Assembly (NCBI GenBank): GCA_964508365.1 | Contig: CAZDTP010000026.1 | Coordinates: 1 to 49,397 of the forward strand | Length of the DNA: 49,397 bases | Reading direction: 5' to 3' | From: an uncultured archaeon | GTDB taxonomy: Archaea; Asgardarchaeota; Lokiarchaeia; Sigyniarchaeales; SOKP01 | Shown: one piece after another, positions 1-49,397 of the stretch | Layout: every line of letters begins with the position of its first letter | How positions within the stretch are numbered: the first letter of the stretch is position 1 | The notes under the pieces: generated by a model | Seen by the model: the letters and a program-made list of their open reading frames with translations, nothing else | What the model was told of the DNA's origin: nothing | The model's database searches: none | Position numbers and translations under genes: made by a program

Positions 1-895
1 TTACCTGGTGGTTGCGGAAGGATTTCTACAACAACTTCGATGCAATTTGATAGCGCATCACCATAGGTGTTATTTGCGACCACAATAAAGTAATAGGTTC
101 CATTAGTATATCTACTCAAAGCATGAAAAAGGTCCGTTATTCCATCTCCTAAAAGGGTTAAGCTCCCATTGATTTCCGTAATATAACTAGAATATTCATA
201 CACAGAGTAATTTTGAGCTCCCACTGCACTCGTCCAAGATAAATCAAACGCACCATTATCATCCGGCGTTCCTGCATTAGACGATAATATAAAATCACCG
301 GGAGGAATACCTACAACAACCTCAATACAATTTGATAGCGTATCTCCGTAATTATTATGAGCTACAACTATGAAATAGTATGTTCCATCAGTATAACCAC
401 TCAAAGCAAGAGAAAGATCTGTTATTCCATCTCCTAAAAGGGTTAAGCTTCCATTGATTTCTGTAATATAGCTTAAATATTCATACACAGAGTAATTTTG
501 AGCTCCCGCTGCACTCGTCCAAGATAAATCAAACGCACCATTATCATCCGGCGTTCCTGCATTTGAGGATAATACAAAATTACCTGGTGTTTGCGGAAGG
601 ATTTCTACAACGACTTCGATGCAATTTGATAGCTTATCACCATAGGCGTTATGTGCGACAACTATAAAGTAATAGGTTCCATTAGTATATCCACTCAAAG
701 CAAGGGAAAGATCTGTTATTCCATCTCCTAAAAGGGTTAAACTACCATTGATTTCCGTAATATAACTAGAATATTCATACACAGAGTAATTTTGAGCTCC
801 CACTGCACTCGTCCAAGATAAATCAAACGCACCATTATCATCCGGCGTTCCTGCATTAGACGATAATATAAAATCACCGGGCGGATTTAGTTGTT
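1..895 (-). repeat. Intragenic tandem repeats of about 285/294 bp encoding Fn3-like modules (PGxFxLSSNAGTPDDNGAFDLSWTSA...YYFIVVAxNxYGDxLSNCIEVVV)
   Basis: The anchor aaatcaaacgcaccattatcatccggcgttcctgcatt starts at 241, 526 and 820; ttacctggtg recurs at 1 and 580. Confidence 0.95.
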
Positions 896-3800
896 CATAA
901 GTAAAAAATATTGTAAAATTATCAGTTAAATCGTTTATGCCTTGATATGAGTTATAATATTGTACATCCGCGCCTAAATTTAACCCACATGTATATCCTC
1001 CACCTGTATAGCTAATATAATCATAATTAAAGACGATATCTCCCGATTCATATAATATTACTTCAAATGATCCAACCACAGGACCTGCCGAATAGTGATA
1101 GATATTTAACCATTCTGCAACCCAATAAGTGCCAAAAGATTGCACAAAAATGTTTCCACTTCCTCCACCCGAAGCTGGCCGTAGATCATCCCAAAATGGA
1201 GCGATTAAATAATAACTTTCAAGGTCTCCCGATGGAATTGGATCATTACTATATTCACTCGGAGAAATATCTGTGAAACTAAGATACCCGTTTGCTCCTA
1301 AATAGATTGTTGAAAAGGTTTCATTGTAGAATTGAAAATTAAATGGTAAAGGTTGGTTCGAATACCCATCATCACTTAATAAAAGTTCTGTTCCCCCTGA
1401 AGCATCGATCCAATTATATTCATAATCTATAATCATAGTATAATTATGAAGAGTGCTAAATATTATCAATTCAGTTGCAATATTGTCTACTATATGGGTT
1501 TCACCAGGTACAGGTGGAACATAAGCAGTGAAATTATAGGTTTTATATACATTTGGAGTCCACATATAATTAATAGTTTCATTCGCACCAGCAGGTAAAC
1601 TTGGAAGAGTAGTTGAATTTACAAGTATGTCATCAAGGTATAAAAATAGATTAACACCAATTTCATCATTTATCCCTGTGTTAGTAACAGTTGCATCTAC
1701 GATGTAGGTCTGAGAAATTTCTGGATTAGTTGGAACTTCTAATGACACACTCAAATCATGTGCAATAATCGAAGATGATATAATTGCGTTTCCTTCGCCA
1801 GAAATGGCTTTAGCGACTAAGTAATACTTTCCTGTTTCTGTTGCTGTATAAAATATAATCTCATCCGTTCCTAAGCCACTTGAAGTACTTGAAGCGACCA
1901 TAATAGGTTCCCCTATTGAAGTAGGATTATTTGAGTATAGATGTAAATCGAAATCTGCCCCAACTGGAACATCCAAGGTAAAATTGTAACTTTTTCCTTC
2001 AATGAGGTTTACGTAACAACCGAGCCCATGCTTACTAAAAGGATTATCAAAACTACTTGCGATCCAAGCGTTTTGTGTGGAACCTAGAACTAATTCTTGG
2101 GTATACGCCTCTATTGCTATATCGACGTTAAGTCTTCCGTACCCTTCATGAACATCCTTTCCACCACGATTTAACTGCGGAGAGTATGTACCACTATCCA
2201 TTTCTCTTAATAATGGATAGGTTTCGGTAGCTGACATTAATAATAATGCTTTTACATGTTTGGCTTCTGTACCAGTATAACTCCAACTTTGATGGCCACC
2301 CATAGCTTCAATAAGTAAATTTGAAGCTCCAGCGACAGCAGGAGCTGACATCGAAGTTCCTTGCATACCTGCCATATCATTTGCATATCCATCAGTTGGA
2401 TATGCTCCTTCAGCATCGTTATCGTTAGTATCAGTAGAAAACATCTGTACATCGTAGAGACTTCCACCAGGAGCAGTTATATCAGGTTTAACAGTATTGC
2501 CCGTATATGATAATCCCCCCTGACTACTATAATCAGTTGTTTCGTCATAGATATTCATTGCGGCTACAGTTATTACATTGTCGGCATCTCCAGGAGATCC
2601 TACATTATTCCCTCCTGGACCACTATTTCCAGCTGAAACAACCGTAACAATTCCATTCTCGACAGCATTATTGACCGCGGTGATCATACCTAACTGCCCT
2701 GAGGAGCCTCCAAGACTTAAAGACATAGTAGTAATGTTATAAGCGTTTTTGTTTGTTATTACCCAGTTTATTCCATCAATTATATCTGAACTCCACCCAG
2801 AACCATATTGATCAAGTACTTTAACTCCTACTAAATGGGCATCAGGTGCTACTCCCTTCCATGCATCTCCGCTTCCAAAAAGATTAGGACTAAAAGGCCA
2901 ATGCATTTCACTTCTAAACCTAAAATTGAAATCACTTACATAACCGTCACCAGTATTATCTATAAGATTCATAGAATATCTGAAAGAATAGAGTCCAAGA
3001 GAGCTACTTGTTGCTGTGTATGAAAGAGTATGAGACCAAGAGTCGGAAGCTACTTCATGCGAATCTACTATAGTTTCTCCATAATAAAGATAAGCCCAAA
3101 AATCAACATCATCTAAACCAGGTGTAAAATCATCAAATTCGCAGAAAAGTTCTATCAAACCAGGGTCAGTAACATTAAATCTTGCCCAATTATATAGATA
3201 TGATCCTGGTGTTACATCCCAACCAGTATAATCCCATTCGTACGCAGCAGTAGCAACAGTTCGTCCAGTTCCGTCATAATTGGGACTACCCTCTCCTGCT
3301 GAGATTCCGGAACAATGGGAACCATGACCATTATCATCATAAGGACTAGTTAATCCGTTTACTTCATCTCTCCAACCAACAATTTTGTAATTAAAATCTG
3401 CATCGGCATAACCCGGAGTAGCGAAGTTATGTGAATCATCAATTCCAGTATCAACAATTGCAATTGAACTATATTCATCTCCATCATAAGAAAGAGTGTT
3501 CCACACGTAGGGTCTAAGATTCATATTTCGACCCGCATAATATAGTTGCGCTTCATAAACCATATCTTCCTCGATGAAAAACGGTATGCCATTTTGAATG
3601 AGTAAATCGCAAAATTCATTTAAAGGATTATAACTGATTCTGCCAGCAAACCCATTTAAAGCGGCTTTATAAGTAGATTTTATTTTTCCTCCTAATGTTT
3701 CAAAGAGTAAAGAAATTGAATTATAATCTCCATTAGGGAAATAGATAATTATGGGTATGTCATCTATAGTGATTTTCTCTGTTTTTTGAATGTCATTTTT

Positions 3801-4148
3801 GAATATATCATCATATATATTATTCTTGTCTAAATTTTCTTTATCTCTGTCAAAATTCTCTTCGATAAATCCAAATTCAGATAGCTCTTTTAGCCTAACT
3901 TCAAAGTTATCATCTATTCCATTTTCATTCTTATCTGCTTTTGAATTTTGCTCCTTCCATTTAGGAAGAGATTTTAGATCAAATTGCACATCGCTAAGGT
4001 TAAATTCCATCTCATCATTAGAAGATAATGAATCGTTACTCTCAAATATGTAAAAAGTATTTATAGATTCTAAAGAAGAGAATATAAAGAGCGATATATA
4101 TAATATTAAAAAGATTTTTTTTTTTTTATTAAATTTTAAATATCTCAT
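1..4148 (-). CDS. Large secreted S8 (subtilisin-family) serine protease, 3' end beyond window: signal peptide, propeptide, catalytic domain, PPC-like, CARDB-like and NIDO-like domains, then Fn3-like repeats
   Basis: Translated by hand from ATG at 4148 (MRYLKFNKKKKIFLILYISLFIF...). In one frame: IAIVDTGID (Asp 3450-3452), DDNGHGSHCSG (His 3324-3326), VSAGNSG, GTSMSAP (Ser 2352-2354). No in-frame stop seen before the edge; absent from the ORF track because it has no stop in the window. Confidence 0.93.
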   Translation of the reverse strand, partial: MRYLKFNKKKKIFLILYISLFIFSSLESINTFYIFESNDSLSSNDEMEFNLSDVQFDLKSLPKWKEQNSKADKNENGIDDNFEVRLKELSEFGFIEENFDRDKENLDKNNIYDDIFKNDIQKTEKITIDDIPIIIYFPNGDYNSISLLFETLGGKIKSTYKAALNGFAGRISYNPLNEFCDLLIQNGIPFFIEEDMVYEAQLYYAGRNMNLRPYVWNTLSYDGDEYSSIAIVDTGIDDSHNFATPGYADADFNYKIVGWRDEVNGLTSPYDDNGHGSHCSGISAGEGSPNYDGTGRTVATAAYEWDYTGWDVTPGSYLYNWARFNVTDPGLIELFCEFDDFTPGLDDVDFWAYLYYGETIVDSHEVASDSWSHTLSYTATSSSLGLYSFRYSMNLIDNTGDGYVSDFNFRFRSEMHWPFSPNLFGSGDAWKGVAPDAHLVGVKVLDQYGSGWSSDIIDGINWVITNKNAYNITTMSLSLGGSSGQLGMITAVNNAVENGIVTVVSAGNSGPGGNNVGSPGDADNVITVAAMNIYDETTDYSSQGGLSYTGNTVKPDITAPGGSLYDVQMFSTDTNDNDAEGAYPTDGYANDMAGMQGTSMSAPAVAGASNLLIEAMGGHQSWSYTGTEAKHVKALLLMSATETYPLLREMDSGTYSPQLNRGGKDVHEGYGRLNVDIAIEAYTQELVLGSTQNAWIASSFDNPFSKHGLGCYVNLIEGKSYNFTLDVPVGADFDLHLYSNNPTSIGEPIMVASSTSSGLGTDEIIFYTATETGKYYLVAKAISGEGNAIISSSIIAHDLSVSLEVPTNPEISQTYIVDATVTNTGINDEIGVNLFLYLDDILVNSTTLPSLPAGANETINYMWTPNVYKTYNFTAYVPPVPGETHIVDNIATELIIFSTLHNYTMIIDYEYNWIDASGGTELLLSDDGYSNQPLPFNFQFYNETFSTIYLGANGYLSFTDISPSEYSNDPIPSGDLESYYLIAPFWDDLRPASGGGSGNIFVQSFGTYWVAEWLNIYHYSAGPVVGSFEVILYESGDIVFNYDYISYTGGGYTCGLNLGADVQYYNSYQGINDLTDNFTIFFTYEQLNPPGDFILSSNAGTPDDNGAFDLSWTSAVGAQNYSVYEYSSYITEINGSLTLLGDGITDLSLALSGYTNGTYYFIVVAHNAYGDKLSNCIEVVVEILPQTPGNFVLSSNAGTPDDNGAFDLSWTSAAGAQNYSVYEYLSYITEINGSLTLLGDGITDLSLALSGYTDGTYYFIVVAHNNYGDTLSNCIEVVVGIPPGDFILSSNAGTPDDNGAFDLSWTSAVGAQNYSVYEYSSYITEINGSLTLLGDGITDLFHALSRYTNGTYYFIVVANNTYGDALSNCIEVVVEILPQPPG

Positions 4149-4344
4149 TTTAAATTTCGCCTTTTTTTATTTTTAATAAATCAATTAAAGAGATACAGAT
4201 TAAATTCATTTTTTAATATTTAAATTTTTTCTAGCAAATGAGTAAAATTATATTGAAAAGATAAATGTAGATTACATAAAAATAACAATTTATAGTAGTA
4301 GATTCTAAAATTATTAATAAATATCATTAAAGTTTTTGTTTAAA

Positions 4345-4812
4345 ATGGTAAATAATAAAAATTTAACCCCTTTCGACTTAAGGCATTATCCTATTGTTCC
4401 TTTAGTAGGAGTAGGCGTTCTATTGATTCGAGGTAATTCTTTATTACTCGTTAAACGAAAATTCAATCCAGATGCGGGATATTGGTCGATTCCAGGAGGC
4501 CACTTAGACCTTGGTGAAAGCGTACAATCTGCTGCCGAAAGAGAGGGTTTTGAAGAAACAGGTTTTAAGGTGAAGGTATCTAAACTAGCAGGTATAATTG
4601 ATAAGATTATGTACGACACCAATGGAAAAGTCGAATACCATTATGTTTTGATTAATTATTTCGTAGAACAAATTGAGGGCGACCTAAATAAACCCCCTAT
4701 ACCAGATTCCGATGCGTTAGACGCTAAATTCGTGCCATTTGAAGAATTAAAAACATATAAATTAACCGAATCTTTAATTGAGCTTTTAAAGCAACTAAAA
4801 CTGGGATTTTAA
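4345..4812 (+). CDS. NUDIX hydrolase (ADP-ribose pyrophosphatase-like)
   Basis: Nudix box GGHLDLGESVQSAAEREGFEETGF; ATG at 4345 preferred over TTG at 4336. Confidence 0.9.
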   Translation: MVNNKNLTPFDLRHYPIVPLVGVGVLLIRGNSLLLVKRKFNPDAGYWSIPGGHLDLGESVQSAAEREGFEETGFKVKVSKLAGIIDKIMYDTNGKVEYHYVLINYFVEQIEGDLNKPPIPDSDALDAKFVPFEELKTYKLTESLIELLKQLKLGF

Positions 4813-4994
4813 TAAGTCTATTATTCGATTATTTTTAGATGATTATTAAAAAGTTTCTTGTTGTTGGTTTTTCGCTTTTCTAAACCCATAATATGTAGTA
4901 CTAATTTTACGTAATAGTAAAAATTTATATACTATAATATTGCATTTTCAACCACAACGAAATCTATCTAAAAATTATTTAACAATTAAAAGAG

Positions 4995-5333
4995 GTGGTG
5001 ATTATTACATTACTTTTTACAAGGAACTACTTTCCCCCAGAACAAGCTAGCAAGGTAGGAAAGAAATATATAGATTGGTTAAAAGACAATCCTCCAGATA
5101 AAACAGTAGATAAGACGCTTTGTATTTTAGTATTATCAGCTGAGGACGGAAATATCATGGTTGTAGGTATTGGTCAAATAGCGAAAGGAAAAGAAAAGGA
5201 AGCACTAATGGCAGCTACCAAGCAAAATTTGTTTTTAGCCCGGGAAGTTGAGGGTTTTAAATACAAATCAGAAGTTGTGTTAGATTTCACTGAAGCCTAT
5301 AAGATTATAGGAATGGATGCTCCAGATATATAA
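4995..5333 (+). CDS. Hypothetical 112-aa protein
   Basis: Clean ORF with protein-like composition, purine-rich AGAGGTG at the start and a downstream T-tract; no motif recognised. Confidence 0.7.
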   Translation: MVIITLLFTRNYFPPEQASKVGKKYIDWLKDNPPDKTVDKTLCILVLSAEDGNIMVVGIGQIAKGKEKEALMAATKQNLFLAREVEGFKYKSEVVLDFTEAYKIIGMDAPDI

Positions 5334-5383
5334 ATCCATTTTAATGGATTAGTAATGCAAGATTTAAAACATTTAATTCAAAT

Positions 5384-5400
5384 ATAACTTTTTTTTTTTA
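5384..5400. terminator. Oligo-T/A tract between convergent genes (archaeal-type intrinsic terminator candidate)
   Basis: Long T run at 5388-5398 between the stops of 4995-5333 (+) and 5409-6302 (-). Confidence 0.45.
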
Positions 5401-5408
5401 AATTTCTA

Positions 5409-6302
5409 TTAAAAGAATTTTTTAATGAAATCTCCTATTTTATTGATCCCTTCTATACTTTCTGGTGCCATAACAGCAAATGCTTGAAATACATGAATCA
5501 TTTCCTCCCAAATATCTAACTGCACTTCAACACCTGCCTCTCTAGCTCGTTTTGCTAATCGAGTGGCATCGTCAAGTAGAATTTCTGCGCTTCCAACTTG
5601 AATACAGAGCGGTGGAAGCCCTTTGAAATCAGCGTATAAAGGTGATGCATATGGATTTTTTGGGTCAGTTTTTCCTAAATACAATCTTGCATCGAACATT
5701 AATCCATCTGGGGATACGAAGTGATCTTCGTGAATCTTAAGGTTCATTGAATCTCCAGTTAACGCTAAATCTGTCCAAGGAGAAAGGCAAACTGCAGCAG
5801 CAGGTAATGAAACTCCTTGATCTCGTAATTTTACAAGAGTAGCAATTGTTAAACCACCACCAGCAGAATCTCCCGCAATAATTAAATTTTTGGGCTTATA
5901 TCCCTCACTGTTTATTAGCCATTCATAAGCACGGACTGAATCCTCTAAAGCGGCAGGAAAGGGATGTTCTGGAGCTAATCGGTAACCCAATATCAGCACT
6001 TTCGTTTTTGAGACTTTAGAAATTCTTTGTGCTAAATCTTGATGAGTAGTAATCGAGCCTTCTTTATACCCCCCTCCATGTAAATATAATATCGCACGAT
6101 CTTTAGCGACATCCGGTGTAATCATCCAAGCAGCGGGTACTCCACCTGCATCAATATTTTCTAATTTAGCATCTTTAAAGAGAGGTGTTAATCGTGCCAT
6201 TTCTTCTAATCCAGCACGACTCTCTTCTACTCTTTTCTTTATCTCTTTCTCTCTATTTTTTTTTAGGATATTTATAACACTTTTCATGCCTCTACTTACC
6301 AT
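5409..6302 (-). CDS. Alpha/beta hydrolase, hormone-sensitive-lipase family esterase
   Basis: HGGG oxyanion motif, GDSAGG nucleophile elbow, C-terminal MIHVF His. Confidence 0.93.
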   Translation of the reverse strand: MVSRGMKSVINILKKNREKEIKKRVEESRAGLEEMARLTPLFKDAKLENIDAGGVPAAWMITPDVAKDRAILYLHGGGYKEGSITTHQDLAQRISKVSKTKVLILGYRLAPEHPFPAALEDSVRAYEWLINSEGYKPKNLIIAGDSAGGGLTIATLVKLRDQGVSLPAAAVCLSPWTDLALTGDSMNLKIHEDHFVSPDGLMFDARLYLGKTDPKNPYASPLYADFKGLPPLCIQVGSAEILLDDATRLAKRAREAGVEVQLDIWEEMIHVFQAFAVMAPESIEGINKIGDFIKKFF

Positions 6303-6511
6303 GTGGTTTCACCTAACAACGGAATTTTAATGAAATTCAATAAGTTTAATGATAGTAGTTATATCTAATTGTATAAAAATATTATTGGATGGGTGATTAA
6401 TTATTTTTTATTAAACAAAACAATTTAATTCAAATATTATTAATTTGCATTAAACATTTGATATTAAATTACAAGTATAAGTTTAATGACATTACGAGAA
6501 GGTTCTAAAAT

Positions 6512-7825
6512 TTGTCTACACTAATGAAAATCGCACGTGAAGGTAAAATAACTGAAGAAATGGAAATTGTAGCTAAAAAAGAGCAAATTGATGTAGAATT
6601 CATACGCAAGGGAATAGCGCAAGGACGTATTATTGTTCCAAAATCCAACCAACGCAAAACTGAACCTATAGGGATAGGAGAGGGGCTACTTGTAAAAATC
6701 AACGCTAATGTAGGTTCGAGTAAACGAGTATGCGATATAGCGGGAGAATTAGAGAAAGCTAAAATTGCAGTAAAGTACGGTGCCGATACAGTAATGGACC
6801 TAAGCACAGGGATCAGTGAGGAAGATGTGAAACTTATAAGGAAACAAATACTAGATGAGATTAAGGTCCCAATTGGAACAGTTCCTATTTATCAATCAGC
6901 ATTAAGAGCCCTAGAAAAAAAAGGTGCTGTCATTAACTTTGATGAGGATGATCTCTTTAATGTTGTCGAAGAACAAGCGAAAGAAGGTGTCGATTTTTTC
7001 ACTATTCATGTCGGAGTCACAAAAAATATTGTTAATTACTTAAAAGATCATCCTAGAATGATGGGTGTTGTCTCTCGAGGAGGAACTTTTTTAGCAGCTT
7101 GGATTTTAGAGAATGATCTAGAAAATCCATTCAATCGTAATTACGATTATTTATTAGATATGGCTAAGGAGTATGATTTCACTCTTTCCCTGGGCGATGG
7201 TATGAGACCTGGAAGTATCTTTGATTCAACTGATTATGCACAGATTCAAGAACTTGTGGAAATATCTAAATTAGTAAAGCGTGCTTGGGCACAGAATGTG
7301 CAAGTTATGGTAGAGGGCCCAGGCCACATACCAGCTAATGAAATTGAGAGAAATATTAAAATTATGAAATCTCTATGCGATAACGCACCTTTTTACGTGT
7401 TAGGGCCGTTAGTAACAGATATTGCTCCCGGATACGATCACCTTGTAAGTGCTATCGGTGGTGTTATCGCGGGATTAGCGGGTGCAGATTATCTCTGTTA
7501 CGTTACCCCCTCTGAACACTTAGCATTACCTAATAAGGAAGAAGTAAAGAGAGGCGTAATTGCTTCAAAAATCGCGGCTCACGCTGTAAACATCGCCAAG
7601 TACGGTAAAAAGGTATCAGATTGGGATTACAAAATGGATATCGCAAGAAAAAATCTTGATTGGGAAGGAATGATTAAACACTCAATCGATCCAGAATTAT
7701 CCCGGGAGATCCATTATCGAAATGGAGAGATAGAGAATGATGTTTGTAGTATGTGTGGGGAATTTTGCGCAATTAAAATCCTGCAGGACGCATTAGATAA
7801 ACGAGCGTCGAAAAAAATCCTGTAA
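6512..7825 (+). CDS. thiC: Phosphomethylpyrimidine synthase ThiC
   Basis: KINANVGSS, DTVMDLST, SRGG, LGDGMRPG, VEGPGH, PFYVLGPLVTDIAPGYDH and C-terminal CSMCGEFC (CX2CX4C); adjacent to thiDN. Confidence 0.93.
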   Translation: MSTLMKIAREGKITEEMEIVAKKEQIDVEFIRKGIAQGRIIVPKSNQRKTEPIGIGEGLLVKINANVGSSKRVCDIAGELEKAKIAVKYGADTVMDLSTGISEEDVKLIRKQILDEIKVPIGTVPIYQSALRALEKKGAVINFDEDDLFNVVEEQAKEGVDFFTIHVGVTKNIVNYLKDHPRMMGVVSRGGTFLAAWILENDLENPFNRNYDYLLDMAKEYDFTLSLGDGMRPGSIFDSTDYAQIQELVEISKLVKRAWAQNVQVMVEGPGHIPANEIERNIKIMKSLCDNAPFYVLGPLVTDIAPGYDHLVSAIGGVIAGLAGADYLCYVTPSEHLALPNKEEVKRGVIASKIAAHAVNIAKYGKKVSDWDYKMDIARKNLDWEGMIKHSIDPELSREIHYRNGEIENDVCSMCGEFCAIKILQDALDKRASKKIL

Positions 7826-7856
7826 TAAAGCCAGCAAATATGTTCTAAAAATAATC

Positions 7857-9263
7857 TTACTGTTTTTCTATTGCTGTGATAATTTTTTCAAGTTTTTCTA
7901 TCATATTTTTTGAGTTTTTCCCGAATAATCTGATAATTGGTTCTTTACCCATTGCCCCCTTATCCCATATTATATCAGGTATTTTTCCAGATCGCTCTAC
8001 GCTTTCTTTAATTAACCATTGCATGGTAGAAAATTCTTTTTTTTTGATTTCGAGGGGTTGATTTTCCCTAATTATTTCTTGCAAATCTAAATCAGTGTTG
8101 TGTTGAATTGCTTTTATCCAATCTGGGTTGTACTTCAGATTCGTGACAAAATTAATCGATTTATCGTATTCTTTAGCAGAGAGAATCAAACGTGCAGTAT
8201 GATCTGATACTCCGAATTTGATTTCTCCAGACGCTTGAGGATATCCATTGATTAGAGTTATTCTACCTTCTATAGCAGCAATATCTTCTTGAGTTGTTGC
8301 TGATTGCAGTGATCCAGAAATGTTCATTCTGACTTCCGGAATTAAGATGCTGAATTTCTTCGATTTCGAAATATAATTGTAAACTTCTTTAATTTGGTTT
8401 ATTACTCTAATTTTTGGTTCAGAAAGGGTTAAGTCTACGATCCTTCCTTCATTAGGTAATTCGATGAATTTTTGAAATCGAGAATCAAAGAAAGCTTCTG
8501 CTTTTTCGATAGCTACTCTAATGGGATAACCTTTCGCAAGAAATCCCGTTATTGCAGAAGAAAAAACGCACCCCGTACCGTGAATATTTCCTTTAAGAGA
8601 GAGTTTCGGTTTTGTATAAGTCCTGAAATCGAAATTTTCTTCTCTTTCACCGTTCCTTCCGATGCATACTAAATCAAAGACTTTGTCTATAGTTGTTCCG
8701 GCACTCTTAATAACTACTGCTTTTTCTTCTTTAGGATGTTTACCTTCTATATGTAATTTTTCTACAAGGATTTTGGCTGCATTTTTGAGTTCCTCGATAT
8801 CGGTTTCATGCTTATTAAGCAAGTCCGAGTTAGTGTAAAAACTAGCTTCATTAACATTTGGAGTAAGTATTTTAAGGTGAGGAAACAAATCTCTTTCTAT
8901 TTCCAATTCCAGTCCTTCTCTCGAAATCCTAGCACCTGCGCTAGAAACCGAAACTGGATCTAATACGGTGATTAATTCGTATTTTTTCACATTTTCAACA
9001 ATTATAGCTAAAGCTTTTATGTCGGGAATCATTCCTATTTTGACGTATTTAACTGGGTAACTTCCTAAAATTGAGTCCAACTGGTTATCTAGATCGTCAG
9101 AGAGAGATTTGTATCCTATAAATTCAGTCGCGTTTTGATATGTGATAGCTGTAATTGCTGAGAAAGGATGAACTCCGCATCTATCAAATGTCCTAATATC
9201 TGCTTGAATACCCGCACCAGAGGTAGGATCTGAACCCGCTATTGTTAAACAAAAAGTTTTCAT
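7857..9263 (-). CDS. thiDN: Bifunctional HMP/HMP-P kinase and thiamine-phosphate synthase (ThiD-ThiN fusion)
   Basis: N-terminal IAGSDPTSGAGIQAD, TPNVNEA and HGTGCVFS (ThiD); C-terminal IPEVRMNI, IAAIEGRI, FGVSDH and GAMGKEP (ThiN). Confidence 0.92.
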   Translation of the reverse strand: MKTFCLTIAGSDPTSGAGIQADIRTFDRCGVHPFSAITAITYQNATEFIGYKSLSDDLDNQLDSILGSYPVKYVKIGMIPDIKALAIIVENVKKYELITVLDPVSVSSAGARISREGLELEIERDLFPHLKILTPNVNEASFYTNSDLLNKHETDIEELKNAAKILVEKLHIEGKHPKEEKAVVIKSAGTTIDKVFDLVCIGRNGEREENFDFRTYTKPKLSLKGNIHGTGCVFSSAITGFLAKGYPIRVAIEKAEAFFDSRFQKFIELPNEGRIVDLTLSEPKIRVINQIKEVYNYISKSKKFSILIPEVRMNISGSLQSATTQEDIAAIEGRITLINGYPQASGEIKFGVSDHTARLILSAKEYDKSINFVTNLKYNPDWIKAIQHNTDLDLQEIIRENQPLEIKKKEFSTMQWLIKESVERSGKIPDIIWDKGAMGKEPIIRLFGKNSKNMIEKLEKIITAIEKQ

Positions 9264-9289
9264 ACTATAATATTAGTAAAACTTAAATC

Positions 9290-9865
9290 CTAATTAACTC
9301 TTTCATAAGCCCATTTGGCTTTATCGTCCAAACCTAGAGCTTCATATGCCTTTGCAAGAAATAAAAATCCGTCAGGATAATTATAATTCTCTTTTACTAA
9401 TTTAAATAATTGATTAATGGCAAGATCAAAGCGTCCTCGCATGTAATTTATCTTACCTTTTAGGAATAGAATATCCTGATCTTTTTTATTTGAAATGTTC
9501 TTATCTTCGTGCAATTCTAACCGCGATAAAGCATAGTCATACTCTTGTTCGTTAATTAGGATATTAATAGATTCGATGAATTTTTGAAAAGTCATTTTCG
9601 AGGCAACGACTTCCATTTTTTTTAACTCCTCTTTTTTGAGTTCGTTATCTAATGTTGCTAGCTTCTCATCTTCTCTAAATTTTATAAAATCTTTGAATTC
9701 ATCAAGCACTCCATTTGGATACGGTTCTCTACATAACGGACAATTAGGAGAATGAAGAAGCCATTCCTTCAAACAATCAGAGTGAGCTGGATGCCCGTTA
9801 GGACAATCGTGAGAAGAATCTACGCCTTTAATGATACCCAAATGACAAATTATACAAGTAGCCAT
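9290..9865 (-). CDS. RING-H2 zinc finger plus TPR protein (candidate E3 ligase)
   Basis: C-x2-C-x13-C-x3-H-x2-H-x2-C-x3-W-x6-C-x2-C at the N-terminus; TPR-like helices ILFLKGKINYMRGRFDLAI and FLFLAKAYEALG. Confidence 0.88.
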   Translation of the reverse strand: MATCIICHLGIIKGVDSSHDCPNGHPAHSDCLKEWLLHSPNCPLCREPYPNGVLDEFKDFIKFREDEKLATLDNELKKEELKKMEVVASKMTFQKFIESINILINEQEYDYALSRLELHEDKNISNKKDQDILFLKGKINYMRGRFDLAINQLFKLVKENYNYPDGFLFLAKAYEALGLDDKAKWAYERVN

Positions 9866-9968
9866 GTCAATCAGAAAACTATTTAATAAATTATAAAATT
9901 ATTATTTTTAAGTATATGTTGTTTTTAATATTTCACTCTAATATATTCGTATTACCCTCGAATCGATT

Positions 9969-11534
9969 ATGCCTTTAAACAAAAAATATTTGTTCAATGA
10001 GCTCCTAACAAAATTTTTATTAATGTATGAAGATGTAGAAGCTTTGATTGTATCCGATCATGAAGGATTTATAATTGCTGGGCAAAAAAGAGCAACTATT
10101 GATATGGAATTAGTATCTGTTTTAACAGCTTTAATCAATCCTATTTTAGGAAGAATTAGAGAAGAATTTGCCTTCAAAAAATTTGGATCAGCGAGTTTTG
10201 ATACCGAAAACAATCGAATGTTGTTTATATGTATTGACGAGGATATAACCCTTAGCGTAGTCTTAGATGCAATGGCTTCTACTGATAAAATTAGCCCCTA
10301 CGCTTACTTTCTTGCAGAGAAAACAGCTCAAATTATTAACGCAAGCGAGGAAGATATTATTCAGCTTGATATACCTCACTTTGGAACGGAGATTGATACT
10401 ACGAGTGAAGTAGGTAGAATAAAAGAACAGATTTATCAAATGCGTTTAGATTCTGGAGGAATTTATAAATTTAAATTTATAATCGTGGGCGATGAAGCTG
10501 TGGGAAAATCTTCAATTGTAAGAAGATTTGTAGAAAATAAATTTTCTCTTGATTATAGGGCTACTCTTGGCTTAAATGTCCTCTCTCATTCATTAAACTT
10601 CTATGGTAATGAAGTCTACTTTTCGCTTTGGGATGTAGGAGCACAGGAGTATTTCAAACGCTTTAGAAAGACTTATTATATAGGCACGCAAGCTGCTTTC
10701 ATTGTGTTCGATGTTTGTAAAAGAGATTCCTTTGCAAATGTGAAAGTATGGTATAAAGAACTTGAAAATTTTCTCCGTAAAAAAAATATCCCAATAGTAA
10801 TTGTAGGCAATAAAATAGATTTAGCAGATCAGAGAAGCGTCGTATATCAAGAGGGTATTGAGCTTGTTCAAGAGCTCACAAAGGAGAATACTGAAACTGA
10901 CTTCTCTTACATTGAAAGTAGCGCATTAACGGGCGAAAATATTGAGGACGCGTTTAGCTTAATAGCATATCATTATATAATGAAGAACAAAGAGAGAGAG
11001 GAGCAAAAATTAAAAACGAACTTAATGGATCAAATCAATTCGTTATTAAATAAAAGAGCAAAATTAACCATCTCTTTTATTACTGAAAACCCATACTGGA
11101 GCCCCGGATTGCAAATACTAAATGATGTGAATTTATTATTTGAGTGTGAAAAACTAATAGATGATAAAGATAAAAGATTGTATGAATACTCCAACGGGCT
11201 AATTATTAAGAATTTTTTATTCGATAACATAGATGTTAAAGATTCTGACGGTGTATTTGTCATATTTAACGCCAGAAATAAAAAGCACATAGAGCAAAAA
11301 TGGAAAGATGTGGTTGTGAACATAATAAGCAATTTAAAAGAAAATAAAGTTGCACTAATTGGCGTGAGAGTATCAGAAGAAACCGATTGGTCAAATATCA
11401 TGGAAGAATTTAATGTTAATCAATATTTAGAGAAGAAAATGGTATCTCTTTTGTTTTTTAAGATTGGTTTCGAGTATAGACTTGAAATATACGATCAACT
11501 TGATGTGATGTTTAGTACAATTACAAACTTATGA
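9969..11534 (+). CDS. Roadblock/LC7 domain plus Rab-like small GTPase plus degenerate GTPase-fold C-terminal domain
   Basis: Roadblock-like VEALIVSDHEGFIIAG; G1 GDEAVGKS, G2 YRATLG, G3 WDVGAQ, G4 GNKID, G5 SSAL; C-terminal ~160 aa follow a GTPase-like strand/helix order. Confidence 0.9.
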   Translation: MPLNKKYLFNELLTKFLLMYEDVEALIVSDHEGFIIAGQKRATIDMELVSVLTALINPILGRIREEFAFKKFGSASFDTENNRMLFICIDEDITLSVVLDAMASTDKISPYAYFLAEKTAQIINASEEDIIQLDIPHFGTEIDTTSEVGRIKEQIYQMRLDSGGIYKFKFIIVGDEAVGKSSIVRRFVENKFSLDYRATLGLNVLSHSLNFYGNEVYFSLWDVGAQEYFKRFRKTYYIGTQAAFIVFDVCKRDSFANVKVWYKELENFLRKKNIPIVIVGNKIDLADQRSVVYQEGIELVQELTKENTETDFSYIESSALTGENIEDAFSLIAYHYIMKNKEREEQKLKTNLMDQINSLLNKRAKLTISFITENPYWSPGLQILNDVNLLFECEKLIDDKDKRLYEYSNGLIIKNFLFDNIDVKDSDGVFVIFNARNKKHIEQKWKDVVVNIISNLKENKVALIGVRVSEETDWSNIMEEFNVNQYLEKKMVSLLFFKIGFEYRLEIYDQLDVMFSTITNL

Positions 11535-11590
11535 AATCTTACATTAAATATTAGTGAAAGTTAGTATAAAAGATTAATAATTTCTAATAA

Positions 11591-11608
11591 CTACTTTTAA
11601 AAGCAAGT
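11591..11608. promoter_or_regulatory. 18-bp motif CTACTTTTAAAAGCAAGT, copy 1 (palindromic core CTTTTAAAAG) upstream of the Rab-like GTPase
   Basis: Identical to 14731-14748. Confidence 0.6.
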
Positions 11609-11733
11609 CAAATTATTACATATTTTAAGAAATTAGCATGTTTTTCTTGAAATTAACAAAAATTTAAATAATTTTTGTCTATTATTTTATCACACCTCTG
11701 TATTGAAATTAACAGTGAAAAAAGTTGAGTCCT

Positions 11734-12267
11734 ATGGGAGAAATAGCTTATAAAATATGTATATTTGGAGAAAGTGGAGTAGGAAAATCTACTTTAGCAC
11801 ATCGTTATTTAAAAGGTTATTTCGAAGAGGACATAAAACTTACGATGGGTGCTGAAATTTTTGTGAAATATATCAATATAGAGAATATAAGAGTGGTTCT
11901 GCAAATTTGGGATTTTGGGGGTGAAGATGAATTTAAATTCCTATTACCTTTGTACTCTAAGGGATCATCTGGTGGAATTTTCATGTTTGATCTGAGTAAT
12001 AAAGCGCCATTAAAAAATATTGATGGCTGGATCGAGACTTTTAAGAAAGGTTTAGCATCTAGTGAAAAAGAAATTCCAATATTAATGGTTGGGGGGAAAT
12101 TAGATCTGCAAGATCAAATTGCCATAACTGAAAGCGAAGCAGTAAGCATCGCGAAAGATCTTAATCTGTATCAATATATCGCATGTTCTTCTAAGTCAGG
12201 TGTAAATGTTGAAATTATTTTTGAAACATTAGTAAGAGACATTTTGAGATTTCAGAATTTAATCTAA
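11734..12267 (+). CDS. Rab-like small GTPase, single domain, no prenylation motif
   Basis: G1 GESGVGKS, G2 KLTMG, G3 WDFGGE, G4 variant GGKLD, G5 CSSK; ATG 11734 preferred over TTG 11725. Confidence 0.93.
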   Translation: MGEIAYKICIFGESGVGKSTLAHRYLKGYFEEDIKLTMGAEIFVKYINIENIRVVLQIWDFGGEDEFKFLLPLYSKGSSGGIFMFDLSNKAPLKNIDGWIETFKKGLASSEKEIPILMVGGKLDLQDQIAITESEAVSIAKDLNLYQYIACSSKSGVNVEIIFETLVRDILRFQNLI

Positions 12268-12361
12268 ATAATTAAATATTTCGCATTAATATTACACTTG
12301 AATTTGATAGCTTTTTTGCACCTATAAAAACTATTTGAGACTTTATTTAATGAGATAACAA

Positions 12362-13495
12362 ATGTTTGCACAAATTGAATATGGTAAAGAACTACAGTTT
12401 CTAGCTTATTTAGTTCCGGTTATAATGGGTATTCAATTAACTATTTATTTTTATACACAATATAAGAAACTTAAAGATAAGGATCTTCCGCTCAATATTA
12501 TTTTATTAGCATTTGGTTCGTTTATTTTATTCATGGTTATTGGTGCTTTATTTATTCAAATTGCGAGAAATTTTATTGTGAATGAGACCATTTATGAAAT
12601 AGTTTATAGAATTGGTTGGGTATTAGCTTTTTTTTCTACGATATCTTTTTCAAGATTCATTATCCTTGAGGAGTTTAATTTAATTATTAATCTAAAAGTT
12701 GCGAAAACTTTAGTGATACTAAATTTTATACCAATTTTTTGCGTTTTTATTTTACCCTCATTACAGTCTCCAATCTTTATTGGAAGTATTTTTTTTGTCG
12801 TATTGAATGGTTTATATATAATTAGATTTCAAATAATATTGATCCAAAAATCAATAGGAAGGATAAGAACAAAAATTAGATTTTTTTTCATTGGAGCTTT
12901 GATTAGTCTCATTGCATTAGTTTTTGCTATAATTGTGGGATTACGCTTTTTACCTCCAATTATTAATGAAATTGTGTATTTTACAGGAGTACTGAATCTA
13001 TTTATAGGTTTCTTGATAATTTATTTTTCAGTTTACAATTTTCCACCTTTTTATGAATTTGAGTGGCGTGAGAATCTTATTAAACTTTTTATTTTTAACC
13101 CCAAAGATTTTAAGAGCTTATATCATTTGGATTTAGTTCAAAATTCTCATACAAATAATTATGCCGAAAATATTGATAGGCTTTTTTCAAAAGGAATATC
13201 TGGAATTGAAAAAATAATTACTAGAATTACTAATACAAAGACAGAGAGAATAGATAAGATACAGCAAGACGATTTTCTAATAATGTTTGAGTATGGAAAT
13301 GTTCCTATTTCATTAATTTATGTTTTAATTGTTAAAAAGGATTTAATTAGTTCAAAACATTTATTAAAAATCATTAGAATACGATTTGAATCATTTTTCA
13401 AGGAAATATTATTAAATTTAGATAATATAGAGGAAGATCAAGAAAAAATATTTATTAGCTTTAATAATATAATGGAAAATATATTACGAGGATGA
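12362..13495 (+). CDS. 7-TM membrane protein with C-terminal soluble longin-like domain
   Basis: Seven hydrophobic segments in aa ~11-225, then FPPFYEFEW and a soluble domain (LFIFN...LFSKGISGI...IDKIQQDDFLIMFEYG...IYVLIVKK...RFESFF). Confidence 0.75.
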   Translation: MFAQIEYGKELQFLAYLVPVIMGIQLTIYFYTQYKKLKDKDLPLNIILLAFGSFILFMVIGALFIQIARNFIVNETIYEIVYRIGWVLAFFSTISFSRFIILEEFNLIINLKVAKTLVILNFIPIFCVFILPSLQSPIFIGSIFFVVLNGLYIIRFQIILIQKSIGRIRTKIRFFFIGALISLIALVFAIIVGLRFLPPIINEIVYFTGVLNLFIGFLIIYFSVYNFPPFYEFEWRENLIKLFIFNPKDFKSLYHLDLVQNSHTNNYAENIDRLFSKGISGIEKIITRITNTKTERIDKIQQDDFLIMFEYGNVPISLIYVLIVKKDLISSKHLLKIIRIRFESFFKEILLNLDNIEEDQEKIFISFNNIMENILRG

Positions 13496-13532
13496 TGAAA
13501 TTATTTTTCCTATAACCGATCCACTAAGATTT

Positions 13533-14609
13533 GTGTCTTTAATATTGGAATGGATTTTTATCATTTTGTGTTTTGAATTAGGATTATATTTTCAAATAAA
13601 ACATAAAAAGCAACCAGTGCAGATTAAAAATTCACAAAATGTTGGATTTTCCGCGCTATTTTATGGAATTTCACTTTTGAGATTCTTTATATTAATAGGG
13701 GATTATTATGCTATTGGAACGATAACTTCCCCGTTTTTAATTTGGTCAAGTGGGAGTTTTAGATTTGTATTTTTAAATTTTGGATATTTATCAATAAATT
13801 TTGGTTTCTTACTGTTTACTTTTTGTATGGAAAAATATAAAAAATTCTTTTTCAAAAAATATTTTTTCACTTTTTGCTTTTTAATACAAATTTTTATTCT
13901 CATTTCTATGGTTTTAATCGATCTTTTTAGTATTCTTTATCTATCAGTTTTATTATTACCGCTTTTCATCATATTTCTGCTTATCTATGCTATAGATTTT
14001 GATAAACAAGGTAAAAAACAAAAGATACTTCCTAACATTGGTTTGAAAATGGGATTCTCAATTCTACTTATGTTATCTGGTCATATACTTACAATAGATT
14101 TTGTTTGGTATTATTATGGATTCATAACTAGATTAACCGGAATTAGTATGCAGCTTATCGCGATTGGTTTGATTTTTAAAATGTTCAGAAATGTTTTTCC
14201 CTTTTTTGAATTTAACTGGCACGATAAAATCGAAAATATATATATTTTGAATAGAAATGGGATTAATCTATATAGCAAATCTTTTTTAGAAGAAAGAAAA
14301 ACTATCGATGAACAGGTCATATCTGGAGCATTATCATCAATAAATATTATGCTTAATGAATTAATGAATACCAAAGAAAATAAAATTTTGATCATTAAGA
14401 AAAAGAATAAAATAGTAACTATTTTTGCAAGTGTTTATATTATTGGTGTATTAATTAGCACAGAGGAACTAGAATTTTTTAAGCATAACATTAAGAGATT
14501 AGTTTTAAAAATTGAAACACTCTATAGAAACCTGCTAATCAATTGGAATGGAGATAGAACCCAATTTTATCCAGTAAAGGATATTGTGACTGATATCTTT
14601 TCAATGTGA
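13533..14609 (+). CDS. 7-TM membrane protein with C-terminal longin-like domain (paralog of the upstream gene)
   Basis: Seven hydrophobic segments, then FPFFEFNW and a longin-like pattern IYILNRNGINLYSKSF...DEQVISGALSSI...IGVLIS...IETLY...NWNGD. Confidence 0.8.
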   Translation: MSLILEWIFIILCFELGLYFQIKHKKQPVQIKNSQNVGFSALFYGISLLRFFILIGDYYAIGTITSPFLIWSSGSFRFVFLNFGYLSINFGFLLFTFCMEKYKKFFFKKYFFTFCFLIQIFILISMVLIDLFSILYLSVLLLPLFIIFLLIYAIDFDKQGKKQKILPNIGLKMGFSILLMLSGHILTIDFVWYYYGFITRLTGISMQLIAIGLIFKMFRNVFPFFEFNWHDKIENIYILNRNGINLYSKSFLEERKTIDEQVISGALSSINIMLNELMNTKENKILIIKKKNKIVTIFASVYIIGVLISTEELEFFKHNIKRLVLKIETLYRNLLINWNGDRTQFYPVKDIVTDIFSM

Positions 14610-14730
14610 ATAGATTTTTTCTAATTCTTTCTTTGAAATCTACGACCAAATTGAAGTAATGTTTAATTCTATCATAAACCTCTAAACTTTTCCCAAATTT
14701 TGTAAACTAAAACTTTATAAATTGAAAAAG

Positions 14731-14748
14731 CTACTTTTAAAAGCAAGT
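14731..14748. promoter_or_regulatory. 18-bp motif CTACTTTTAAAAGCAAGT, copy 2 upstream of the second roadblock-GTPase
   Basis: Identical to 11591-11608. Confidence 0.6.
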
Positions 14749-14813
14749 TGTGTTATATTTATGATAAGACGAAGTTTTTCTTTGTCTAAACCAAAAAAAG
14801 GTGTAAAATTCAA

Positions 14814-16370
14814 TTGTTAGGAAACAAGCAAAAGTTTTTTAACGTTATCCTTAATAATTTCTTGGAGCGGTTTTCCGAAATAGATGCTATTATTATCTCA
14901 GATCTTGAAGGTTTCGTGATCGCTGGAGAAAAAAGGAAGGATATTGATAGTAACATCGAGATCATCTCTGTTCTAACAACCCTTATTAACCCTATTTTAG
15001 AAAGGATAAGAAATGAATTCAGTTTCAAGAAATTCGGAACTGCTTCGTTCGACACGGATGAACATCGCTTATTGTTTATTACAATAGACGAAGAAAGAAT
15101 TTTAAGCTTAATTTTTAATAGCATGGCATCAGTTGAAAAAGTGGCACCCTATACCTATTTTTTAGCCGAGAAAACTGCTCAAATACTTAACATGCAAGGG
15201 AATGAATTAGTCCAGCTAGATATCCCCGATTTTGATTCTGAAGCAGAAAGGCATGAAAAACTTAAAGAATCTATATGTCAATCAGAATTAGATGAGTGTG
15301 CTAATTATACCTTTAAATTTATTATCGTAGGATCACACGAGGTAGGAAAAACTTCTTTAATCCGACAATTCGTAGAAAAAAAGTTTTCGCACGATTACCG
15401 AGCAACTATAGGATTAAATATTTTTGCTCATAACTTTAACTTTCAAGGAAACGAAATTCATGTCCAGCTCTGGGATATAGGCGCGCAGCAATATTTTAAA
15501 AGATTTCGCAAGATATACTACAGCGGTGCAGAAGCGGCTTTTATTGTTTTTGATATTACTAATAGAGAATCATTTGATAAAATCAAAGTGTGGCATGGAG
15601 AGATAAATAAGCTCATTGATGAGAAAAATATCCCTATAGTTATCGTGGGAAATAAAATCGATTTATCTGAGCAACGAGTAGTATCCACAGCTGAGGGAGA
15701 GGAATTAGCGAAATTACTTTCAGAAACCTACTTAGAAACCAGCGCTCTTACTGGTGAAAATGTGATTGACGCTTTTGAATTAATTGCTTACCACTATATC
15801 ATTAAAACCAAAAAAAAGGAAAAAGATGTAATTCGAGAAGATTTAACCAAAGCTATTCTCTCAACCTTAAAAGAACTAGTTATTTTAGAATTAACATTCA
15901 TATCTGAAAATATGAGTTTGAATCCAGGTTTCCAAACAGTAATTAATCTAGAGAACCTCGGTGAATATTCAAAACTAAAGGATGGCAATGAAGAAAAATT
16001 ATATACTTATAAGAACGGTCTAATCTTAAGTAGTTTTACCTATAATAATTTTAATTTAGCTAATTCGGACGGAGTATTCTGCATATTCGACGCTCGCGAT
16101 AGAGAACACATTGATCCTAAATGGAAGGATATACTCATTAATATAATTAGAAAAGTGAGAAAGAAACGCGCTGTAATTGTAGGTATTCGAGTATCTGACG
16201 ACAAAAACTGGTCTCAGTTAATGGAAGAATTTTTAATCGATAAGGATATAGAAGAGAAGGTTGTGTCGGTTCTATTCTTAAAAATTGGTCCAGACTATAG
16301 AGAAAAAATATACGAACATTTGAAACTAATGCTAGATGTTATACTTACCACGAGAAAATTAAAATATTAG
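14814..16370 (+). CDS. Roadblock plus Rab-like GTPase plus degenerate GTPase-fold protein, paralog of 9969-11534
   Basis: IDAIIISDLEGFVIAG; GSHEVGKT, YRATIG, WDIGAQ, GNKID, TSAL; collinear with the first paralog over the full length. Confidence 0.9.
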   Translation: MLGNKQKFFNVILNNFLERFSEIDAIIISDLEGFVIAGEKRKDIDSNIEIISVLTTLINPILERIRNEFSFKKFGTASFDTDEHRLLFITIDEERILSLIFNSMASVEKVAPYTYFLAEKTAQILNMQGNELVQLDIPDFDSEAERHEKLKESICQSELDECANYTFKFIIVGSHEVGKTSLIRQFVEKKFSHDYRATIGLNIFAHNFNFQGNEIHVQLWDIGAQQYFKRFRKIYYSGAEAAFIVFDITNRESFDKIKVWHGEINKLIDEKNIPIVIVGNKIDLSEQRVVSTAEGEELAKLLSETYLETSALTGENVIDAFELIAYHYIIKTKKKEKDVIREDLTKAILSTLKELVILELTFISENMSLNPGFQTVINLENLGEYSKLKDGNEEKLYTYKNGLILSSFTYNNFNLANSDGVFCIFDARDREHIDPKWKDILINIIRKVRKKRAVIVGIRVSDDKNWSQLMEEFLIDKDIEEKVVSVLFLKIGPDYREKIYEHLKLMLDVILTTRKLKY

Positions 16371-16374
16371 ATTT

Positions 16375-17439
16375 TTACGCTTTTAGCTTATTTTTAAGTT
16401 TAACAGAAATTAGATCACCCATTTCTGTCGTGGTAAGTGTTTTTAAGCTATCATTTTTAATGTCAGTAGTCCTTCCTTCTAATAAAGCCTCTTCAACAGC
16501 ATAATCTATATCATTTCCTATTTCGGATGAATTAAACGATTCTTCGAACATTAATTTTACGCTTAAAATCGTGCCTATAGGATTTGCAATTCCTTTTCCA
16601 GCAATATCGGGGGCTGAACCATGAATTGGTTCGTACATTGACACTTTTCCGGGATGAATGTTTCCACTTGAGCCCATTCCCAGACTTCCTATAAGGAAAG
16701 CGCCTTCGTCGCTAATAATATCTCCAAACATATTTCCTGTGACTACCGTTTGAAATCTATAGGGTGCTCTTATTAGCCACTGGGTAAATGCATCAATGTA
16801 TATATCTTCCGTTTCTATGTTTGAATAGTTTCCACTCATTTCGTGAAAAATTTTTCTCCATAATTTACTTGTATACAAAAGATTAGCCTTATCAACGGAG
16901 GTAACAATTTTATGGCTCTTTCTTTTTGCAAACTCAAACGCAAATTTAATTATCCGCTCGCAACCGTATCTGGTGTAAAGCATTAAGTTCTCTGCTGAAT
17001 CTTCTCCCAAATTACCAATATTCTTATAAAGCCCTTCAGTATTTTCCCTCACAAAAGTAATGTCAATACCACTTCCTATAAACTCGCTTTTTAAAGGACA
17101 TTTTTCGCGAAGTACATCATATAATTTAATGGGTCTCAAATTAATATACAAATCTAATTCTTGCCGTATTTTCATAATAGCACTTTCTGCTACACCAGGG
17201 GATAAATCAGGCAAACCAAGAGCACCAAACAATAGTGCATCAGAATTTTTTATGACTTCAAACGATTTGTCTGGAAGGTTAGTTCCAAATTCTTTCCACA
17301 CTTCTCCTCCTGCTGGCGCGTCTTTAAATTCAAAATCATAATCAGTGAACTCTGAAACGATCTTGAGAATTTTAATTCCTTCGTTCACAACTTCGGGGCC
17401 GCAGCCATCACCACGAGTGATTGCTATTATTTTCTTCAT
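16375..17439 (-). CDS. leuB: 3-isopropylmalate dehydrogenase-family (beta-hydroxyacid oxidative decarboxylase)
   Basis: GDGCGPEV, LYINLRP, RENTEGLY, NMFGDIISD, EPIHGSAPDIAGKG. Family is secure; LeuB versus homoisocitrate-type specificity is not. Confidence 0.8.
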   Translation of the reverse strand: MKKIIAITRGDGCGPEVVNEGIKILKIVSEFTDYDFEFKDAPAGGEVWKEFGTNLPDKSFEVIKNSDALLFGALGLPDLSPGVAESAIMKIRQELDLYINLRPIKLYDVLREKCPLKSEFIGSGIDITFVRENTEGLYKNIGNLGEDSAENLMLYTRYGCERIIKFAFEFAKRKSHKIVTSVDKANLLYTSKLWRKIFHEMSGNYSNIETEDIYIDAFTQWLIRAPYRFQTVVTGNMFGDIISDEGAFLIGSLGMGSSGNIHPGKVSMYEPIHGSAPDIAGKGIANPIGTILSVKLMFEESFNSSEIGNDIDYAVEEALLEGRTTDIKNDSLKTLTTTEMGDLISVKLKNKLKA

Positions 17440-17610
17440 ACCGATTATTTATTATATTTTTAAAAGTTTACTCAGTATTTATATTAAAATTAGAAAAGAA
17501 AAAAATAAAGTTAATTAATTAAAAAAAAGAATAGATAAATAGAAAGAATTTGATTATAATTCACGAGCTAAGAATGTATAGAGTGAGATTTCTAATAAAA
17601 ATAATTAAGA

Positions 17611-18192
17611 ATGAGAGAAATGGAAATAAGTGTTAAGCCTTTGAGTTCTAAGTTAATTGAAGACTTCCTAAATTTTTTCGACAATATAGCCTTTACAGAT
17701 AATCCCGATTGGTCTAAATGCTACTGCCAATTTTATCATTTCACTAGAAGCATTAAAAAATGGAAAAAAACCACAAAGGAACAGAATCGGAATTCAGCGA
17801 AAACATTAATCGAGAGGGAAAAGATGAATGGATTTTTAGCATTCATAGACAATGAACCCGTAGGATGGTGCAATGTCAATTCAAAAGATGTGTATGATAA
17901 ACTTCCTGTTGATAGCAAGTCTAAAGATACTCTGGAAGGAAAAGTAGCTTCTATAGTATGTTTTTTAATAGCTCCTGCTCACAGGAAAAAAGGTATAGCT
18001 CGAAAGCTATTAAAACAAGCTACTAAAACTTTAAAAGAAAGAGGATTCGCTTGGATTGAAGCCTACCCAAGAAAGGGTGATTTATCAGATGCTCACAGTT
18101 ATCACGGTCCGGTATCTTTATTCACATCTGAGGGTTTTTCAATTGTGAAAGAGACCGAAGATTTCTTTATGATGCGAAAATCTTTATTCTAA
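17611..18192 (+). CDS. GNAT-family acetyltransferase
   Basis: Motif A CFLIAPAHRKKGIA; IEAYP. Confidence 0.85.
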   Translation: MREMEISVKPLSSKLIEDFLNFFDNIAFTDNPDWSKCYCQFYHFTRSIKKWKKTTKEQNRNSAKTLIEREKMNGFLAFIDNEPVGWCNVNSKDVYDKLPVDSKSKDTLEGKVASIVCFLIAPAHRKKGIARKLLKQATKTLKERGFAWIEAYPRKGDLSDAHSYHGPVSLFTSEGFSIVKETEDFFMMRKSLF

Positions 18193-18364
18193 AACCATTA
18201 AAATACGCTTTAATATTTGAAAAAATTTAATTTTCAATTTCTTTTTGTTAATAATCTTCTTATAAAAAAATTTTCAAAAATAGGATATTTATGGTGCTAA
18301 GTTATATTTATATGGGATTTGGGCGATCGAAATATTTAAATATTCGTGCGATTTTATGTAATAT

Positions 18365-18395
18365 AAAGATTGTCAATAATCAATTGACATCTTTT
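18365..18395. promoter_or_regulatory. Inverted repeat TGTCAAT-N5-ATTGACA upstream of hsp20 (candidate operator)
   Basis: Arms at 18371-18377 and 18383-18389, extended by AAAGA/TCTTT with a 1-nt bulge. Confidence 0.5.
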
Positions 18396-18426
18396 AATTA
18401 ACAAAAAAAAAAAAGAGGTATGAGGT

Positions 18427-18984
18427 ATGTCCGACAAAGAAAAAATTGAAATTACGAAAAAAGAAAAATCACCTGAAAAAATAATGGATGATAAAAAAGC
18501 AAGAGAAATAACTGTAAGGCGTGAAAGCCCATTTTCCTTATTTCAAGAAATGGATCGCATGTTTGATGATGTTTTCAATAACACTTTCTGGCCTTTTAGT
18601 CGAAAGAGATACAGTCCATTTAATTTAGTGGTACGCGATGATGAACCTATTTTCCGAACACCTTTAGCGAATATCCATGAAGCAGAAAACCATTTTAATA
18701 TTACAGCTGAATTACCCGGAATAAACAAGGGTGATATTGAATTGACAATTCAAGATGGAATGCTCGAGATTAAAGGAGAAACTAAAGAGGAAAAAACAGA
18801 GGAACATAAGGGACAATTAGTTAGGCGTGAATACCGATCTTCCAAGTACTATCGGGCTTTTAATTTACCGGAGCATATTAATGAGAATAACATCGAAGCA
18901 AACTTAGAAAAAGGAATTCTAAACATAAAAATTCCAAAAATAAAACCTAAAGAACCAGAAAAGAAAAAGATTGAAATTCAATAA
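18427..18984 (+). CDS. hsp20: Small heat-shock protein, Hsp20/alpha-crystallin family
   Basis: ITAELPGINKGDIEL, FNLPE, ANLEKGILNIKIPK and C-terminal IEI (IxI) motif; AGAGGT RBS-like sequence. Confidence 0.95.
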   Translation: MSDKEKIEITKKEKSPEKIMDDKKAREITVRRESPFSLFQEMDRMFDDVFNNTFWPFSRKRYSPFNLVVRDDEPIFRTPLANIHEAENHFNITAELPGINKGDIELTIQDGMLEIKGETKEEKTEEHKGQLVRREYRSSKYYRAFNLPEHINENNIEANLEKGILNIKIPKIKPKEPEKKKIEIQ

Positions 18985-19462
18985 TTTTTTTTTGTTTTTT
19001 ATATTTTTTAACTTACTTTTATTCTTTTCTTAATTACATTTTATCTTATTACCCCAAATTTAATCATCTAAGTTTTGCATCATTTATTGATTATATTAAT
19101 AAAATTTTCTAATGTTACGATATTTAATATTGTTAAAATGAATGAAAGAATTAAACCCTCGATTATTGAAATATTTGATAAATATTCAATTCAGATTCAG
19201 GCTGAATTTAGTTAATTCGTCAACAATTTTCCAAATTAAAAAAGATCTCTGATCTAAAAGCTCAACAGCGTGCTTATCGCCTTTCTTCTCTCACATCGCA
19301 ATTTTGCCGAACGGGCGATCTTATTAACCGAAAGATATCCTATCGAAAAAATTTGGCAACTTTTAAATATATGAATGAAGATATATTATATAATAAAGTT
19401 CAAAGTAAAGCATAAGAACTTTATAAAAAATATTACTAAATTAAAAGTGGAGGAATGAAATA

Positions 19463-19675
19463 ATGGCTAAAAAAGTATTTGCCTGGTCACCAGTTAGAAA
19501 ATTAATGAAAGATAACGGCGCTGAAATGGTTGCTCGTGAAGCAGTCGATGCATTAATCGATTATCTTGAAAAAGTTGCTAAAGGAGTTACAAATAAAGCT
19601 CTTGAAATGACTCGACACGCTGGACGCAAGAAACTGACTGATAATGACATGAACTTGGCAATGAAATTAATGTAA
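19463..19675 (+). CDS. Archaeal histone (single histone fold, tailless)
   Basis: SPVRKLMK..GAEMVAREA, HAGRKKL..ND; GGAGGA upstream. Confidence 0.93.
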   Translation: MAKKVFAWSPVRKLMKDNGAEMVAREAVDALIDYLEKVAKGVTNKALEMTRHAGRKKLTDNDMNLAMKLM

Positions 19676-19807
19676 GATTCAAAACTAAATTAAAAATTTA
19701 TATAACTCTTTTCTTTTTATATCTATTTTTTTTATTGATTTAGTATAGTTTTAATCAATATATTAATAAAAAATGAATTCTGGTTAATTTTATATTTGTG
19801 ATCTCTC

Positions 19808-20998
19808 GTGAGCCAAGAAGAATTTAAGAAGAAAATCTCAAGAAATATTTGGAAGTTCTATTTGTACGGATTTATTTTGGGGATTCATACAGTTAGGGGC
19901 GTTTATTACCCATATATGACCGTGTGGGGAGGTTTAACCTTTTTTGAGATAATGCTCTTACAAAGATATTTCATGTTTATGATTTTTATTCTTGAAATCC
20001 CCTCTGGAGCTATCGCTGATTATTTGAGTAGGAAAACAGCTTTGGCTTTATCTGCTTTATTTGTAATTTCGGCGGCATTTACTTATAGTATTTTTCCAAA
20101 TATTTTTTTATTCTTTTTAGCCGAGACATTATGGGCTTTTGCCGTTGCTTTAATGTCAGGTACAGACGAAGCTTTTATGTTTAGCACTTTAAAAATGACG
20201 GGTGAAGAAGATAAATTACCAAAGATTTTAGGTAGATATCAATTAATGTATATAATCGCAAATGTAATATCGGCACCATTAGGTTCTATTATCGCAGAAT
20301 TTATCTCTTTACAGTTTACTATGACTTGTTTGGGATTAATTTATATCGGAGCATTTCTTACTTCTCTTACCTATAAGGAACCAACATTTAAAAGAGAAGA
20401 GAAAACTAAAGGATATTTAACGATTTTAAAGGAAGGATTTAACGAGCTAAAGAAAAATAAAATTTTAAGAATCCTTTGTTTTGATAGATTATTCATAAAT
20501 ATTTGTATCTTCCTCTTATTCTGGACTTATCAACCGTATCTAACTGCTGTCAATATCCCAATAGTAATGTTTGGGTTTATTTTGGCAGGAATGAATGTAT
20601 TTAATGCAATGTTCAACGTATTAATTCCTAAATTCCTGAAAAAAGTTAAGAAAAAAAAAGATTTATTGATTAGTGTTAATATAATCAACGGCATTGCGTA
20701 TATTATACTAGGATTTGCAGTTATTCCCATTCTAGGTATATTTATGCTCTTTCTTATTGTAGGTTTTGGATACACTCGAGGACTAATTTATATAAATGGA
20801 ATTAATAAGCAAATTGAATCTGAAAATAGGGCTACCGTTCTTAGCACAATAAACATGTTTGGAAGCATATCAAGGGCGATTTTGTATCCATTTATCGGAC
20901 TTATTGTAGAATGGAACCTTTTTGTTATGTTTATAATAATAGGGATTATGATTTTAATACTTACAGCGCTTACTAGAGTAAAAAAAGAATATCTTTAA
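19808..20998 (+). CDS. MFS transporter
   Basis: About 12 TM segments; EIPSGAIADYLSRK motif A; SGTDEA; RATVLS. Confidence 0.9.
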   Translation: MSQEEFKKKISRNIWKFYLYGFILGIHTVRGVYYPYMTVWGGLTFFEIMLLQRYFMFMIFILEIPSGAIADYLSRKTALALSALFVISAAFTYSIFPNIFLFFLAETLWAFAVALMSGTDEAFMFSTLKMTGEEDKLPKILGRYQLMYIIANVISAPLGSIIAEFISLQFTMTCLGLIYIGAFLTSLTYKEPTFKREEKTKGYLTILKEGFNELKKNKILRILCFDRLFINICIFLLFWTYQPYLTAVNIPIVMFGFILAGMNVFNAMFNVLIPKFLKKVKKKKDLLISVNIINGIAYIILGFAVIPILGIFMLFLIVGFGYTRGLIYINGINKQIESENRATVLSTINMFGSISRAILYPFIGLIVEWNLFVMFIIIGIMILILTALTRVKKEYL

Positions 20999-21187
20999 CC
21001 AATTTCATTTATAGTGATTATTTTCGTAGTTCAAACTATTTGTGAAAATTTCTCAAATTGAAAATCAAAATTGGTTATTGTCTGTTAGAAATCTAATTAA
21101 AACAAAATAGAAAAAACTTTAATTCTTACTTTCATTAAAATTTCTCGTTCAAAATAAATAATTATTGATAAATTCAAGGTTTAAAAC

Positions 21188-21784
21188 ATGACTGAAGTTA
21201 AAGAAAATAAGGAAGATGAGATAGAGGTTTTTCCTTTTATTGAGGGAGATATTATTGATTTAGTTGCTGGCAATTCTAAATGGGTGCAATTAATGTGCAA
21301 ATGGCAAAATAATCCAAATGTTCGTCGTTACGCTCGAAATATGTGGCCCCTTACTATAGAAGATGTAAAAAAATGGTTCGAGCCCTCTCCAGACAACCAT
21401 ACGAGAGAATTTGTTGTATTCACTATTTACCATAAACGCGACAAGCGCCCAATCGGTACAGTTGGATTTGGACGTATTAATTGGGTTAACAGAAATGCTA
21501 ATATTTTCGCTACTATTGGAGAGCCGGAATATTGGGGAAAGGGTATCGCTATTGAGGCAAATAAATTATTGATTAAATATGGTTTTACTGAATTAAACTT
21601 TCATAAAATATATGCAGGAGTATTTACGCCGAATAAAAGATCACTTCGAGCAGCAGAGAAATTGGGTTTTGAAAAGGAAGCAATTTTAAAAGAAGAGATG
21701 TTTGTTGATGGAGTGTATCATGATATCCATAAATTCGCACTTTTCAAGAGAGATTGGATTAAATCCAATCAAAACGAATCATAA
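21188..21784 (+). CDS. RimJ/RimL-family GNAT acetyltransferase, copy 1
   Basis: IGEPEYWGKGIA, FTELNFHKI, NKRSLRAAEKLGF. Confidence 0.92.
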   Translation: MTEVKENKEDEIEVFPFIEGDIIDLVAGNSKWVQLMCKWQNNPNVRRYARNMWPLTIEDVKKWFEPSPDNHTREFVVFTIYHKRDKRPIGTVGFGRINWVNRNANIFATIGEPEYWGKGIAIEANKLLIKYGFTELNFHKIYAGVFTPNKRSLRAAEKLGFEKEAILKEEMFVDGVYHDIHKFALFKRDWIKSNQNES

Positions 21785-21869
21785 GCTGTTTTTTTTTGTA
21801 AGGTTTAGTCTTCAAAATAAGAAAATTTAATCAAATCAAAAGAGATTAATTGATTTAAAGTTGTAAATT

Positions 21870-22466
21870 ATGCCGGAAGAAAAAGAAAAGAGTAAAGAAG
21901 AGATTGAAGTCTTCCCATTTATCGAAGGGAAAATTATTGATTTAGTTGCCCAAAACTCAAAATGGGCTGAACTCATATGCAAATGGAGAAACGATCCAAA
22001 AGTCCGACAATATTCAAGAAATGCGTGGCCAAGGAGTCTGGATGATGTGAAAAAAAGGTTTGAACCTATTCCAGATGGAGATAGACATACTAGAGATTTT
22101 GTAGGTTTTATTATTTATCATAAACGCGATAAGCGTCCAATTGGAGACATCGGATTGAACCGCATTGATTGGGTAAGTCGTCATGCTAATATCTTCGCAA
22201 TGATTGGTGAGCCAGAATATTGGGGGAAGGGTATAGTCGGTGAAGCCGCTCAATTAGTGCTTAAATACGCATTTACAGAATTAAATTTGCACAAAGTAAA
22301 AGCTGGTGTATTTACACCAAATCAAAGATCTCTCCGTGCAGCTGAGAAGCTGGGGTTAATTAAAGAGGCAGTAATGAAAGAGGCGATTTATGTCGACGGA
22401 AAATACCACGATATACATAAATGGGGTTTAACAAAAGAAGAATGGCTAAAAAAAAATAAATTTTAA
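21870..22466 (+). CDS. RimJ/RimL-family GNAT acetyltransferase, copy 2 (tandem paralog)
   Basis: IGEPEYWGKGIV, FTELNLHKV, NQRSLRAAEKLG; same length (198 aa) as copy 1. Confidence 0.92.
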   Translation: MPEEKEKSKEEIEVFPFIEGKIIDLVAQNSKWAELICKWRNDPKVRQYSRNAWPRSLDDVKKRFEPIPDGDRHTRDFVGFIIYHKRDKRPIGDIGLNRIDWVSRHANIFAMIGEPEYWGKGIVGEAAQLVLKYAFTELNLHKVKAGVFTPNQRSLRAAEKLGLIKEAVMKEAIYVDGKYHDIHKWGLTKEEWLKKNKF

Positions 22467-22619
22467 CTACATAATGATTAATCATGACTCAATATATAAT
22501 TGTACATTTATCCAAGGAATAATCATCAATTTAATATCCTTTTAAAGATGATTGGTTAAAGTTAGAGAAAGAAAAATAGTTAATTAAAAGAAAAAAAAAT
22601 TAAATTTTTTAAATTTACA

Positions 22620-22865
22620 TTATCCTCCCGCCAATGGGGGGAAAATTGCTACAATATCATCATCCTGAATTGGTGTCTCTCTTTTTTTGTGAGGGGAACC
22701 ATTAATTAGAATTATCAATTTAGTATCTTCTGAAATTGTAAATAAATCTAATATTGTACCTACTGTACTTCCTAACGGTAATGAAACAATTTTTTTCGGT
22801 GGGGCTAAACTCCTTAAATTAGCAAAAAATTTCACAGTTGCGGTGATGGTCTTTTTATCATTCAT
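22620..22865 (-). CDS. moaD: MoaD/ThiS/SAMP ubiquitin-like sulfur carrier with C-terminal GG
   Basis: VKFFANLR...LINGS...DDIVAIFPPLAGG. Start trimmed to ATG 22865 (22871 also possible), overlapping the upstream stop. Confidence 0.88.
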   Translation of the reverse strand: MNDKKTITATVKFFANLRSLAPPKKIVSLPLGSTVGTILDLFTISEDTKLIILINGSPHKKRETPIQDDDIVAIFPPLAGG

Positions 22866-23145
22866 CTTCATTTCTTGTAAAGTACCATTTGTATAATAGA
22901 GCCATCTTCCTAGGAAATAAGCCGACTCTATCACCATCTTTTACTTTTTTATTAAATCCCGAATATGACCCATTCACAAATAGGTGGCTGGTTTCCTCTT
23001 TTTCAATTGTATATTTATTTAATATGTCGGCAATAGTATTAATTCCATCGCTGTCAATTTGCAAAGTTAATGGCAAAGATCCTGAAATATTAAATCCTTC
23101 AATTTTCTTCCGTAATTCTCCAAAAATTTTCACTAATATAACCAT
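22858..23145 (-). CDS. MoaD/ThiS-like beta-grasp protein lacking the diglycine terminus
   Basis: VKIFGELR...HLFVNG...VKDGDRVGLFP followed by RKMALLYKWYFTRNEDE instead of PxxGG. Confidence 0.82.
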   Translation of the reverse strand: MVILVKIFGELRKKIEGFNISGSLPLTLQIDSDGINTIADILNKYTIEKEETSHLFVNGSYSGFNKKVKDGDRVGLFPRKMALLYKWYFTRNEDE

Positions 23146-23155
23146 TTTTAAACAG

Positions 23156-24892
23156 CTAAGCGCCCCAAACGCTATCTAATTCTTCATCTGATACATTAAA
23201 AACTTCATTGTGTGGAGGTAATTTCTCTTTTAAGAAAAATTCTGGTAGTCTATCCTGTTTTTCTGTAAAACCTGCGGCTTTATTAAACTCTCTTTCAGTT
23301 TTTATGATTTGCAACCCATAACCAGGAACATCCGCTACAGTGAGACTCGTTCCTAATACGCCATTTAGCGTGTCAACAACACCCTCTAATCCTTCAGGAA
23401 TATCTAAGACTGCAAAAGCAATAAAAAGACAATACCCGGTCGCATCAACGGCAGCAGTAGCAATTTGTAAATTTCGCGATAATTCTGCTTTTTTAGTATC
23501 CCTAGGTTCTGCTGTTCCACCGACTCCCATGATTTCAGTGGCGATAGCGTATCCTGCTGTGTGATCTGCTCCCATAGGTGTAGTTGCATAAGTTACACCA
23601 ATTCCTTTAATTGCTCGGGGATCGTATGCAGGTAAGCTCTGGCCTTTTACAACAGGGACTCTGGTCACACCGAATGCTTGTGCTGTAAAAGCTGTACCGT
23701 TAGCTAAGATTCTCCCAGTTGGAGTCTTATTCTTAATTTCGTCTAATAACTTTAAAGCACCTTTTCCATTTCCAAATTCGGTTAAACCACCCTCCATTGC
23801 TACTCCAAGTAAACCCCCTGTTTCAATTGTATCCAATCCTAAATCGTTACAGGCTCTATTTAATTCTCCAATATCATCTAAATTGTAAATACTACAATTA
23901 GGACCTAGTGCCCATACACTTTCATACTCTAATACTCCAACGGGATCTTTTCCACCCGGTTTTGTCCATACTTCAGAACATTGGATAATGCATCCAGGAC
24001 TGCAGAAATGTGGACGAACTCCTCCTCGCTTCTTGATCTCCTCTGCTTTTACCTCTCCAGATACTTTTTCAGATCTGTCGTCTTGACCAGATGAAAAATT
24101 ACGCTGTGGTAACCCTCCAGCTTCATTTATTATATTTACTAATACACCTGTACCAAACGAATTAAGAGCTCCACCAGGTTTAGTTACATCGTGGCTGGTT
24201 AAAGCTTTCGCTAATTTTTTAATACCCATATTAAAAGCTTCTTCGTTCAGAATTTCCACTCCTGGCGCTCCAGTTTCATCAACTATAATGAATTTTAGCC
24301 CTTTTGAGGCCATGACAGCACCAAGTCCACCTCGTCCTGCGTATCTGCTGGGTAATCCTTCAGGATCGTTAAAACAGACTCCAGAAGCGGTCCCCCTTAT
24401 TTCAGCTGCAATGCCAACACCACAAATACCTACCTTATCACCAAATTCCTTATATAATTCTTTATAAGTGCTATAGAGTCCTTTATTTGACCACTTATTT
24501 GCTTTTATAAATTCAGCGCCATTATTTGTAATTTTCAGTAGATAATAATCTTCCCCTTTATGCTTACCTTCGATAATAACTGCTGCGATTCTCATTCTTC
24601 CTAATTTCTGACCAAAACTTGTGCCTGCATTTGCTTCTTTAATCCCCCCTGTTAATGGAGATTTTCCACCAACAGATATTCGACCAGATGTTGGAGCTAT
24701 TGATCCTGTAACCAGTCCTGGAGCAAATACAAGCTTATTATTTGCTCCTAATGGATGGCAAAGCGGATCAACTTCTTTCGCGACAATTGTGGAAGTAAGA
24801 CCTCGTCCACCTAAAGCTACAAAATCTGCGGGTACATCCTCAAATTTGGCTTCAAGTTTTGTCATATTTACTCTTAAAATTTTTTTTGACAT
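23156..24892 (-). CDS. aor: Tungsten-dependent aldehyde:ferredoxin oxidoreductase
   Basis: LGGRG, KSPLTGGIKEANAG, AGRGGLGAVMASKGLK, CxxGCxxxC, EYES, DDIGELNRACNDLGLDTI, GADH. Confidence 0.95.
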   Translation of the reverse strand: MSKKILRVNMTKLEAKFEDVPADFVALGGRGLTSTIVAKEVDPLCHPLGANNKLVFAPGLVTGSIAPTSGRISVGGKSPLTGGIKEANAGTSFGQKLGRMRIAAVIIEGKHKGEDYYLLKITNNGAEFIKANKWSNKGLYSTYKELYKEFGDKVGICGVGIAAEIRGTASGVCFNDPEGLPSRYAGRGGLGAVMASKGLKFIIVDETGAPGVEILNEEAFNMGIKKLAKALTSHDVTKPGGALNSFGTGVLVNIINEAGGLPQRNFSSGQDDRSEKVSGEVKAEEIKKRGGVRPHFCSPGCIIQCSEVWTKPGGKDPVGVLEYESVWALGPNCSIYNLDDIGELNRACNDLGLDTIETGGLLGVAMEGGLTEFGNGKGALKLLDEIKNKTPTGRILANGTAFTAQAFGVTRVPVVKGQSLPAYDPRAIKGIGVTYATTPMGADHTAGYAIATEIMGVGGTAEPRDTKKAELSRNLQIATAAVDATGYCLFIAFAVLDIPEGLEGVVDTLNGVLGTSLTVADVPGYGLQIIKTEREFNKAAGFTEKQDRLPEFFLKEKLPPHNEVFNVSDEELDSVWGA

Positions 24893-25003
24893 GATATTTC
24901 ACCTCAATTTTTAGGCATTTAATATATGTAATAGATGATTATTAAAATTACGTTATGTACATTGTGTAATAACGCTATATTAAACATACAAATAATAAAA
25001 AAA

Positions 25004-25126
25004 CAGGCCCGAGGGGATATGTTCAAGAAGCGCGAAGTACGCATCATATTGAACCCCCGATCTTCTGCTTTCTTCATACTCATTATGTAGGAGGCAGCTG
25101 CGATATCCATGCTTCGCCACGGGCCT
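25004..25126 (-). tRNA. tRNA-Arg (anticodon CCT) with two introns: 18 nt at 37/38 (25070-25087) and 30 nt at 58/59 (25019-25048)
   Basis: Acceptor AGGCCCG/CGGGCCT 7/7; D stem GCGA/TCGC; anticodon stem GCTGC/GCAGA around CT-CCT-A|A; T stem GGGGG/CCCCT with loop TTCAA|AT after removing the insert; both inserts fold as bulge-helix-bulge-like motifs. Confidence 0.92.
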
Positions 25127-25305
25127 AATTTTAAAATAATGAGTGTTATGATCTAAAAATCATAATAAAATAAAAAAGTAGAGATAATAGTGTGATCTTT
25201 TTAACCATAAAAGGAAACATAAATCAAAAGGTTTTAATTTTCAAATTTAATCTTACATATTATAATAGATTATTTTGAAATATTTTATTCTTTGAGTTAA
25301 TTAAA

Positions 25306-25581
25306 ATGGAAAAAAGAAATTATCAACAAGGCAAACCTGCAAGACCTATCGATTATTTGAAGGAATCTGTTGATAAAGTTATATTAATAAAAGTTAAGAG
25401 AAACCGTCTCTTCAGAGCAGTACTACGTTCCTTTGATGAGCATCTTAATCTATATATTGAAGATGCATCACAGCTTTTCGAATATATGGATGAAGATGGA
25501 AACATTAAAGAAGAACATGAAACTCTTGGCAATATTGTTTTACGTGGGGACAATGTCATCTTTTTAAACCTTGCAAGTTAG
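25306..25581 (+). CDS. lsm: Sm-like archaeal protein (Lsm/SmAP)
   Basis: RPIDYL, Sm1 SFDEHLNLYIEDA, Sm2 LGNIVLRGDNVIF. Confidence 0.93.
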   Translation: MEKRNYQQGKPARPIDYLKESVDKVILIKVKRNRLFRAVLRSFDEHLNLYIEDASQLFEYMDEDGNIKEEHETLGNIVLRGDNVIFLNLAS

Positions 25582-25761
25582 TTTAGAAAGATACAAATTC
25601 TTGTTCCATTGGGATTTCGTATTTTAATTAAAAATCATATATGATCTTTACTTTCATTTAGATTAGGTAAAAAACATATAAAAGTTGAAGCCTTTTTCAA
25701 TAAATGAGAAACCTAATATTAAATTTGATTGATTTTTTTTAATAAAAAGAGATCCTAATAA

Positions 25762-27855
25762 GTGATTGAACCAGAATATATTAAACCACGAAATTCATTG
25801 GTAATTAGCCCTAATTTAGGTCATCCTCTATTTATCGGCATGGATCGTGAATTAAAGCAGATTGAATTTGAAGTAAATCTTCTAGTTGCGACTAATATTA
25901 CGGATTCTTCAAATTTTGAGGTTTTTCTAAGGGATAACCTAAGTCTTGTTCCAATTCTAGAATACAAGTGGAAGTTAGCGAAATTATTTGAAAGAAAAAA
26001 AAAAAAAGGTATTTGGGCTAAAATTAAAAGTTTTTTTTCCAGAGACAAGAAACGCAGAAAACAGGAAGCTCAAGTAATTAAGGAATTCACTGACTCAATG
26101 GGTAATACTTTTGATATGGTCCAAAGGGAGAAGATAGAAAAGTTAAAGCCACGGGCTTTTCGAGGGGATATAATAGACTGTATAGTTTTAAATATTAAGA
26201 GTGTAAATGAATGTGAGATAGATAATCCAGAATACGACGATTATCTTAGTCCTCAAAATTATTTAGTTAAACATGAAATTCTTGGGAGTTTAAATAAATA
26301 CTACTCAGCAACAATTTATTTTAAACTAACAGATGAGGTAATTGAGTTTTTAAAGAGTTTTAACTTCGTAATGTTTGATATTCTCCACCAAAACTCGAAT
26401 AAGGGTGATAGAATTAACTATCACTCAATTGTAATTTCAAAAAATGATTGGACCAATTTCAAATTTTTACATGCTACAGACTTACATTTAGCAGAAAGAA
26501 ATGATAGAATCTATGAGATAGTTAAAAAATGGCAAAAATTAGTTAGAAAATCAGAAGTTGGTGAAATAATAACTCAAACTGTTAAAGCGTTTTCTTTTTT
26601 TCAGAGATTGTTAATAAAAAAACCAGAAGATAAAGTTGAAACAGTAAAATCACTGCACAAACGCTTTATAAATCCAAATAATAATTTTAGGAACTTTATC
26701 AAGCAAGCAAATAAGAGTGTGAATCAGAACGATTTAGATTTTGTAGTGTTAACGGGAGATATCGTCGATTTTTCTATTCTTTCAAAAATAGATAAAGACA
26801 AGAGAAAGGATTTAGACTTTGATTACGAATTTAGTAATTGGCGAACTTTTAAAGACATTTTATTGAACCACCCTCAAGAGAAGAGAAGAGGGATGGTTTC
26901 TGGAGAAGAATTACTCTGTCCAATTTTTACAATCCCGGGAAACCATGATTTCCGTCCATATCATTACGATCTTCGTTGGGGGAATTTGTACAAAAAAATA
27001 GGATTGAATAGTAGTGAAGCAATTGCTTTGAACGACGAGTTAATGGCAAACCCCATTAGCTCTATTACGAAAAGTTTCAGGGCTTTAAAAGCCTATTTAA
27101 TAGAAATCAATTCGTCATTAGATTTTTTTCTCAAACTTGGAGATAATAATTTTGTTTTTCTAAATACTGGTTCCGATTCTTTTAAAAATATTATGGATTT
27201 TGTTAGTGGACACCCATCCGTAACTGGAGTCACTAATAAACAAATAAAGTTTTTAGAGAACTTTATAAATAAAACCAATAAAATCGGAAACAATACATTT
27301 CTTATGATGCATGGACCTCCAATTAATCCTAAAAAAGCCATGAGTACCTTTAAACGATTATCTCATTCAAGATCTTCAAAGGAGAAAATGCCCTCTCTCG
27401 AAGAATTTAAAGAATCTATAATGGAAAAATTGGGAAAGCATCCTTTCTCAGTTCGAATTGACGATAAGTTTAACTTAAAATTTGGAACAATTTCGTCAAA
27501 TTGGGCAAAAATTATTAAATTTTGCCTTGATTATTGTGTCCTTACTCTTTCAGGACATACTCATCAATTAAAAGAGTTTAGGTTGAGTAATCCTCATCAA
27601 AATTCTATTAATGCTAATACTTCGATTCCATTTAAACTAGAAAAATTAGAAAATCCCGCAGCTGTATACTACGATTATTATTCTGAAAGACTTAATAATC
27701 AATATGAAATTGAAATAAACGCTCCTTATGTTGTTCAGACTCCAGCTCTAGGATTAGGGAGTTATTTTAAACCTAATTTAGCTGGAGCTTATCGAGAGAT
27801 TATAATCAAAAAAGGAAAATTAACTTCTTTTCAAGTTAAGTATGTAGAACGATAA
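25762..27855 (+). CDS. Calcineurin-like metallophosphoesterase with long N-terminal extension and insertions
   Basis: LHATDLH, LTGDIVD, IPGNHD, MMHGP, LSGHTH in canonical order. Confidence 0.88.
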   Translation: MIEPEYIKPRNSLVISPNLGHPLFIGMDRELKQIEFEVNLLVATNITDSSNFEVFLRDNLSLVPILEYKWKLAKLFERKKKKGIWAKIKSFFSRDKKRRKQEAQVIKEFTDSMGNTFDMVQREKIEKLKPRAFRGDIIDCIVLNIKSVNECEIDNPEYDDYLSPQNYLVKHEILGSLNKYYSATIYFKLTDEVIEFLKSFNFVMFDILHQNSNKGDRINYHSIVISKNDWTNFKFLHATDLHLAERNDRIYEIVKKWQKLVRKSEVGEIITQTVKAFSFFQRLLIKKPEDKVETVKSLHKRFINPNNNFRNFIKQANKSVNQNDLDFVVLTGDIVDFSILSKIDKDKRKDLDFDYEFSNWRTFKDILLNHPQEKRRGMVSGEELLCPIFTIPGNHDFRPYHYDLRWGNLYKKIGLNSSEAIALNDELMANPISSITKSFRALKAYLIEINSSLDFFLKLGDNNFVFLNTGSDSFKNIMDFVSGHPSVTGVTNKQIKFLENFINKTNKIGNNTFLMMHGPPINPKKAMSTFKRLSHSRSSKEKMPSLEEFKESIMEKLGKHPFSVRIDDKFNLKFGTISSNWAKIIKFCLDYCVLTLSGHTHQLKEFRLSNPHQNSINANTSIPFKLEKLENPAAVYYDYYSERLNNQYEIEINAPYVVQTPALGLGSYFKPNLAGAYREIIIKKGKLTSFQVKYVER

Positions 27856-27875
27856 TAAGTTGAAATTTGAATAAA

Positions 27876-28048
27876 TTAATCGTTTAAATGTATAGTTCTT
27901 CCTTTTTTATGAATTGCCATGCCATAAACATCTTCCATCCCTCCTAAAACCATCTCTGAAATTGTTGGATGGTTATATATTGTACTAGCAACATCGTGAA
28001 CGGTTAATCCGTGTTGGTAGCTAAAGAAATCTCAGATATTAATTCGAA
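27876..28048 (-). pseudogene. lpdA: C-terminal remnant of dihydrolipoamide dehydrogenase (frameshifted, no start)
   Basis: Hand translation: FELISEISLA then a frameshift into QHGLTVHDVASTIYNHPTISEMVLGGMEDVYGMAIHKKGRTIHLND*, matching the interface domain with the HPTxSE catalytic motif. Confidence 0.8.
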
Positions 28049-28049
28049 T

Positions 28050-28070
28050 ACTTATCTTAATAAGATAAGT
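28050..28070. promoter_or_regulatory. Perfect inverted repeat ACTTATCTTA-a-TAAGATAAGT
   Basis: 10-bp arms with a 1-nt spacer, 76 bp upstream of the glycerate kinase start and at the break point of the lpdA remnant. Confidence 0.55.
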
Positions 28071-28146
28071 TATACATAAAATATTAATTTTAATTAAATA
28101 TCTCGAGAACTACAATTAATTTTTTTCCTTAATATTGTTGATGTAA

Positions 28147-29574
28147 ATGTATATACAAAATTATTCGCAATTAATTTCAGAGAGCCTAAATAGAGATTCC
28201 TTAGAGTTAAGAAAAATAGGGCTGAAGTCATTGGAAATAGCAATCAGATCGGTCGAGCCTAGAAAATTAATTAGAAATGCTATAAAGATTTATGATGAAA
28301 ACCTTATAATCGAGGAGGATAAATACGATCTTAAGAAATTTGAGAGAATTTTAATTATTGGGGGCGGAAAGGCAACTGCTCAAATGGCTATTACATTAGA
28401 TGGATTACTAAAAACCTACTCCAAAATTGTATATGAGGGATTTGTGAACATCCCTGACGATCAAGAATCAAAATTTCTTAGCTCGGCAAAGAATATTAAA
28501 ATGAATTTAGCATCTCATCCTATACCAAATGAAGCTGGGTTAAACGGTGTTAATAAGATGTTAGAACTTGTTGAAGGTACCAATAAAGAGGATTTAATAA
28601 TTTGTTTATTTTCTGGAGGTGGTTCTGCTTTACTACCTCTGCCAAAAAAAAATATCACTCTCATAGACATTCAAAAGACCAATTCGCTGTTATTAGCCTC
28701 GGGTGCGTCAATTCACGAAATTAACACGATACGAAAACATATCTCTGACTTCAAGGGAGGTAACCTCGCGAAGAGAATCTATATGAATAGTAAGGCAACT
28801 ACGCTGACACTTATAATTTCTGATGTTGTAGGGAACAAATTGGATTCAATTGCGTCTGGTCCTACTATTCCTGACTTAACAACTTTCAGCGACGCATATC
28901 AAGTTTTGTTGAAATACAATTTACTTGATAGGATTCCTATGACTGTTAAAGAGGTTATTATGGAAGGTGTAAAAAATCCACAATTAGAAAATCCATCTAA
29001 GAACGATCCCATTTTCGAAAATGTCCATACTTATCTAATTGGAAGCGTCGAAATAAGCGCGAAAGAGGTGTCTGATTATCTAAGGAATTACAACTTTGAG
29101 ATTGATTATTTTTCAAGCGAAATTTCGGGAGAAGCAGCAGACTTTGGAAAACATCTTTACGAATTAATAACAGAAAAACTTAGGGAATACTCGAAAGGAT
29201 CTAAAAAATCAAGGATAGCAATGATCGGAACTGGAGAACTTACTGTAACATTACGAGGGAAAGGAATTGGCGGAAGGAACCAAGAAATGCTTTTAAATTT
29301 TCTCAAAACAATTAAAAGCGAAAAAATTGATTATAATTTCTTTGTATTAGGATGTAATCTCGATGGGATTGAAGGAAATAGTAAGGCAATGGGTGCAATC
29401 GTAGATAATAGTTTATTAATGGAAACTATTAAGAATAATGTTAACATCGAAGAATATTTAAAAAGCAATAACTCTAATGCCTTTTTTAACCTTCTAAATG
29501 GAGAAATTATCACAGGTCCTACTGGTATAAATGTAAACGACTTGGTATTGATCTTACTCGAACCTGATGTTTAA
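28147..29574 (+). CDS. gck: Glycerate 2-kinase (MOFRL family)
   Basis: IIGGGKA, ASHPIP, LFSGGGSAL, NTIRKHIS..KGG, ISDVVG, IASGPT, GGRNQE, DGIEG, TGPTGINVND. Confidence 0.93.
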   Translation: MYIQNYSQLISESLNRDSLELRKIGLKSLEIAIRSVEPRKLIRNAIKIYDENLIIEEDKYDLKKFERILIIGGGKATAQMAITLDGLLKTYSKIVYEGFVNIPDDQESKFLSSAKNIKMNLASHPIPNEAGLNGVNKMLELVEGTNKEDLIICLFSGGGSALLPLPKKNITLIDIQKTNSLLLASGASIHEINTIRKHISDFKGGNLAKRIYMNSKATTLTLIISDVVGNKLDSIASGPTIPDLTTFSDAYQVLLKYNLLDRIPMTVKEVIMEGVKNPQLENPSKNDPIFENVHTYLIGSVEISAKEVSDYLRNYNFEIDYFSSEISGEAADFGKHLYELITEKLREYSKGSKKSRIAMIGTGELTVTLRGKGIGGRNQEMLLNFLKTIKSEKIDYNFFVLGCNLDGIEGNSKAMGAIVDNSLLMETIKNNVNIEEYLKSNNSNAFFNLLNGEIITGPTGINVNDLVLILLEPDV

Positions 29575-29621
29575 TGTAGAAAAATAATAGTTTTTATACT
29601 ATAATAGATATGAAGATAGTG

Positions 29622-29786
29622 ATGAATCTAGACTCCAACTTTATTATAACATGCCCTGCGTGCGGTTATTCATTCAAAAAACCAAATATAATGCCAAAAG
29701 AAAAGAGATTTATATGTCCGATGTGTAGATATATTATTAAGAGCCATAACGACATGCCTTCTAAATTTGACGATTTTACGATCTAA
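29622..29786 (+). CDS. Zinc-ribbon microprotein (54 aa), below the ORF-track cutoff
   Basis: MNLDSNFIITCPACGYSFKKPNIMPKEKRFICPMCRYIIKSHNDMPSKFDDFTI*; two CPxC knuckles; in-frame alternative ATG at 29610. Confidence 0.72.
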   Translation: MNLDSNFIITCPACGYSFKKPNIMPKEKRFICPMCRYIIKSHNDMPSKFDDFTI

Positions 29787-29935
29787 AACTATCTTGAAAA
29801 AAAAATTAAACAAATAAAATTTTTTCAGATCTAAATTTTAGTTAATAAATCTTTTTTAACTATCAAGATTACATAATTATTAATCCATAGATAGTTATGG
29901 AATATTTACGAAAATGTAAAAAATGGTAATTAAAC

Positions 29936-32128
29936 ATGGCACGTATGAAAAAAGAGAAAGAATCTAGTAAGTCAAGAGAAAAACCTAAACCAAGTTATGG
30001 TTGGGCTGCTGAAGAAGCTGCTGAAGAAAATTTAGCTGAAGGTCTAAAGAGATCCGATCTAGATGAACGTAAAGTGACTCTAGTCGATAGAGATATTTCT
30101 ACACCCGTAATCGAGACATATGATGCAAAAACAGGTGAATTAGAAGGATCAATTTTACTAAAAGATGGCAATAGAGAAGGAGTAACGGGAATGGTGAAAA
30201 TTATCGAAAATGTTGATGTTTCGTTAGATCACGACTCTAACATAGAATCGATTAACTTTAAAGGCAAGTTAAGCGTGGAAAATCAATCAAAAAAAGACAG
30301 GTTATGGGATATTGATCTTTCCCTCAAAAATATTGAACGTACTAATTTAAAATCAAAAGATATTAAAATTAGAGAGCTCGGAACGGATAAAGATACAAAT
30401 GCTTATACTGAAAATTTTATTATTAAGGAAGAAATCAAAAATTTGCTTCTGATTCAAGAGTATGTTAACACTCTTCCCTCAGCCGATAATGTTCTAAATC
30501 TAAGGGATATTGAATCTAACTTACTCAAAGCGAAAGATAAAACCAGTAAGGCAGGCGCTAAGGTAAAAGAAAGAATAACTCCTGTAGAAGAATACGATGA
30601 AGAAGAGGAGGATGAGGAGGAAGAGGAGGATGAGGAGGAAGAGGAGGATGAATCCCTTGAAGATGGAGGAAATGCCTCAGATGGATCTTCTCTACAAGCT
30701 TTTGGAATTTCAATAGACAAAGAAAATACTGTTACATTTGCTATTGCAATGAGAAATTTATTCGCAAAAGCAATTAAAAATGTAAAAGTAGTGAAAATTA
30801 TTCCTGGGGATTTTAAAAATCCAGTTATAAAAGACACAACAGAAGGACGAGCAGAGGTTGTAGGTAATAAGATTGTCTGGAACATTGAGAGATTAATGCC
30901 TGAAACAACCGTTCTCATGAAATTTACCTGCAGTATCTTAGTAACAGACATTACTAAGAGGAAAACAGGTAAAATTGATGTAACATATGAAGCATCATCT
31001 TCCTTTGCAGAAGGTCTTGACATCGATAAATACGACGCTTATACTAGAAACAAATTTTACGTGGATACGGTAGAACGCGATGAAGAACCAGGCGTTTGGG
31101 ATTGCAAGCTCGTTTTTGAAAATCCTTCAGAATTTATAATTCAACTGTTTAATGCAGATGTTTATTCTCCAGAGAATAAATCTACGAAATACGTTGATAT
31201 AGATCCCAAGGATGTCCCATTATTACCAGCTGGTGCTCAATGGCATTCTAAGATGTGGAAATTTGAATCTGAAGAATATCCTGCTTTTAGGAAGAAGCTC
31301 GAATTTCGCGTAATGCCTGATTTTCAAACAATCGTCAATGGAACTGCTTCTATTTCTGATGTTATATTAGAAATCGCAAGTATAACAGGTGATATGTCTT
31401 ACGATATAGAACAAGTTCCTACGTACAAAGAGAAAGATGTTATTGCGACATTGAAAATGATTAATAATGGTTCAGCCCCATTAAACGAAATTACAGTTGT
31501 TCAGCAACATTTCAATAACGAATATCAACCACCTAAAGCTAAAGAGATAAAGCTATTATGGAACAATGACGAAATTGAGCTTGATTCGGGATCTGTTAAT
31601 ATTGACGGAAATGTCTTTAAAATTTCACTGAAAGATCTCAGAAACTCGAGTAATGGTTTGTTTATGCCGGAATCATCTTTAAAGTTTCAATACCCTATTC
31701 ATTGTATCAATCCAGCTCAAGATTCAAAATTTGAATCAGAGATAATTTACTACACTAATACATTCCCAGTTTCTCAAGAATTAGAGTTTAAGCCAGAAGT
31801 ACCCGTTATAGAAGCCTTACACCTGAGAAGAAGATTTAGAATTGGAAAGGAAGTCCTTCCAATTGGTGATTTGGGCAACTATGAGATAATCTTAACTGTT
31901 GAAAATATTGGTACAGCACCTTTACAAAAGATAGTTCTCATGGACAAGGTTCCGGATAGCTTTGAGTATTCGGATTATTCTATGAAACCCGAAATTACTG
32001 ATGAAGTTGGTGAGGATACACTTAAGTGGACTATTGATAAACTAGATGCTGAAGAGAAAATAGAAATAACTTATAAAATTAGCGGCACTGGAGCTTACTC
32101 TCCAAGCGATGCACAACTTGGACTATAA
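29936..32128 (+). CDS. Cytoplasmic beta-sandwich protein: mu-adaptin C-terminal (MHD)-like region with an acidic insert, followed by further Ig/DUF11-like domains
   Basis: No signal peptide. IIENVDVSLD..SINFKGKLSVEN and KNVKVVKIIP..PVIKDTTEGRAEV..IVWNI..LMKF resemble mu-adaptin segments; C-terminal ILTVENIG..VLMDKVP..LKWTI..ITYKI is DUF11-like. Confidence 0.65.
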   Translation: MARMKKEKESSKSREKPKPSYGWAAEEAAEENLAEGLKRSDLDERKVTLVDRDISTPVIETYDAKTGELEGSILLKDGNREGVTGMVKIIENVDVSLDHDSNIESINFKGKLSVENQSKKDRLWDIDLSLKNIERTNLKSKDIKIRELGTDKDTNAYTENFIIKEEIKNLLLIQEYVNTLPSADNVLNLRDIESNLLKAKDKTSKAGAKVKERITPVEEYDEEEEDEEEEEDEEEEEDESLEDGGNASDGSSLQAFGISIDKENTVTFAIAMRNLFAKAIKNVKVVKIIPGDFKNPVIKDTTEGRAEVVGNKIVWNIERLMPETTVLMKFTCSILVTDITKRKTGKIDVTYEASSSFAEGLDIDKYDAYTRNKFYVDTVERDEEPGVWDCKLVFENPSEFIIQLFNADVYSPENKSTKYVDIDPKDVPLLPAGAQWHSKMWKFESEEYPAFRKKLEFRVMPDFQTIVNGTASISDVILEIASITGDMSYDIEQVPTYKEKDVIATLKMINNGSAPLNEITVVQQHFNNEYQPPKAKEIKLLWNNDEIELDSGSVNIDGNVFKISLKDLRNSSNGLFMPESSLKFQYPIHCINPAQDSKFESEIIYYTNTFPVSQELEFKPEVPVIEALHLRRRFRIGKEVLPIGDLGNYEIILTVENIGTAPLQKIVLMDKVPDSFEYSDYSMKPEITDEVGEDTLKWTIDKLDAEEKIEITYKISGTGAYSPSDAQLGL
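30602..30651 (+). repeat. 18-bp tandem repeat (gaagaggaggatgaggag) x2.8 encoding a poly-Glu/Asp tract
   Basis: Units at 30602, 30620 and 30638 (partial). Confidence 0.9.
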
Positions 32129-32286
32129 TTATTATTTATTCTTAACATTTTTTTTTATATTATTTTTAAATTATCATATTCATTTAATAAGTTTGAAAGA
32201 ACTTCTATAAGTATAATTAATGAATATATATTCTGCTATTATTATTATTAAAGAATCACAATATTTAGTATCTCGTGTAATGAAAC

Positions 32287-33966
32287 ATGTCAAAACTCAA
32301 AAAACACTTTAATTTAAATTGGATGTTTGAATGTCCTGATGCTATTCTTACTTGTTCAACTCTTAAGTGTGGAGATAGAACATATATCGTTTTTGGGGGA
32401 CATGACAAAACATTATATCTAATGGACGAAGATTTAAACATTCTTGATAATATTACTTTCGATGGTTGGGTCCGAACTACTTATCCTATAGATATAACTA
32501 AAGATGGCTGTGAGGAGATTCTGGTGGGTGCTGGTGATGGCAATTTCTTGGTTGTTAAATTAGTCAAAGGCATCAACAAGTTAGCTGGTATTATGAATTA
32601 TAAGTCAAAGGGTAAAGTACTTAGCGTTATTGCCGGAGATTTTACAAGAGATAAAAATGTAGAGCTGATTTATGGAAGCGAAGATAAAACTCTTAAAATT
32701 TTCGAAAGTATTGATTCCACTCAGCCCAAATTCACGTTATATTATGATTCGTGGGTGACAGCAGTTACCCTTGGTTATTTAAAGCTTTCAGATGTTGATA
32801 TACCAATTTACGGCTTACTTTTAGGGACTAAAAATGGATTACTTCAATTGATTCAATTTAAGGAAAAAAAACCCGATATAGTATGGCAAATAGACCTTAA
32901 ATCGCAAATCAATACGATAGAGATAGGAGATGTCACGAACGATGGATATTATGAAATCGTAGTTGGAACTGACGATTCATTTGTAAGAATTTTTAATAGT
33001 GAAGGAGAAGAGTTAAAAGCTATAAAGATCGAAGAAAGTCGGCCTATTTCTTTAAAAATACTTGATATCGATGCAGATAACGCTAAAGAGATAATAGTTG
33101 GATGTGCTGATGGTTCGCTTTATGTATACCATAATCCTAACTTGAATTCATTAGATATTGAGTTGAAATGGAAAACTTCCGCATCAAATTCTATTAAGAT
33201 TGTTTCATCCATTGTAAATCATGAGGATGCTATAACAAACATTTTAATTGGTGGGTATGATAGAAGTATTAGGTGTCTCAGTGATTTTGAATGCGGTGAG
33301 AAACCTCCTTTAGAGATTCCTTATAATATAAAAATTCCAGAATCTCAACCTACAGAAATGGAGGCAAAAGACGCGAAACCCATTATATTCGAAACAGTTC
33401 CAACTAACATTAGAGAATATATTTTCAAATATTTAATAGATAATAGGATTATTGAGGGAATTGGTGCAGAATTAGAGAAAAAAGGATACCTCACTGATAG
33501 TGTTGTAGAAGAATTTCAGCGAATGATTTCGGAAAAATCTGATTCCTACAATAAGATAACATATTCAGTGTGGACTCTGCCAGAAGATAAAATAAGTTTA
33601 GGTGGTACGACTGGAGCTCCCGTTATAAAGGGAAAAAAGATAAAACCAATTGTAATAGAGCAAGAGATTACTCCTCAAAAAGGAGAGGCGTTAATCGATG
33701 CTTTGAAGCAGGAGGGTAAAAAAGAAAACGCTATAAAAAGTACACCCTCTACAGAAACAGTAGCTGAAAAAAATTTAAATACTATTATTATCACTCATGT
33801 AGAAAAATTCAAATTGATCCCCTCTAAAAACAAATTAATCGAAGATGTTGTGATTTTGGGATATGATAGGGATGTTGTGGAAAAGCAGATCGATAAATTG
33901 AGAATAGAGGGAGTCCTCATTTATTCGCGTTCAGAGCCTAAAGGATGGAGTCTGGGGACTTATTAA
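32287..33966 (+). CDS. FG-GAP/WD-like beta-propeller protein with a linker and C-terminal winged-helix-like domain
   Basis: Repeated blades DITKDGCEEILVGAGD, GDFTRDKNVELIYGSED, GDVTNDGYYEIVVGTDD, DIDADNAKEIIVGCAD; C-terminal helix-helix-helix-wing pattern; no signal peptide. Confidence 0.8.
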   Translation: MSKLKKHFNLNWMFECPDAILTCSTLKCGDRTYIVFGGHDKTLYLMDEDLNILDNITFDGWVRTTYPIDITKDGCEEILVGAGDGNFLVVKLVKGINKLAGIMNYKSKGKVLSVIAGDFTRDKNVELIYGSEDKTLKIFESIDSTQPKFTLYYDSWVTAVTLGYLKLSDVDIPIYGLLLGTKNGLLQLIQFKEKKPDIVWQIDLKSQINTIEIGDVTNDGYYEIVVGTDDSFVRIFNSEGEELKAIKIEESRPISLKILDIDADNAKEIIVGCADGSLYVYHNPNLNSLDIELKWKTSASNSIKIVSSIVNHEDAITNILIGGYDRSIRCLSDFECGEKPPLEIPYNIKIPESQPTEMEAKDAKPIIFETVPTNIREYIFKYLIDNRIIEGIGAELEKKGYLTDSVVEEFQRMISEKSDSYNKITYSVWTLPEDKISLGGTTGAPVIKGKKIKPIVIEQEITPQKGEALIDALKQEGKKENAIKSTPSTETVAEKNLNTIIITHVEKFKLIPSKNKLIEDVVILGYDRDVVEKQIDKLRIEGVLIYSRSEPKGWSLGTY

Positions 33967-33971
33967 TTCCT

Positions 33972-34409
33972 TCAATTCAAGATAAAAGCTTTAATCTCGT
34001 TCTGAAATGGTTCAAATTGATTAAGTTCTGTTAAGTCCTTATTACTATATCTCGTTATAAAAAGGTTCAAGATGGGGTCAATTTTTTCAAGGAATTTTTT
34101 AACAAACTTATCGGTATCTTTCTTTTTTTTGTCTACTAAACCATATAAAATGACAGGTTCCTTTAAATCGCAATTTTCAGCTAGCATTTCAAGGGCTTTA
34201 AAAATAAATAGGATGTTCCCTGATTCTAAATATTCTAATGAAAGATTGTTAAAAGCGGTTTTGGTAAATATGTTTATTGCTGAAATAAATCCCCCTCTCA
34301 AATCCATGCTTGCTTTGCTAAGATTTTCCTTTTTTTCGATTTTCTTAAACTCGTAGCTTACCAGAATAAATCCTCGGAATACGATACCTATTTCGTACAG
34401 TTCTTTCAT
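33972..34409 (-). CDS. Stand-alone longin-like protein
   Basis: N-terminal beta-hairpin EIGIVFRGFILVSYEF, helix DLRGGFISAINIF, strands LEYLESGNILFIF and VILYGLVD, C-terminal helices ending QFEPFQNEI. Confidence 0.62.
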   Translation of the reverse strand: MKELYEIGIVFRGFILVSYEFKKIEKKENLSKASMDLRGGFISAINIFTKTAFNNLSLEYLESGNILFIFKALEMLAENCDLKEPVILYGLVDKKKKDTDKFVKKFLEKIDPILNLFITRYSNKDLTELNQFEPFQNEIKAFILN

Positions 34410-34524
34410 TTTTCTAATTTGATATTTCTTAGAAAGAGTTCTATATTAACCTTATAATTCTTATAAAAACTTACATATTTATTATTACACAAAAAATTCA
34501 CAAAATCATTCTTAGGTTACACAA

Positions 34525-34722
34525 TTGAAAAAAGTATGTAAGTGGTATCAATGTTGCCCGATTAAATATTTTGTAGATCACGGAATGCTTGAAAAAAAAT
34601 GGGTTGAAGACTACTGTTTAGTAGGAAATAAGAAGTGTATTAGATATTTGAAAGAAGAGAGTGGGGAATTCCATCCCGATAATTTACTTCCTAATGGAGA
34701 GATTCGAGAAGAATTAAAATGA
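34525..34722 (+). CDS. Small Cys-rich protein of the family often found as an N-terminal or stand-alone partner of uracil-DNA glycosylase
   Basis: CKWYxxCP...KKWVEDYC...CIRY...HPDNLLPNG pattern recognised from memory; TTG start. Confidence 0.65.
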   Translation: MKKVCKWYQCCPIKYFVDHGMLEKKWVEDYCLVGNKKCIRYLKEESGEFHPDNLLPNGEIREELK

Positions 34723-35403
34723 ATAAAGATTGCCAACACATATATGCTTAAATTGTTCAGAGAATCTTTGCCTTATTTCCCTAATTTTTTGCGTACAATG
34801 GCAAGCTCCTATAAATTCAATTCCTTCTAGGAAAGATAGATCCCGAAATCCATGGAAACCCCCAATAACAGCTTCTATTTTTTTTGACAGCGTTTGACCC
34901 TTTAAAATAAATGCTTCTAAACCGGGATGTGCGCAACCTGAGATTATGATTAAACTATTATTATCAGTTTTTAAAAACAAAGCTTGCTCTTTTAAGGACA
35001 TACTTCCAAATTGACCAGAAGAAAAAATATTCTTGTCAACCTCAAACAGCTCAGATATACCTTGTACTTGAGCTTCGGGGTAAGTCCTTATAAAAGAATT
35101 CATATCTTGGTGTGGTACATAAATTTCGATTTCATGATTAATCTTATAAATTTCTTTTAAACCTCCAGCATGGTCGTAGTGGTTATGAGATATTATAACT
35201 TTCTTTATATCTGAAACTTTAATGTTAAATTTGTTTATGTTGTGAACTAAAATATCACCTTTACTTCCTGTATCAAACAATAAGTAAGTTTTTGAAAGAG
35301 AATTATAAATTAAGGCTGAAAATCCAAAACCCATCAAAAAACCCGGTTGTGCGCAGAGATCGTCATAAACAATTCTAATTTCAAAAGAAAAGTCAGATTT
35401 CAT
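34714..35403 (-). CDS. MBL-fold metallo-hydrolase (COG1237-like)
   Basis: LLFDTG, SHNHYDHAGG, GCAHPG, IGGFH, CHCT. Confidence 0.88.
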   Translation of the reverse strand: MKSDFSFEIRIVYDDLCAQPGFLMGFGFSALIYNSLSKTYLLFDTGSKGDILVHNINKFNIKVSDIKKVIISHNHYDHAGGLKEIYKINHEIEIYVPHQDMNSFIRTYPEAQVQGISELFEVDKNIFSSGQFGSMSLKEQALFLKTDNNSLIIISGCAHPGLEAFILKGQTLSKKIEAVIGGFHGFRDLSFLEGIEFIGACHCTQKIREIRQRFSEQFKHICVGNLYSF

Positions 35404-35455
35404 AATTATAAAAAGATTTTACCCATTATTAACTATTAGTATATGGATAAATATC

Positions 35456-36262
35456 TTATTGTGATTTTTTGCTTAAAATAATAGCTTCTTCAGGACATTT
35501 AGAGACACAGACTCCACATCCAAAGCATAAATCGGGGGAAAATGTTAATTTTTCTTTAAGGAGTTTTCTTGCGCCAAAGTAACACCAATGTTCGCATAAT
35601 CCACAATTATTACATTTTACTAAATCCGTAACAGCAATAAAATCAGATTTTATCATCTGAGGAGAACCGCTTGTTAAGAATTTATTCATAATTACACAAC
35701 AGCATGGACAACAATTACAAACAACATAATAGAACATAGGATTAGGAAAATAAATAATCTGGTGGACTAATCCCCGTCTGTCACTTTCTTCCAAAAGTTG
35801 TTTTATCTCTCTCTTTGAAACTTTTACTAGATTTTCCGATTTATAGGGAATTTCGCGCAATGATTTTCCAAACCCTATGTGAATACAGGTTTTAATAGGG
35901 TGATCACAATTTGGTGAATCTGAATGCTTTCTTTGCGTTTCTCTACAATAGCAATTAGAGATTCCAGTTACCTTTGATCTGCTTAACAGCGCCAGAATCT
36001 CTTGGGAAGGAAGAAACTTGGTCTCAATGTCTAAGTTTATATACAATGGAATAACCTTTCCTCCCCACCTACTCTTAATAATGTACCGATTAAATATTTT
36101 AATCGTGTTAATGTTTAACTTAATGTCAAGAAATCTAAAAACTTCGAGTATTAAATATTCAAATCCTCCGAATACAAACGACAGAATTTTACCTATAATG
36201 GGTACTCTGTCTAAAAGCATATCGAATTTTGCGTGAAAAAGTCTGTAAGGAAAAGTTGCCAT
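35456..36262 (-). CDS. Iron-sulfur protein with CYCR / CNCCPCCC motifs and a C-terminal 2x[4Fe-4S] ferredoxin domain
   Basis: CNNCGLCEHWC and CFGCGVCVSKCP. Confidence 0.88.
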   Translation of the reverse strand: MATFPYRLFHAKFDMLLDRVPIIGKILSFVFGGFEYLILEVFRFLDIKLNINTIKIFNRYIIKSRWGGKVIPLYINLDIETKFLPSQEILALLSRSKVTGISNCYCRETQRKHSDSPNCDHPIKTCIHIGFGKSLREIPYKSENLVKVSKREIKQLLEESDRRGLVHQIIYFPNPMFYYVVCNCCPCCCVIMNKFLTSGSPQMIKSDFIAVTDLVKCNNCGLCEHWCYFGARKLLKEKLTFSPDLCFGCGVCVSKCPEEAIILSKKSQ

Positions 36263-36386
36263 GAAACTGAATCGAATCTACTTTTAAATTAAGGGAGAGA
36301 ATTATGTAATCAATTTAATTATTATTCTTTATTGATTTATACTAATTATAATAAATTTGAAAAAATCAATAGAATAATGAAAGATT

Positions 36387-36896
36387 ATGAGTAATACCGA
36401 AAAAGAAGTTTTAGAGAAAGCATTTGCGTTAGGGAAAAAATACGAACAAGAATGCACTGGATGCGCTCAAACAGCAATTGCAGCGATATTTGAGGCGTTA
36501 GGAATATGGAATGAAGATATATTTAAAGCAGGGAGTGGTTTAGCAGATGGGTTGGGATTAACAGGCGATGGTTCTTGTGGAGCGTTAGTGGGAGCATCTA
36601 TGGTAATAGGATATCTCTTCGGAAGAAGTCGTGAAGATTTTAAAGATATGTATAAACCTATGAAATCTTATACACTTGTAAAAAAATTGCATGATCAATA
36701 CGTCAAACAATATGGTTCTTGCCGTTGTTACGATGTTCAAGAAAAATCGATGGGTAGAACGTTTAATTTATGGAATGCCGATGAAATGAAGGAAGCTTTC
36801 AAGTCGGGAATGATGGAAAATTGTTCTACCCTTGTAGGGAATGTTGCTAAAATTGCTACCAAAATTATCTTGCGTAATGGATTTAAACCGAAATAG
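36387..36896 (+). CDS. C_GCAxxG_C_C family putative redox-active protein
   Basis: CAQ..., GSCGALVG, GSCRC, C-terminal C. Confidence 0.9.
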   Translation: MSNTEKEVLEKAFALGKKYEQECTGCAQTAIAAIFEALGIWNEDIFKAGSGLADGLGLTGDGSCGALVGASMVIGYLFGRSREDFKDMYKPMKSYTLVKKLHDQYVKQYGSCRCYDVQEKSMGRTFNLWNADEMKEAFKSGMMENCSTLVGNVAKIATKIILRNGFKPK

Positions 36897-36957
36897 ATAA
36901 CGGCGATTTCTGAGATTAAAACAATAATGCGAAAAGAATTACATAAGATCTGGCAAA

Positions 36958-38175
36958 ATGAGAGAAATCAAGTGTTTTTATAATAAAAACGCTAGGGATT
37001 CTTTGGTTGAAAAATCGTCTGTTAAGTTTATGTCTAAAGAAATTGTTAATAGAGTTAGAAATTTTCATAAAAAATTTAGTCATTACAAATCTACTCCTCT
37101 TGAATCTTTAGATAACTTGGCCAACAAGTTAAATATCAAAAAAATCTGGATTAAAGACGAATCCTTTAGGTTTGGACTAAATGCATTTAAGGTGTTGGGG
37201 GGGTCATATGCAATTGGAGTTTACCTAAGCCGTAAGCTCGGTATTGACATTAATAAACTGTCATTTGAAAAATTGAAATCACCTGAATACAAAAAGAAAA
37301 TTGGTGATATCACTTTTGTCACTGCTACGGATGGTAATCATGGAAGAGGAGTTGCATGGACTGCTAGAGAATTAAACCAGAACGCTGTAGTTTTTATGCC
37401 TAAAGGTTCTTCGAAAACCAGAGTAGAAAATATTGAGAAGGAAAAAGCAAAGGTTATAGTAACAGACAAATATTACGACGCTACAGTTAAAATAGCAGCA
37501 GAATTTGCCACTAAAAATAACAGTGTATTAATTCAAGATACTTCGTGGGAAGACTATACTGACATTCCAAAATGGATTATGCAGGGGTACGCTACTCTGA
37601 TTGATGAAGTATTAGAGGAGCTAAAAAAAGAAGGGGAATCCGTTCCAACACATGTTATTCTCCAAGCGGGTGTTGGATCATTAGCTGCAGGAATTCAAGC
37701 TTATCTAATGAATAATTTTGGTAGTAAGAGACCCACTACAATTATCATCGAGCCCCACAATGCTGCGTGCCTTTATAAATCGGCACAAATAGGAGATACC
37801 AAACCTCATGCGGTTGGTGGTAGTTTATCTACGATAATGACAGGGTTAGCTTGTGGTAAACCAAGTATAATTGCTTGGGACATACTCAGAGATTACTCTG
37901 ATTTTTTTATCTCGTGCTCAGATAGAATTTCTGAAAATGGTATGAGAATGTTCGCAAAACCTCTGTTGGGCGATCCCAAGATTGTTTCTGGAGAATCGGG
38001 AGCTGTAGGTTTGGGACTACTTATAGAAATACTTAATAATGATCTTTATAACGATCTTAAAGAATCTTTAGGTTTATCAGAGGATAAAATAATTTTAATT
38101 ATTAATACTGAAGGTGATACAGATCCAGATCATTATAGAGAAATAGTGATGGATGGAGACATTTTTACTTTTTAG
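36958..38175 (+). CDS. dpaL: Diaminopropionate ammonia-lyase (PLP fold type II)
   Basis: KDESFRFGLNAFKVLGGSYA, TATDGNHGRGVA, IQDTSW, QAGVGSLA, TIMTGLACG, GESGAVG, NTEGDTDP. Confidence 0.92.
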   Translation: MREIKCFYNKNARDSLVEKSSVKFMSKEIVNRVRNFHKKFSHYKSTPLESLDNLANKLNIKKIWIKDESFRFGLNAFKVLGGSYAIGVYLSRKLGIDINKLSFEKLKSPEYKKKIGDITFVTATDGNHGRGVAWTARELNQNAVVFMPKGSSKTRVENIEKEKAKVIVTDKYYDATVKIAAEFATKNNSVLIQDTSWEDYTDIPKWIMQGYATLIDEVLEELKKEGESVPTHVILQAGVGSLAAGIQAYLMNNFGSKRPTTIIIEPHNAACLYKSAQIGDTKPHAVGGSLSTIMTGLACGKPSIIAWDILRDYSDFFISCSDRISENGMRMFAKPLLGDPKIVSGESGAVGLGLLIEILNNDLYNDLKESLGLSEDKIILIINTEGDTDPDHYREIVMDGDIFTF

Positions 38176-38302
38176 TATTTACTTAACTTTTGTTCTGTTT
38201 ATTTTGGAATTGTATATTTGAAAATTGATAATTTTTTAAACATATAGTATTTTATTAACTTATAACACAAAGATTTATTTTTCACTTATAAAGGTTAGAT
38301 CT

Positions 38303-38551
38303 ATGTCAGCTCAAAATGATGAGACTCGTTTTTGCCCGTATTGTGGAATTAAGTTAAAACATCCTTATTGGGAGCATGTTCAATCAGTTCACGCTGAAAA
38401 ATACGCCCAGAAAGAAACTTGGGTAAAACTTTATCAAGATTATAGAAAACTAGGAATGGACGAGGATATTTCTTTAACAGTTATTTCAGAACTATTTAAT
38501 TCTACAATTGATGAAATAAAATCTTTCTTAAAGAGCAAGAAGGCTCTTTAG
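38303..38551 (+). CDS. Small C2H2-type zinc-finger protein with helical C-terminus
   Basis: C-x2-C-x10-H-x4-H (CPYCGIKLKHPYWEHVQSVH). Confidence 0.75.
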   Translation: MSAQNDETRFCPYCGIKLKHPYWEHVQSVHAEKYAQKETWVKLYQDYRKLGMDEDISLTVISELFNSTIDEIKSFLKSKKAL

Positions 38552-38633
38552 TTTTAAATTTCTTATTAGAGTTTCGATACAATAAAAATGAATATAAAAA
38601 TAGTTATATTTCCTTAATTTTAACTTAATAAAA

Positions 38634-38927
38634 TTAGAAATCTTCTTCGTCCTCTTCTAAGAGACCCGCTTGTTTTAATAAATCCTCAACGCTATCTCGC
38701 ATTTTCATTACTTGGTCGTTTTCTGTGAGCTTAAGGTTGTCGAGAACTGAATCCGAGAATTCCATAAATTTTTTAATTGACTGAGAAGAAAAGTCTTTGA
38801 TTTTTTCTGAAGTATCCTCAATGAAATCTTTCCCACTTTCTCCAAAGGCATTGCCAACGAAATCTATAAATGAGCTATTTAATTTATCCAATATATTTTC
38901 TTTTTTTCCGTTTCTTTCTTCACTCAT
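38634..38927 (-). CDS. Hypothetical acidic amphipathic-helical protein
   Basis: Clean 97-aa ORF with AGAAGG-like upstream purines; no family recognised. Confidence 0.65.
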   Translation of the reverse strand: MSEERNGKKENILDKLNSSFIDFVGNAFGESGKDFIEDTSEKIKDFSSQSIKKFMEFSDSVLDNLKLTENDQVMKMRDSVEDLLKQAGLLEEDEEDF

Positions 38928-39088
38928 AGTTTTTTACCTTCTATTTTTTTGATTCAAATTAATTTTTCTTTTAATTAATGATTATGCTTTATTTAATTTT
39001 TTCAAACTCTTATAGATATAGGTTATATTTTAAACAAGAAATGAAATCCTTTTTATTTAGAGACTCTCATATTCTATCAAAAATAAAA

Positions 39089-39415
39089 TCAGAAATCAAT
39101 ATCTTGACCAATTCCTTCTTCGAGGGCTCTGTCATAAACTAATTTTCCGACTGCTACGTCTTGCGCACTAATTCCAACAGATTTAAATACAGTAATTTCT
39201 GATTCAGAAGTACGGCTATGTTCCTTTCCAGTTATAACGTCTCCTATTGAAATAATATCGTCTTCAGAAATAATTCCTTCATAAATCGGAATTATAAAAT
39301 CACCTGCTTCAGCTAAACAAGCCTCCTTTAATCCAGCTACGAGTAATGATGCTCTTTTAATTGTTGTTGAATCTAATTCCCGAGCATCCGGGGCATGGGC
39401 ACCAATAGAAGAAAT
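39089..39415 (-). pseudogene. C-terminal remnant of an ornithine cyclodeaminase / mu-crystallin / archaeal alanine dehydrogenase family gene
   Basis: Hand translation: ISSIGAHAPDARELD...ACLAEAGDFI...IGDVITGK...ITVFKSVGISAQDVAVGKLVY...IDF*. An in-frame TAA lies 7 codons upstream with no ATG/GTG/TTG in between. Confidence 0.85.
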
Positions 39416-39603
39416 TAACGAAATTGCTAATAATTATGGAAAGCGGTTTATTGATCTAAATTGCTTAGGTTTGTTTAATAATTGCCTTTAAAAAAAAGAG
39501 GTAATCTATGTCCATAAATGTCAAAATTAAGCTTTATTAAGGAATTAAACATAATTAATAATACAAATCTAATTATGCAAAAAACAATAAAGGAAAAAAT
39601 AAT

Positions 39604-42600
39604 ATGAAATCGACAGATAAGCGTTATCTTATTACAATTTTGATATTTTCATTGTTGATGATTTTTAATTTTACTTTTCCCAAAATCTTTTACTCTTCAG
39701 AAGTTACATTCAACGGGGAATCACTAGATTCAGAGATCAATAAAACCCTAAAATCTTCTGTTGCGAGTGATTGGCAAGAGGATGGTGTTCCCGTGTGTAC
39801 AGAATTGGAAACCCAAAGCAGCGTTGTGTTGTGTAGTGATGAAGAAGGAGGTACCATATTAGCATGGGAAGATTCAAGAGTTAGTGGACCAGGTATTTAT
39901 GCCCAAAAGCTCAATTCTACAGGAAACTTTTTATGGGGTCCTAATGGTACAGCAATCTGTACAGCAGATGAATACCAAGGACGGATTCAAGTTTGTAATG
40001 ACGGAGCTGGAGGAGCAATCATTACATGGCAAGATCAACGTGATGAAGGTTCTCCTTATGGGGATATTTACGCACAACGAATTAACTCCACGGGAGATGT
40101 TCAATGGGATATTAATGGTGTGCCTATATGTACAGAAATTGATACTCAGTATTACCCTAGGATTATAAGTAATAATATGGGTGGTGCGATTATTACATGG
40201 CAAGATAGAAGGGACGGGAATTATGATATTTATGCTCAGAGAATCGATTCCTCCGGAAATTCATTATGGAGCGCTAATGGTACTGCAATTTGTACAGAAG
40301 CAGGGAGTCAAGATACTGCTTATATGTGTAGTGATGCTGCTGGCGGCGCAATAATTGCTTGGAGTGATGAAAGAATATGGTCAAATTATGAGGTTTACGC
40401 TCAACGAATTAACTCCACGGGAGATGTTCAATGGGGTACTAATGGTACACTGATTACTACAGAAACAAATGATCAAATATTTAAAGGAATTAGTGTTGAT
40501 GGAACTGGGGGGACATTTTTAGCGATTGAAGATGATGGTGATTTCTATGTTAAGCGCATAAACTCAACTGGTGGTTTGGAATGGGGGGGAAATTGGACTC
40601 CTATATGTACCGATAGTGGTTCAAACCAAGATTTTAAAATTTCGAGTGATAATAATAGAGGTGCGATTATGGTCTGGAGCGATGCAAAACTGGGCTATAA
40701 TGCTTATAATATATATGCACAAATGGTAAATTCTACAGGAGATATTCAATGGGAGATTAATGGAAAATTAATTTGTAATGCAATAAGAGATCAACGTGGA
40801 CCAGAAGTCTGCCACGATGGTAATGGAGGGGCGATTATTACGTGGAATGATGAAAGAAACGATCCAACCGAGAGTGACATTTTTGATATATATTATCAAG
40901 TAATTACTAAAGAGGGAAAAAGCTTATTAGAAGCTAATGGCTCAGCCGTATGTTTAGCAATTGATCGACAATATAATCCAAAGATCATAAGCGATGGTGA
41001 GGGAGGGGCCTTTATTGCTTGGCAAGATCAAAGAAATGCCGTTATTACGGAAACGGACATTTATATGCAACACCTAAATGGATTTGATATTCCTATTTGT
41101 GTCTCTCACGCATCCGATCCCTTTGAAATTCAAATATGTAGTGATGAAAATAACGGCGCGATTATCGCCTGGAGAGGAGACACTAGCGGGCTTGGAAGGA
41201 CGATTTTTGCTCAGAGAATTGATTATGAGGGTAAACTCATGTGGTCTAAAAATGGCGTTGCGTTAGCAACAGGTAGTAATCATAAAGATTATCTACAAAT
41301 ATGCAGCGATGGCAACGGAGGTGCGATCGTCACTTGGGAAGATTATAGGAGCGGGGAGGGGGATATTTATGCTCAAAGGATTGACGCAAGCGGAAATATA
41401 AAATGGCTTATAAATGGATTAGGTATAAGTAACTATACAAATATACAAAAACGACCTCAAATATGTAGCGATGGGAGTGGAGGTGCCATAATTGCATGGT
41501 GGGATAATAGGACTGGGAATTGGGATATTTATGCTCAACGTGTTAATGCAGATGGAACCATGCTTTGGATGCTTAACGGTACAGAAATAAGCACAGAAGA
41601 TGACATGCAAATAGAAATAAGTATTGTGAGTGACATGAATCATGGAGCGATAATTACTTGGAGCGATTACAGATATGGTGGTGAGGACGTGTTTGGTCAG
41701 CGTATTGATGCAACTGGAAATACTTTATGGACGCCTAATGGTACAGGAATATGTACTTACACAGGATCTCAAATATTACCACATACAATCAGTGATGGCA
41801 CAGGAGGTGCTATAATTACCTGGAGAGATAGGCGGAATTTTAATTACGATATTTACGGGCAACGAATTAATTCCACAGGAGATTTTCAATGGAACCCTGA
41901 TGGAATTCCTGTATGTATAAAACCAGACACTCAAATACCAACCAAAATATGTACTGATGGAAACGAGGGGGCAATCGTAATATGGGGGGAAGATACTGGA
42001 GTACCGACCGGAGAAGATGTTTTTGCCCAGCGAATTAACGCAACTGGAGATAATGTATGGGATTCTAACGGTAATATCATATGCAATGCTTCTGGTGATC
42101 AAATGTTTCCGGATATTTGTGAAGATGGCAACGGAGGAGCTATCATTACTTGGCAGGATTCTAGAGGCTTAAATAATGATATTTATGCTCAGCGAGTAGA
42201 TTCAGAGGGCATTATACAATGGAAGGAAAACGGTATAGCTTTATGTACCGCTATGGATGATCAACGAACTCCACATATAGTTAGTAATGGAGATGGTGGG
42301 GCAATCCTGGCTTGGCAAGATGAAAGGTATCTGATCAGTAACGATGATATTTATGCGGGAATTATATATAATAAAAAACCATCTTCGAGCAATCCTGGAG
42401 ACATAATTACTTCTGAAATAGGTGATGAAACAATAGATTGGGTTCTTCATGATGACGATGGTAAAGGTGGTCAATATCAAGTTATAGCAGAGAATATCCT
42501 AGGTCATTATTATACTTGGATTGATTGGACTCCATGGACTTCTGATAATTCCATTATTATCCCAATAAATCGATCTGCTACCGGCACTTTCAATTATACA

Positions 42601-43656
42601 ATAAGATACTCTGATGATCAGAATAAATCTGGAATCGAAGATACTGTTATCGTTTCAATCAAGCCAATACCAGGAGATATTTTATTAAGTAGTGATGCAG
42701 GAATTCCTGATGATGATGGTATATTTACCTTAACCTGGAATGAATCACATAGTTCAAAAAATTTCACTATATATGAATATCATAGCTACATTTCTGAAAT
42801 AAATGGATCACTAATTTCTCTACTGGAAGGTACAACATCTCTCTCACTTCCACGTTCTGGTTATATCGATGGTACTTATTATTTTATTGTAGTTGCTTAC
42901 AACGATTATGGGAATAAATCATCCAACTGTCTACGCGTGGATGTCTTATTCCCAAATCCTCCGGGACCACTTACATTATCAGCTATAGATACTATTCCCA
43001 ACGATGGAAACTTTACTCTCGTATGGGATGTGTCTGATCGAGCAGACAATTACTCGGTATATGAACATTCGAGTTATATTACAGGAATCAATGGAAGTTT
43101 AACAATCCTAGCTACTGAAATTTCGATTTTAAGTTTACATTTAGGGGATTATACAAATGGAACTTATTATTTCATAATTGAAGCAAAGAATATTAATGGA
43201 ACTACTCTTTCGAATTGTTTAACTATTGTTATTAGCATTCCACCACCAGGACCACCAGGTTCATTTACATTGTCTTCAAATGCAGGAACTCCTGATAATG
43301 ATGGAAACTTTACTCTCGTATGGGAAGGTTCTAATCAAGCAAATAATTACTCTGTATATGAATATTCAAGTTTTATTACTGAAATTAATGGAAGTTTAAC
43401 CCTCTTGGAAGGAGATCTGAATATTCTAACTCATTCTTTGAGTAGTTATGCTGATGGAACGTATTACTTCATTATAGTGGCACATAATGATTATGGAGAT
43501 ACATTATCAAATTGTATAGAAATTATCGTTCAAATTCCCCCGCCTAACGGTTCTACAAATCCAGTAATTCCGGGATATAATGTTCTTTATTTCATAGTGG
43601 CTTTAAGCCTTGGTATTTATTTCATACTGAAAAAGAGATTAAAAAGAATTAAATAA
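39604..43656 (+). CDS. Large cell-surface protein: signal peptide, 16 beta-propeller-like repeats, an Ig-like domain, three Fn3-like modules and an IPGY-TM-basic C-terminal anchor (Loki-CTERM-like)
   Basis: Repeat consensus W..NG..IC....Q....I.SDG.GGAII.W.D.R....DIYAQRI...G; C-terminus IPGYNVLYFIVALSLGIYFILKKRLKRIK; many NxS/T sequons. Confidence 0.9.
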   Translation: MKSTDKRYLITILIFSLLMIFNFTFPKIFYSSEVTFNGESLDSEINKTLKSSVASDWQEDGVPVCTELETQSSVVLCSDEEGGTILAWEDSRVSGPGIYAQKLNSTGNFLWGPNGTAICTADEYQGRIQVCNDGAGGAIITWQDQRDEGSPYGDIYAQRINSTGDVQWDINGVPICTEIDTQYYPRIISNNMGGAIITWQDRRDGNYDIYAQRIDSSGNSLWSANGTAICTEAGSQDTAYMCSDAAGGAIIAWSDERIWSNYEVYAQRINSTGDVQWGTNGTLITTETNDQIFKGISVDGTGGTFLAIEDDGDFYVKRINSTGGLEWGGNWTPICTDSGSNQDFKISSDNNRGAIMVWSDAKLGYNAYNIYAQMVNSTGDIQWEINGKLICNAIRDQRGPEVCHDGNGGAIITWNDERNDPTESDIFDIYYQVITKEGKSLLEANGSAVCLAIDRQYNPKIISDGEGGAFIAWQDQRNAVITETDIYMQHLNGFDIPICVSHASDPFEIQICSDENNGAIIAWRGDTSGLGRTIFAQRIDYEGKLMWSKNGVALATGSNHKDYLQICSDGNGGAIVTWEDYRSGEGDIYAQRIDASGNIKWLINGLGISNYTNIQKRPQICSDGSGGAIIAWWDNRTGNWDIYAQRVNADGTMLWMLNGTEISTEDDMQIEISIVSDMNHGAIITWSDYRYGGEDVFGQRIDATGNTLWTPNGTGICTYTGSQILPHTISDGTGGAIITWRDRRNFNYDIYGQRINSTGDFQWNPDGIPVCIKPDTQIPTKICTDGNEGAIVIWGEDTGVPTGEDVFAQRINATGDNVWDSNGNIICNASGDQMFPDICEDGNGGAIITWQDSRGLNNDIYAQRVDSEGIIQWKENGIALCTAMDDQRTPHIVSNGDGGAILAWQDERYLISNDDIYAGIIYNKKPSSSNPGDIITSEIGDETIDWVLHDDDGKGGQYQVIAENILGHYYTWIDWTPWTSDNSIIIPINRSATGTFNYTIRYSDDQNKSGIEDTVIVSIKPIPGDILLSSDAGIPDDDGIFTLTWNESHSSKNFTIYEYHSYISEINGSLISLLEGTTSLSLPRSGYIDGTYYFIVVAYNDYGNKSSNCLRVDVLFPNPPGPLTLSAIDTIPNDGNFTLVWDVSDRADNYSVYEHSSYITGINGSLTILATEISILSLHLGDYTNGTYYFIIEAKNINGTTLSNCLTIVISIPPPGPPGSFTLSSNAGTPDNDGNFTLVWEGSNQANNYSVYEYSSFITEINGSLTLLEGDLNILTHSLSSYADGTYYFIIVAHNDYGDTLSNCIEIIVQIPPPNGSTNPVIPGYNVLYFIVALSLGIYFILKKRLKRIK

Positions 43657-43769
43657 ATTCAACTTTTTTTTATTACTTTTTTTATTATTTATCAACTAAA
43701 ATACAAAATCTAAATTTATATATTTAAATATTAAAAGAATCAAATATTTTTTGTTATAAGTGAAGATTT

Positions 43770-45251
43770 ATGAGTAGAGATCATTTCCTCCATGGATTTT
43801 TAAATCCTAAAAGTGTCGCTTTTTATGGTGCTAATAATAAAGGAGGTTCTTTAGCAGCAATTCAAATCATGAACCTAATAAAATCCGAATATTCCGGAAA
43901 TGTCTACCCGATCCATCCTAAATTAGAGACAGTTATGGGTTTTAAAACTTATAAAACCATCTCAAATGTTCCTGAGATTCCTGATCTTGTTGTTATTGTG
44001 TTAACAGCCAAAATCGTTCCTCAAGTGTTTAAAGAATGTGGGGAAAAAGGCGTGGATAAGATCATATTAATCTCTGGGGGCTTTCGCGAATTATCCGGCG
44101 ACCGCAAAAACACTCTCACAGAAGAAATTAACGAAATTGCTAAGAAGTATGGGATACGATTTATTGGTCCAAATTGTTTGGGCGTCTTTAATAATTGGTT
44201 TGAGAAGACTAACAGCAACAGTGCGTTTAATATAGCTATATGGGAACATTTGAAAAAAGGAAATTTTTCTATTGCGTCTCAGAGTGGAACGCTTTCTTCA
44301 CACATCTGGTTTGATCCAGAAAATTTAGATTTAGGATTAAGCAAGTCCTTATCCGTTGGAAATGAAGCAAATATTGACATCGTAGATTGTTTGGAATACT
44401 ATAAAGATGACGAAGAAACAGAAGTTATAGGGCTTTACATCGAAGAGTTAAAACGTGGAAAGAGATTTTTAGAATTGGCAAGAGAGATAACCCCTAAAAA
44501 ACCGATTATCGCGATTTATGTTGGGGGTTCTCAAGGAGGCAATAGAGCCTTACAAAGCCATACTGGGTCACTCGCAGGCGACTCAAAAATGTACAACGCC
44601 GTATTTAAAGAAACGGGCGTTATCAAAACGGATTATGTTCAAGAATTCTTGGATATTGCTTTAATCCTGTCAAATAAAATTTTACCTAAAGGAAATCGAA
44701 TAGGAATTATTACAAATTCAGGAGGACCAGGAGCTATGATTGCCAATAATGCAGAAAAACATGGACTTGATGTTCCTGAATTTTCTGAATCGCTCCAAAA
44801 GGAATTGAAAACGATCCTACCCACGACTGCTGGTTTTAATAATCCTGTCGATTGTACGTTCGATATGAACCTTCCGTATTTTTATATATATCTCCCTGAA
44901 ATTTTAATGAAGTCGGGTGAAATTGATGCTATTTTTCAGTATGGAGTTGTTGGGTTTCAGGATGTAATGAATGATTATTTACTGAACGAAAAGATTGCAA
45001 AATGGGCAGAATTTGAGAATCCATCCGAGGAACAAATGGATAAATTAGCTGAAAAATTACTGAAGCCAACTATGAAAAATAGTCGAGAATATTCCGTACC
45101 GATCTTCTATATCAATCCTATGAGTTTTACGAGCCCTTGGTCAAAGAGACTAAGAAGAAACGGAGCGTTGCTTTTTAAACTGTGGGATCGACCCGTAAAC
45201 GCCCTAGCTAAAGTCTGTGAATATATTAAATACAAACAAAAACAGGAATAG
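43770..45251 (+). CDS. acdA: ADP-forming acetate/acyl-CoA ligase, alpha subunit
   Basis: CoA-binding domain LNPKSVAFYGA, IGPNCLG, SQSG, VGNEA, phospho-His SHTGSLAG, ITNSGGPG, NPVD. Confidence 0.9.
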   Translation: MSRDHFLHGFLNPKSVAFYGANNKGGSLAAIQIMNLIKSEYSGNVYPIHPKLETVMGFKTYKTISNVPEIPDLVVIVLTAKIVPQVFKECGEKGVDKIILISGGFRELSGDRKNTLTEEINEIAKKYGIRFIGPNCLGVFNNWFEKTNSNSAFNIAIWEHLKKGNFSIASQSGTLSSHIWFDPENLDLGLSKSLSVGNEANIDIVDCLEYYKDDEETEVIGLYIEELKRGKRFLELAREITPKKPIIAIYVGGSQGGNRALQSHTGSLAGDSKMYNAVFKETGVIKTDYVQEFLDIALILSNKILPKGNRIGIITNSGGPGAMIANNAEKHGLDVPEFSESLQKELKTILPTTAGFNNPVDCTFDMNLPYFYIYLPEILMKSGEIDAIFQYGVVGFQDVMNDYLLNEKIAKWAEFENPSEEQMDKLAEKLLKPTMKNSREYSVPIFYINPMSFTSPWSKRLRRNGALLFKLWDRPVNALAKVCEYIKYKQKQE

Positions 45252-46499
45252 TTAAAATATTTTTTTTGAGATAGAGAGTGCACAGTGTTTACCACACATA
45301 GTACAAATTTCTTCATCAGTTAGATGTCTCTTTTTTGGTTCATCAGGGTCTATACAATATTTAAATTGCTCTTTCCAGTTTTTTAAATACCGGTTCATAG
45401 AAAGCTCCAAATCGTCGTTAAAAAGGTGATTCAAACCAAATTTCATAGAATCTCCTACGTGAGCTGCTATTTTGCAAGCAATTAATCCATTCTTGATATC
45501 TTCAAGTGTAGGTAAACAAAGATGCTCTGCAGGTGTTATCGCACAAATATAATCTGCGCCAAACCCAGATGCAAATGCACCACCGATAGCAGCAGCAATA
45601 TGATCGTGCCCTGTAGCCGTGTCAATCGGAAGTGGTCCTGATACGAAAAGCGGTCTATTATTGGTTATCTTCTTATGTAGTTTTACCCATTTGATTATAT
45701 TTTTTGCGGTTATATGACCTCCCAAGCTTTCTAAAATCACCTGAATTCCGAATTTATTTGCCATTTTTGCTAATCTGTTATTCGTCTTTATTTCAGAAAG
45801 CTGAAATTCATCAACTTCATCGTGAATGCAACCACTTCTTAAAGCGTTTCCTAAATTTAATACTACATCGTATTCTCTAATTAATTCGAGAAGTTTCTCA
45901 AAATTCTGTAGAAAAGGATTTTCGATTTCGTTAGATTTCATATAAGAAGCAGTCAAGCTTCCTCCTTTTGAAACCATTTTCATTATTCTTTTTCCTTTCA
46001 TAGTGTTTAATGTGTCAAGAGTAAACCCAGAATGTAAGACTATCGAACTTACTCCATCTTTGAGTTGTTTTTCTACTACTTTAAAGATCAAATCTTCTGT
46101 TATTCCCGATACATGTTCTGCTTCAATTACTACTTGATAGATTGGGACAGTCGTTATTGGAACGCTTGAAATTTCCATTATTTTCTTCCTAATTTCATCA
46201 ATTTCTCCGCCCATTGAAAGATCTGAAATGGTATCAGCGCCATATTTCTGTGCTATATCTACCTTTTGATATTCTTCATCTAGGTTTATAGCTGAAGAAG
46301 ATGTTCCAAGATTAACATTAATTTTAGTTCTCAAAGGATAACCTATACCCACAGGTTGGTAATTATCTCTTTTCATTATAACTACTTCTCCTTTTAAGAT
46401 ATTTTTCATTAACTTTTTAACATCAATTCTTTCTTTTTCAGCAATCTGGTGCATTTCTTTAGTGATATTGCTGCTTGAAGCATCTTCTAAAATAGTCAT
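45252..46499 (-). CDS. Divergent ThiC-family radical-SAM enzyme (second paralog; ThiC or BzaA/B/F-like)
   Basis: KINVNLGTS, DTISDLS, GPLPIDTATGHDH, TPAEHLCLP and CTMCGKHC retained, but SRGG becomes SKGG and EGPGH becomes ESLGGH. Confidence 0.85.
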   Translation of the reverse strand: MTILEDASSSNITKEMHQIAEKERIDVKKLMKNILKGEVVIMKRDNYQPVGIGYPLRTKINVNLGTSSSAINLDEEYQKVDIAQKYGADTISDLSMGGEIDEIRKKIMEISSVPITTVPIYQVVIEAEHVSGITEDLIFKVVEKQLKDGVSSIVLHSGFTLDTLNTMKGKRIMKMVSKGGSLTASYMKSNEIENPFLQNFEKLLELIREYDVVLNLGNALRSGCIHDEVDEFQLSEIKTNNRLAKMANKFGIQVILESLGGHITAKNIIKWVKLHKKITNNRPLFVSGPLPIDTATGHDHIAAAIGGAFASGFGADYICAITPAEHLCLPTLEDIKNGLIACKIAAHVGDSMKFGLNHLFNDDLELSMNRYLKNWKEQFKYCIDPDEPKKRHLTDEEICTMCGKHCALSISKKIF

Positions 46500-46676
46500 T
46501 GTATAAGAAAATTATTCATATAATTGGTATAGGAGTAATAATGGAGAAGATCAATTATATTTTACTTTTGCTTAAAAAGAGGTAAAGAGTCTTTTTGATG
46601 AAATATATCCTAATCTTAAGAAAATTCTATAGAATATAGAGATATCCTTTAAATTTATTCAATTAAAACTAATCGT

Positions 46677-47279
46677 ATGGATTCGTATGATAAATTACCT
46701 GATGCCGAAATTAAACCATTTGGAGAACTTTCAATTAAGTTTTTAGACTTAGGAATAAAAACCTTTGGGGAAGCTTGTGACTATGTGCATAAGATTGATT
46801 ACGGTTATAATACAAATTATGAAGATAAAATCATAATCTTTAAAGAAAGAAAAGGATCATGCACCTCCAAACATGCCGTTATCGCAGGTCTGGCGCAAGA
46901 ACTTAATATCCCGCTTTATAAACACGTCTGCGTGTATAAATTTACGGAGGAGATAACGGCCGGGGTTAACGAAATTCTAAAAAAATACGAAATTCCTTAT
47001 GTACCTATGGTTCATTGCTTTTTAGTGTATTATAAATATAAATTTGATCTTACAGAAGGTAATCACAACGGGAAAAAAAAACCTATAGACGAATGCATAC
47101 ACTCAGAAAGAGTCGATCCATTCATTAGTAGAAAAGACGAATATTTACTTTTTAAAAAAATATTAAAAGAAAAAGTTCTTCCATCCAAAGAAATGGAAGG
47201 AATAGTAGAAAAAACGCTACTAAAAGCAAGAGCGAAAAGCATCACTCTGTTGAAAAACTGCATTTCAGTGAAACCTTAG
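46677..47279 (+). CDS. Hypothetical protein with a transglutaminase-like Cys-His-Asp arrangement
   Basis: GSCTSKH, VHCFL, KFDLT in order. Confidence 0.6.
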   Translation: MDSYDKLPDAEIKPFGELSIKFLDLGIKTFGEACDYVHKIDYGYNTNYEDKIIIFKERKGSCTSKHAVIAGLAQELNIPLYKHVCVYKFTEEITAGVNEILKKYEIPYVPMVHCFLVYYKYKFDLTEGNHNGKKKPIDECIHSERVDPFISRKDEYLLFKKILKEKVLPSKEMEGIVEKTLLKARAKSITLLKNCISVKP

Positions 47280-47322
47280 TAAGTAGGGCAAAGTAATTAT
47301 AAGTTATCTTATTTTAATTATT

Positions 47323-48162
47323 ATGGAAATGGATAGAAAGGCGGAAGCTGAGGGTATCGTTGTTAATTATACGACAATGCCTAACACAATAACTTCTTTA
47401 AAACGCGATTTTGAAGCTCTTGGTGTGAAACCGGGGGCTATAATAATTATGCATAGTTCACTAAGTAAAATTGGCTGGACTGTTGGAGGACCAGTATCAG
47501 TTATTAGAGCTTTACTGCAAATCTTAACTCCCGAGGGCACTTTAGTAATGCCGACTTTTACCAGCGGCAACTCTGAACCATCTCAATGGCATCATCCCCC
47601 CGTACCTAAGGATTGGTGGGATACGATTAGAAAAGAGATGCCCGCTTTCGAACCAAGAATTACCCCCACTTTAGGAATGGGAAAAATTTCTGAAACTTTT
47701 AGAAATTGGCCTAATGTCCTAAGGAGTAATCACCCAACATCATCTTTTGCAGCATGGGGTAAAAATGCAAAAAAAATAACTAAAAATCACGAATTAATAG
47801 GAGATCTTGGCGAAGGATCCCCCATTTCGCGCCTATACGAACTTGATGCACAAATTTTATTGATAGGAGTTAATCATGAGAACAATTCATCCATACATCT
47901 TGCTGAATATAGAAGTGATTTTCCTGGTAAAAGATATAAAAAAACTGGATGCGCAATGCTAATAAATAATCAGAGAAAATGGGTAGAATGGGAAGATTTA
48001 GACGTCGATAGTGATGATTTTGCACAGCTTGGAGGAGACTTTGAATCAAACATCAATTACAAACCAGGCAAGATTGGATTAGCAGAAAGTCGATTGATTT
48101 CACTCCGTGCTATAGTAGACTTTGGAGTTCAGTGGCTAAAACAGAACCGAAAAATTCTTTAG
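47323..48162 (+). CDS. AAC(3)/YokD-family N-acetyltransferase
   Basis: IMHSSLSKIG, GTLVMPTFT, MGKISETFR, RSNHPTSSFAAWG, SSIHLAE. Confidence 0.92.
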   Translation: MEMDRKAEAEGIVVNYTTMPNTITSLKRDFEALGVKPGAIIIMHSSLSKIGWTVGGPVSVIRALLQILTPEGTLVMPTFTSGNSEPSQWHHPPVPKDWWDTIRKEMPAFEPRITPTLGMGKISETFRNWPNVLRSNHPTSSFAAWGKNAKKITKNHELIGDLGEGSPISRLYELDAQILLIGVNHENNSSIHLAEYRSDFPGKRYKKTGCAMLINNQRKWVEWEDLDVDSDDFAQLGGDFESNINYKPGKIGLAESRLISLRAIVDFGVQWLKQNRKIL

Positions 48163-48198
48163 TTTTACTATATAATTAAAAATTATGGTGTTTTTTAA

Positions 48199-49029
48199 AT
48201 GAAAATGATTAATGAAACTGCAATCATAACCGGTTCCACAAGTGGGATTGGGAAAAAAATAGCTGAATTATTCCTTAAAGAAGGATGTAAAGTAGCGATT
48301 TGCTCTCGAAATGAAACTAGTGTAAATCAAACTGTAGCAGAATTTAAAAAGCATTTTGGCGACTCAGTTATCGGTATGCCTTGTGATGTTTCTGATCCTA
48401 TTGCCGTTAAAAACCTTATTGACAAAACCATTGAAGCTTTTGGATCCATTCGTATCTTAGTAGCTAATGCTGGTGTGAACTTAACTTATGGACCCTTTCA
48501 ATGTTTAACACTTGAAAAGGTTAATTCAGACGCTAAAACAATCATTGGAATTAATTTAATTGGAGTATTAAATTCAATTTCAGCAGTATTACCCCAAATG
48601 ATTAAACAAAAATATGGGAGGATAATAACATTATCAGGTGGTGGAGCCGATAGACCAATGGAAAATATGACTATTTACTCTGCCTCTAAAGGAGGGGTTG
48701 TTGCATTTTCTCGATGTTTAGCAAAGGAGTTGGAAATGGGTGAAAATGATATCAAAATTAACATATTTCAACCAGGAATGGTATTGACAAATTTATATAA
48801 TGTAAAACTGATTGAAGCTTGGAAGGATAAGGAAACATTTTACTCTCAAATGGAATTATTGAAGAAATATGTTATGACGGATGTTGAAAAGAGCAGCATG
48901 ACAGTCATTCCATACGCATTACCAACATGCAAAAAAAATGGTAAATCTTTCAGGGGTTTTCCGCTTGCAAAGATGATTAGAGGATTTATGAAAGTATCAA
49001 AAGAAATGAAACACAGTAGTAGCACATGA
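48199..49029 (+). CDS. Short-chain dehydrogenase/reductase
   Basis: TGSTSGIG, NAG, catalytic YSASK. Confidence 0.93.
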   Translation: MKMINETAIITGSTSGIGKKIAELFLKEGCKVAICSRNETSVNQTVAEFKKHFGDSVIGMPCDVSDPIAVKNLIDKTIEAFGSIRILVANAGVNLTYGPFQCLTLEKVNSDAKTIIGINLIGVLNSISAVLPQMIKQKYGRIITLSGGGADRPMENMTIYSASKGGVVAFSRCLAKELEMGENDIKINIFQPGMVLTNLYNVKLIEAWKDKETFYSQMELLKKYVMTDVEKSSMTVIPYALPTCKKNGKSFRGFPLAKMIRGFMKVSKEMKHSSST

Positions 49030-49183
49030 AATGCGTAATTTTAAAACGGACTAGATATTTTCAAATAAATTAAAAAAAAAAAGATAAGGTTAGATAACAA
49101 TCGCAAAAAGAGTTTTTTACTAATTATTATTTACTACTTATTTTATTAAATTACATTTGTAGATTTATACTAACTCAGTTAAA

Positions 49184-49397
49184 CTAATAGCGATTTCGTC
49201 TGCCGCCGCCTCCGCCTCGATTATACGAGTTAAATTGAGGAGGAGCTTTCTCAGTTACGACAACATTGGAAGCTTGAGGGCCTTTTTGACCTTCAGTAAC
49301 TTCGAATTCAACCTTATCGTTTTCGTTTAATGTTTTGTATTCGTCATCTCCACCTGCTAATGCAGAGAAATGAACGAAAACATCGGTACCATCTTCA
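49184..49397 (-). CDS. csp: Cold-shock domain protein (5' end beyond window) with a Gly/Arg-rich tail
   Basis: Hand translation: ...[70 protein letters not shown]; RNP-2 VFVHF. Confidence 0.93.

Follow-up and report, generated by a model that had tools for sequence, protein, structure and literature searches.

Do the six neighbouring genes described here form a single signalling circuit, or do they belong to separate units that have come to lie together? The first-pass annotation of the window (the whole 49,397-nucleotide stretch of DNA that was analysed) had read them as one self-contained unit. The host is a Lokiarchaeia-type Asgard archaeon. The list of open reading frames agrees exactly with that description, with all six genes present in the order RING-TPR (-), A (+), sG (+), TM1 (+), TM2 (+) and F (+), and their coordinates (Table 1) confirm five co-oriented genes with a RING-H2/TPR gene divergent across 103 nt. 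The locus is flanked by unrelated housekeeping genes, which Pfam identifies as ThiD/ThiN and an isocitrate/isopropylmalate dehydrogenase homolog. The explanation that we favour, and consider rather probable as a whole, is that two modules are nested here, and that in the inner one a membrane longin heterodimer binds and regulates a GTPase of its own, sG.

Table 1. Genes, domains and intergenic elements of the locus, numbered from the first nucleotide of the window
Feature	Position	Strand	Residues	Description or basis
RING-TPR	9290..9865	-	191 aa	RING-H2 and TPR-like; module 1
Divergent spacer RING/A	9866..9968	.		103 nt; from ORF coordinates
A	9969..11534	+	521 aa	Roadblock, Rab-like GTPase, Arf-like fold; module 1
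A, roadblock domain	9969-10346	+	1-126	AF2 model, structure comparison
A, Rab-like GTPase	10455-10997	+	163-343	Pfam Ras, Foldseek
A, P-loop-less Arf-like G-domain fold (X domain)	10998-11531	+	344-521	Structure comparison
40-nt direct repeat, copy 1	11569..11608	+		34 nt past the A stop; left edge of cassette
TATA-like A/T-rich element	11658..11676	+		Upstream of sG
sG	11725..12267	+	180 aa	Rab-like small GTPase (Pfam Ras); module 2
TM1	12362..13495	+	377 aa	7TM, linker and longin; module 2
TM1, seven TM helices	12380-13033	+	7-224	Hydropathy, AF2 model
TM1, linker FPPFYEFEW, invariant	13040-13066	+	227-235	Invariant columns
TM1, longin domain	13067-13492	+	236-377	AF2 model, structure comparison
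TM2	13533..14609	+	358 aa as called	Full-length TM1 paralog; module 2
TM2, linker	14193-14219	+	221-229	
TM2, longin domain	14220-14606	+	~230-358	
40-nt repeat, copy 2	14709..14748	+		66 nt upstream of F; directly after TTTATAAAT box
F	14814..16370	+	518 aa	A paralog; module 1
F, three domains	~14814-15188, 15297-15818, 15825-16367	+		Same three domains as A

The paired membrane proteins and their tails

A Pfam search gave no match for TM1 or TM2. Hydropathy and the AF2 model of TM1 (pLDDT 77.9) agree on seven helices followed by a soluble tail of 150 aa, for which the model predicts the topology b-b-a-b-b-b-a; the longin part is modelled with moderate pLDDT (58-84, and below 50 at residues 261-281). 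When residues 234-377 were compared with solved longin domains, the matches were CPLANE (Z 12.8), synbindin (11.9), SRX (11.8) and Mon1-Ccz1 (10.4-10.8), with an rmsd of 2.7-3.4 over 107-130 residues. The models thus bear out the earlier proposal that the C-terminal domains of both 7TM proteins are longin folds, with Z 10-12.8 for the TM1 tail. At the sequence level the signal is weak: the TM2 profile matches TRAPP Trs23 with an E of 0.012, five of 43 members have a sub-threshold Sybindin match, and the tails also point weakly to the Clat_adaptor_s and Intu/Fuz longin families. The K+R count is 9.4 for the cytoplasmic loops and 2.7 for the outer ones (positive-inside count), a distribution that would put both the tail and the odd-numbered loops on the cytoplasmic side (N-out/C-in). 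For the 7TM part, a Z of 12-13 to GPCRs is no more than helical bundles attain by chance, and it matches no sequence family.

The TM1 and TM2 families are homologous end to end (hhalign 99.7%, E 2.6e-26, 343 columns), have the invariant linker consensus FPxFxEFxW, and split in a tree into two clades whose sub-clades mirror each other. In all 45 loci sampled, which come from several families of the class, TM2 comes directly after TM1 and on the same strand. These paralogs are ancient and have diverged in parallel, and the two 7TM-longin genes singled out in the first-pass annotation make an obligate-looking pair. The frame upstream of TM2 as called (13473-13532) also encodes conserved N-terminal residues in frame and contains no ATG, GTG or TTG.

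A predicted platform for sG

The small GTPase matches Pfam Ras (1.4e-37), and its closest solved relatives are a Thorarchaeota Rab, Rab39B, Ypt6 and Ypt7. A C-terminal Cys is absent from its sequence. With a G3 of DFGGE and a G4 of GGKLD, it has Glu in place of the catalytic Gln, as do 9 of 13 relatives, and GKxD in place of NKxD, and may therefore run through an unusual cycle.

In the predicted complex the switch regions of sG sit on the paired longin helices, with a score of 0.86 against 0.61 for the best of three controls, an agreement between runs in at least 71% of contacts and a partner pLDDT of at least 76. Of 80 solved complexes, 58 attained the mark used for such predictions, as did two of 110 mismatched pairs; the calibration behind it came from two-chain jobs run on different alignments. 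A control in which sG and TM2 were kept and TM1 was replaced still scored 0.61, so the score grades neither the share of TM1 nor heterodimerisation; it may also stem from likeness to the solved Mon1-Ccz1-Ypt7, TRAPP-Ypt1 and SRX-SRbeta complexes. On the sG side the predicted interface comprises residues 30-47, 58-62 and 69-82, and on the longin side it includes G278, G281, I282 and I285 of TM1 and G243, S264-G265-A266 and G340 of TM2, all among the best-conserved longin motifs. No invariant arginine occurs in it (TM1 position 273 is K15/R8, TM2 position 241 is K24/R7).

We propose that TM1 and TM2 would heterodimerise, that the longin alpha-1 helices of the two would pair into a platform at the membrane surface, and that this platform would bind switch I, the interswitch strand and switch II of a soluble sG that has no lipid anchor. 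In this way the pair would bring sG to the membrane and govern which nucleotide it carries, and the 7TM part might sense a ligand. The pair would most likely act as an exchange factor, in line with the longin-heterodimer Rab GEFs of eukaryotes.

The same structural and genomic evidence would also suit a longin pair with no GEF activity, which binds sG as a GAP or as a GTP-state-specific receptor or anchor and makes the 7TM proteins effectors or landmarks. We rate this as possible, at well short of an even chance. SRX is among the top structural matches, and a GTPase without the catalytic Gln may hydrolyse slowly or need help in trans, which fits an effector or GAP link; the lack of an invariant interface arginine, however, speaks against an arginine-finger GAP, and what weak sequence signal there is comes closest to TRAPP longins of the Trs23/Bet5 type, which are GEF subunits.

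It is unlikely, in our judgement, that the signal runs the other way, from the GTPase to a 7TM transporter, channel or enzyme that sG controls via the longin tail. Two other polytopic membrane proteins of the same genome, of 547 aa (roughly 10 hydrophobic segments) and 610 aa, carry related C-terminal longin tails, indicating that the tail serves different membrane cores, and the match of the 7TM part to receptors does not rise above the helical-bundle background. Yet Pfam and NCBIfam gave no transporter or enzyme family match, the best structural matches of the 7TM part are receptors and rhodopsins and not carriers, and the invariant columns fall mostly in loops, with no conserved intramembrane charged cluster.

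One module inside another

The RING-TPR protein exceeds the Pfam zf-RING_2 cut-off of 27.3 with 30.4 bits, and its C3H2C3 ligand spacing is legible in the sequence; TPR matches are sub-threshold. A single-copy RING homolog occurs in 117 of the 134 family genomes, in about 100 of which it directly adjoins A, at 1.1-1.9 kb from the X domain of A in about 100 genomes. The divergent RING/A layout recurs at loci L026, L027, L029, L030, L031, L032 and L034. By the genome counts, the RING gene that had been described as backing the GTPase locus is a conserved partner of A.

A and F match Pfam Ras at 1e-42 and 5.9e-48, respectively, and are 51% identical across their full length. They lie directly in tandem in at least 30 genomes (X-domain spacing 1.6-2.2 kb), and likewise at loci L029, L031, L032, L033 and L034. 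In the AF2 model of A (mean pLDDT 66.6), residues 3-126 are predicted to adopt a roadblock fold, with Z of 14.9 to MglB, 14.2 to MK-D1 Roadblock3 and 12.9-14.0 to Rag C-terminal domain and LAMTOR structures. The middle domain is 34% identical to a Thorarchaeota Rab (Foldseek), and residues 351-521, from which a P-loop is absent, resemble HodArfR1 (Z 13.8). A and F are roadblock-GTPase-pseudoGTPase paralogs, which would probably pair as a Rag-like heterodimer via their roadblock domains.

This first module (RING-TPR divergent from A-F) is a unit separate from the sG-TM1-TM2 cassette. The six-gene sandwich was found only in this genome (G000) and in G255 and G244 (loci L026 and L027), so the gene order is kept in these close relatives and absent beyond them, and the idea of a self-contained six-gene unit in the first-pass annotation does not hold. 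In G245, G190, G187 and G264 the order is ThiDN-RING<->A-F-IDH with no cassette between A and F, and in G245 the cassette lies on another contig (L028, L029). In the relative G257 the A-F spacer holds two small ORFs besides genes for a methyltransferase and a radical SAM/SPASM protein. No A/F-type or RING gene was found near the TM pair in any of the 42 other TM-pair loci.

The cassette is bracketed by the two 40-nt repeat copies, which are 80% identical, with their last 18 nt the same. The motif also occurs upstream of F in G244 and G257, and within a given genome both copies share one variant, copy 1 being the F-leader motif placed ahead of the sG cassette. The A/T-rich element upstream of sG also precedes sG in G245, where the cassette lies outside the A-F spacer; judged from the sequence, it would have been carried along with the cassette as a putative promoter. 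We infer that the six-gene locus is two units, as a conserved cassette inserted into a conserved RING/A/F module, and that the cassette would have entered the A-F spacer, its own promoter-like element included, in the ancestor that this genome shares with its two close relatives.

These observations make it improbable that the locus is one circuit in which the 7TM-longin pair acts on A, sG and F, with the RING ligase as output or feedback. The five genes are indeed co-oriented with short spacers, their order is kept in G255 and G244, and the F-leader copy before the sG cassette, of the same variant in each genome, means that co-regulation would be possible in this lineage. However, that order is limited to three close relatives, A-F-RING without the cassette is conserved in about 100 genomes, the A-F spacer of G257 holds unrelated cargo, the cassette retains its own upstream element, and A/F and RING are missing from the surroundings of all 42 other TM-pair loci. 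In this lineage, the placement of the cassette within module 1 may nonetheless matter for function.

A Ras-family gene flanks the TM pair in 24 of the 45 loci, against a background of 61 Ras-family matches in this 4.07-Mb genome; roughly every second TM-pair locus lacks a GTPase gene next to it. Orthologs of sG (identity of at least 61%) occur in only 13 other genomes among the 134 of the family, always beside a TM1 ortholog; G270 keeps TM1/TM2 without an sG ortholog. The earlier pairing of the Rab-like GTPase with the 7TM-longin genes is upheld by these counts, and the always-adjacent orthologs suggest that the TM pair has its cognate partner gene in sG. That the adjacency is genomic hitch-hiking, and the interface a modelling artefact of families known to bind, is very improbable, since, although complex predictions can pass through memorised structures and half of the TM-pair loci have no GTPase neighbour, the sG and TM1 orthogroups strictly co-occur and adjoin despite their patchy spread (13/134), the linkage is kept in three of the class's GTDB families (f1, f4 and f7), and the predicted interface coincides with the most conserved residues.

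Relation to known GTPase systems

We found no published description of the sG-TM1-TM2 trio in the literature. It resembles Mon1-Ccz1, BLOC-3 (Hps1-Hps4), CPLANE (Fuzzy-Inturned) and the TRAPP core Bet5-Trs23, where two paralogous longins meet Rab-type switch regions. In structure the TM1 tail matches these Rab GEFs best (Z 10.4-12.8); they present alpha-1 helices and a sheet edge, an interface of the same kind as that predicted for sG. TM1 and TM2 have one longin per subunit, in contrast to the three of the tri-longin GEFs, and the trio has no Bet3-type subunits, unlike TRAPP. Moreover, the eukaryotic GEFs are peripheral complexes, whereas here each longin continues a seven-helix membrane domain in one polypeptide, which would make the platform integral, and the genes of this putative exchange factor lie in a putative operon with the GTPase gene, unlike those of eukaryotic longin GEFs.

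In the SRP receptor, too, a longin (SRX of SRalpha) binds a small GTPase (SRbeta-GTP) by its switch regions, at the membrane. SRbeta lacks the canonical catalytic Gln, a feature in which sG resembles it. There, however, the anchor is on the GTPase and the longin protein is soluble, the reverse of the arrangement proposed here, and the longin domain is single and not paired. The likeness to GPCR-heterotrimeric G protein signalling is analogy only, in that a seven-helix N-out/C-in protein would turn its cytoplasmic face to a GTPase; sG differs in being Rab-like, with its predicted contact through a fused longin domain and not the helix bundle. A-F can be compared with the Rag heterodimers (RagA/B-RagC/D, Gtr1-Gtr2), which are two paralogous roadblock-fused GTPases and whose dimerisation module is the roadblock domain. 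A and F are encoded side by side; they differ in the reversed domain order (roadblock N-terminal), a G domain that is Rab-like and not Rag-like, and an additional C-terminal pseudo-G domain.

The longin GAPs GATOR1 NPRL2-NPRL3, FLCN-FNIP and C9orf72-SMCR8 (PMC12290439) likewise join a paralogous longin heterodimer, a small GTPase and a membrane, but they have an arginine finger and DENN or other extra domains, where the TM pair has neither an invariant interface Arg nor a DENN domain. The actinobacterial conservons CvnA-D (PMC13343842) are operons with a membrane sensor-type protein, a roadblock-superfamily protein and a Ras-like GTPase; they belong to an unrelated lineage, with a histidine-kinase-like membrane part, a separate MglB-type roadblock gene and no 7TM-longin fusion.

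In Asgard archaea, an operon of a LAMTOR1-like roadblock protein, a Rab-like GTPase and a DENN protein has been reported (Liu et al., bioRxiv 10.1101/2020.10.19.343400), and RB-GTPase fusions have been described from MK-D1 (Tran et al. 2024, PMC10933270), with the roadblock N-terminal to the G domain as in A and F. In both cases Asgard GTPases are genetically linked or fused to roadblock/longin-superfamily regulators, as in the sG cassette and A/F, and GTPase genes of MK-D1 generally lie outside operons with RB or longin genes (PMC10933270). Neither a membrane-embedded longin nor a 7TM partner comes up in the two papers, and the extra P-loop-less G-domain fold of A and F is absent from the text covered. 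With the sG-TM1-TM2 cassette, an archaeal small GTPase gains a candidate partner in the membrane that can be put to the test.

Layout and composite origin of the six-gene locus

The genome that carries the window (G000) is of Lokiarchaeia type, as judged by homolog names and a genome search, and measures 4.07 Mb with about 31% G+C. All six ORFs lie where the first-pass annotation had put them, with the RING-TPR gene divergent from the other five across a short spacer, and Pfam confirmed the RING-H2 and the Ras-family domains (in A, sG and F) that had been read from the sequence, and gave a weak TPR signal. The locus is flanked by ThiD/ThiN and by an isocitrate/isopropylmalate dehydrogenase (IDH) homolog (Pfam). 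Rfam gave no match within 9000-16600 and NCBIfam nothing specific for the locus proteins. The opposite-strand ORFs at 11030-11401, 14114-14395 and 14810-15124 were rejected as genes, since they lie inside conserved coding regions.

Features of the six-gene locus and its intergenic elements
Feature	Position	Strand	Basis or remark
RING-TPR	9290-9865	-	ORF call
Divergent spacer RING-TPR/A	between 9865 and 9969 (103 nt)		ORF coordinates
A	9969-11534	+	ORF call; Pfam Ras family
X domain of A	10998-11531	+	modelled Arf-like fold without P-loop
Direct repeat (40 nt), copy 1	11569-11608		brackets cassette; last 18 nt identical
A/T-rich TATA-like element	11658-11676		within 70 nt 5' of sG
sG	11725-12267	+	ORF call; Pfam Ras 1.4e-37
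TM1	12362-13495	+	ORF call; no Pfam/NCBIfam match
TM2	13533-14609	+	ORF call; no Pfam/NCBIfam match
Direct repeat (40 nt), copy 2	14709-14748		brackets cassette; last 18 nt identical
F	14814-16370	+	ORF call; Pfam Ras family
X domain of F	15825-16367	+	modelled Arf-like fold without P-loop

The six genes had been taken for one self-contained circuit, and this was not borne out: they are a lineage-specific nesting of two modules that are separate elsewhere. What stands of the signalling interpretation is the longin folds, the pairing of the 7TM genes and the GTPase partner gene, while the single unit does not. The cassette sG-TM1-TM2 was found between A and F only in the window's genome, in G255 (TM1 98% identical) and in G244 (86%). 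In at least 30 genomes two copies of the X domain of A and F lie 1.6-2.2 kb apart, a spacing that makes A and F directly tandem. The RING homolog is single-copy in 117 of 134 genomes, and in about 100 of these 117 it lies 1.1-1.9 kb from the X domain of A, thus directly beside A (coordinates compared by eye). The order ThiDN-RING<->A-F-IDH was seen in G245, G190, G187 and G264. In G245 (TM1 73% identical) the cassette is on a separate contig (L028) and the A-F-RING arrangement is intact (L029). Beyond these three close relatives 42 TM-pair loci were available, and none of the 42 has an A/F-type or RING gene in the flanks retrieved.

The A-F spacer can also hold other material. In G257 (L030:2004-5121) the cargo is another one and is encoded on the opposite strand: a pair of small ORFs related to each other (81 and 95 aa, one TM segment each), a Methyltransf_11-like gene and a radical SAM/SPASM gene, which resembles a peptide-maturation (RiPP-like) cassette. 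In the window, the second copy of the direct repeat stands directly behind a TTTATAAAT box that precedes F; in G257, too, the repeat motif occurs 5' of F. When the loci of G255 (L026) and G244 (L027) were compared, both copies within a genome were of the same variant (...AAAAGCAAGT twice in the window's genome, ...AAAAATAAG twice in G244) and the variants differed from genome to genome, which suggests gene conversion or a common binding site where each of the two transcription units begins. The TATA-like element 5' of sG is common to the non-inserted copy of G245; beyond genus g1 the alignment gave no clear shared element upstream of sG. An empty donor site was not found, the G245 flanks mapping in the window's genome to the end of contig C117 and to the separate contigs C23 and C14. 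Most simply, the cassette would have entered the leader of F in the common ancestor of the three genomes, bringing its own promoter.

The roadblock-GTPase pair and the RING gene

A and F, paralogs of about 520 aa, are 51% identical end to end. The model of A has a mean pLDDT of 66.6, its middle G domain being modelled poorly. Residues 3-126 are predicted to adopt the roadblock fold, a-b-b-a-b-b-b (DSSP H5-19, E23-30, E35-40, H46-66, E73-78, E83-88, E93-99), and structural comparison with VIA matched them to MglB (Z 14.9), a Streptomyces roadblock protein (Z 14.5), Roadblock3 of MK-D1 (Z 14.2) and MP1-p14 (Z 13.7); by sequence, the roadblock of A and F gave just MAPKK1_Int in Pfam (E 0.056). 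The middle domain is Rab-like, with 34% identity to a Thorarchaeota Rab and 30-37% to Rabs overall. In its G3 motif (10632-10649, and the equivalent in F) we read W-D-[VI]-G-A-Q, with Gly and Ala swapped relative to the usual DxxGQ; D222, G224, A225 and Q226 are invariant in 18 of 18 aligned homologs. Residues 351-521, the X domain, have an Arf-like G-domain fold in the model (pLDDT here 70-91), the comparison giving HodArfR1 at Z 13.8 (rmsd 3.4, 163 aligned, 9% identity) and Arf and Arl at Z 12.2-12.4. Because no GxxxxGK[ST] P-loop is present in aa 344-521, X is a predicted pseudo-GTPase. Its family is nearly universal in the GTDB family, with 124 of 134 genomes. The order has four other families, and there it was met once, in f2 (1/1 genome, E 3.2e-16), with none in f3 and f4; the class's other families f5-f7 had none.

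The RING-TPR protein matches zf-RING_2 at 30.4 bits against a threshold of 27.3, and its ligands, C4-x2-C7-x13-C21-x3-H25-x2-H28-x2-C31-x10-C42-x2-C45, are of the C3H2C3 type, so that it would be a putative RING-H2 E3 ligase. The most likely reading of A and F is a putative Rag-like pair formed through the roadblock domains, with the RING/TPR protein as partner. Rag GTPases proper, however, have a Rag-type G domain at the N-terminus and the roadblock dimerisation domain at the C-terminus, whereas A and F have the reverse order and a G domain nearest to Rabs. The A-F pair and its RING gene are a module of their own, far more widely conserved, in which a putative Rag-like pair stands beside a ubiquitin-ligase-type gene. 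This corrects the picture of the locus and sets the roadblock-GTPase-pseudoGTPase pair with its RING gene apart from the TM cassette; the module merits its own study.

A paired family of 7TM-longin proteins

TM1 and TM2 are homologous: their profiles align over 343 columns with a probability of 99.7% (E 2.6e-26). The TM1 family had 92 matches in a set of 5.8 billion proteins, the named ones all Asgard-labelled, and in the ESM Atlas TM1 falls among unnamed Promethearchaeota clusters only; the TM2 family had 391 representative matches. Each of the 45 loci taken from the class has a TM1-type gene with a TM2-type gene behind it in the same orientation, usually after 3-15 nt, and multiplied copies come as pairs (L009, L014, L015, L024). 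In a maximum likelihood tree of 108 sequences, the class-level genes fell into two clades with mirrored sub-clades, one of TM1 (SH-aLRT 99) and one of TM2 (90); the unpaired single 7TM-longin genes of f31 and f19, two other GTDB families of the phylum, formed a separate clade. TM1 and TM2 are an ancient, obligate-looking pair.

There are hints that the cassette also travels laterally as one unit, given its patchy distribution and the grouping of G250 (L047), a member of the window's genus, with G217 (L046) of another genus in both the TM1 and the TM2 clade (SH-aLRT 97 each). Among the variants of the pair (L020, L050, L060), the TM2 genes of G241 and G222 are each broken up into two ORFs, possibly by frameshift or decay, and G167 has two TM2 copies behind TM1. 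In the window, the TM2 frame stays open for 20 codons 5' of the called GTG (13473-13532) and encodes P-I-T-D-P-L-R, which aligns to the conserved N-terminus of TM2 homologs that begin about 15-17 residues earlier. The stretch holds no ATG, GTG or TTG, and the gap from TM1 to the called TM2 start is the same in other genus members; translation may begin at an ATT or ATA codon, or the N-terminus may be shortened.

That the C-terminal domains of the 7TM proteins would be longin folds was supported by modelling TM1 with AF2 on 37 homologs (mean pLDDT 77.9). Seven TM helices span residues 7-224, and the tail, at moderate confidence, runs b-b-a-b-b-b-a(-a) (DSSP E239-245, E252-257, H267-290, E299-302, E305-311, E319-324, H329-345), the longin topology with the flanking helix C-terminal rather than N-terminal. 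In VIA, residues 234-377 best matched a CPLANE subunit among solved longin domains (Z 12.8, rmsd 2.8, 123 aligned), then synbindin (Z 11.9), SRX of the SRP receptor (Z 11.8), Sec22/VAMP7 (Z 11.3-11.4), the N-domains of AP mu and sigma (Z 10-11.5) and Mon1-Ccz1 (Z 10.4-10.8), with TRAPP Trs23/Bet5 likewise among the matches. The superposition spans most of the modelled tail, which would thus be a longin domain at the level of the fold; roadblock structures were absent from the best 50 rows, which is not evidence against roadblock kinship. No Pfam longin family (Sybindin, Longin, Clat_adaptor_s, Intu/Fuz_longin_1) exceeded its gathering threshold in TM1 or TM2. Below threshold, Sybindin was seen in 5 of 43 family members (best E 0.0013) and Clat_adaptor_s and Intu/Fuz longin as singletons; the TM2 family profile hit TRAPP Trs23 among PDB profiles at E 0.012. 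This weak sequence signal agrees with the predicted fold.

Across 37 homologs, K+R amounts to 9.4 in loops 1, 3 and 5 versus 2.7 in the N-terminus and loops 2, 4 and 6, an excess that argues for a cytoplasmic longin tail. The predicted topology of TM1, seven helices with the N-terminus outside and the C-terminus inside, is that of GPCRs. The 7TM part gave Z 12-13 with adhesion and class C GPCRs and Z 10-13 with rhodopsins included, a range that unrelated helical bundles can reach; Foldseek by itself gave just E 0.01-0.08, and neither Pfam nor NCBIfam gave a match.

Two further polytopic membrane proteins of the same genome have a related longin-like tail, one of 547 aa with about 10 hydrophobic segments (G000:C65:7850-8929; L003:1471-3114, minus strand) and one of 610 aa (G000:C7; L005:46-1878, plus strand). 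The 547-aa protein has a sub-threshold Sybindin match (E 0.009) and LMW phosphatase genes on both sides; no GTPase gene lies within about 1.4 kb on either side of the two.

The partner GTPase and a predicted longin platform

A Ras-family gene adjoins the TM pair in 24 of the 45 loci, mostly immediately upstream and co-directional. With 61 Ras-family matches over the roughly 4 Mb of the window's genome, a GTPase would be expected as a flanking gene by chance in only a few percent of cases. Orthologs of sG (at least 61% identity) are patchily distributed, occurring in 13 of 134 other genomes of the family, and wherever the contig suffices sG adjoins the TM1 ortholog that belongs to the matching sub-clade (G255, G244, G245, G222, G250, G181, G217, G190, G185, G183 and G206); G191 and G198 have it truncated where the contig ends. 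In G270 the TM pair is kept and sG is absent. Near another TM pair, which also has its own small Ras-family gene, G272 encodes a Gtr1/RagA-type GTPase of 502 aa, extended at the N-terminus, at a distance of 1.5 kb (L013:4893-6401).

sG is Rab-like and carries the Rab/Ras nucleotide-binding motifs (G1 GESGVGKS, switch I Thr40, G3 DFGG, G5 SSK) with an altered G4, GGKLD instead of NKxD (GKxD, likewise in most orthologs). Its catalytic Gln is replaced by Glu (DFGGE), as in 9 of 13 relatives. The remoter pair-linked GTPases retain Gln, and N or T, at these two positions. Rab GTPases proper carry a C-terminal Cys prenylation motif, whereas our reading of sG (which ends ...RFQNLI), A and F found none.

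When both longin tails and sG were folded together, with sG as the scored partner, the complex scored 0.86 versus 0.61 for the best of 3 controls. Among solved complexes 58 of 80 came up to that mark, and among mismatched pairs 2 of 110. The runs shared at least 71% of contacts, with sG at a pLDDT of at least 76. Unrelated partners scored 0.00 and replacement of TM1 gave the 0.61, so that TM2 would be the main contact for sG. The predicted interface joins residues 30-47 (switch I), 58-62 and 69-82 (switch II) of sG to the alpha-1 helices of both longin domains. The longin residues in contact, G278, G281, I282 and I285 of TM1 and G243, S264-G265-A266 and G340 of TM2, are the best conserved of the soluble domain. 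The score may owe part of its height to solved longin-GTPase complexes, and it indicates likeness to such complexes, short of proof of binding.

In our reading, TM1 and TM2 would make up a heterodimer integral to the membrane, and its two longin domains, on the cytoplasmic side, would form a GTPase-binding platform for sG. The platform would bring the anchor-less sG to the membrane and control its nucleotide state. The function of the pair toward sG is most likely that of an exchange factor, because its nearest structural and weak sequence relatives are longin GEFs and because the interface has no invariant arginine. A serious rival is that the longin pair acts as GAP, effector or anchor for sG. 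Going beyond an exchange factor, TM1-TM2 could be a receptor gated by a ligand or by the state of the membrane, with the longin tails as exchange factor for sG, in effect a one-step archaeal receptor-GEF; this we consider improbable. If true, eukaryotic longin-heterodimer Rab GEFs (TRAPP core, Mon1-Ccz1 type) would have integral-membrane relatives, possibly ancestors, in Asgard archaea, and these would have come with dedicated GTPases.

Asgard fusions of roadblock and GTPase domains have been described (Tran et al. 2024, PMC10933270), as has an Asgard operon of roadblock, Rab-like GTPase and DENN genes (Liu et al., bioRxiv 10.1101/2020.10.19.343400). In actinobacterial conservons a membrane kinase goes together with a roadblock protein and with a Ras-like GTPase (PMC13343842), and a 2026 preprint names '7TM proteins' among Asgard ESP families, giving no detail. 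Tri-longin Rab GEFs (Mon1-Ccz1, BLOC-3, CPLANE) have three consecutive longin domains per subunit, whereas TM1 and TM2 have one each, behind the 7TM part. Our literature search found no description of Asgard 7TM-longin fusions or of their GTPase operon; the sG-TM1-TM2 trio is of the longin-platform/GTPase kind, in an architecture for which we found no description. In MK-D1, GTPase genes are generally outside operons with roadblock or longin genes, and genome layout is seldom helpful (Tran et al. 2024, PMC10933270).

The cassette bears on which regulator fits which GTPase, and on how GTPases lacking a lipid anchor get to the membrane, in Asgard archaea, where small GTPases number in the dozens per genome and longin and roadblock proteins are likewise many. 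It offers a one-to-one assignment of one GTPase to two membrane-embedded longin proteins through a predicted interface of conserved residues, and this assignment is testable with recombinant tails. If the platform model holds, it would solve the membrane targeting of a GTPase that has no lipid anchor.

What the first reader, a model, noticed from the sequence alone, without database searches (positions are those of the whole stretch)
25004..25126. tRNA-Arg(CCT) interrupted twice, including a non-canonical T-loop intron at 58/59
Removing 25070-25087 and 25019-25048 restores a textbook cloverleaf. The second intron forms a BHB-like motif: G53-C56 (GTTC) pairs with intronic GAAC, the bulges are AA|T and AT|A, and the T stem shifts register in the precursor. 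Multi-intron tRNAs with non-canonical positions are established mainly in Thermoproteales. Default annotation may miss this gene, and the ORF track instead shows a spurious ORF here.
Basis: seen in the sequence. Interest (0 to 1): 0.7.

Follow-up and report, generated by a model that had tools for sequence, protein, structure and literature searches.

The report
Two-intron arginine tRNA, Asgard archaeon
This is a real arginine tRNA gene of a Loki-type Asgard archaeon, hidden from standard tRNA finders by two short introns (one in the anticodon loop, one in the T loop); it is well supported, but such multiply interrupted tRNA genes are already known in Asgard archaea.

Summary
On the minus strand of window 25004-25126, removing 25070-25087 (18 nt, position 37/38) and 25019-25048 (30 nt, position 58/59) gives a 75-nt cloverleaf that ARAGORN calls tRNA-Arg(CCT). 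ARAGORN and Rfam both miss the unspliced gene.

- **Host:** a Promethearchaeota (Lokiarchaeia-type Asgard) MAG, not a Thermoproteales genome.
- **Orthologs:** I found 32 in related MAGs. They show compensatory changes in the acceptor stem, which joins exon 1 to exon 3. Each intron is precisely present or absent in different relatives: one has no intron, one has only 37/38, four have only 58/59, and three carry an extra 45/46 intron.
- **Splice motif:** bulge-helix-bulge motifs are kept at both sites. In the window itself both motifs are slightly relaxed.
- **Machinery:** the genome encodes a catalytic EndA alpha subunit with the broad-specificity loop, a non-catalytic beta subunit, and RtcB ligase.
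- **Other copies:** I found no second tRNA-Arg(CCT).
- **Limit:** splicing is inferred. No RNA data exist for this locus.

Multi-intron tRNA genes in Asgard archaea are published (PMC5829648, PMC11291895, bioRxiv 10.64898/2026.10.13.758758), and this scan has reported them before on other DNA. This is therefore a new member of a known kind.

One side lead: a relative's T-loop intron is 87% identical to the T-loop intron of tRNA-Arg(GCG) genes, which hints at intron copying between tRNA genes.

The parts
25004..25126 (-). Whole tRNA-Arg(CCT) gene: 123-nt precursor, A1 at 25126, discriminator G73 at 25004, no encoded CCA
   Evidence: In-silico splicing plus ARAGORN. Found in 32 orthologs. Intron-less ortholog L035:432-506 scores 56 bits against Rfam tRNA and ARAGORN calls it Arg(cct).
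25088..25126 (-). Exon 1: acceptor 5' strand, D arm, anticodon stem 5' strand, loop nucleotides 32-37 (anticodon CCU = 25089-25091)
   Evidence: DNA contigs of related strains lose similarity exactly at 25088 and at 25126/25127.
25070..25087 (-). Intron 1: 18 nt at canonical position 37/38. Relaxed BHB: central helix CUCC/GAAG has 3 of 4 pairs (C34.A), bulges UA|C and AA|A, intron hairpin AUA/UAU
   Evidence: Absent precisely in L010, L018, L020, L035, L037, L042, L045 and L046. Intron-less orthologs read CUCCUAA, which fixes the anticodon as CCU.
25049..25069 (-). Exon 2: nucleotide 38, anticodon stem 3' strand, variable loop, T stem 5' strand, T loop 54-58
   Evidence: Similarity of a related strain's contig stops at 25049.
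25019..25048 (-). Intron 2: 30 nt in the T loop at 58/59. BHB: central helix G53-C56/GAAC 4 of 4 pairs, exon helix G49-G52/U60-C63 4 of 4 (register-shifted T stem), intron helix 3 of 4, bulges AA|U and AU|A
   Evidence: Absent precisely in L035, L044 and L045; replaced by unrelated 29-32-nt sequences at the same site in other orthologs.
25004..25018 (-). Exon 3: T loop 59-60, T stem 3' strand, acceptor 3' strand, G73
   Evidence: Compensatory changes with exon 1 at acceptor pairs 4:69, 5:68 and 6:67.
24997..25003 (-). Run of 7 T directly after G73: likely archaeal transcription terminator (inferred)
   Evidence: Seen in sequence. A T-rich stretch starts at, or one base after, this position in most orthologs.
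25152..25159 (-). TATA-like box UUUUUAGA at -33 to -26 (weak inference; AT-rich spacer)
   Evidence: Kept only in the nearest relatives (L003-L005, L007, L009); other clades carry other AT-rich boxes at about -30.

Best explanation
Window 25126..25004 (minus strand) is the only tRNA-Arg(CCU) gene found in a Lokiarchaeia-type Asgard archaeon.

Proposed mechanism:
- The gene is transcribed as a precursor of about 123 nt from an AT-rich promoter and ends at a T run.
- In the precursor, anticodon-loop nucleotides 32-35 pair with the 3' part of the 18-nt intron. T-arm nucleotides G53-C56 pair with GAAC near the end of the 30-nt intron.
- Each pairing forms a 4-bp helix flanked by two 3-nt bulges (bulge-helix-bulge, BHB).
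- For the T-loop intron, the exon-side helix needs the G-run T stem to slip by two positions.
- The heterotetrameric (alpha-beta)2 splicing endonuclease EndA cuts in each bulge. Its alpha subunit carries the broad-specificity loop.
- RtcB joins the three exons, CCA is added, and the 75-nt tRNA reads AGG codons.

Shown here: the gene, the exon borders, the conserved motifs and the presence of the enzymes. Inferred: transcription, cleavage and ligation.
For: - **Cloverleaf after removal:**
- **Boundary-free recovery:** the scanner recovers the same introns, and the reversed-sequence control gives 0 of 274.
- **Orthologs:** 32 in related MAGs. L035 has no intron, L044 has only 37/38, L010/L018/L020/L037 have only 58/59, and L042/L045/L046 have an extra 45/46 intron.
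- **Independent tRNA call:** L035 is a plain tRNA for Rfam (56 bits) and for ARAGORN.
- **Pair counts on 17 precursors:** 92.9% of cells are paired, against 33-50% when the 3' partners are slid. Changes on both sides occur in 3 acceptor pairs, 1 anticodon-stem pair and 4 intron pairs.
- **Unsupervised fold:** RNAalifold finds the acceptor, D and anticodon stems and both central helices.
- **BHB across orthologs:** the T-loop central helix is 4/4 in 26 of the 27 T-loop introns scored, despite unrelated intron sequences.
- **Related strains:** their DNA contigs diverge exactly at the predicted borders.
- **EndA alpha:** L001:1171-1773 has the Tyr/His/Lys triad and a K-P-R loop aligned to A. pernix K44/R46 (PMC3241643).
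- **EndA beta:** L002:1435-2040 has Ser in place of the catalytic His.
- **Ligase:** RtcB is present.
- **Need for the tRNA:** AGG is 5.1 per 1000 codons. No other Arg(CCT) gene was found.
Against: - No RNA evidence exists. No public RNA run holds the locus.
- In this genome both motifs are imperfect: a C34.A mismatch in the 37/38 central helix and a U.U mismatch in the T-loop intron helix.
- Free-energy folding prefers to pair A57-A58 with intron UU and uses a T-stem register one base off, so the strict BHB is not the predicted minimum.
- The z-score of the precursor fold is only -1.68.
- My search for a second Arg(CCT) gene cannot see genes with three or more poorly shaped introns. tRNA-Arg(UCU), which could also read AGG, was not located.
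Confidence: 0.92

Rival explanations
1. The locus is a decaying tRNA pseudogene that picked up two insertions and no longer yields a working tRNA.
For: Both splice motifs carry a mismatch in this genome. No RNA data exist.
Against: The gene sits at the same place upstream of the AFOR gene in about 30 genomes. Its exons are far better conserved than its introns and flanks, and stem changes are compensated. It is the only CCT gene found, while AGG codons are in regular use. The closest relative, L003, carries a different single mismatch in the same helix, so one mismatch appears to be tolerated.
Confidence: 0.04
2. It is tRNA-Trp(CCA): ARAGORN in intron mode slides the anticodon-loop intron by two bases and reads the anticodon as CCA.
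For: ARAGORN -i output on the one-intron version.
Against: Eight orthologs lack this intron and read CUCCUAA, which is anticodon CCU. ARAGORN itself calls L035 Arg(cct). The BHB places the cuts at 37/38. Better Trp(CCA) anticodon-arm candidates exist elsewhere in the genome, at C2:154601 and C6:83562.
Confidence: 0.01
3. The region encodes one of the small proteins (46-63 aa) listed by the ORF scan.
For: ORFs 24919-25110 (-), 24935-25090 (+) and 24980-25120 (-).
Against: In orthologs the two intron stretches vary by 0, 16-19 and 29-32 nt. These are not multiples of three and include complete absence, which breaks every frame. The conserved parts are exactly the tRNA exons.
Confidence: 0.01
4. 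The gene is real, but the T-loop insert is removed by a route other than EndA at a BHB, or is kept in a fraction of molecules. This would be because the thermodynamically favoured precursor fold lacks the 5' bulge.
For: The minimum free energy fold and RNAalifold pair A57-A58 with intron U23-U24, extending the central helix to 6 bp. Intron-helix pair 81:101 is unpaired in 10 of 17 sequences.
Against: The GAAC (or GAAU/GGAU) box sits exactly 2 nt before the 3' junction in 26 of the 27 T-loop introns scored, whatever the rest of the intron looks like. That fits the BHB rule. (alpha-beta)2 EndA with this loop is known to cut relaxed motifs, including ones that lack a bulge (PMC3241643; PMC3239211). 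No other splicing system for a 30-nt insert is known (established knowledge).
Confidence: 0.03

Closest known systems
Multi-intron tRNA genes of Asgard archaea (Kaneta 2018, PMC5829648; Valentin-Alvarado 2024, PMC11291895; Goswami 2026, bioRxiv 10.64898/2026.10.13.758758)
   Same: The host is an Asgard archaeon. One tRNA gene carries several short protein-spliced introns, one at 37/38 and one in the T arm. BHB motifs sit at the borders. The EndA background is (alpha-beta)2. Standard finders miss the gene. Relatives show repeated gain or loss.
   Different: The published focus is on Atabeyarchaeia and on Freyr-/Jordiarchaeaceae. This genome is Lokiarchaeia-type, a group those papers treat as having a moderate burden. 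I could not check whether this particular gene is in their tables, because no supplements are held.
Multi-intron tRNAs of Thermoproteales, e.g. Pyrobaculum islandicum tRNA-Pro(UGG) with introns at 25/26, 37/38 and 56/57 (review PMC4090602)
   Same: A canonical intron combined with a T-arm intron. The BHB is built partly from exon sequence. The EndA is heterotetrameric and carries the Crenarchaea-specific loop.
   Different: The phylum differs, and the host is a low-GC organism sampled from salt-marsh metagenomes rather than a hyperthermophile. The site here is 58/59, which the held review does not list by name (it lists 53/54, 56/57, 59/60 'etc.').
ARMAN-2 pre-tRNA-Cys(GCA) with a 59/60 T-loop intron, and pre-tRNA-Pro(GGG) with 53/54 plus 59/60 introns (PMC3239211)
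   Same: Short introns inside the T loop, cut by an endonuclease of broad specificity. Cleavage of the 59/60 intron was shown in vitro.
   Different: The ARMAN-2 enzyme is the three-unit epsilon2 type. A 59/60 intron uses the native T-stem register, whereas the 58/59 intron here needs the T stem to slip by two positions.
Aeropyrum pernix (alpha-beta)2 EndA with the Crenarchaea-specific loop (PDB 3P1Z/3AJV; PMC3241643)
   Same: The alpha subunit of this genome aligns over 171 residues (E 1.4e-33). The loop and its Lys-Pro-Arg are conserved, as is the Tyr/His/Lys triad. A separate beta subunit lacks the His.
   Different: Only sequence similarity was tested. Assembly and substrate range of the Asgard enzyme have not been measured.

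Membership tests
tRNA (Rfam RF00005), isotype Arg, anticodon CCU | The cloverleaf with its conserved nucleotides is recognised by independent tRNA models | tested here: met
   The spliced sequence is called tRNA-Arg(cct) by ARAGORN with score 117.4. It has 20/21 stem pairs and 6/6 conserved nucleotides. Intron-less ortholog L035 scores 56 bits against RF00005 (gathering score 29). The unspliced gene itself scores nothing.
Archaeal BHB intron at the canonical site 37/38 | The intron lies between nucleotides 37 and 38, and the mature loop is restored on removal | tested here: met
   Orthologs without the intron read CUCCUAA.
Archaeal BHB intron at the canonical site 37/38 | hBHBh' motif: a 4-bp central helix between two 3-nt bulges, flanked by two helices | tested here: met
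   In the window: central helix 3/4 (C34.A), exon helix 4/4, intron helix 3/4. This is the relaxed form. Twenty-one of the 23 37/38 introns scored have 4/4; the window and L003 have 3/4.
Non-canonical BHB intron (T loop, 58/59) | BHB motif at the exon-intron borders, with cuts after the second bulge nucleotide giving the mature T loop UUCAAAU | tested here: met
   Central helix 4/4, exon helix 4/4 in the shifted register, intron helix 3/4. The junction is unambiguous in this sequence. The mature loop is confirmed by L035 and L044. The free-energy fold prefers a variant without the 5' bulge.
Non-canonical BHB intron (T loop, 58/59) | Precise presence or absence among orthologs | tested here: met
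   Absent in L035, L044 and L045. Present in 29 others at 29-32 nt.
Non-canonical BHB intron (T loop, 58/59) | The host encodes an endonuclease type able to cut non-canonical sites, plus an RNA ligase | tested here: met
   Two EndA genes of about 200 aa: alpha with the triad and the K-P-R loop, beta without the His. RtcB is present.
Non-canonical BHB intron (T loop, 58/59) | The spliced RNA or the excised (circular) intron is observed; cleavage is shown in vitro | not testable with these tools
   No RNA run holds the locus.
Multi-intron tRNA genes of Asgard archaea | The host belongs to the Asgard archaea, and the gene carries two or more introns | tested here: met
   The neighbouring AFOR gene is 80-96% identical to those of Promethearchaeota MAGs (lineage). 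Two introns are present.
Split or permuted tRNA gene (considered) | Exons encoded at separate loci or in permuted order | tested here: not met
   All three exons are colinear on one strand within 123 nt.

The most novel reading that the evidence does not exclude
Position 58/59 of tRNAs with a G-run T stem (GGGGG/CCCCY) may be a recurrent landing site in Lokiarchaeia. Unrelated introns of about 30 nt would have been inserted there several times and copied between different tRNA genes.

Support so far:
- The orthologous Arg(CCT) gene carries several T-loop intron sequences at this one site that are no more than 70% identical to one another (the L047 intron against all others).
- The same site is occupied in Arg(GCG), Val(CAC) and Ile(UAU), all with G-run T stems.
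- The Arg(CCT) intron of L047 is 87% identical to the Arg(GCG) intron of L097, a species of the window's genus. It is at most 70% identical to any other Arg(CCT) intron. No shuffle out of 1000 reached 87%.
- L047's closest sisters have no T-loop intron.

This would be a concrete case of intron copying between tRNA genes. The 2026 census did not find that route to be general in its focal Asgard lineages.
Probability: 0.3. Interest if true: 0.5.

Novelty: new member of a known kind. Interest (0 to 1): 0.25.

Why it matters
For annotation, the only tRNA-Arg(CCU) gene found in this genome is invisible to ARAGORN and to the Rfam tRNA model. The same holds for a good share of this genome's tRNA set. 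Only 29-31 tRNAs are found in a genome rated 100% complete, and several ARAGORN calls have the wrong anticodon. A naive reading would wrongly report AGG as undecoded and would call small ORFs in place of the gene.

For biology, the locus adds a well-documented Lokiarchaeia example to the published picture of heavily interrupted Asgard tRNA genes. All intron states occur among close relatives, which makes it a convenient natural series for timing intron gain and loss. It does not change that picture. The intron family shared between Arg(CCT) and Arg(GCG) genes is the only part that touches an open question, namely how such introns arrive.

Tried and rejected
- **Finders on the unspliced gene:** ARAGORN (default, -i, -ps) and Rfam (gathering and E<=10) returned nothing.
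- **Trp(CCA) reading:** ARAGORN's reading of the one-intron version is rejected on the intron-less orthologs.
- **Small-protein reading:** rejected, because the intron length changes break every frame.
- **RNA evidence:** no RNA holder is listed for the locus. Laying four DNA runs gave contigs only, and run X1 laid nothing.
- **Second Arg(CCT) gene:** not found by BLAST of the precursor on the own genome, the Rfam tRNA search of the genome, ARAGORN -i, my scanner on 137 intergenic GC islands or an anticodon-arm scan. The C81 'CCT' solution with four introns is not accepted by ARAGORN and is taken as spurious.
- **tRNA-Arg(UCU):** not located.
- **Neighbour-gene tree:** the first tree was flawed, because six rows were a different downstream protein. 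I redid it with the AFOR coordinates.
- **Donor of the L047 intron in its own genome:** the BLAST hits were coincidences inside a coding gene. Arg(GCG) was not found in that 3.0-Mb MAG. In its sisters, Arg(GCG) has D-loop and variable-region introns but no T-loop intron.
- **Failed scripts:** one timed out.
- **Papers not held:** Marck and Grosjean 2003 and Sugahara 2007. I could therefore not confirm from text that 58/59 is a listed site in Thermoproteales.
- **Second GC island in the window (49184-49232):** not a tRNA, but the Gly/Arg-rich tail of a cold-shock-domain gene.
- **tRNAscan-SE archaeal mode and SPLITS:** not available here.

Full report
**What is there**

The + strand of 25004-25126 is a GC-rich island (about 56% G+C) in a spacer of a 33% G+C contig. 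It lies between an aldehyde:ferredoxin oxidoreductase gene (23156-24892, minus) and an LSM gene (25306-25581, plus). Read on the minus strand and with 25070-25087 and 25019-25048 removed, it gives 75 nt. ARAGORN draws these as tRNA-Arg(cct) with a 7-bp acceptor stem, U8, A14, G18G19, U33, a GUUCAAAU T loop and discriminator G. The ARAGORN score is 117.4.

The unspliced gene is invisible to ARAGORN in every mode. It is also invisible to all 4227 Rfam models, even at E<=10. Three small ORFs overlap it.

**Is it more than chance?**

I wrote a small SPLITS-like scanner. It walks back from every possible 3' end, may jump over any BHB-like candidate (about 87 candidates per region-strand), and checks the T arm, anticodon arm, D arm and acceptor in turn.

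Over 274 region-strands around intergenic GC islands of the genome, 16 reach at least 20/21 stem pairs with 6/6 conserved nucleotides. On the same sequences reversed, which keeps composition and pairing potential, none does.

**Host**

The neighbouring oxidoreductase has 80-96% identical copies in MAGs labelled Promethearchaeota/Promethearchaeia, that is Lokiarchaeia-type Asgard archaea. The genome held is 4.07 Mb in 149 contigs and is rated 100% complete. So this is not a Thermoproteales genome.

**Comparative evidence**

The gene sits upstream of the same oxidoreductase, or within 2.3 kb of it, in 32 other loci.

- **Stems.** In a gapless alignment of 17 precursors, 92.9% of the cells of the proposed precursor structure are standard pairs, against 33-50% when the 3' partners are slid by 1-3 columns. 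Three acceptor pairs change on both sides (C-G to U-A at 4:69, 5:68 and 6:67). These pairs link exon 1 to exon 3 across both introns. Pair 29:41 of the anticodon stem also changes on both sides.
- **Intron states.** L035 has neither intron. L044 has only the 37/38 intron. L010, L018, L020 and L037 have only the T-loop intron. L042, L045 and L046 have a further 30-nt intron at 45/46.
- **Independent tRNA call.** L035 is called tRNA by Rfam (56 bits) and Arg(cct) by ARAGORN. It settles the mature anticodon loop as CUCCUAA and the T loop as UUCAAAU. That disposes of ARAGORN's slid reading, Trp(CCA).
- **Turnover.** On a tree of the neighbouring gene, the 37/38 intron changes state at least 5 times, the T-loop intron at least 3 times and the 45/46 intron at least 2 times. 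One tight clade (L044/L045/L047) shows three states. This is a gene tree of a neighbour, not a species tree, so the counts are rough.
- **Related strains.** DNA contigs of related strains from other salt-marsh runs lose similarity exactly at 25049, 25088 and 25126/25127.

**The splice motifs**

I used the usual rule: a 4-bp central helix, 3-nt bulges and a cut after the second bulge nucleotide.

- **37/38 intron.** It has CUCC (nucleotides 32-35) against GAAG, with bulges UA|C and AA|A and a 3-bp intron hairpin. The C34.A mismatch is particular to this genome. Most relatives have GGAG, and the nearest relative, L003, has a mismatch at the neighbouring pair.
- **T-loop intron.** It has G53-C56 against GAAC, with bulges AA|U and AU|A. 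The exon-side helix is G49-G52 with U60-C63, which is the native T stem slipped by two positions. The intron helix has one U.U mismatch.
- **Across orthologs.** Across the 27 T-loop introns scored, whose sequences are often unrelated, the box GAAC/GAAU/GGAU stands 2 nt before the 3' junction in 26.
- **Free-energy folds.** The minimum free energy fold and RNAalifold find both central helices. They prefer to pair A57-A58 with two intron U's and shift the exon helix by one base. The strict BHB is therefore a conformer, not the predicted minimum.

**Machinery**

The genome has two EndA-family genes of about 200 aa.

- **Alpha subunit (L001:1171-1773).** It aligns to the catalytic alpha subunit of Aeropyrum pernix EndA (E 1.4e-33). 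The Tyr, His and Lys of the active site are present, as is the Crenarchaea-specific loop including Lys-Pro-Arg at the place of K44/R46. That lysine was shown to be needed for non-canonical introns (PMC3241643).
- **Beta subunit (L002:1435-2040).** It has Ser at the His position.
- **Ligase.** RtcB is present.

This matches the (alpha-beta)2 type with the L1 loop reported for Asgard archaea (PMC5829648).

**Need for the gene**

AGG makes up 5.1 per 1000 codons and 14% of Arg codons in long ORFs. No other CCT gene was found by five searches. A gene with three or more poorly shaped introns could still escape these searches.

**Context in the genome**

ARAGORN -i finds 29 tRNAs and Rfam 27 above threshold in a complete genome. 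Several ARAGORN anticodons are wrong. Its Phe(aaa) on C11 is Ala(GGC) with a D-loop intron. Its Lys(ttt) on C27 is Gly(GCC) with two introns. Its His(atg) on C73 is Pro(CGG).

T-loop introns of 29-34 nt also sit in Arg(GCG) at 58/59, and in Lys(UUU), Lys(CUU), Leu(UAA) and a CAU tRNA at 59/60.

**What is known**

Non-canonical and multiple introns with BHB motifs are classic for Crenarchaeota (PMC4090602). T-loop introns at 59/60 and 53/54 were cut in vitro for ARMAN-2 (PMC3239211).

For Asgard archaea:
- Kaneta 2018 mapped (alpha-beta)2 EndA and noted missing, probably disrupted tRNAs.
- Valentin-Alvarado 2024 reported 92-95% intron-containing tRNA genes in three complete genomes.
- A 2026 preprint counts 2.2 intervening sequences per gene in focal families. 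It finds the T arm to be the second main site, repeated gains, and BHB enrichment.

Earlier notes of this scan also describe Asgard multi-intron tRNAs, including 58/59 introns, and BHB introns of about 30 nt in protein genes of this same genome. I did not test those notes. The finding is thus a sound new member of a known kind.

**Side lead**

The T-loop intron of the Arg(CCT) gene in L047 is 26/30 identical to the T-loop intron of Arg(GCG) genes of the window's genus (L097). It is at most 70% identical to any other Arg(CCT) T-loop intron. The background between the two gene families is 45 +/- 13% with a maximum of 77%. No shuffle out of 1000 reaches 87%.

L047's sisters, L044 and L045, lack a T-loop intron. 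The two genes share the T arm (G-run stem, UUCAA|AU) around the site. All 58/59 hosts seen (Arg-CCU, Arg-GCG, Val-CAC, Ile-UAU) have a G-run T stem.

This suggests copying of an intron between tRNA genes at a site that a slippery T stem makes spliceable. A donor in L047's own genome was not found. The comparison was noticed post hoc.

**Verdict**

- The mechanism is inferred with high confidence from motif, comparison and enzymes, but no RNA has been seen.
- Novelty is low.

Noticed in passing
L047:780-808 versus the T-loop intron of the tRNA-Arg(GCG) gene in L097; own-genome copy at L083:159-188: The T-loop (58/59) intron of tRNA-Arg(CCT) in L047 is 87% identical to the T-loop intron of tRNA-Arg(GCG) genes in the window's genus. 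It is at most 70% identical to other Arg(CCT) introns. L047's sisters L044 and L045 have no T-loop intron. This may be intron copying between isoacceptor genes that share the T arm.
   Followed up: partly
G000 contigs: C62:15194-15295 (+), C18:38754-38856 (-), C60:77-179 (+), C1:86680-86830 (-), C25:38500-38639 (-), C60:about 17250-17450 (+): Further tRNA genes of this genome are hidden or mis-called by ARAGORN and Rfam because of T-loop introns of 29-34 nt. They are Arg(GCG) at 58/59; Lys(UUU), Lys(CUU), Leu(UAA) and a class-II-like CAU tRNA at 59/60; and a Val(CAC)-like gene with several introns.
   Followed up: partly
G000 C11:12805-12905 (-), C27:2819-2949 (+), C73:4895-4994 (+): ARAGORN -i reports Phe(aaa), Lys(ttt) and His(atg) here. 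Removing BHB introns at D-loop, position-26 or 37/38 sites gives Ala(GGC), Gly(GCC) and Pro(CGG) with 20-21 of 21 stem pairs.
   Followed up: partly
L042:2651-2785, L046:2650-2784, L045:686-790: In these relatives the same tRNA-Arg(CCT) gene carries a 30-nt intron at 45/46 in the variable loop, with central helix 4/4. The 37/38 intron is absent.
   Followed up: yes
L003 (record DATKTW010000130.1): The closest relative of the window (AFOR 96% identical, same two-intron archaeal tRNA) is filed as 'Candidatus Nanopelagicaceae bacterium'. The contig is clearly Asgard archaeal, so the MAG label or binning is wrong.
   Followed up: no
window 49187-49396 (-): A cold-shock-domain protein gene, cut by the contig end, ends in a Gly/Arg-rich tail ([11 protein letters not shown]). 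This coding tail causes the second GC island of the window.
   Followed up: partly
L127, L128, L129 (genomes of L047, L045, L044): A tRNA-Ile(UAU)-like gene (anticodon loop CUUAUAA) has a long insert after the anticodon arm and a 30-nt 58/59 T-loop intron, again with a GGGGG/CCCCC T stem.
   Followed up: no
window 25004-25126 and all orthologs: Position 27:43 at the top of the anticodon stem is G.A in all 17 aligned precursors, and the other orthologs show the same two letters, while pair 29:41 covaries. This is a conserved non-Watson-Crick pair of this tRNA family.
   Followed up: no
3' flanks of orthologs L010, L035, L044, L047: A few orthologs encode CCA after the discriminator. Most, the window included, do not and run straight into a T tract.
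   Followed up: no

Follow-up and report, generated by a model that had tools for sequence, protein, structure and literature searches.

A predicted mu-homology domain protein of Lokiarchaeia-type Asgard archaea and a linked gene for a BBS7-like beta-propeller

Vesicle traffic in eukaryotes depends centrally on the medium subunits of adaptors, whose origin is a question of eukaryogenesis. Candidate eukaryotic signature proteins of Asgard archaea carrying Adap_comp_sub (PF00928) have been listed previously (Eme et al., 2023; Nature 618:992; PMC10307638), in Extended Data Fig. 3, the Supplementary Information and Supplementary Table 3 of that work. Detection was at the Pfam level only, the distribution was called sparse and the domain was not fused to the Clat_adaptor_s longin domain. 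A search of the literature for a mu-homology domain (MHD) under that name in Asgard or other archaea found nothing, and two recent structure-based Asgard surveys contain no discussion of this MHD family.

The 730-aa protein described here is, as judged by sequence comparison, a member of the same family as these candidates. Jordarchaeia_GBS07_35160 stands first in that list, and its initial 72 residues matched the protein by BLASTP with 37% identity over 68 ungapped residues (81-148; E 1e-12); the motif EPxxWxCxxxFxNxSEF is common to both. At least one other candidate in the list looks unrelated, being an all-helical protein. As the family is already published, the gain lies in confirmation and context and not in discovery; new here are family matches across 333 of the 399 genomes of the phylum and the tight linkage of the gene to that of a BBS7-like beta-propeller.

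Gene, distribution and domain layout

The gene lies in a window (the whole stretch of DNA analysed) of 49,397 nucleotides from a low-GC Promethearchaeia (Lokiarchaeia-type Asgard) genome, and its parts are listed in Table 1. From its composition the protein has a net charge of -49 and a pI of 4.65. No hydrophobic segment was found (maximum 19-residue Kyte-Doolittle mean of 1.25), nor any signal peptide or membrane segment, the N-terminus being hydrophilic and charged; the protein is thus predicted to be soluble and very acidic. Orthologues were identified in 80 loci with 55-96% identity over the best segment, most of them in entries titled Promethearchaeota or Promethearchaeia. Matches to the MHD family extended to 79 of the 85 genera of the phylum. 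One distant match is labelled Bathyarchaeota. When the MHD region was searched against its own genome for paralogues, only the gene itself was returned.

Table 1. Positions in the window of the MHD gene, its predicted domains and the two neighbouring genes
Feature	Coordinates	Strand	Basis or remarks
Whole gene	29936..32128	+	730 aa; ORF list
N-terminus, residues 1-56	29936..30103	+	predicted disordered, pLDDT <50; no Pfam match
Conserved acidic helix, about residues 22-47	29999-30076	+	modelled helix 25-36
Conserved beta-hairpin just ahead of MHD, residues 57-79	30104..30172	+	
Predicted MHD subdomain A, first part, residues 80-204, with terminal helix	30173..30547	+	VIA alignment, column conservation
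Poly-Glu/Asp disordered loop, residues 205-258 (54 residues)	30548..30709	+	pLDDT <50; net charge -21
Predicted MHD subdomain B, residues 259-372	30710..31051	+	matches DUF11 and PF00928 positions about 123-240
Return strands completing predicted MHD subdomain A, residues 373-475	31052..31360	+	structural alignments to model residue 475 / mu2 435
First C-terminal beta-sandwich (pilin/CnaA-like, about 150 aa), residues 476-630	31361..31825	+	
Second C-terminal beta-sandwich, DUF11, residues 631-730	31826..32125	+	Pfam DUF11
BBS7/BBS2/ITFG2-type beta-propeller, 559 aa	32287..33966	+	PF23743 Beta-prop_BBS7, E 3.3e-25
Convergent 145-aa gene	33972..34409	-	no Pfam or PDB sequence match

Both elements ahead of the MHD contain residues invariant in alignment A1, namely G22, E27, E30, A34, L37, R39, D43 and V47 in the N-terminal helix and TPVIETYD..TG.LEG in the beta-hairpin, whose strands were placed at model residues 2-6 and 13-18 with a pLDDT of 90-95. 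Column conservation in the first part of subdomain A yielded a family signature of G110, N116, S118 and R122-x-W124-D125. The acidic loop follows, separating this part from subdomain B, which is the sole basic domain of the protein (net +3). Pfam matches of the poly-Glu loop to CENP-B_dimeris and Radial_spoke were set aside as spurious, these being acidic low-complexity families. The return strands are longer than those of eukaryotic mu and carry the family motif DEEPxxWxCxLxFENxSEF (residues 382-400); they were modelled poorly with 27 close sequences and with a pLDDT of 93-98 when 93 diverse sequences were used.

The original prediction had about 360 aa, with about three extra sandwiches, following the MHD, which proved to be too many: two were found (476-630 and 631-730), amounting to about 255 aa. 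The first of these was modelled with a pLDDT of about 75-88 and aligned over 134 residues (model 482..627) with the pilin domain of SpaD, at a Z of 14.0 and an rmsd of 2.4. In the homologues P0097 and P0098 the strongest DUF11 stretch is at the C-terminus. No longin domain is fused to the MHD, residues 1-56 being predicted as disordered and free of Pfam domains, and none was found in the eight longer family members scanned. A search among proteins of >1,278 aa also gave no fused longin-MHD forms, which is weak evidence.

Structural and sequence evidence for the domain

Residues 57-470 were modelled by AlphaFold2 from the 93-sequence alignment with a pLDDT of 90.7 and a pTM of 0.82; no templates were used, and since the training of AlphaFold2 included MHD structures the fold could be over-called. 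When the model was compared by VIA-align (without Foldseek) with 48,161 representative PDB chains, ranks 1-10 were all MHDs, with 205-223 aligned residues or about 88% of the mu2 domain. Z scores were 16.9 for mu2 (223 aligned), 16.5 for mu4, 16.2 for mu3, 14.7 for mu1, 13.3-14.8 for delta-COP, 14.1 for SGIP1 and 12.5 for Syp1. From rank 11 downward the matches were to single Ig sandwiches, with Z scores of 10.9 or less over about 105 residues. Foldseek likewise returned only MHDs in its top 50 (E 4e-10, target-normalised TM 0.6-0.72). An independent full-length model aligned with mu2 over 223 of 245 residues (Z 18.1, rmsd 3.0), model residues 80..475 corresponding to mu2 168..435. The alignments were sequential, covering 223-225 of about 250 residues of the two-subdomain architecture, and the connectivity of lobe B within lobe A was seen in two independent models. 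Sequence identity to the MHD structures is 9-16%.

On these models, the core (residues 80-475) is a two-lobed MHD with lobe B inserted in lobe A. This agrees with the proposal of a genuine two-subdomain MHD as opposed to a generic run of Ig domains, and the searches gave MHD-specific topology, not the outcome that would have counted against it, namely generic DUF11 or BatD hits only. The extent of the domain had been placed too narrowly: an MHD is indeed predicted at 30191-31050 (residues 86-372), and in the models it spans residues 80-475 and so ends at position 31360 of the window.

At the level of sequence, the only Pfam family matched by the 730-aa protein, apart from low-complexity noise, was DUF11; PF00928 gave no match to the protein itself at E values up to 1, and none when its genome was searched in six frames. 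Among 27 close homologues PF00928 was matched by 18 (best E 1.2e-9), three of them above the 31.6-bit gathering cut-off, and relatives at 33-35% identity were matched too. These matches in homologues were always limited to profile positions of about 123-240. Neither phmmer against PDB with the protein nor an HMM of the 27 close homologues gave anything relevant. With a family HMM the best match among PDB sequences was AP-3 mu (E 0.0058), followed by mu1 and delta-COP, the last being weak (E 0.34). Two further HMM matches, with 1gyv (the ear of gamma-adaptin; E 0.15) and with Pyrodictium AbpX (E 0.18), were discarded as generic beta-sandwich similarity. The relationship to AP mu subunits suggested by these searches is weak but consistent. 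Its sequence support is restricted to lobe B, which matches DUF11 equally, and therefore the homology of lobe A rests on structure prediction together with the weak delta-COP match.

The segments that had been compared with mu by eye occur in the ORF in the order given: IIENVDVSL...SVEN (89-116), FIIKEE...EYV (161-177), IKNVKVVKIIP (280-290), KDTTEGRAEV (299-308), IVWNI (313-317) and SFAEGLDIDKY (356-366). Their resemblance to mu goes beyond chance. The third block of the comparison (IKNVKVVKIIP to IVWNI) and the fourth (SFAEGLDIDKY) fall within the PF00928-matching stretch, which the HMM aligns to AP-3 mu; the first is consistent with the offsets of the structural alignments (model 80 to mu2 168, 83 to mu4 185); and the region as a whole is confidently predicted to be an MHD.

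DUF11 (PF01345) matched the 730-aa protein with 39.9 bits against a gathering threshold of 24.6 (E 6.2e-10) in two stretches, one of them at 261-354, and was matched by all 27 homologues. In the homologues the PF00928-matching stretch is the DUF11-matching stretch, with DUF11 often the stronger. When hhalign was used to align lobe B with the DUF11 domain at the protein's own C-terminus, the probability was 83% (E 9e-6). By these profile comparisons lobe B is of DUF11 type and paralogous to that C-terminal domain. A link between the MHD and Ig-type sandwiches had been proposed for the domain as a whole; it holds in part, for subdomain B (256-372). Very long proteins (4,692 and 6,338 aa) match the query in 12-14 of their stretches, over its DUF11-like part only.

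The mu2 pocket for YxxPhi signals consists of F174, D176, K203, W421 and R423. The tyrosine hydroxyl of the signal is held by D176. By alignment offsets only (80 to mu2 168, 83 to mu4 185, 80 to mu1 166), K88 stands at the position of mu2 D176 and mu4 D190, and its column is variable among the 93 sequences (K in 28, E in 15, R in 8, T in 7, and others). The canonical aspartate thus appears, in the model, to be replaced by K88 and not to be conserved in the family. Because this key aspartate is apparently missing, the specificity is probably unlike that of the mu1-mu4 YxxPhi pocket, and the cargo binding of YxxPhi type implied by the original prediction finds no backing. The family-specific conservation of N116, S118, R122, W124, D125, K287, N396 and DEEPxxWxC suggests a putative binding site of its own.

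Neighbouring genes and interpretation

At 74 of the 75 orthologous loci the next gene downstream, in the same orientation, is that of the beta-propeller; in an order-level relative from another family of the order (locus L034) it is adjacent but convergent. The C-terminal tail of the propeller protein looks winged-helix-like by eye only and is putatively so described. Near the distant family members L035, L036, L044 and L045 no propeller was detected within about 6-8 kb (tblastn, E 1e-5 or better), so that the pairing does not extend to the family as a whole. Of 71 orthologous loci, 69 have the 145-aa gene. A glycerate kinase gene, which is unrelated, belongs to the conserved order as well (70 of 73 loci), so that gene order alone is no proof of functional coupling within the clade. 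A complex prediction with the full propeller and only residues 57-470 of the MHD protein returned 0.00, which speaks neither for nor against binding.

For the 145-aa protein, a longin fold is suggested, not shown, by an ESM Atlas lead (score 0.88 to a cluster of which 34% of members have Fuz_longin_1). Pfam searches at E values up to 10 returned noise only, an HMM search of PDB gave no match, and a comparison by hhalign with both 7TM-longin proteins of the window gave a probability of <1%. Elsewhere in the genome, a six-frame search for PF01217 (Clat_adaptor_s) gave no match at E values up to 1. HEAT proteins matching Adaptin_N are present, and Adaptin_N also matches in ordinary prokaryote control genomes.

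The best explanation, with a probability of roughly 60%, is that the protein is a cytoplasmic multi-domain Asgard scaffold, with a core (80-475) that is truly homologous to the MHD of eukaryotes, and probably an interaction platform. The MHD would probably serve protein-protein interaction as do those of muniscins, stonin and delta-COP, short linear motifs or partner proteins being bound at the edges or faces of the sandwiches. The poly-Glu loop beside the basic lobe B might act as an electrostatic latch or as bait for basic partners, and the two C-terminal Ig-like domains together with the N-terminal helix could provide extra docking surfaces, possibly for the propeller protein.

One alternative is a functional equivalent of the AP/COPI medium subunit, binding YxxPhi signals in the tails of membrane proteins within a complex that would include the 145-aa neighbour as a separate longin protein, HEAT/adaptin-like large subunits and a propeller coat. 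The MHD fold, the conserved three-gene cluster, the longin lead for the 145-aa protein and the Adaptin_N-matching HEAT proteins would all fit. Against this, K88 occupies by offsets the place of mu2 D176 and varies in the family, Clat_adaptor_s is unmatched in the genome at E values up to 1, Pfam, the PDB search by HMM and hhalign all failed to show a longin signal in the 145-aa protein, Adaptin_N matches ordinary prokaryote controls as well, and longer family members showed no longin-MHD fusion; such an equivalent is considered highly improbable. A scaffold subunit of a non-trafficking cytoplasmic complex around the BBS7/ITFG2-like propeller, for example a platform that is regulatory or linked to a small GTPase and resembles components of the BBSome or KICSTOR, with the MHD as a structural interaction module only, would account for the tight linkage, which is orientation-independent at the order level, and for the apparent lack of the cargo-pocket aspartate. 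No sign of a complex was found, however, and the distant members named above gave no propeller neighbour within about 6-8 kb, so that this proposal is seen as possible yet unlikely.

The two remaining alternatives concern the nature of the domain itself. An ordinary DUF11/Ig-repeat protein, with an MHD likeness due to convergence or created by structure prediction rather than to common descent with eukaryotic mu, would explain why Pfam reports DUF11 alone, why the PF00928 and DUF11 stretches coincide and why identity to MHD structures is so low. It does not sit well with the gap between MHDs (Z up to 16.9, over 223 residues) and single Ig sandwiches (at most 10.9, over about 105), with the inserted-domain connectivity of two independent models, with the three homologues passing the curated PF00928 threshold or with the family HMM scoring AP-3 mu above every other PDB sequence, and it is judged highly improbable. 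An extracellular or cell-surface protein of adhesin type, as many DUF11 proteins are, is suggested by the DUF11 and pilin-like C-terminal domains; the lack of a signal peptide or transmembrane segment, the charged disordered N-terminus, the poly-Glu loop and the cytoplasmic-type neighbours make it the least credible of all, with hardly any probability left to it.

Going beyond the scaffold reading, it may be speculated that the MHD, the BBS7-like propeller and the 145-aa protein form a three-gene proto-adaptor or coat module in Lokiarchaeia-type Asgard, and that the family records how the eukaryotic MHD originated, a prokaryotic Ig domain of DUF11 type having been inserted into another sandwich before longin fusion. 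The ground for the latter is that lobe B would be a genuine DUF11 unit and a paralogue of the domain at the C-terminus of the protein. This combined proposal is tentative and, at present, doubtful. The DUF11 link is nonetheless a concrete hypothesis for a prokaryotic origin of the MHD, and the locus offers a well-supported soluble Asgard MHD which could be expressed and tested directly. Binding of the MHD to defined peptide motifs or to the propeller would mean that recognition of cargo-adaptor type predates eukaryotes; binding to neither would mean that the MHD began as a general scaffold.

Comparison with known systems

The predicted fold and connectivity are like those of the AP mu MHD (AP-2 mu2 about 160-435, PDB 5wrk, 1bw8 and 2pr9; mu1, mu3A and mu4), with Z scores of 16-18 and an rmsd of about 3 A. 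Lobe B also shows sequence likeness (PF00928 positions 123-240), and a flexible loop occurs at the equivalent place. AP mu differs in having an N-terminal longin domain, whereas the protein described here has none and contains about 140 extra residues (the poly-Glu loop and the longer return strands). It is furthermore strongly acidic, has two Ig-like domains after the MHD and apparently carries K88 in place of the YxxPhi aspartate.

Muniscins (FCHo/SGIP1/Syp1) and delta-COP offer a parallel in that their MHDs stand outside the longin-MHD context of AP or have ligands other than YxxPhi (DPF and WxW in PDB titles). Their structural matches were slightly weaker than that of mu2 (SGIP1 14.1, Syp1 12.5, delta-COP 13.3-14.8), and their MHD is C-terminal, whereas here two Ig-like domains follow it and only a disordered segment precedes it. 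The DUF11 repeat domain is matched both by lobe B (261-354) and by the domain at the C-terminus, in a protein which here lacks a signal peptide. The arrangement differs from that of proteins built of independent DUF11 repeats in tandem: here one DUF11-like unit is predicted to lie inside another sandwich, the two forming the MHD. To the Asgard candidates already listed (Eme et al., 2023), the present analysis adds the two-lobe model, the distribution and a description of the acidic loop, of the Ig domains that follow the MHD and of the neighbouring propeller gene.

The mu-homology domain of P0001

The mu-homology domain (MHD) assignment of P0001 is solid on the basis of its predicted fold. Residues 57–470 were modelled with AF2 from 93 diverse sequences (pLDDT 90.7, pTM 0.82), the phmmer search of 1.84 billion representative proteins having found 179 relatives. 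When 48,161 chains were searched exhaustively with VIA-align, independently of Foldseek, ranks 1–10 were occupied by MHDs only, with 205–223 residues aligned (Z of 16.9, 16.5, 16.2, 14.8, and 14.7 for mu2, mu4, mu3, delta-COP, and mu1, and of 14.1, 13.3, and 12.5 for SGIP1, yeast delta-COP, and Syp1, respectively). From rank 11 onward Z falls to 10.9 with about 105 residues aligned, and what is matched is a single Ig sandwich (pilins and macroglobulin domains, for example). The Foldseek top 50 for the same model were MHDs without exception (E 4e-10). The MHD-specific two-subdomain topology, on which the original prediction was made to depend, is present in the model according to both searches. 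The full-length AF2 model rested on 27 close sequences and was of mediocre quality (pLDDT 66, with residues 373–456 poor); MHDs were also at the top of its Foldseek ranking, and VIA-align aligned it to mu2 with Z 18.1 and an rmsd of 3.0 Å over 223/245 residues (80..475 vs. 168..435).

Pfam searches with P0001 itself returned nothing but DUF11 (residues 261–354 in two stretches, E 6.2e-10) and acidic-tract noise. PF00928 (Adap_comp_sub) was matched by 18 of the 27 close homologues (best E 1.2e-9), three of them at 33–34.5 bits against a cut-off of 31.6 bits. In every case profile positions of about 123–240 were aligned with the stretch equivalent to residues 261–372, a match which persists in relatives at only 33–35% identity. 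When an HMM built from 93 diverse family members was compared with all PDB sequences, AP-3 mu was the top match (E 0.0058), with mu1 and delta-COP the next, weaker ones.

The MHD had originally been recognised by eye, correctly in view of the structure searches and the PF00928 matches in homologues. The segments quoted for it were all found in P0001 in the order given, the third and fourth corresponding to the stretch of the PF00928 and AP-3 mu alignments and the first being consistent with the structural-alignment offsets. Its limits were misplaced, and the roughly three additional sandwiches proposed to follow it are reduced to two, residues 373–475 being part of the MHD.

Features of P0001 and its neighbour (window positions for genes, residues of P0001 for domains)
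Feature	Position	Strand	Basis
MHD gene (P0001)	29936–32128	+	730-aa ORF
BBS7/BBS2/ITFG2-type beta-propeller gene	32287–33966	+	PF23743, E 3.3e-25
Predicted disordered N-terminus with conserved acidic helix	residues 1–56		
Conserved beta-hairpin	residues 57–79		
MHD, four stretches	residues 80–475		Structural alignments to MHDs
Lobe A, first part	residues 80–204		Structural alignment
Disordered poly-Glu loop, net charge -21	residues 205–258		
Lobe B, net charge +3, sole basic domain	residues 259–372		
Lobe A return strands, with family motif DEEPxxWxCxLxFENxSEF	residues 373–475		
Pilin-like sandwich	residues 476–630		Z 14.0 to SpaD
DUF11 domain	residues 631–730		Pfam, P0001 and homologues

For lobe B the match to DUF11 is at least as good as that to PF00928, and hhalign paired the lobe with the C-terminal DUF11 domain of P0001 (83%, E 9e-6), no mutual match being found by hhalign for the remaining domain pairs within the protein. 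Very long proteins of 4,692 and 6,338 aa, in which 12–14 stretches match, had hits to the lobe-B part of the query only. The earlier suggestion of a contribution of Ig-type units to the MHD is supported by the DUF11 and self-matches, at least for lobe B. A long family member, P0237 (1,322 aa), differs from P0001 in architecture, having DUF11 and Adap_comp_sub-like regions and a C-terminal NACHT/NPHP3-type NTPase domain.

Genomic setting and neighbouring genes

The source assembly comprises 4.07 Mb in 149 contigs (estimated completeness 100%), and the G+C content of the window is low (about 0.25–0.40). P0001 has 361 near-length homologues in the public collection; identity is 67–96% among the 120 listed, of which the named ones are Lokiarchaeota, Promethearchaeota, or Promethearchaeia, and similar names are borne by most of the 80 orthologous loci of the genome collection. 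On these names, the source organism is an Asgard archaeon of the Lokiarchaeia type. The contig of one 96%-identical orthologue (P0004, locus L049, DATKTW010000130.1), titled "Candidatus Nanopelagicaceae bacterium", looks like a mis-binned or mislabelled MAG contig, as every other close relative is from Promethearchaeota. A 189-aa antisense ORF (30454–31023, minus strand), whose long poly-Ser run comes from reading the poly-Glu codons of the acidic loop of the MHD gene in reverse, is almost certainly not a gene. Elsewhere in the window, a 1,350-aa ORF (39604–43656, plus strand) had no Pfam match within E 0.001, and tandem 198-aa GNAT (Acetyltransf_3) paralogues are encoded at 21188–21784 and 21870–22466 (plus strand).

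The propeller gene lies directly downstream on the same strand in 74/75 orthologous loci, and a convergent 145-aa gene is found in 69/71; no longin signal was detected in its product by Pfam, PDB HMM, or hhalign. Taken alone, this synteny within the clade is weak evidence, because the upstream glycerate kinase gene is equally conserved (70/73 loci). Better evidence for MHD-propeller coupling comes from L034, a locus in another family of the same order, where the propeller gene adjoins the MHD gene convergently and without the kinase (37% identity for the MHD, 25% for the propeller). Near more distant members (L035, L036, L044, and L045) no propeller was found within about 6–8 kb (tblastn, E 1e-5 or better).

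The propeller protein ends in a tail (residues about 370–559) which by eye holds two small winged-helix-like units with a charged linker between them, and in a conserved PKGWS motif common to orthologues and the 25%-identical L034 relative. At L038 (G275:C7, 7264–16132), tandem MHD-family paralogues of 1,033 and 701 aa precede an opposite-strand gene for a 921-aa protein, in which a 500-residue N-terminal extension comes before a BBS7-like propeller. At L045 (G091:C14, 5981–6514), from a distant Asgard family, a convergent gene 12 nt from the MHD homologue encodes a 178-aa protein of HEAT repeats (HEAT_2, E 2e-25, and more weakly Adaptin_N, E 1.5e-4), a placement which may be due to chance as small HEAT proteins are common.

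Proposed role and comparison with adaptor complexes

No signal peptide or hydrophobic segment was found in P0001 and its net charge is -49, which indicates that the protein is cytoplasmic. An aspartate (mu2 D176, mu1 D174, mu4 D190) is essential for YxxPhi binding by mu subunits. Structural-alignment offsets alone, from three independent targets (model 80 to mu2 168, model 80 to mu1 166, and model 83 to mu4 185), place K88 at this position. The column is variable in the family (K in 28, E in 15, and R in 8 of 93 sequences, among other residues), with D in the published Jordarchaeial relative, and the residues conserved instead are E91, G110, N116, S118, R122, W124, D125, K287, and N396. This offset-based comparison argues against a pocket of the mu1–4 type, and the YxxPhi function implied by the original prediction is in need of correction. 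Most likely, we infer, P0001 would act as a scaffold for interactions in the cytoplasm, with a ligand specificity of its own and perhaps partnered by the neighbouring propeller protein.

All five AP-complex Pfam domains are present in Asgard archaea, where they were described as unfused and sparse in distribution, with 44 PF00928 rows in Supplementary Table 3 (Eme et al., 2023, PMC10307638). As the first of these rows aligns with residues 81–148 of P0001 (37% identity, E 1e-12), the two proteins belong to the same published family, which is not discussed in two later structure-based Asgard surveys. No match to Clat_adaptor_s was found in the source genome, and no longin-fused members were seen among the longer members examined. 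Matches to the MHD region occur in 333/399 genomes of the phylum and 79/85 genera, often several per genome, a count which bounds the family loosely because many distant matches cover lobe B and the return strands only. However, the distribution is far from "sparse." The family was thus already known as a published candidate for an Asgard eukaryotic signature protein, to which the phylum-wide match counts and the linkage to a propeller gene are added here.
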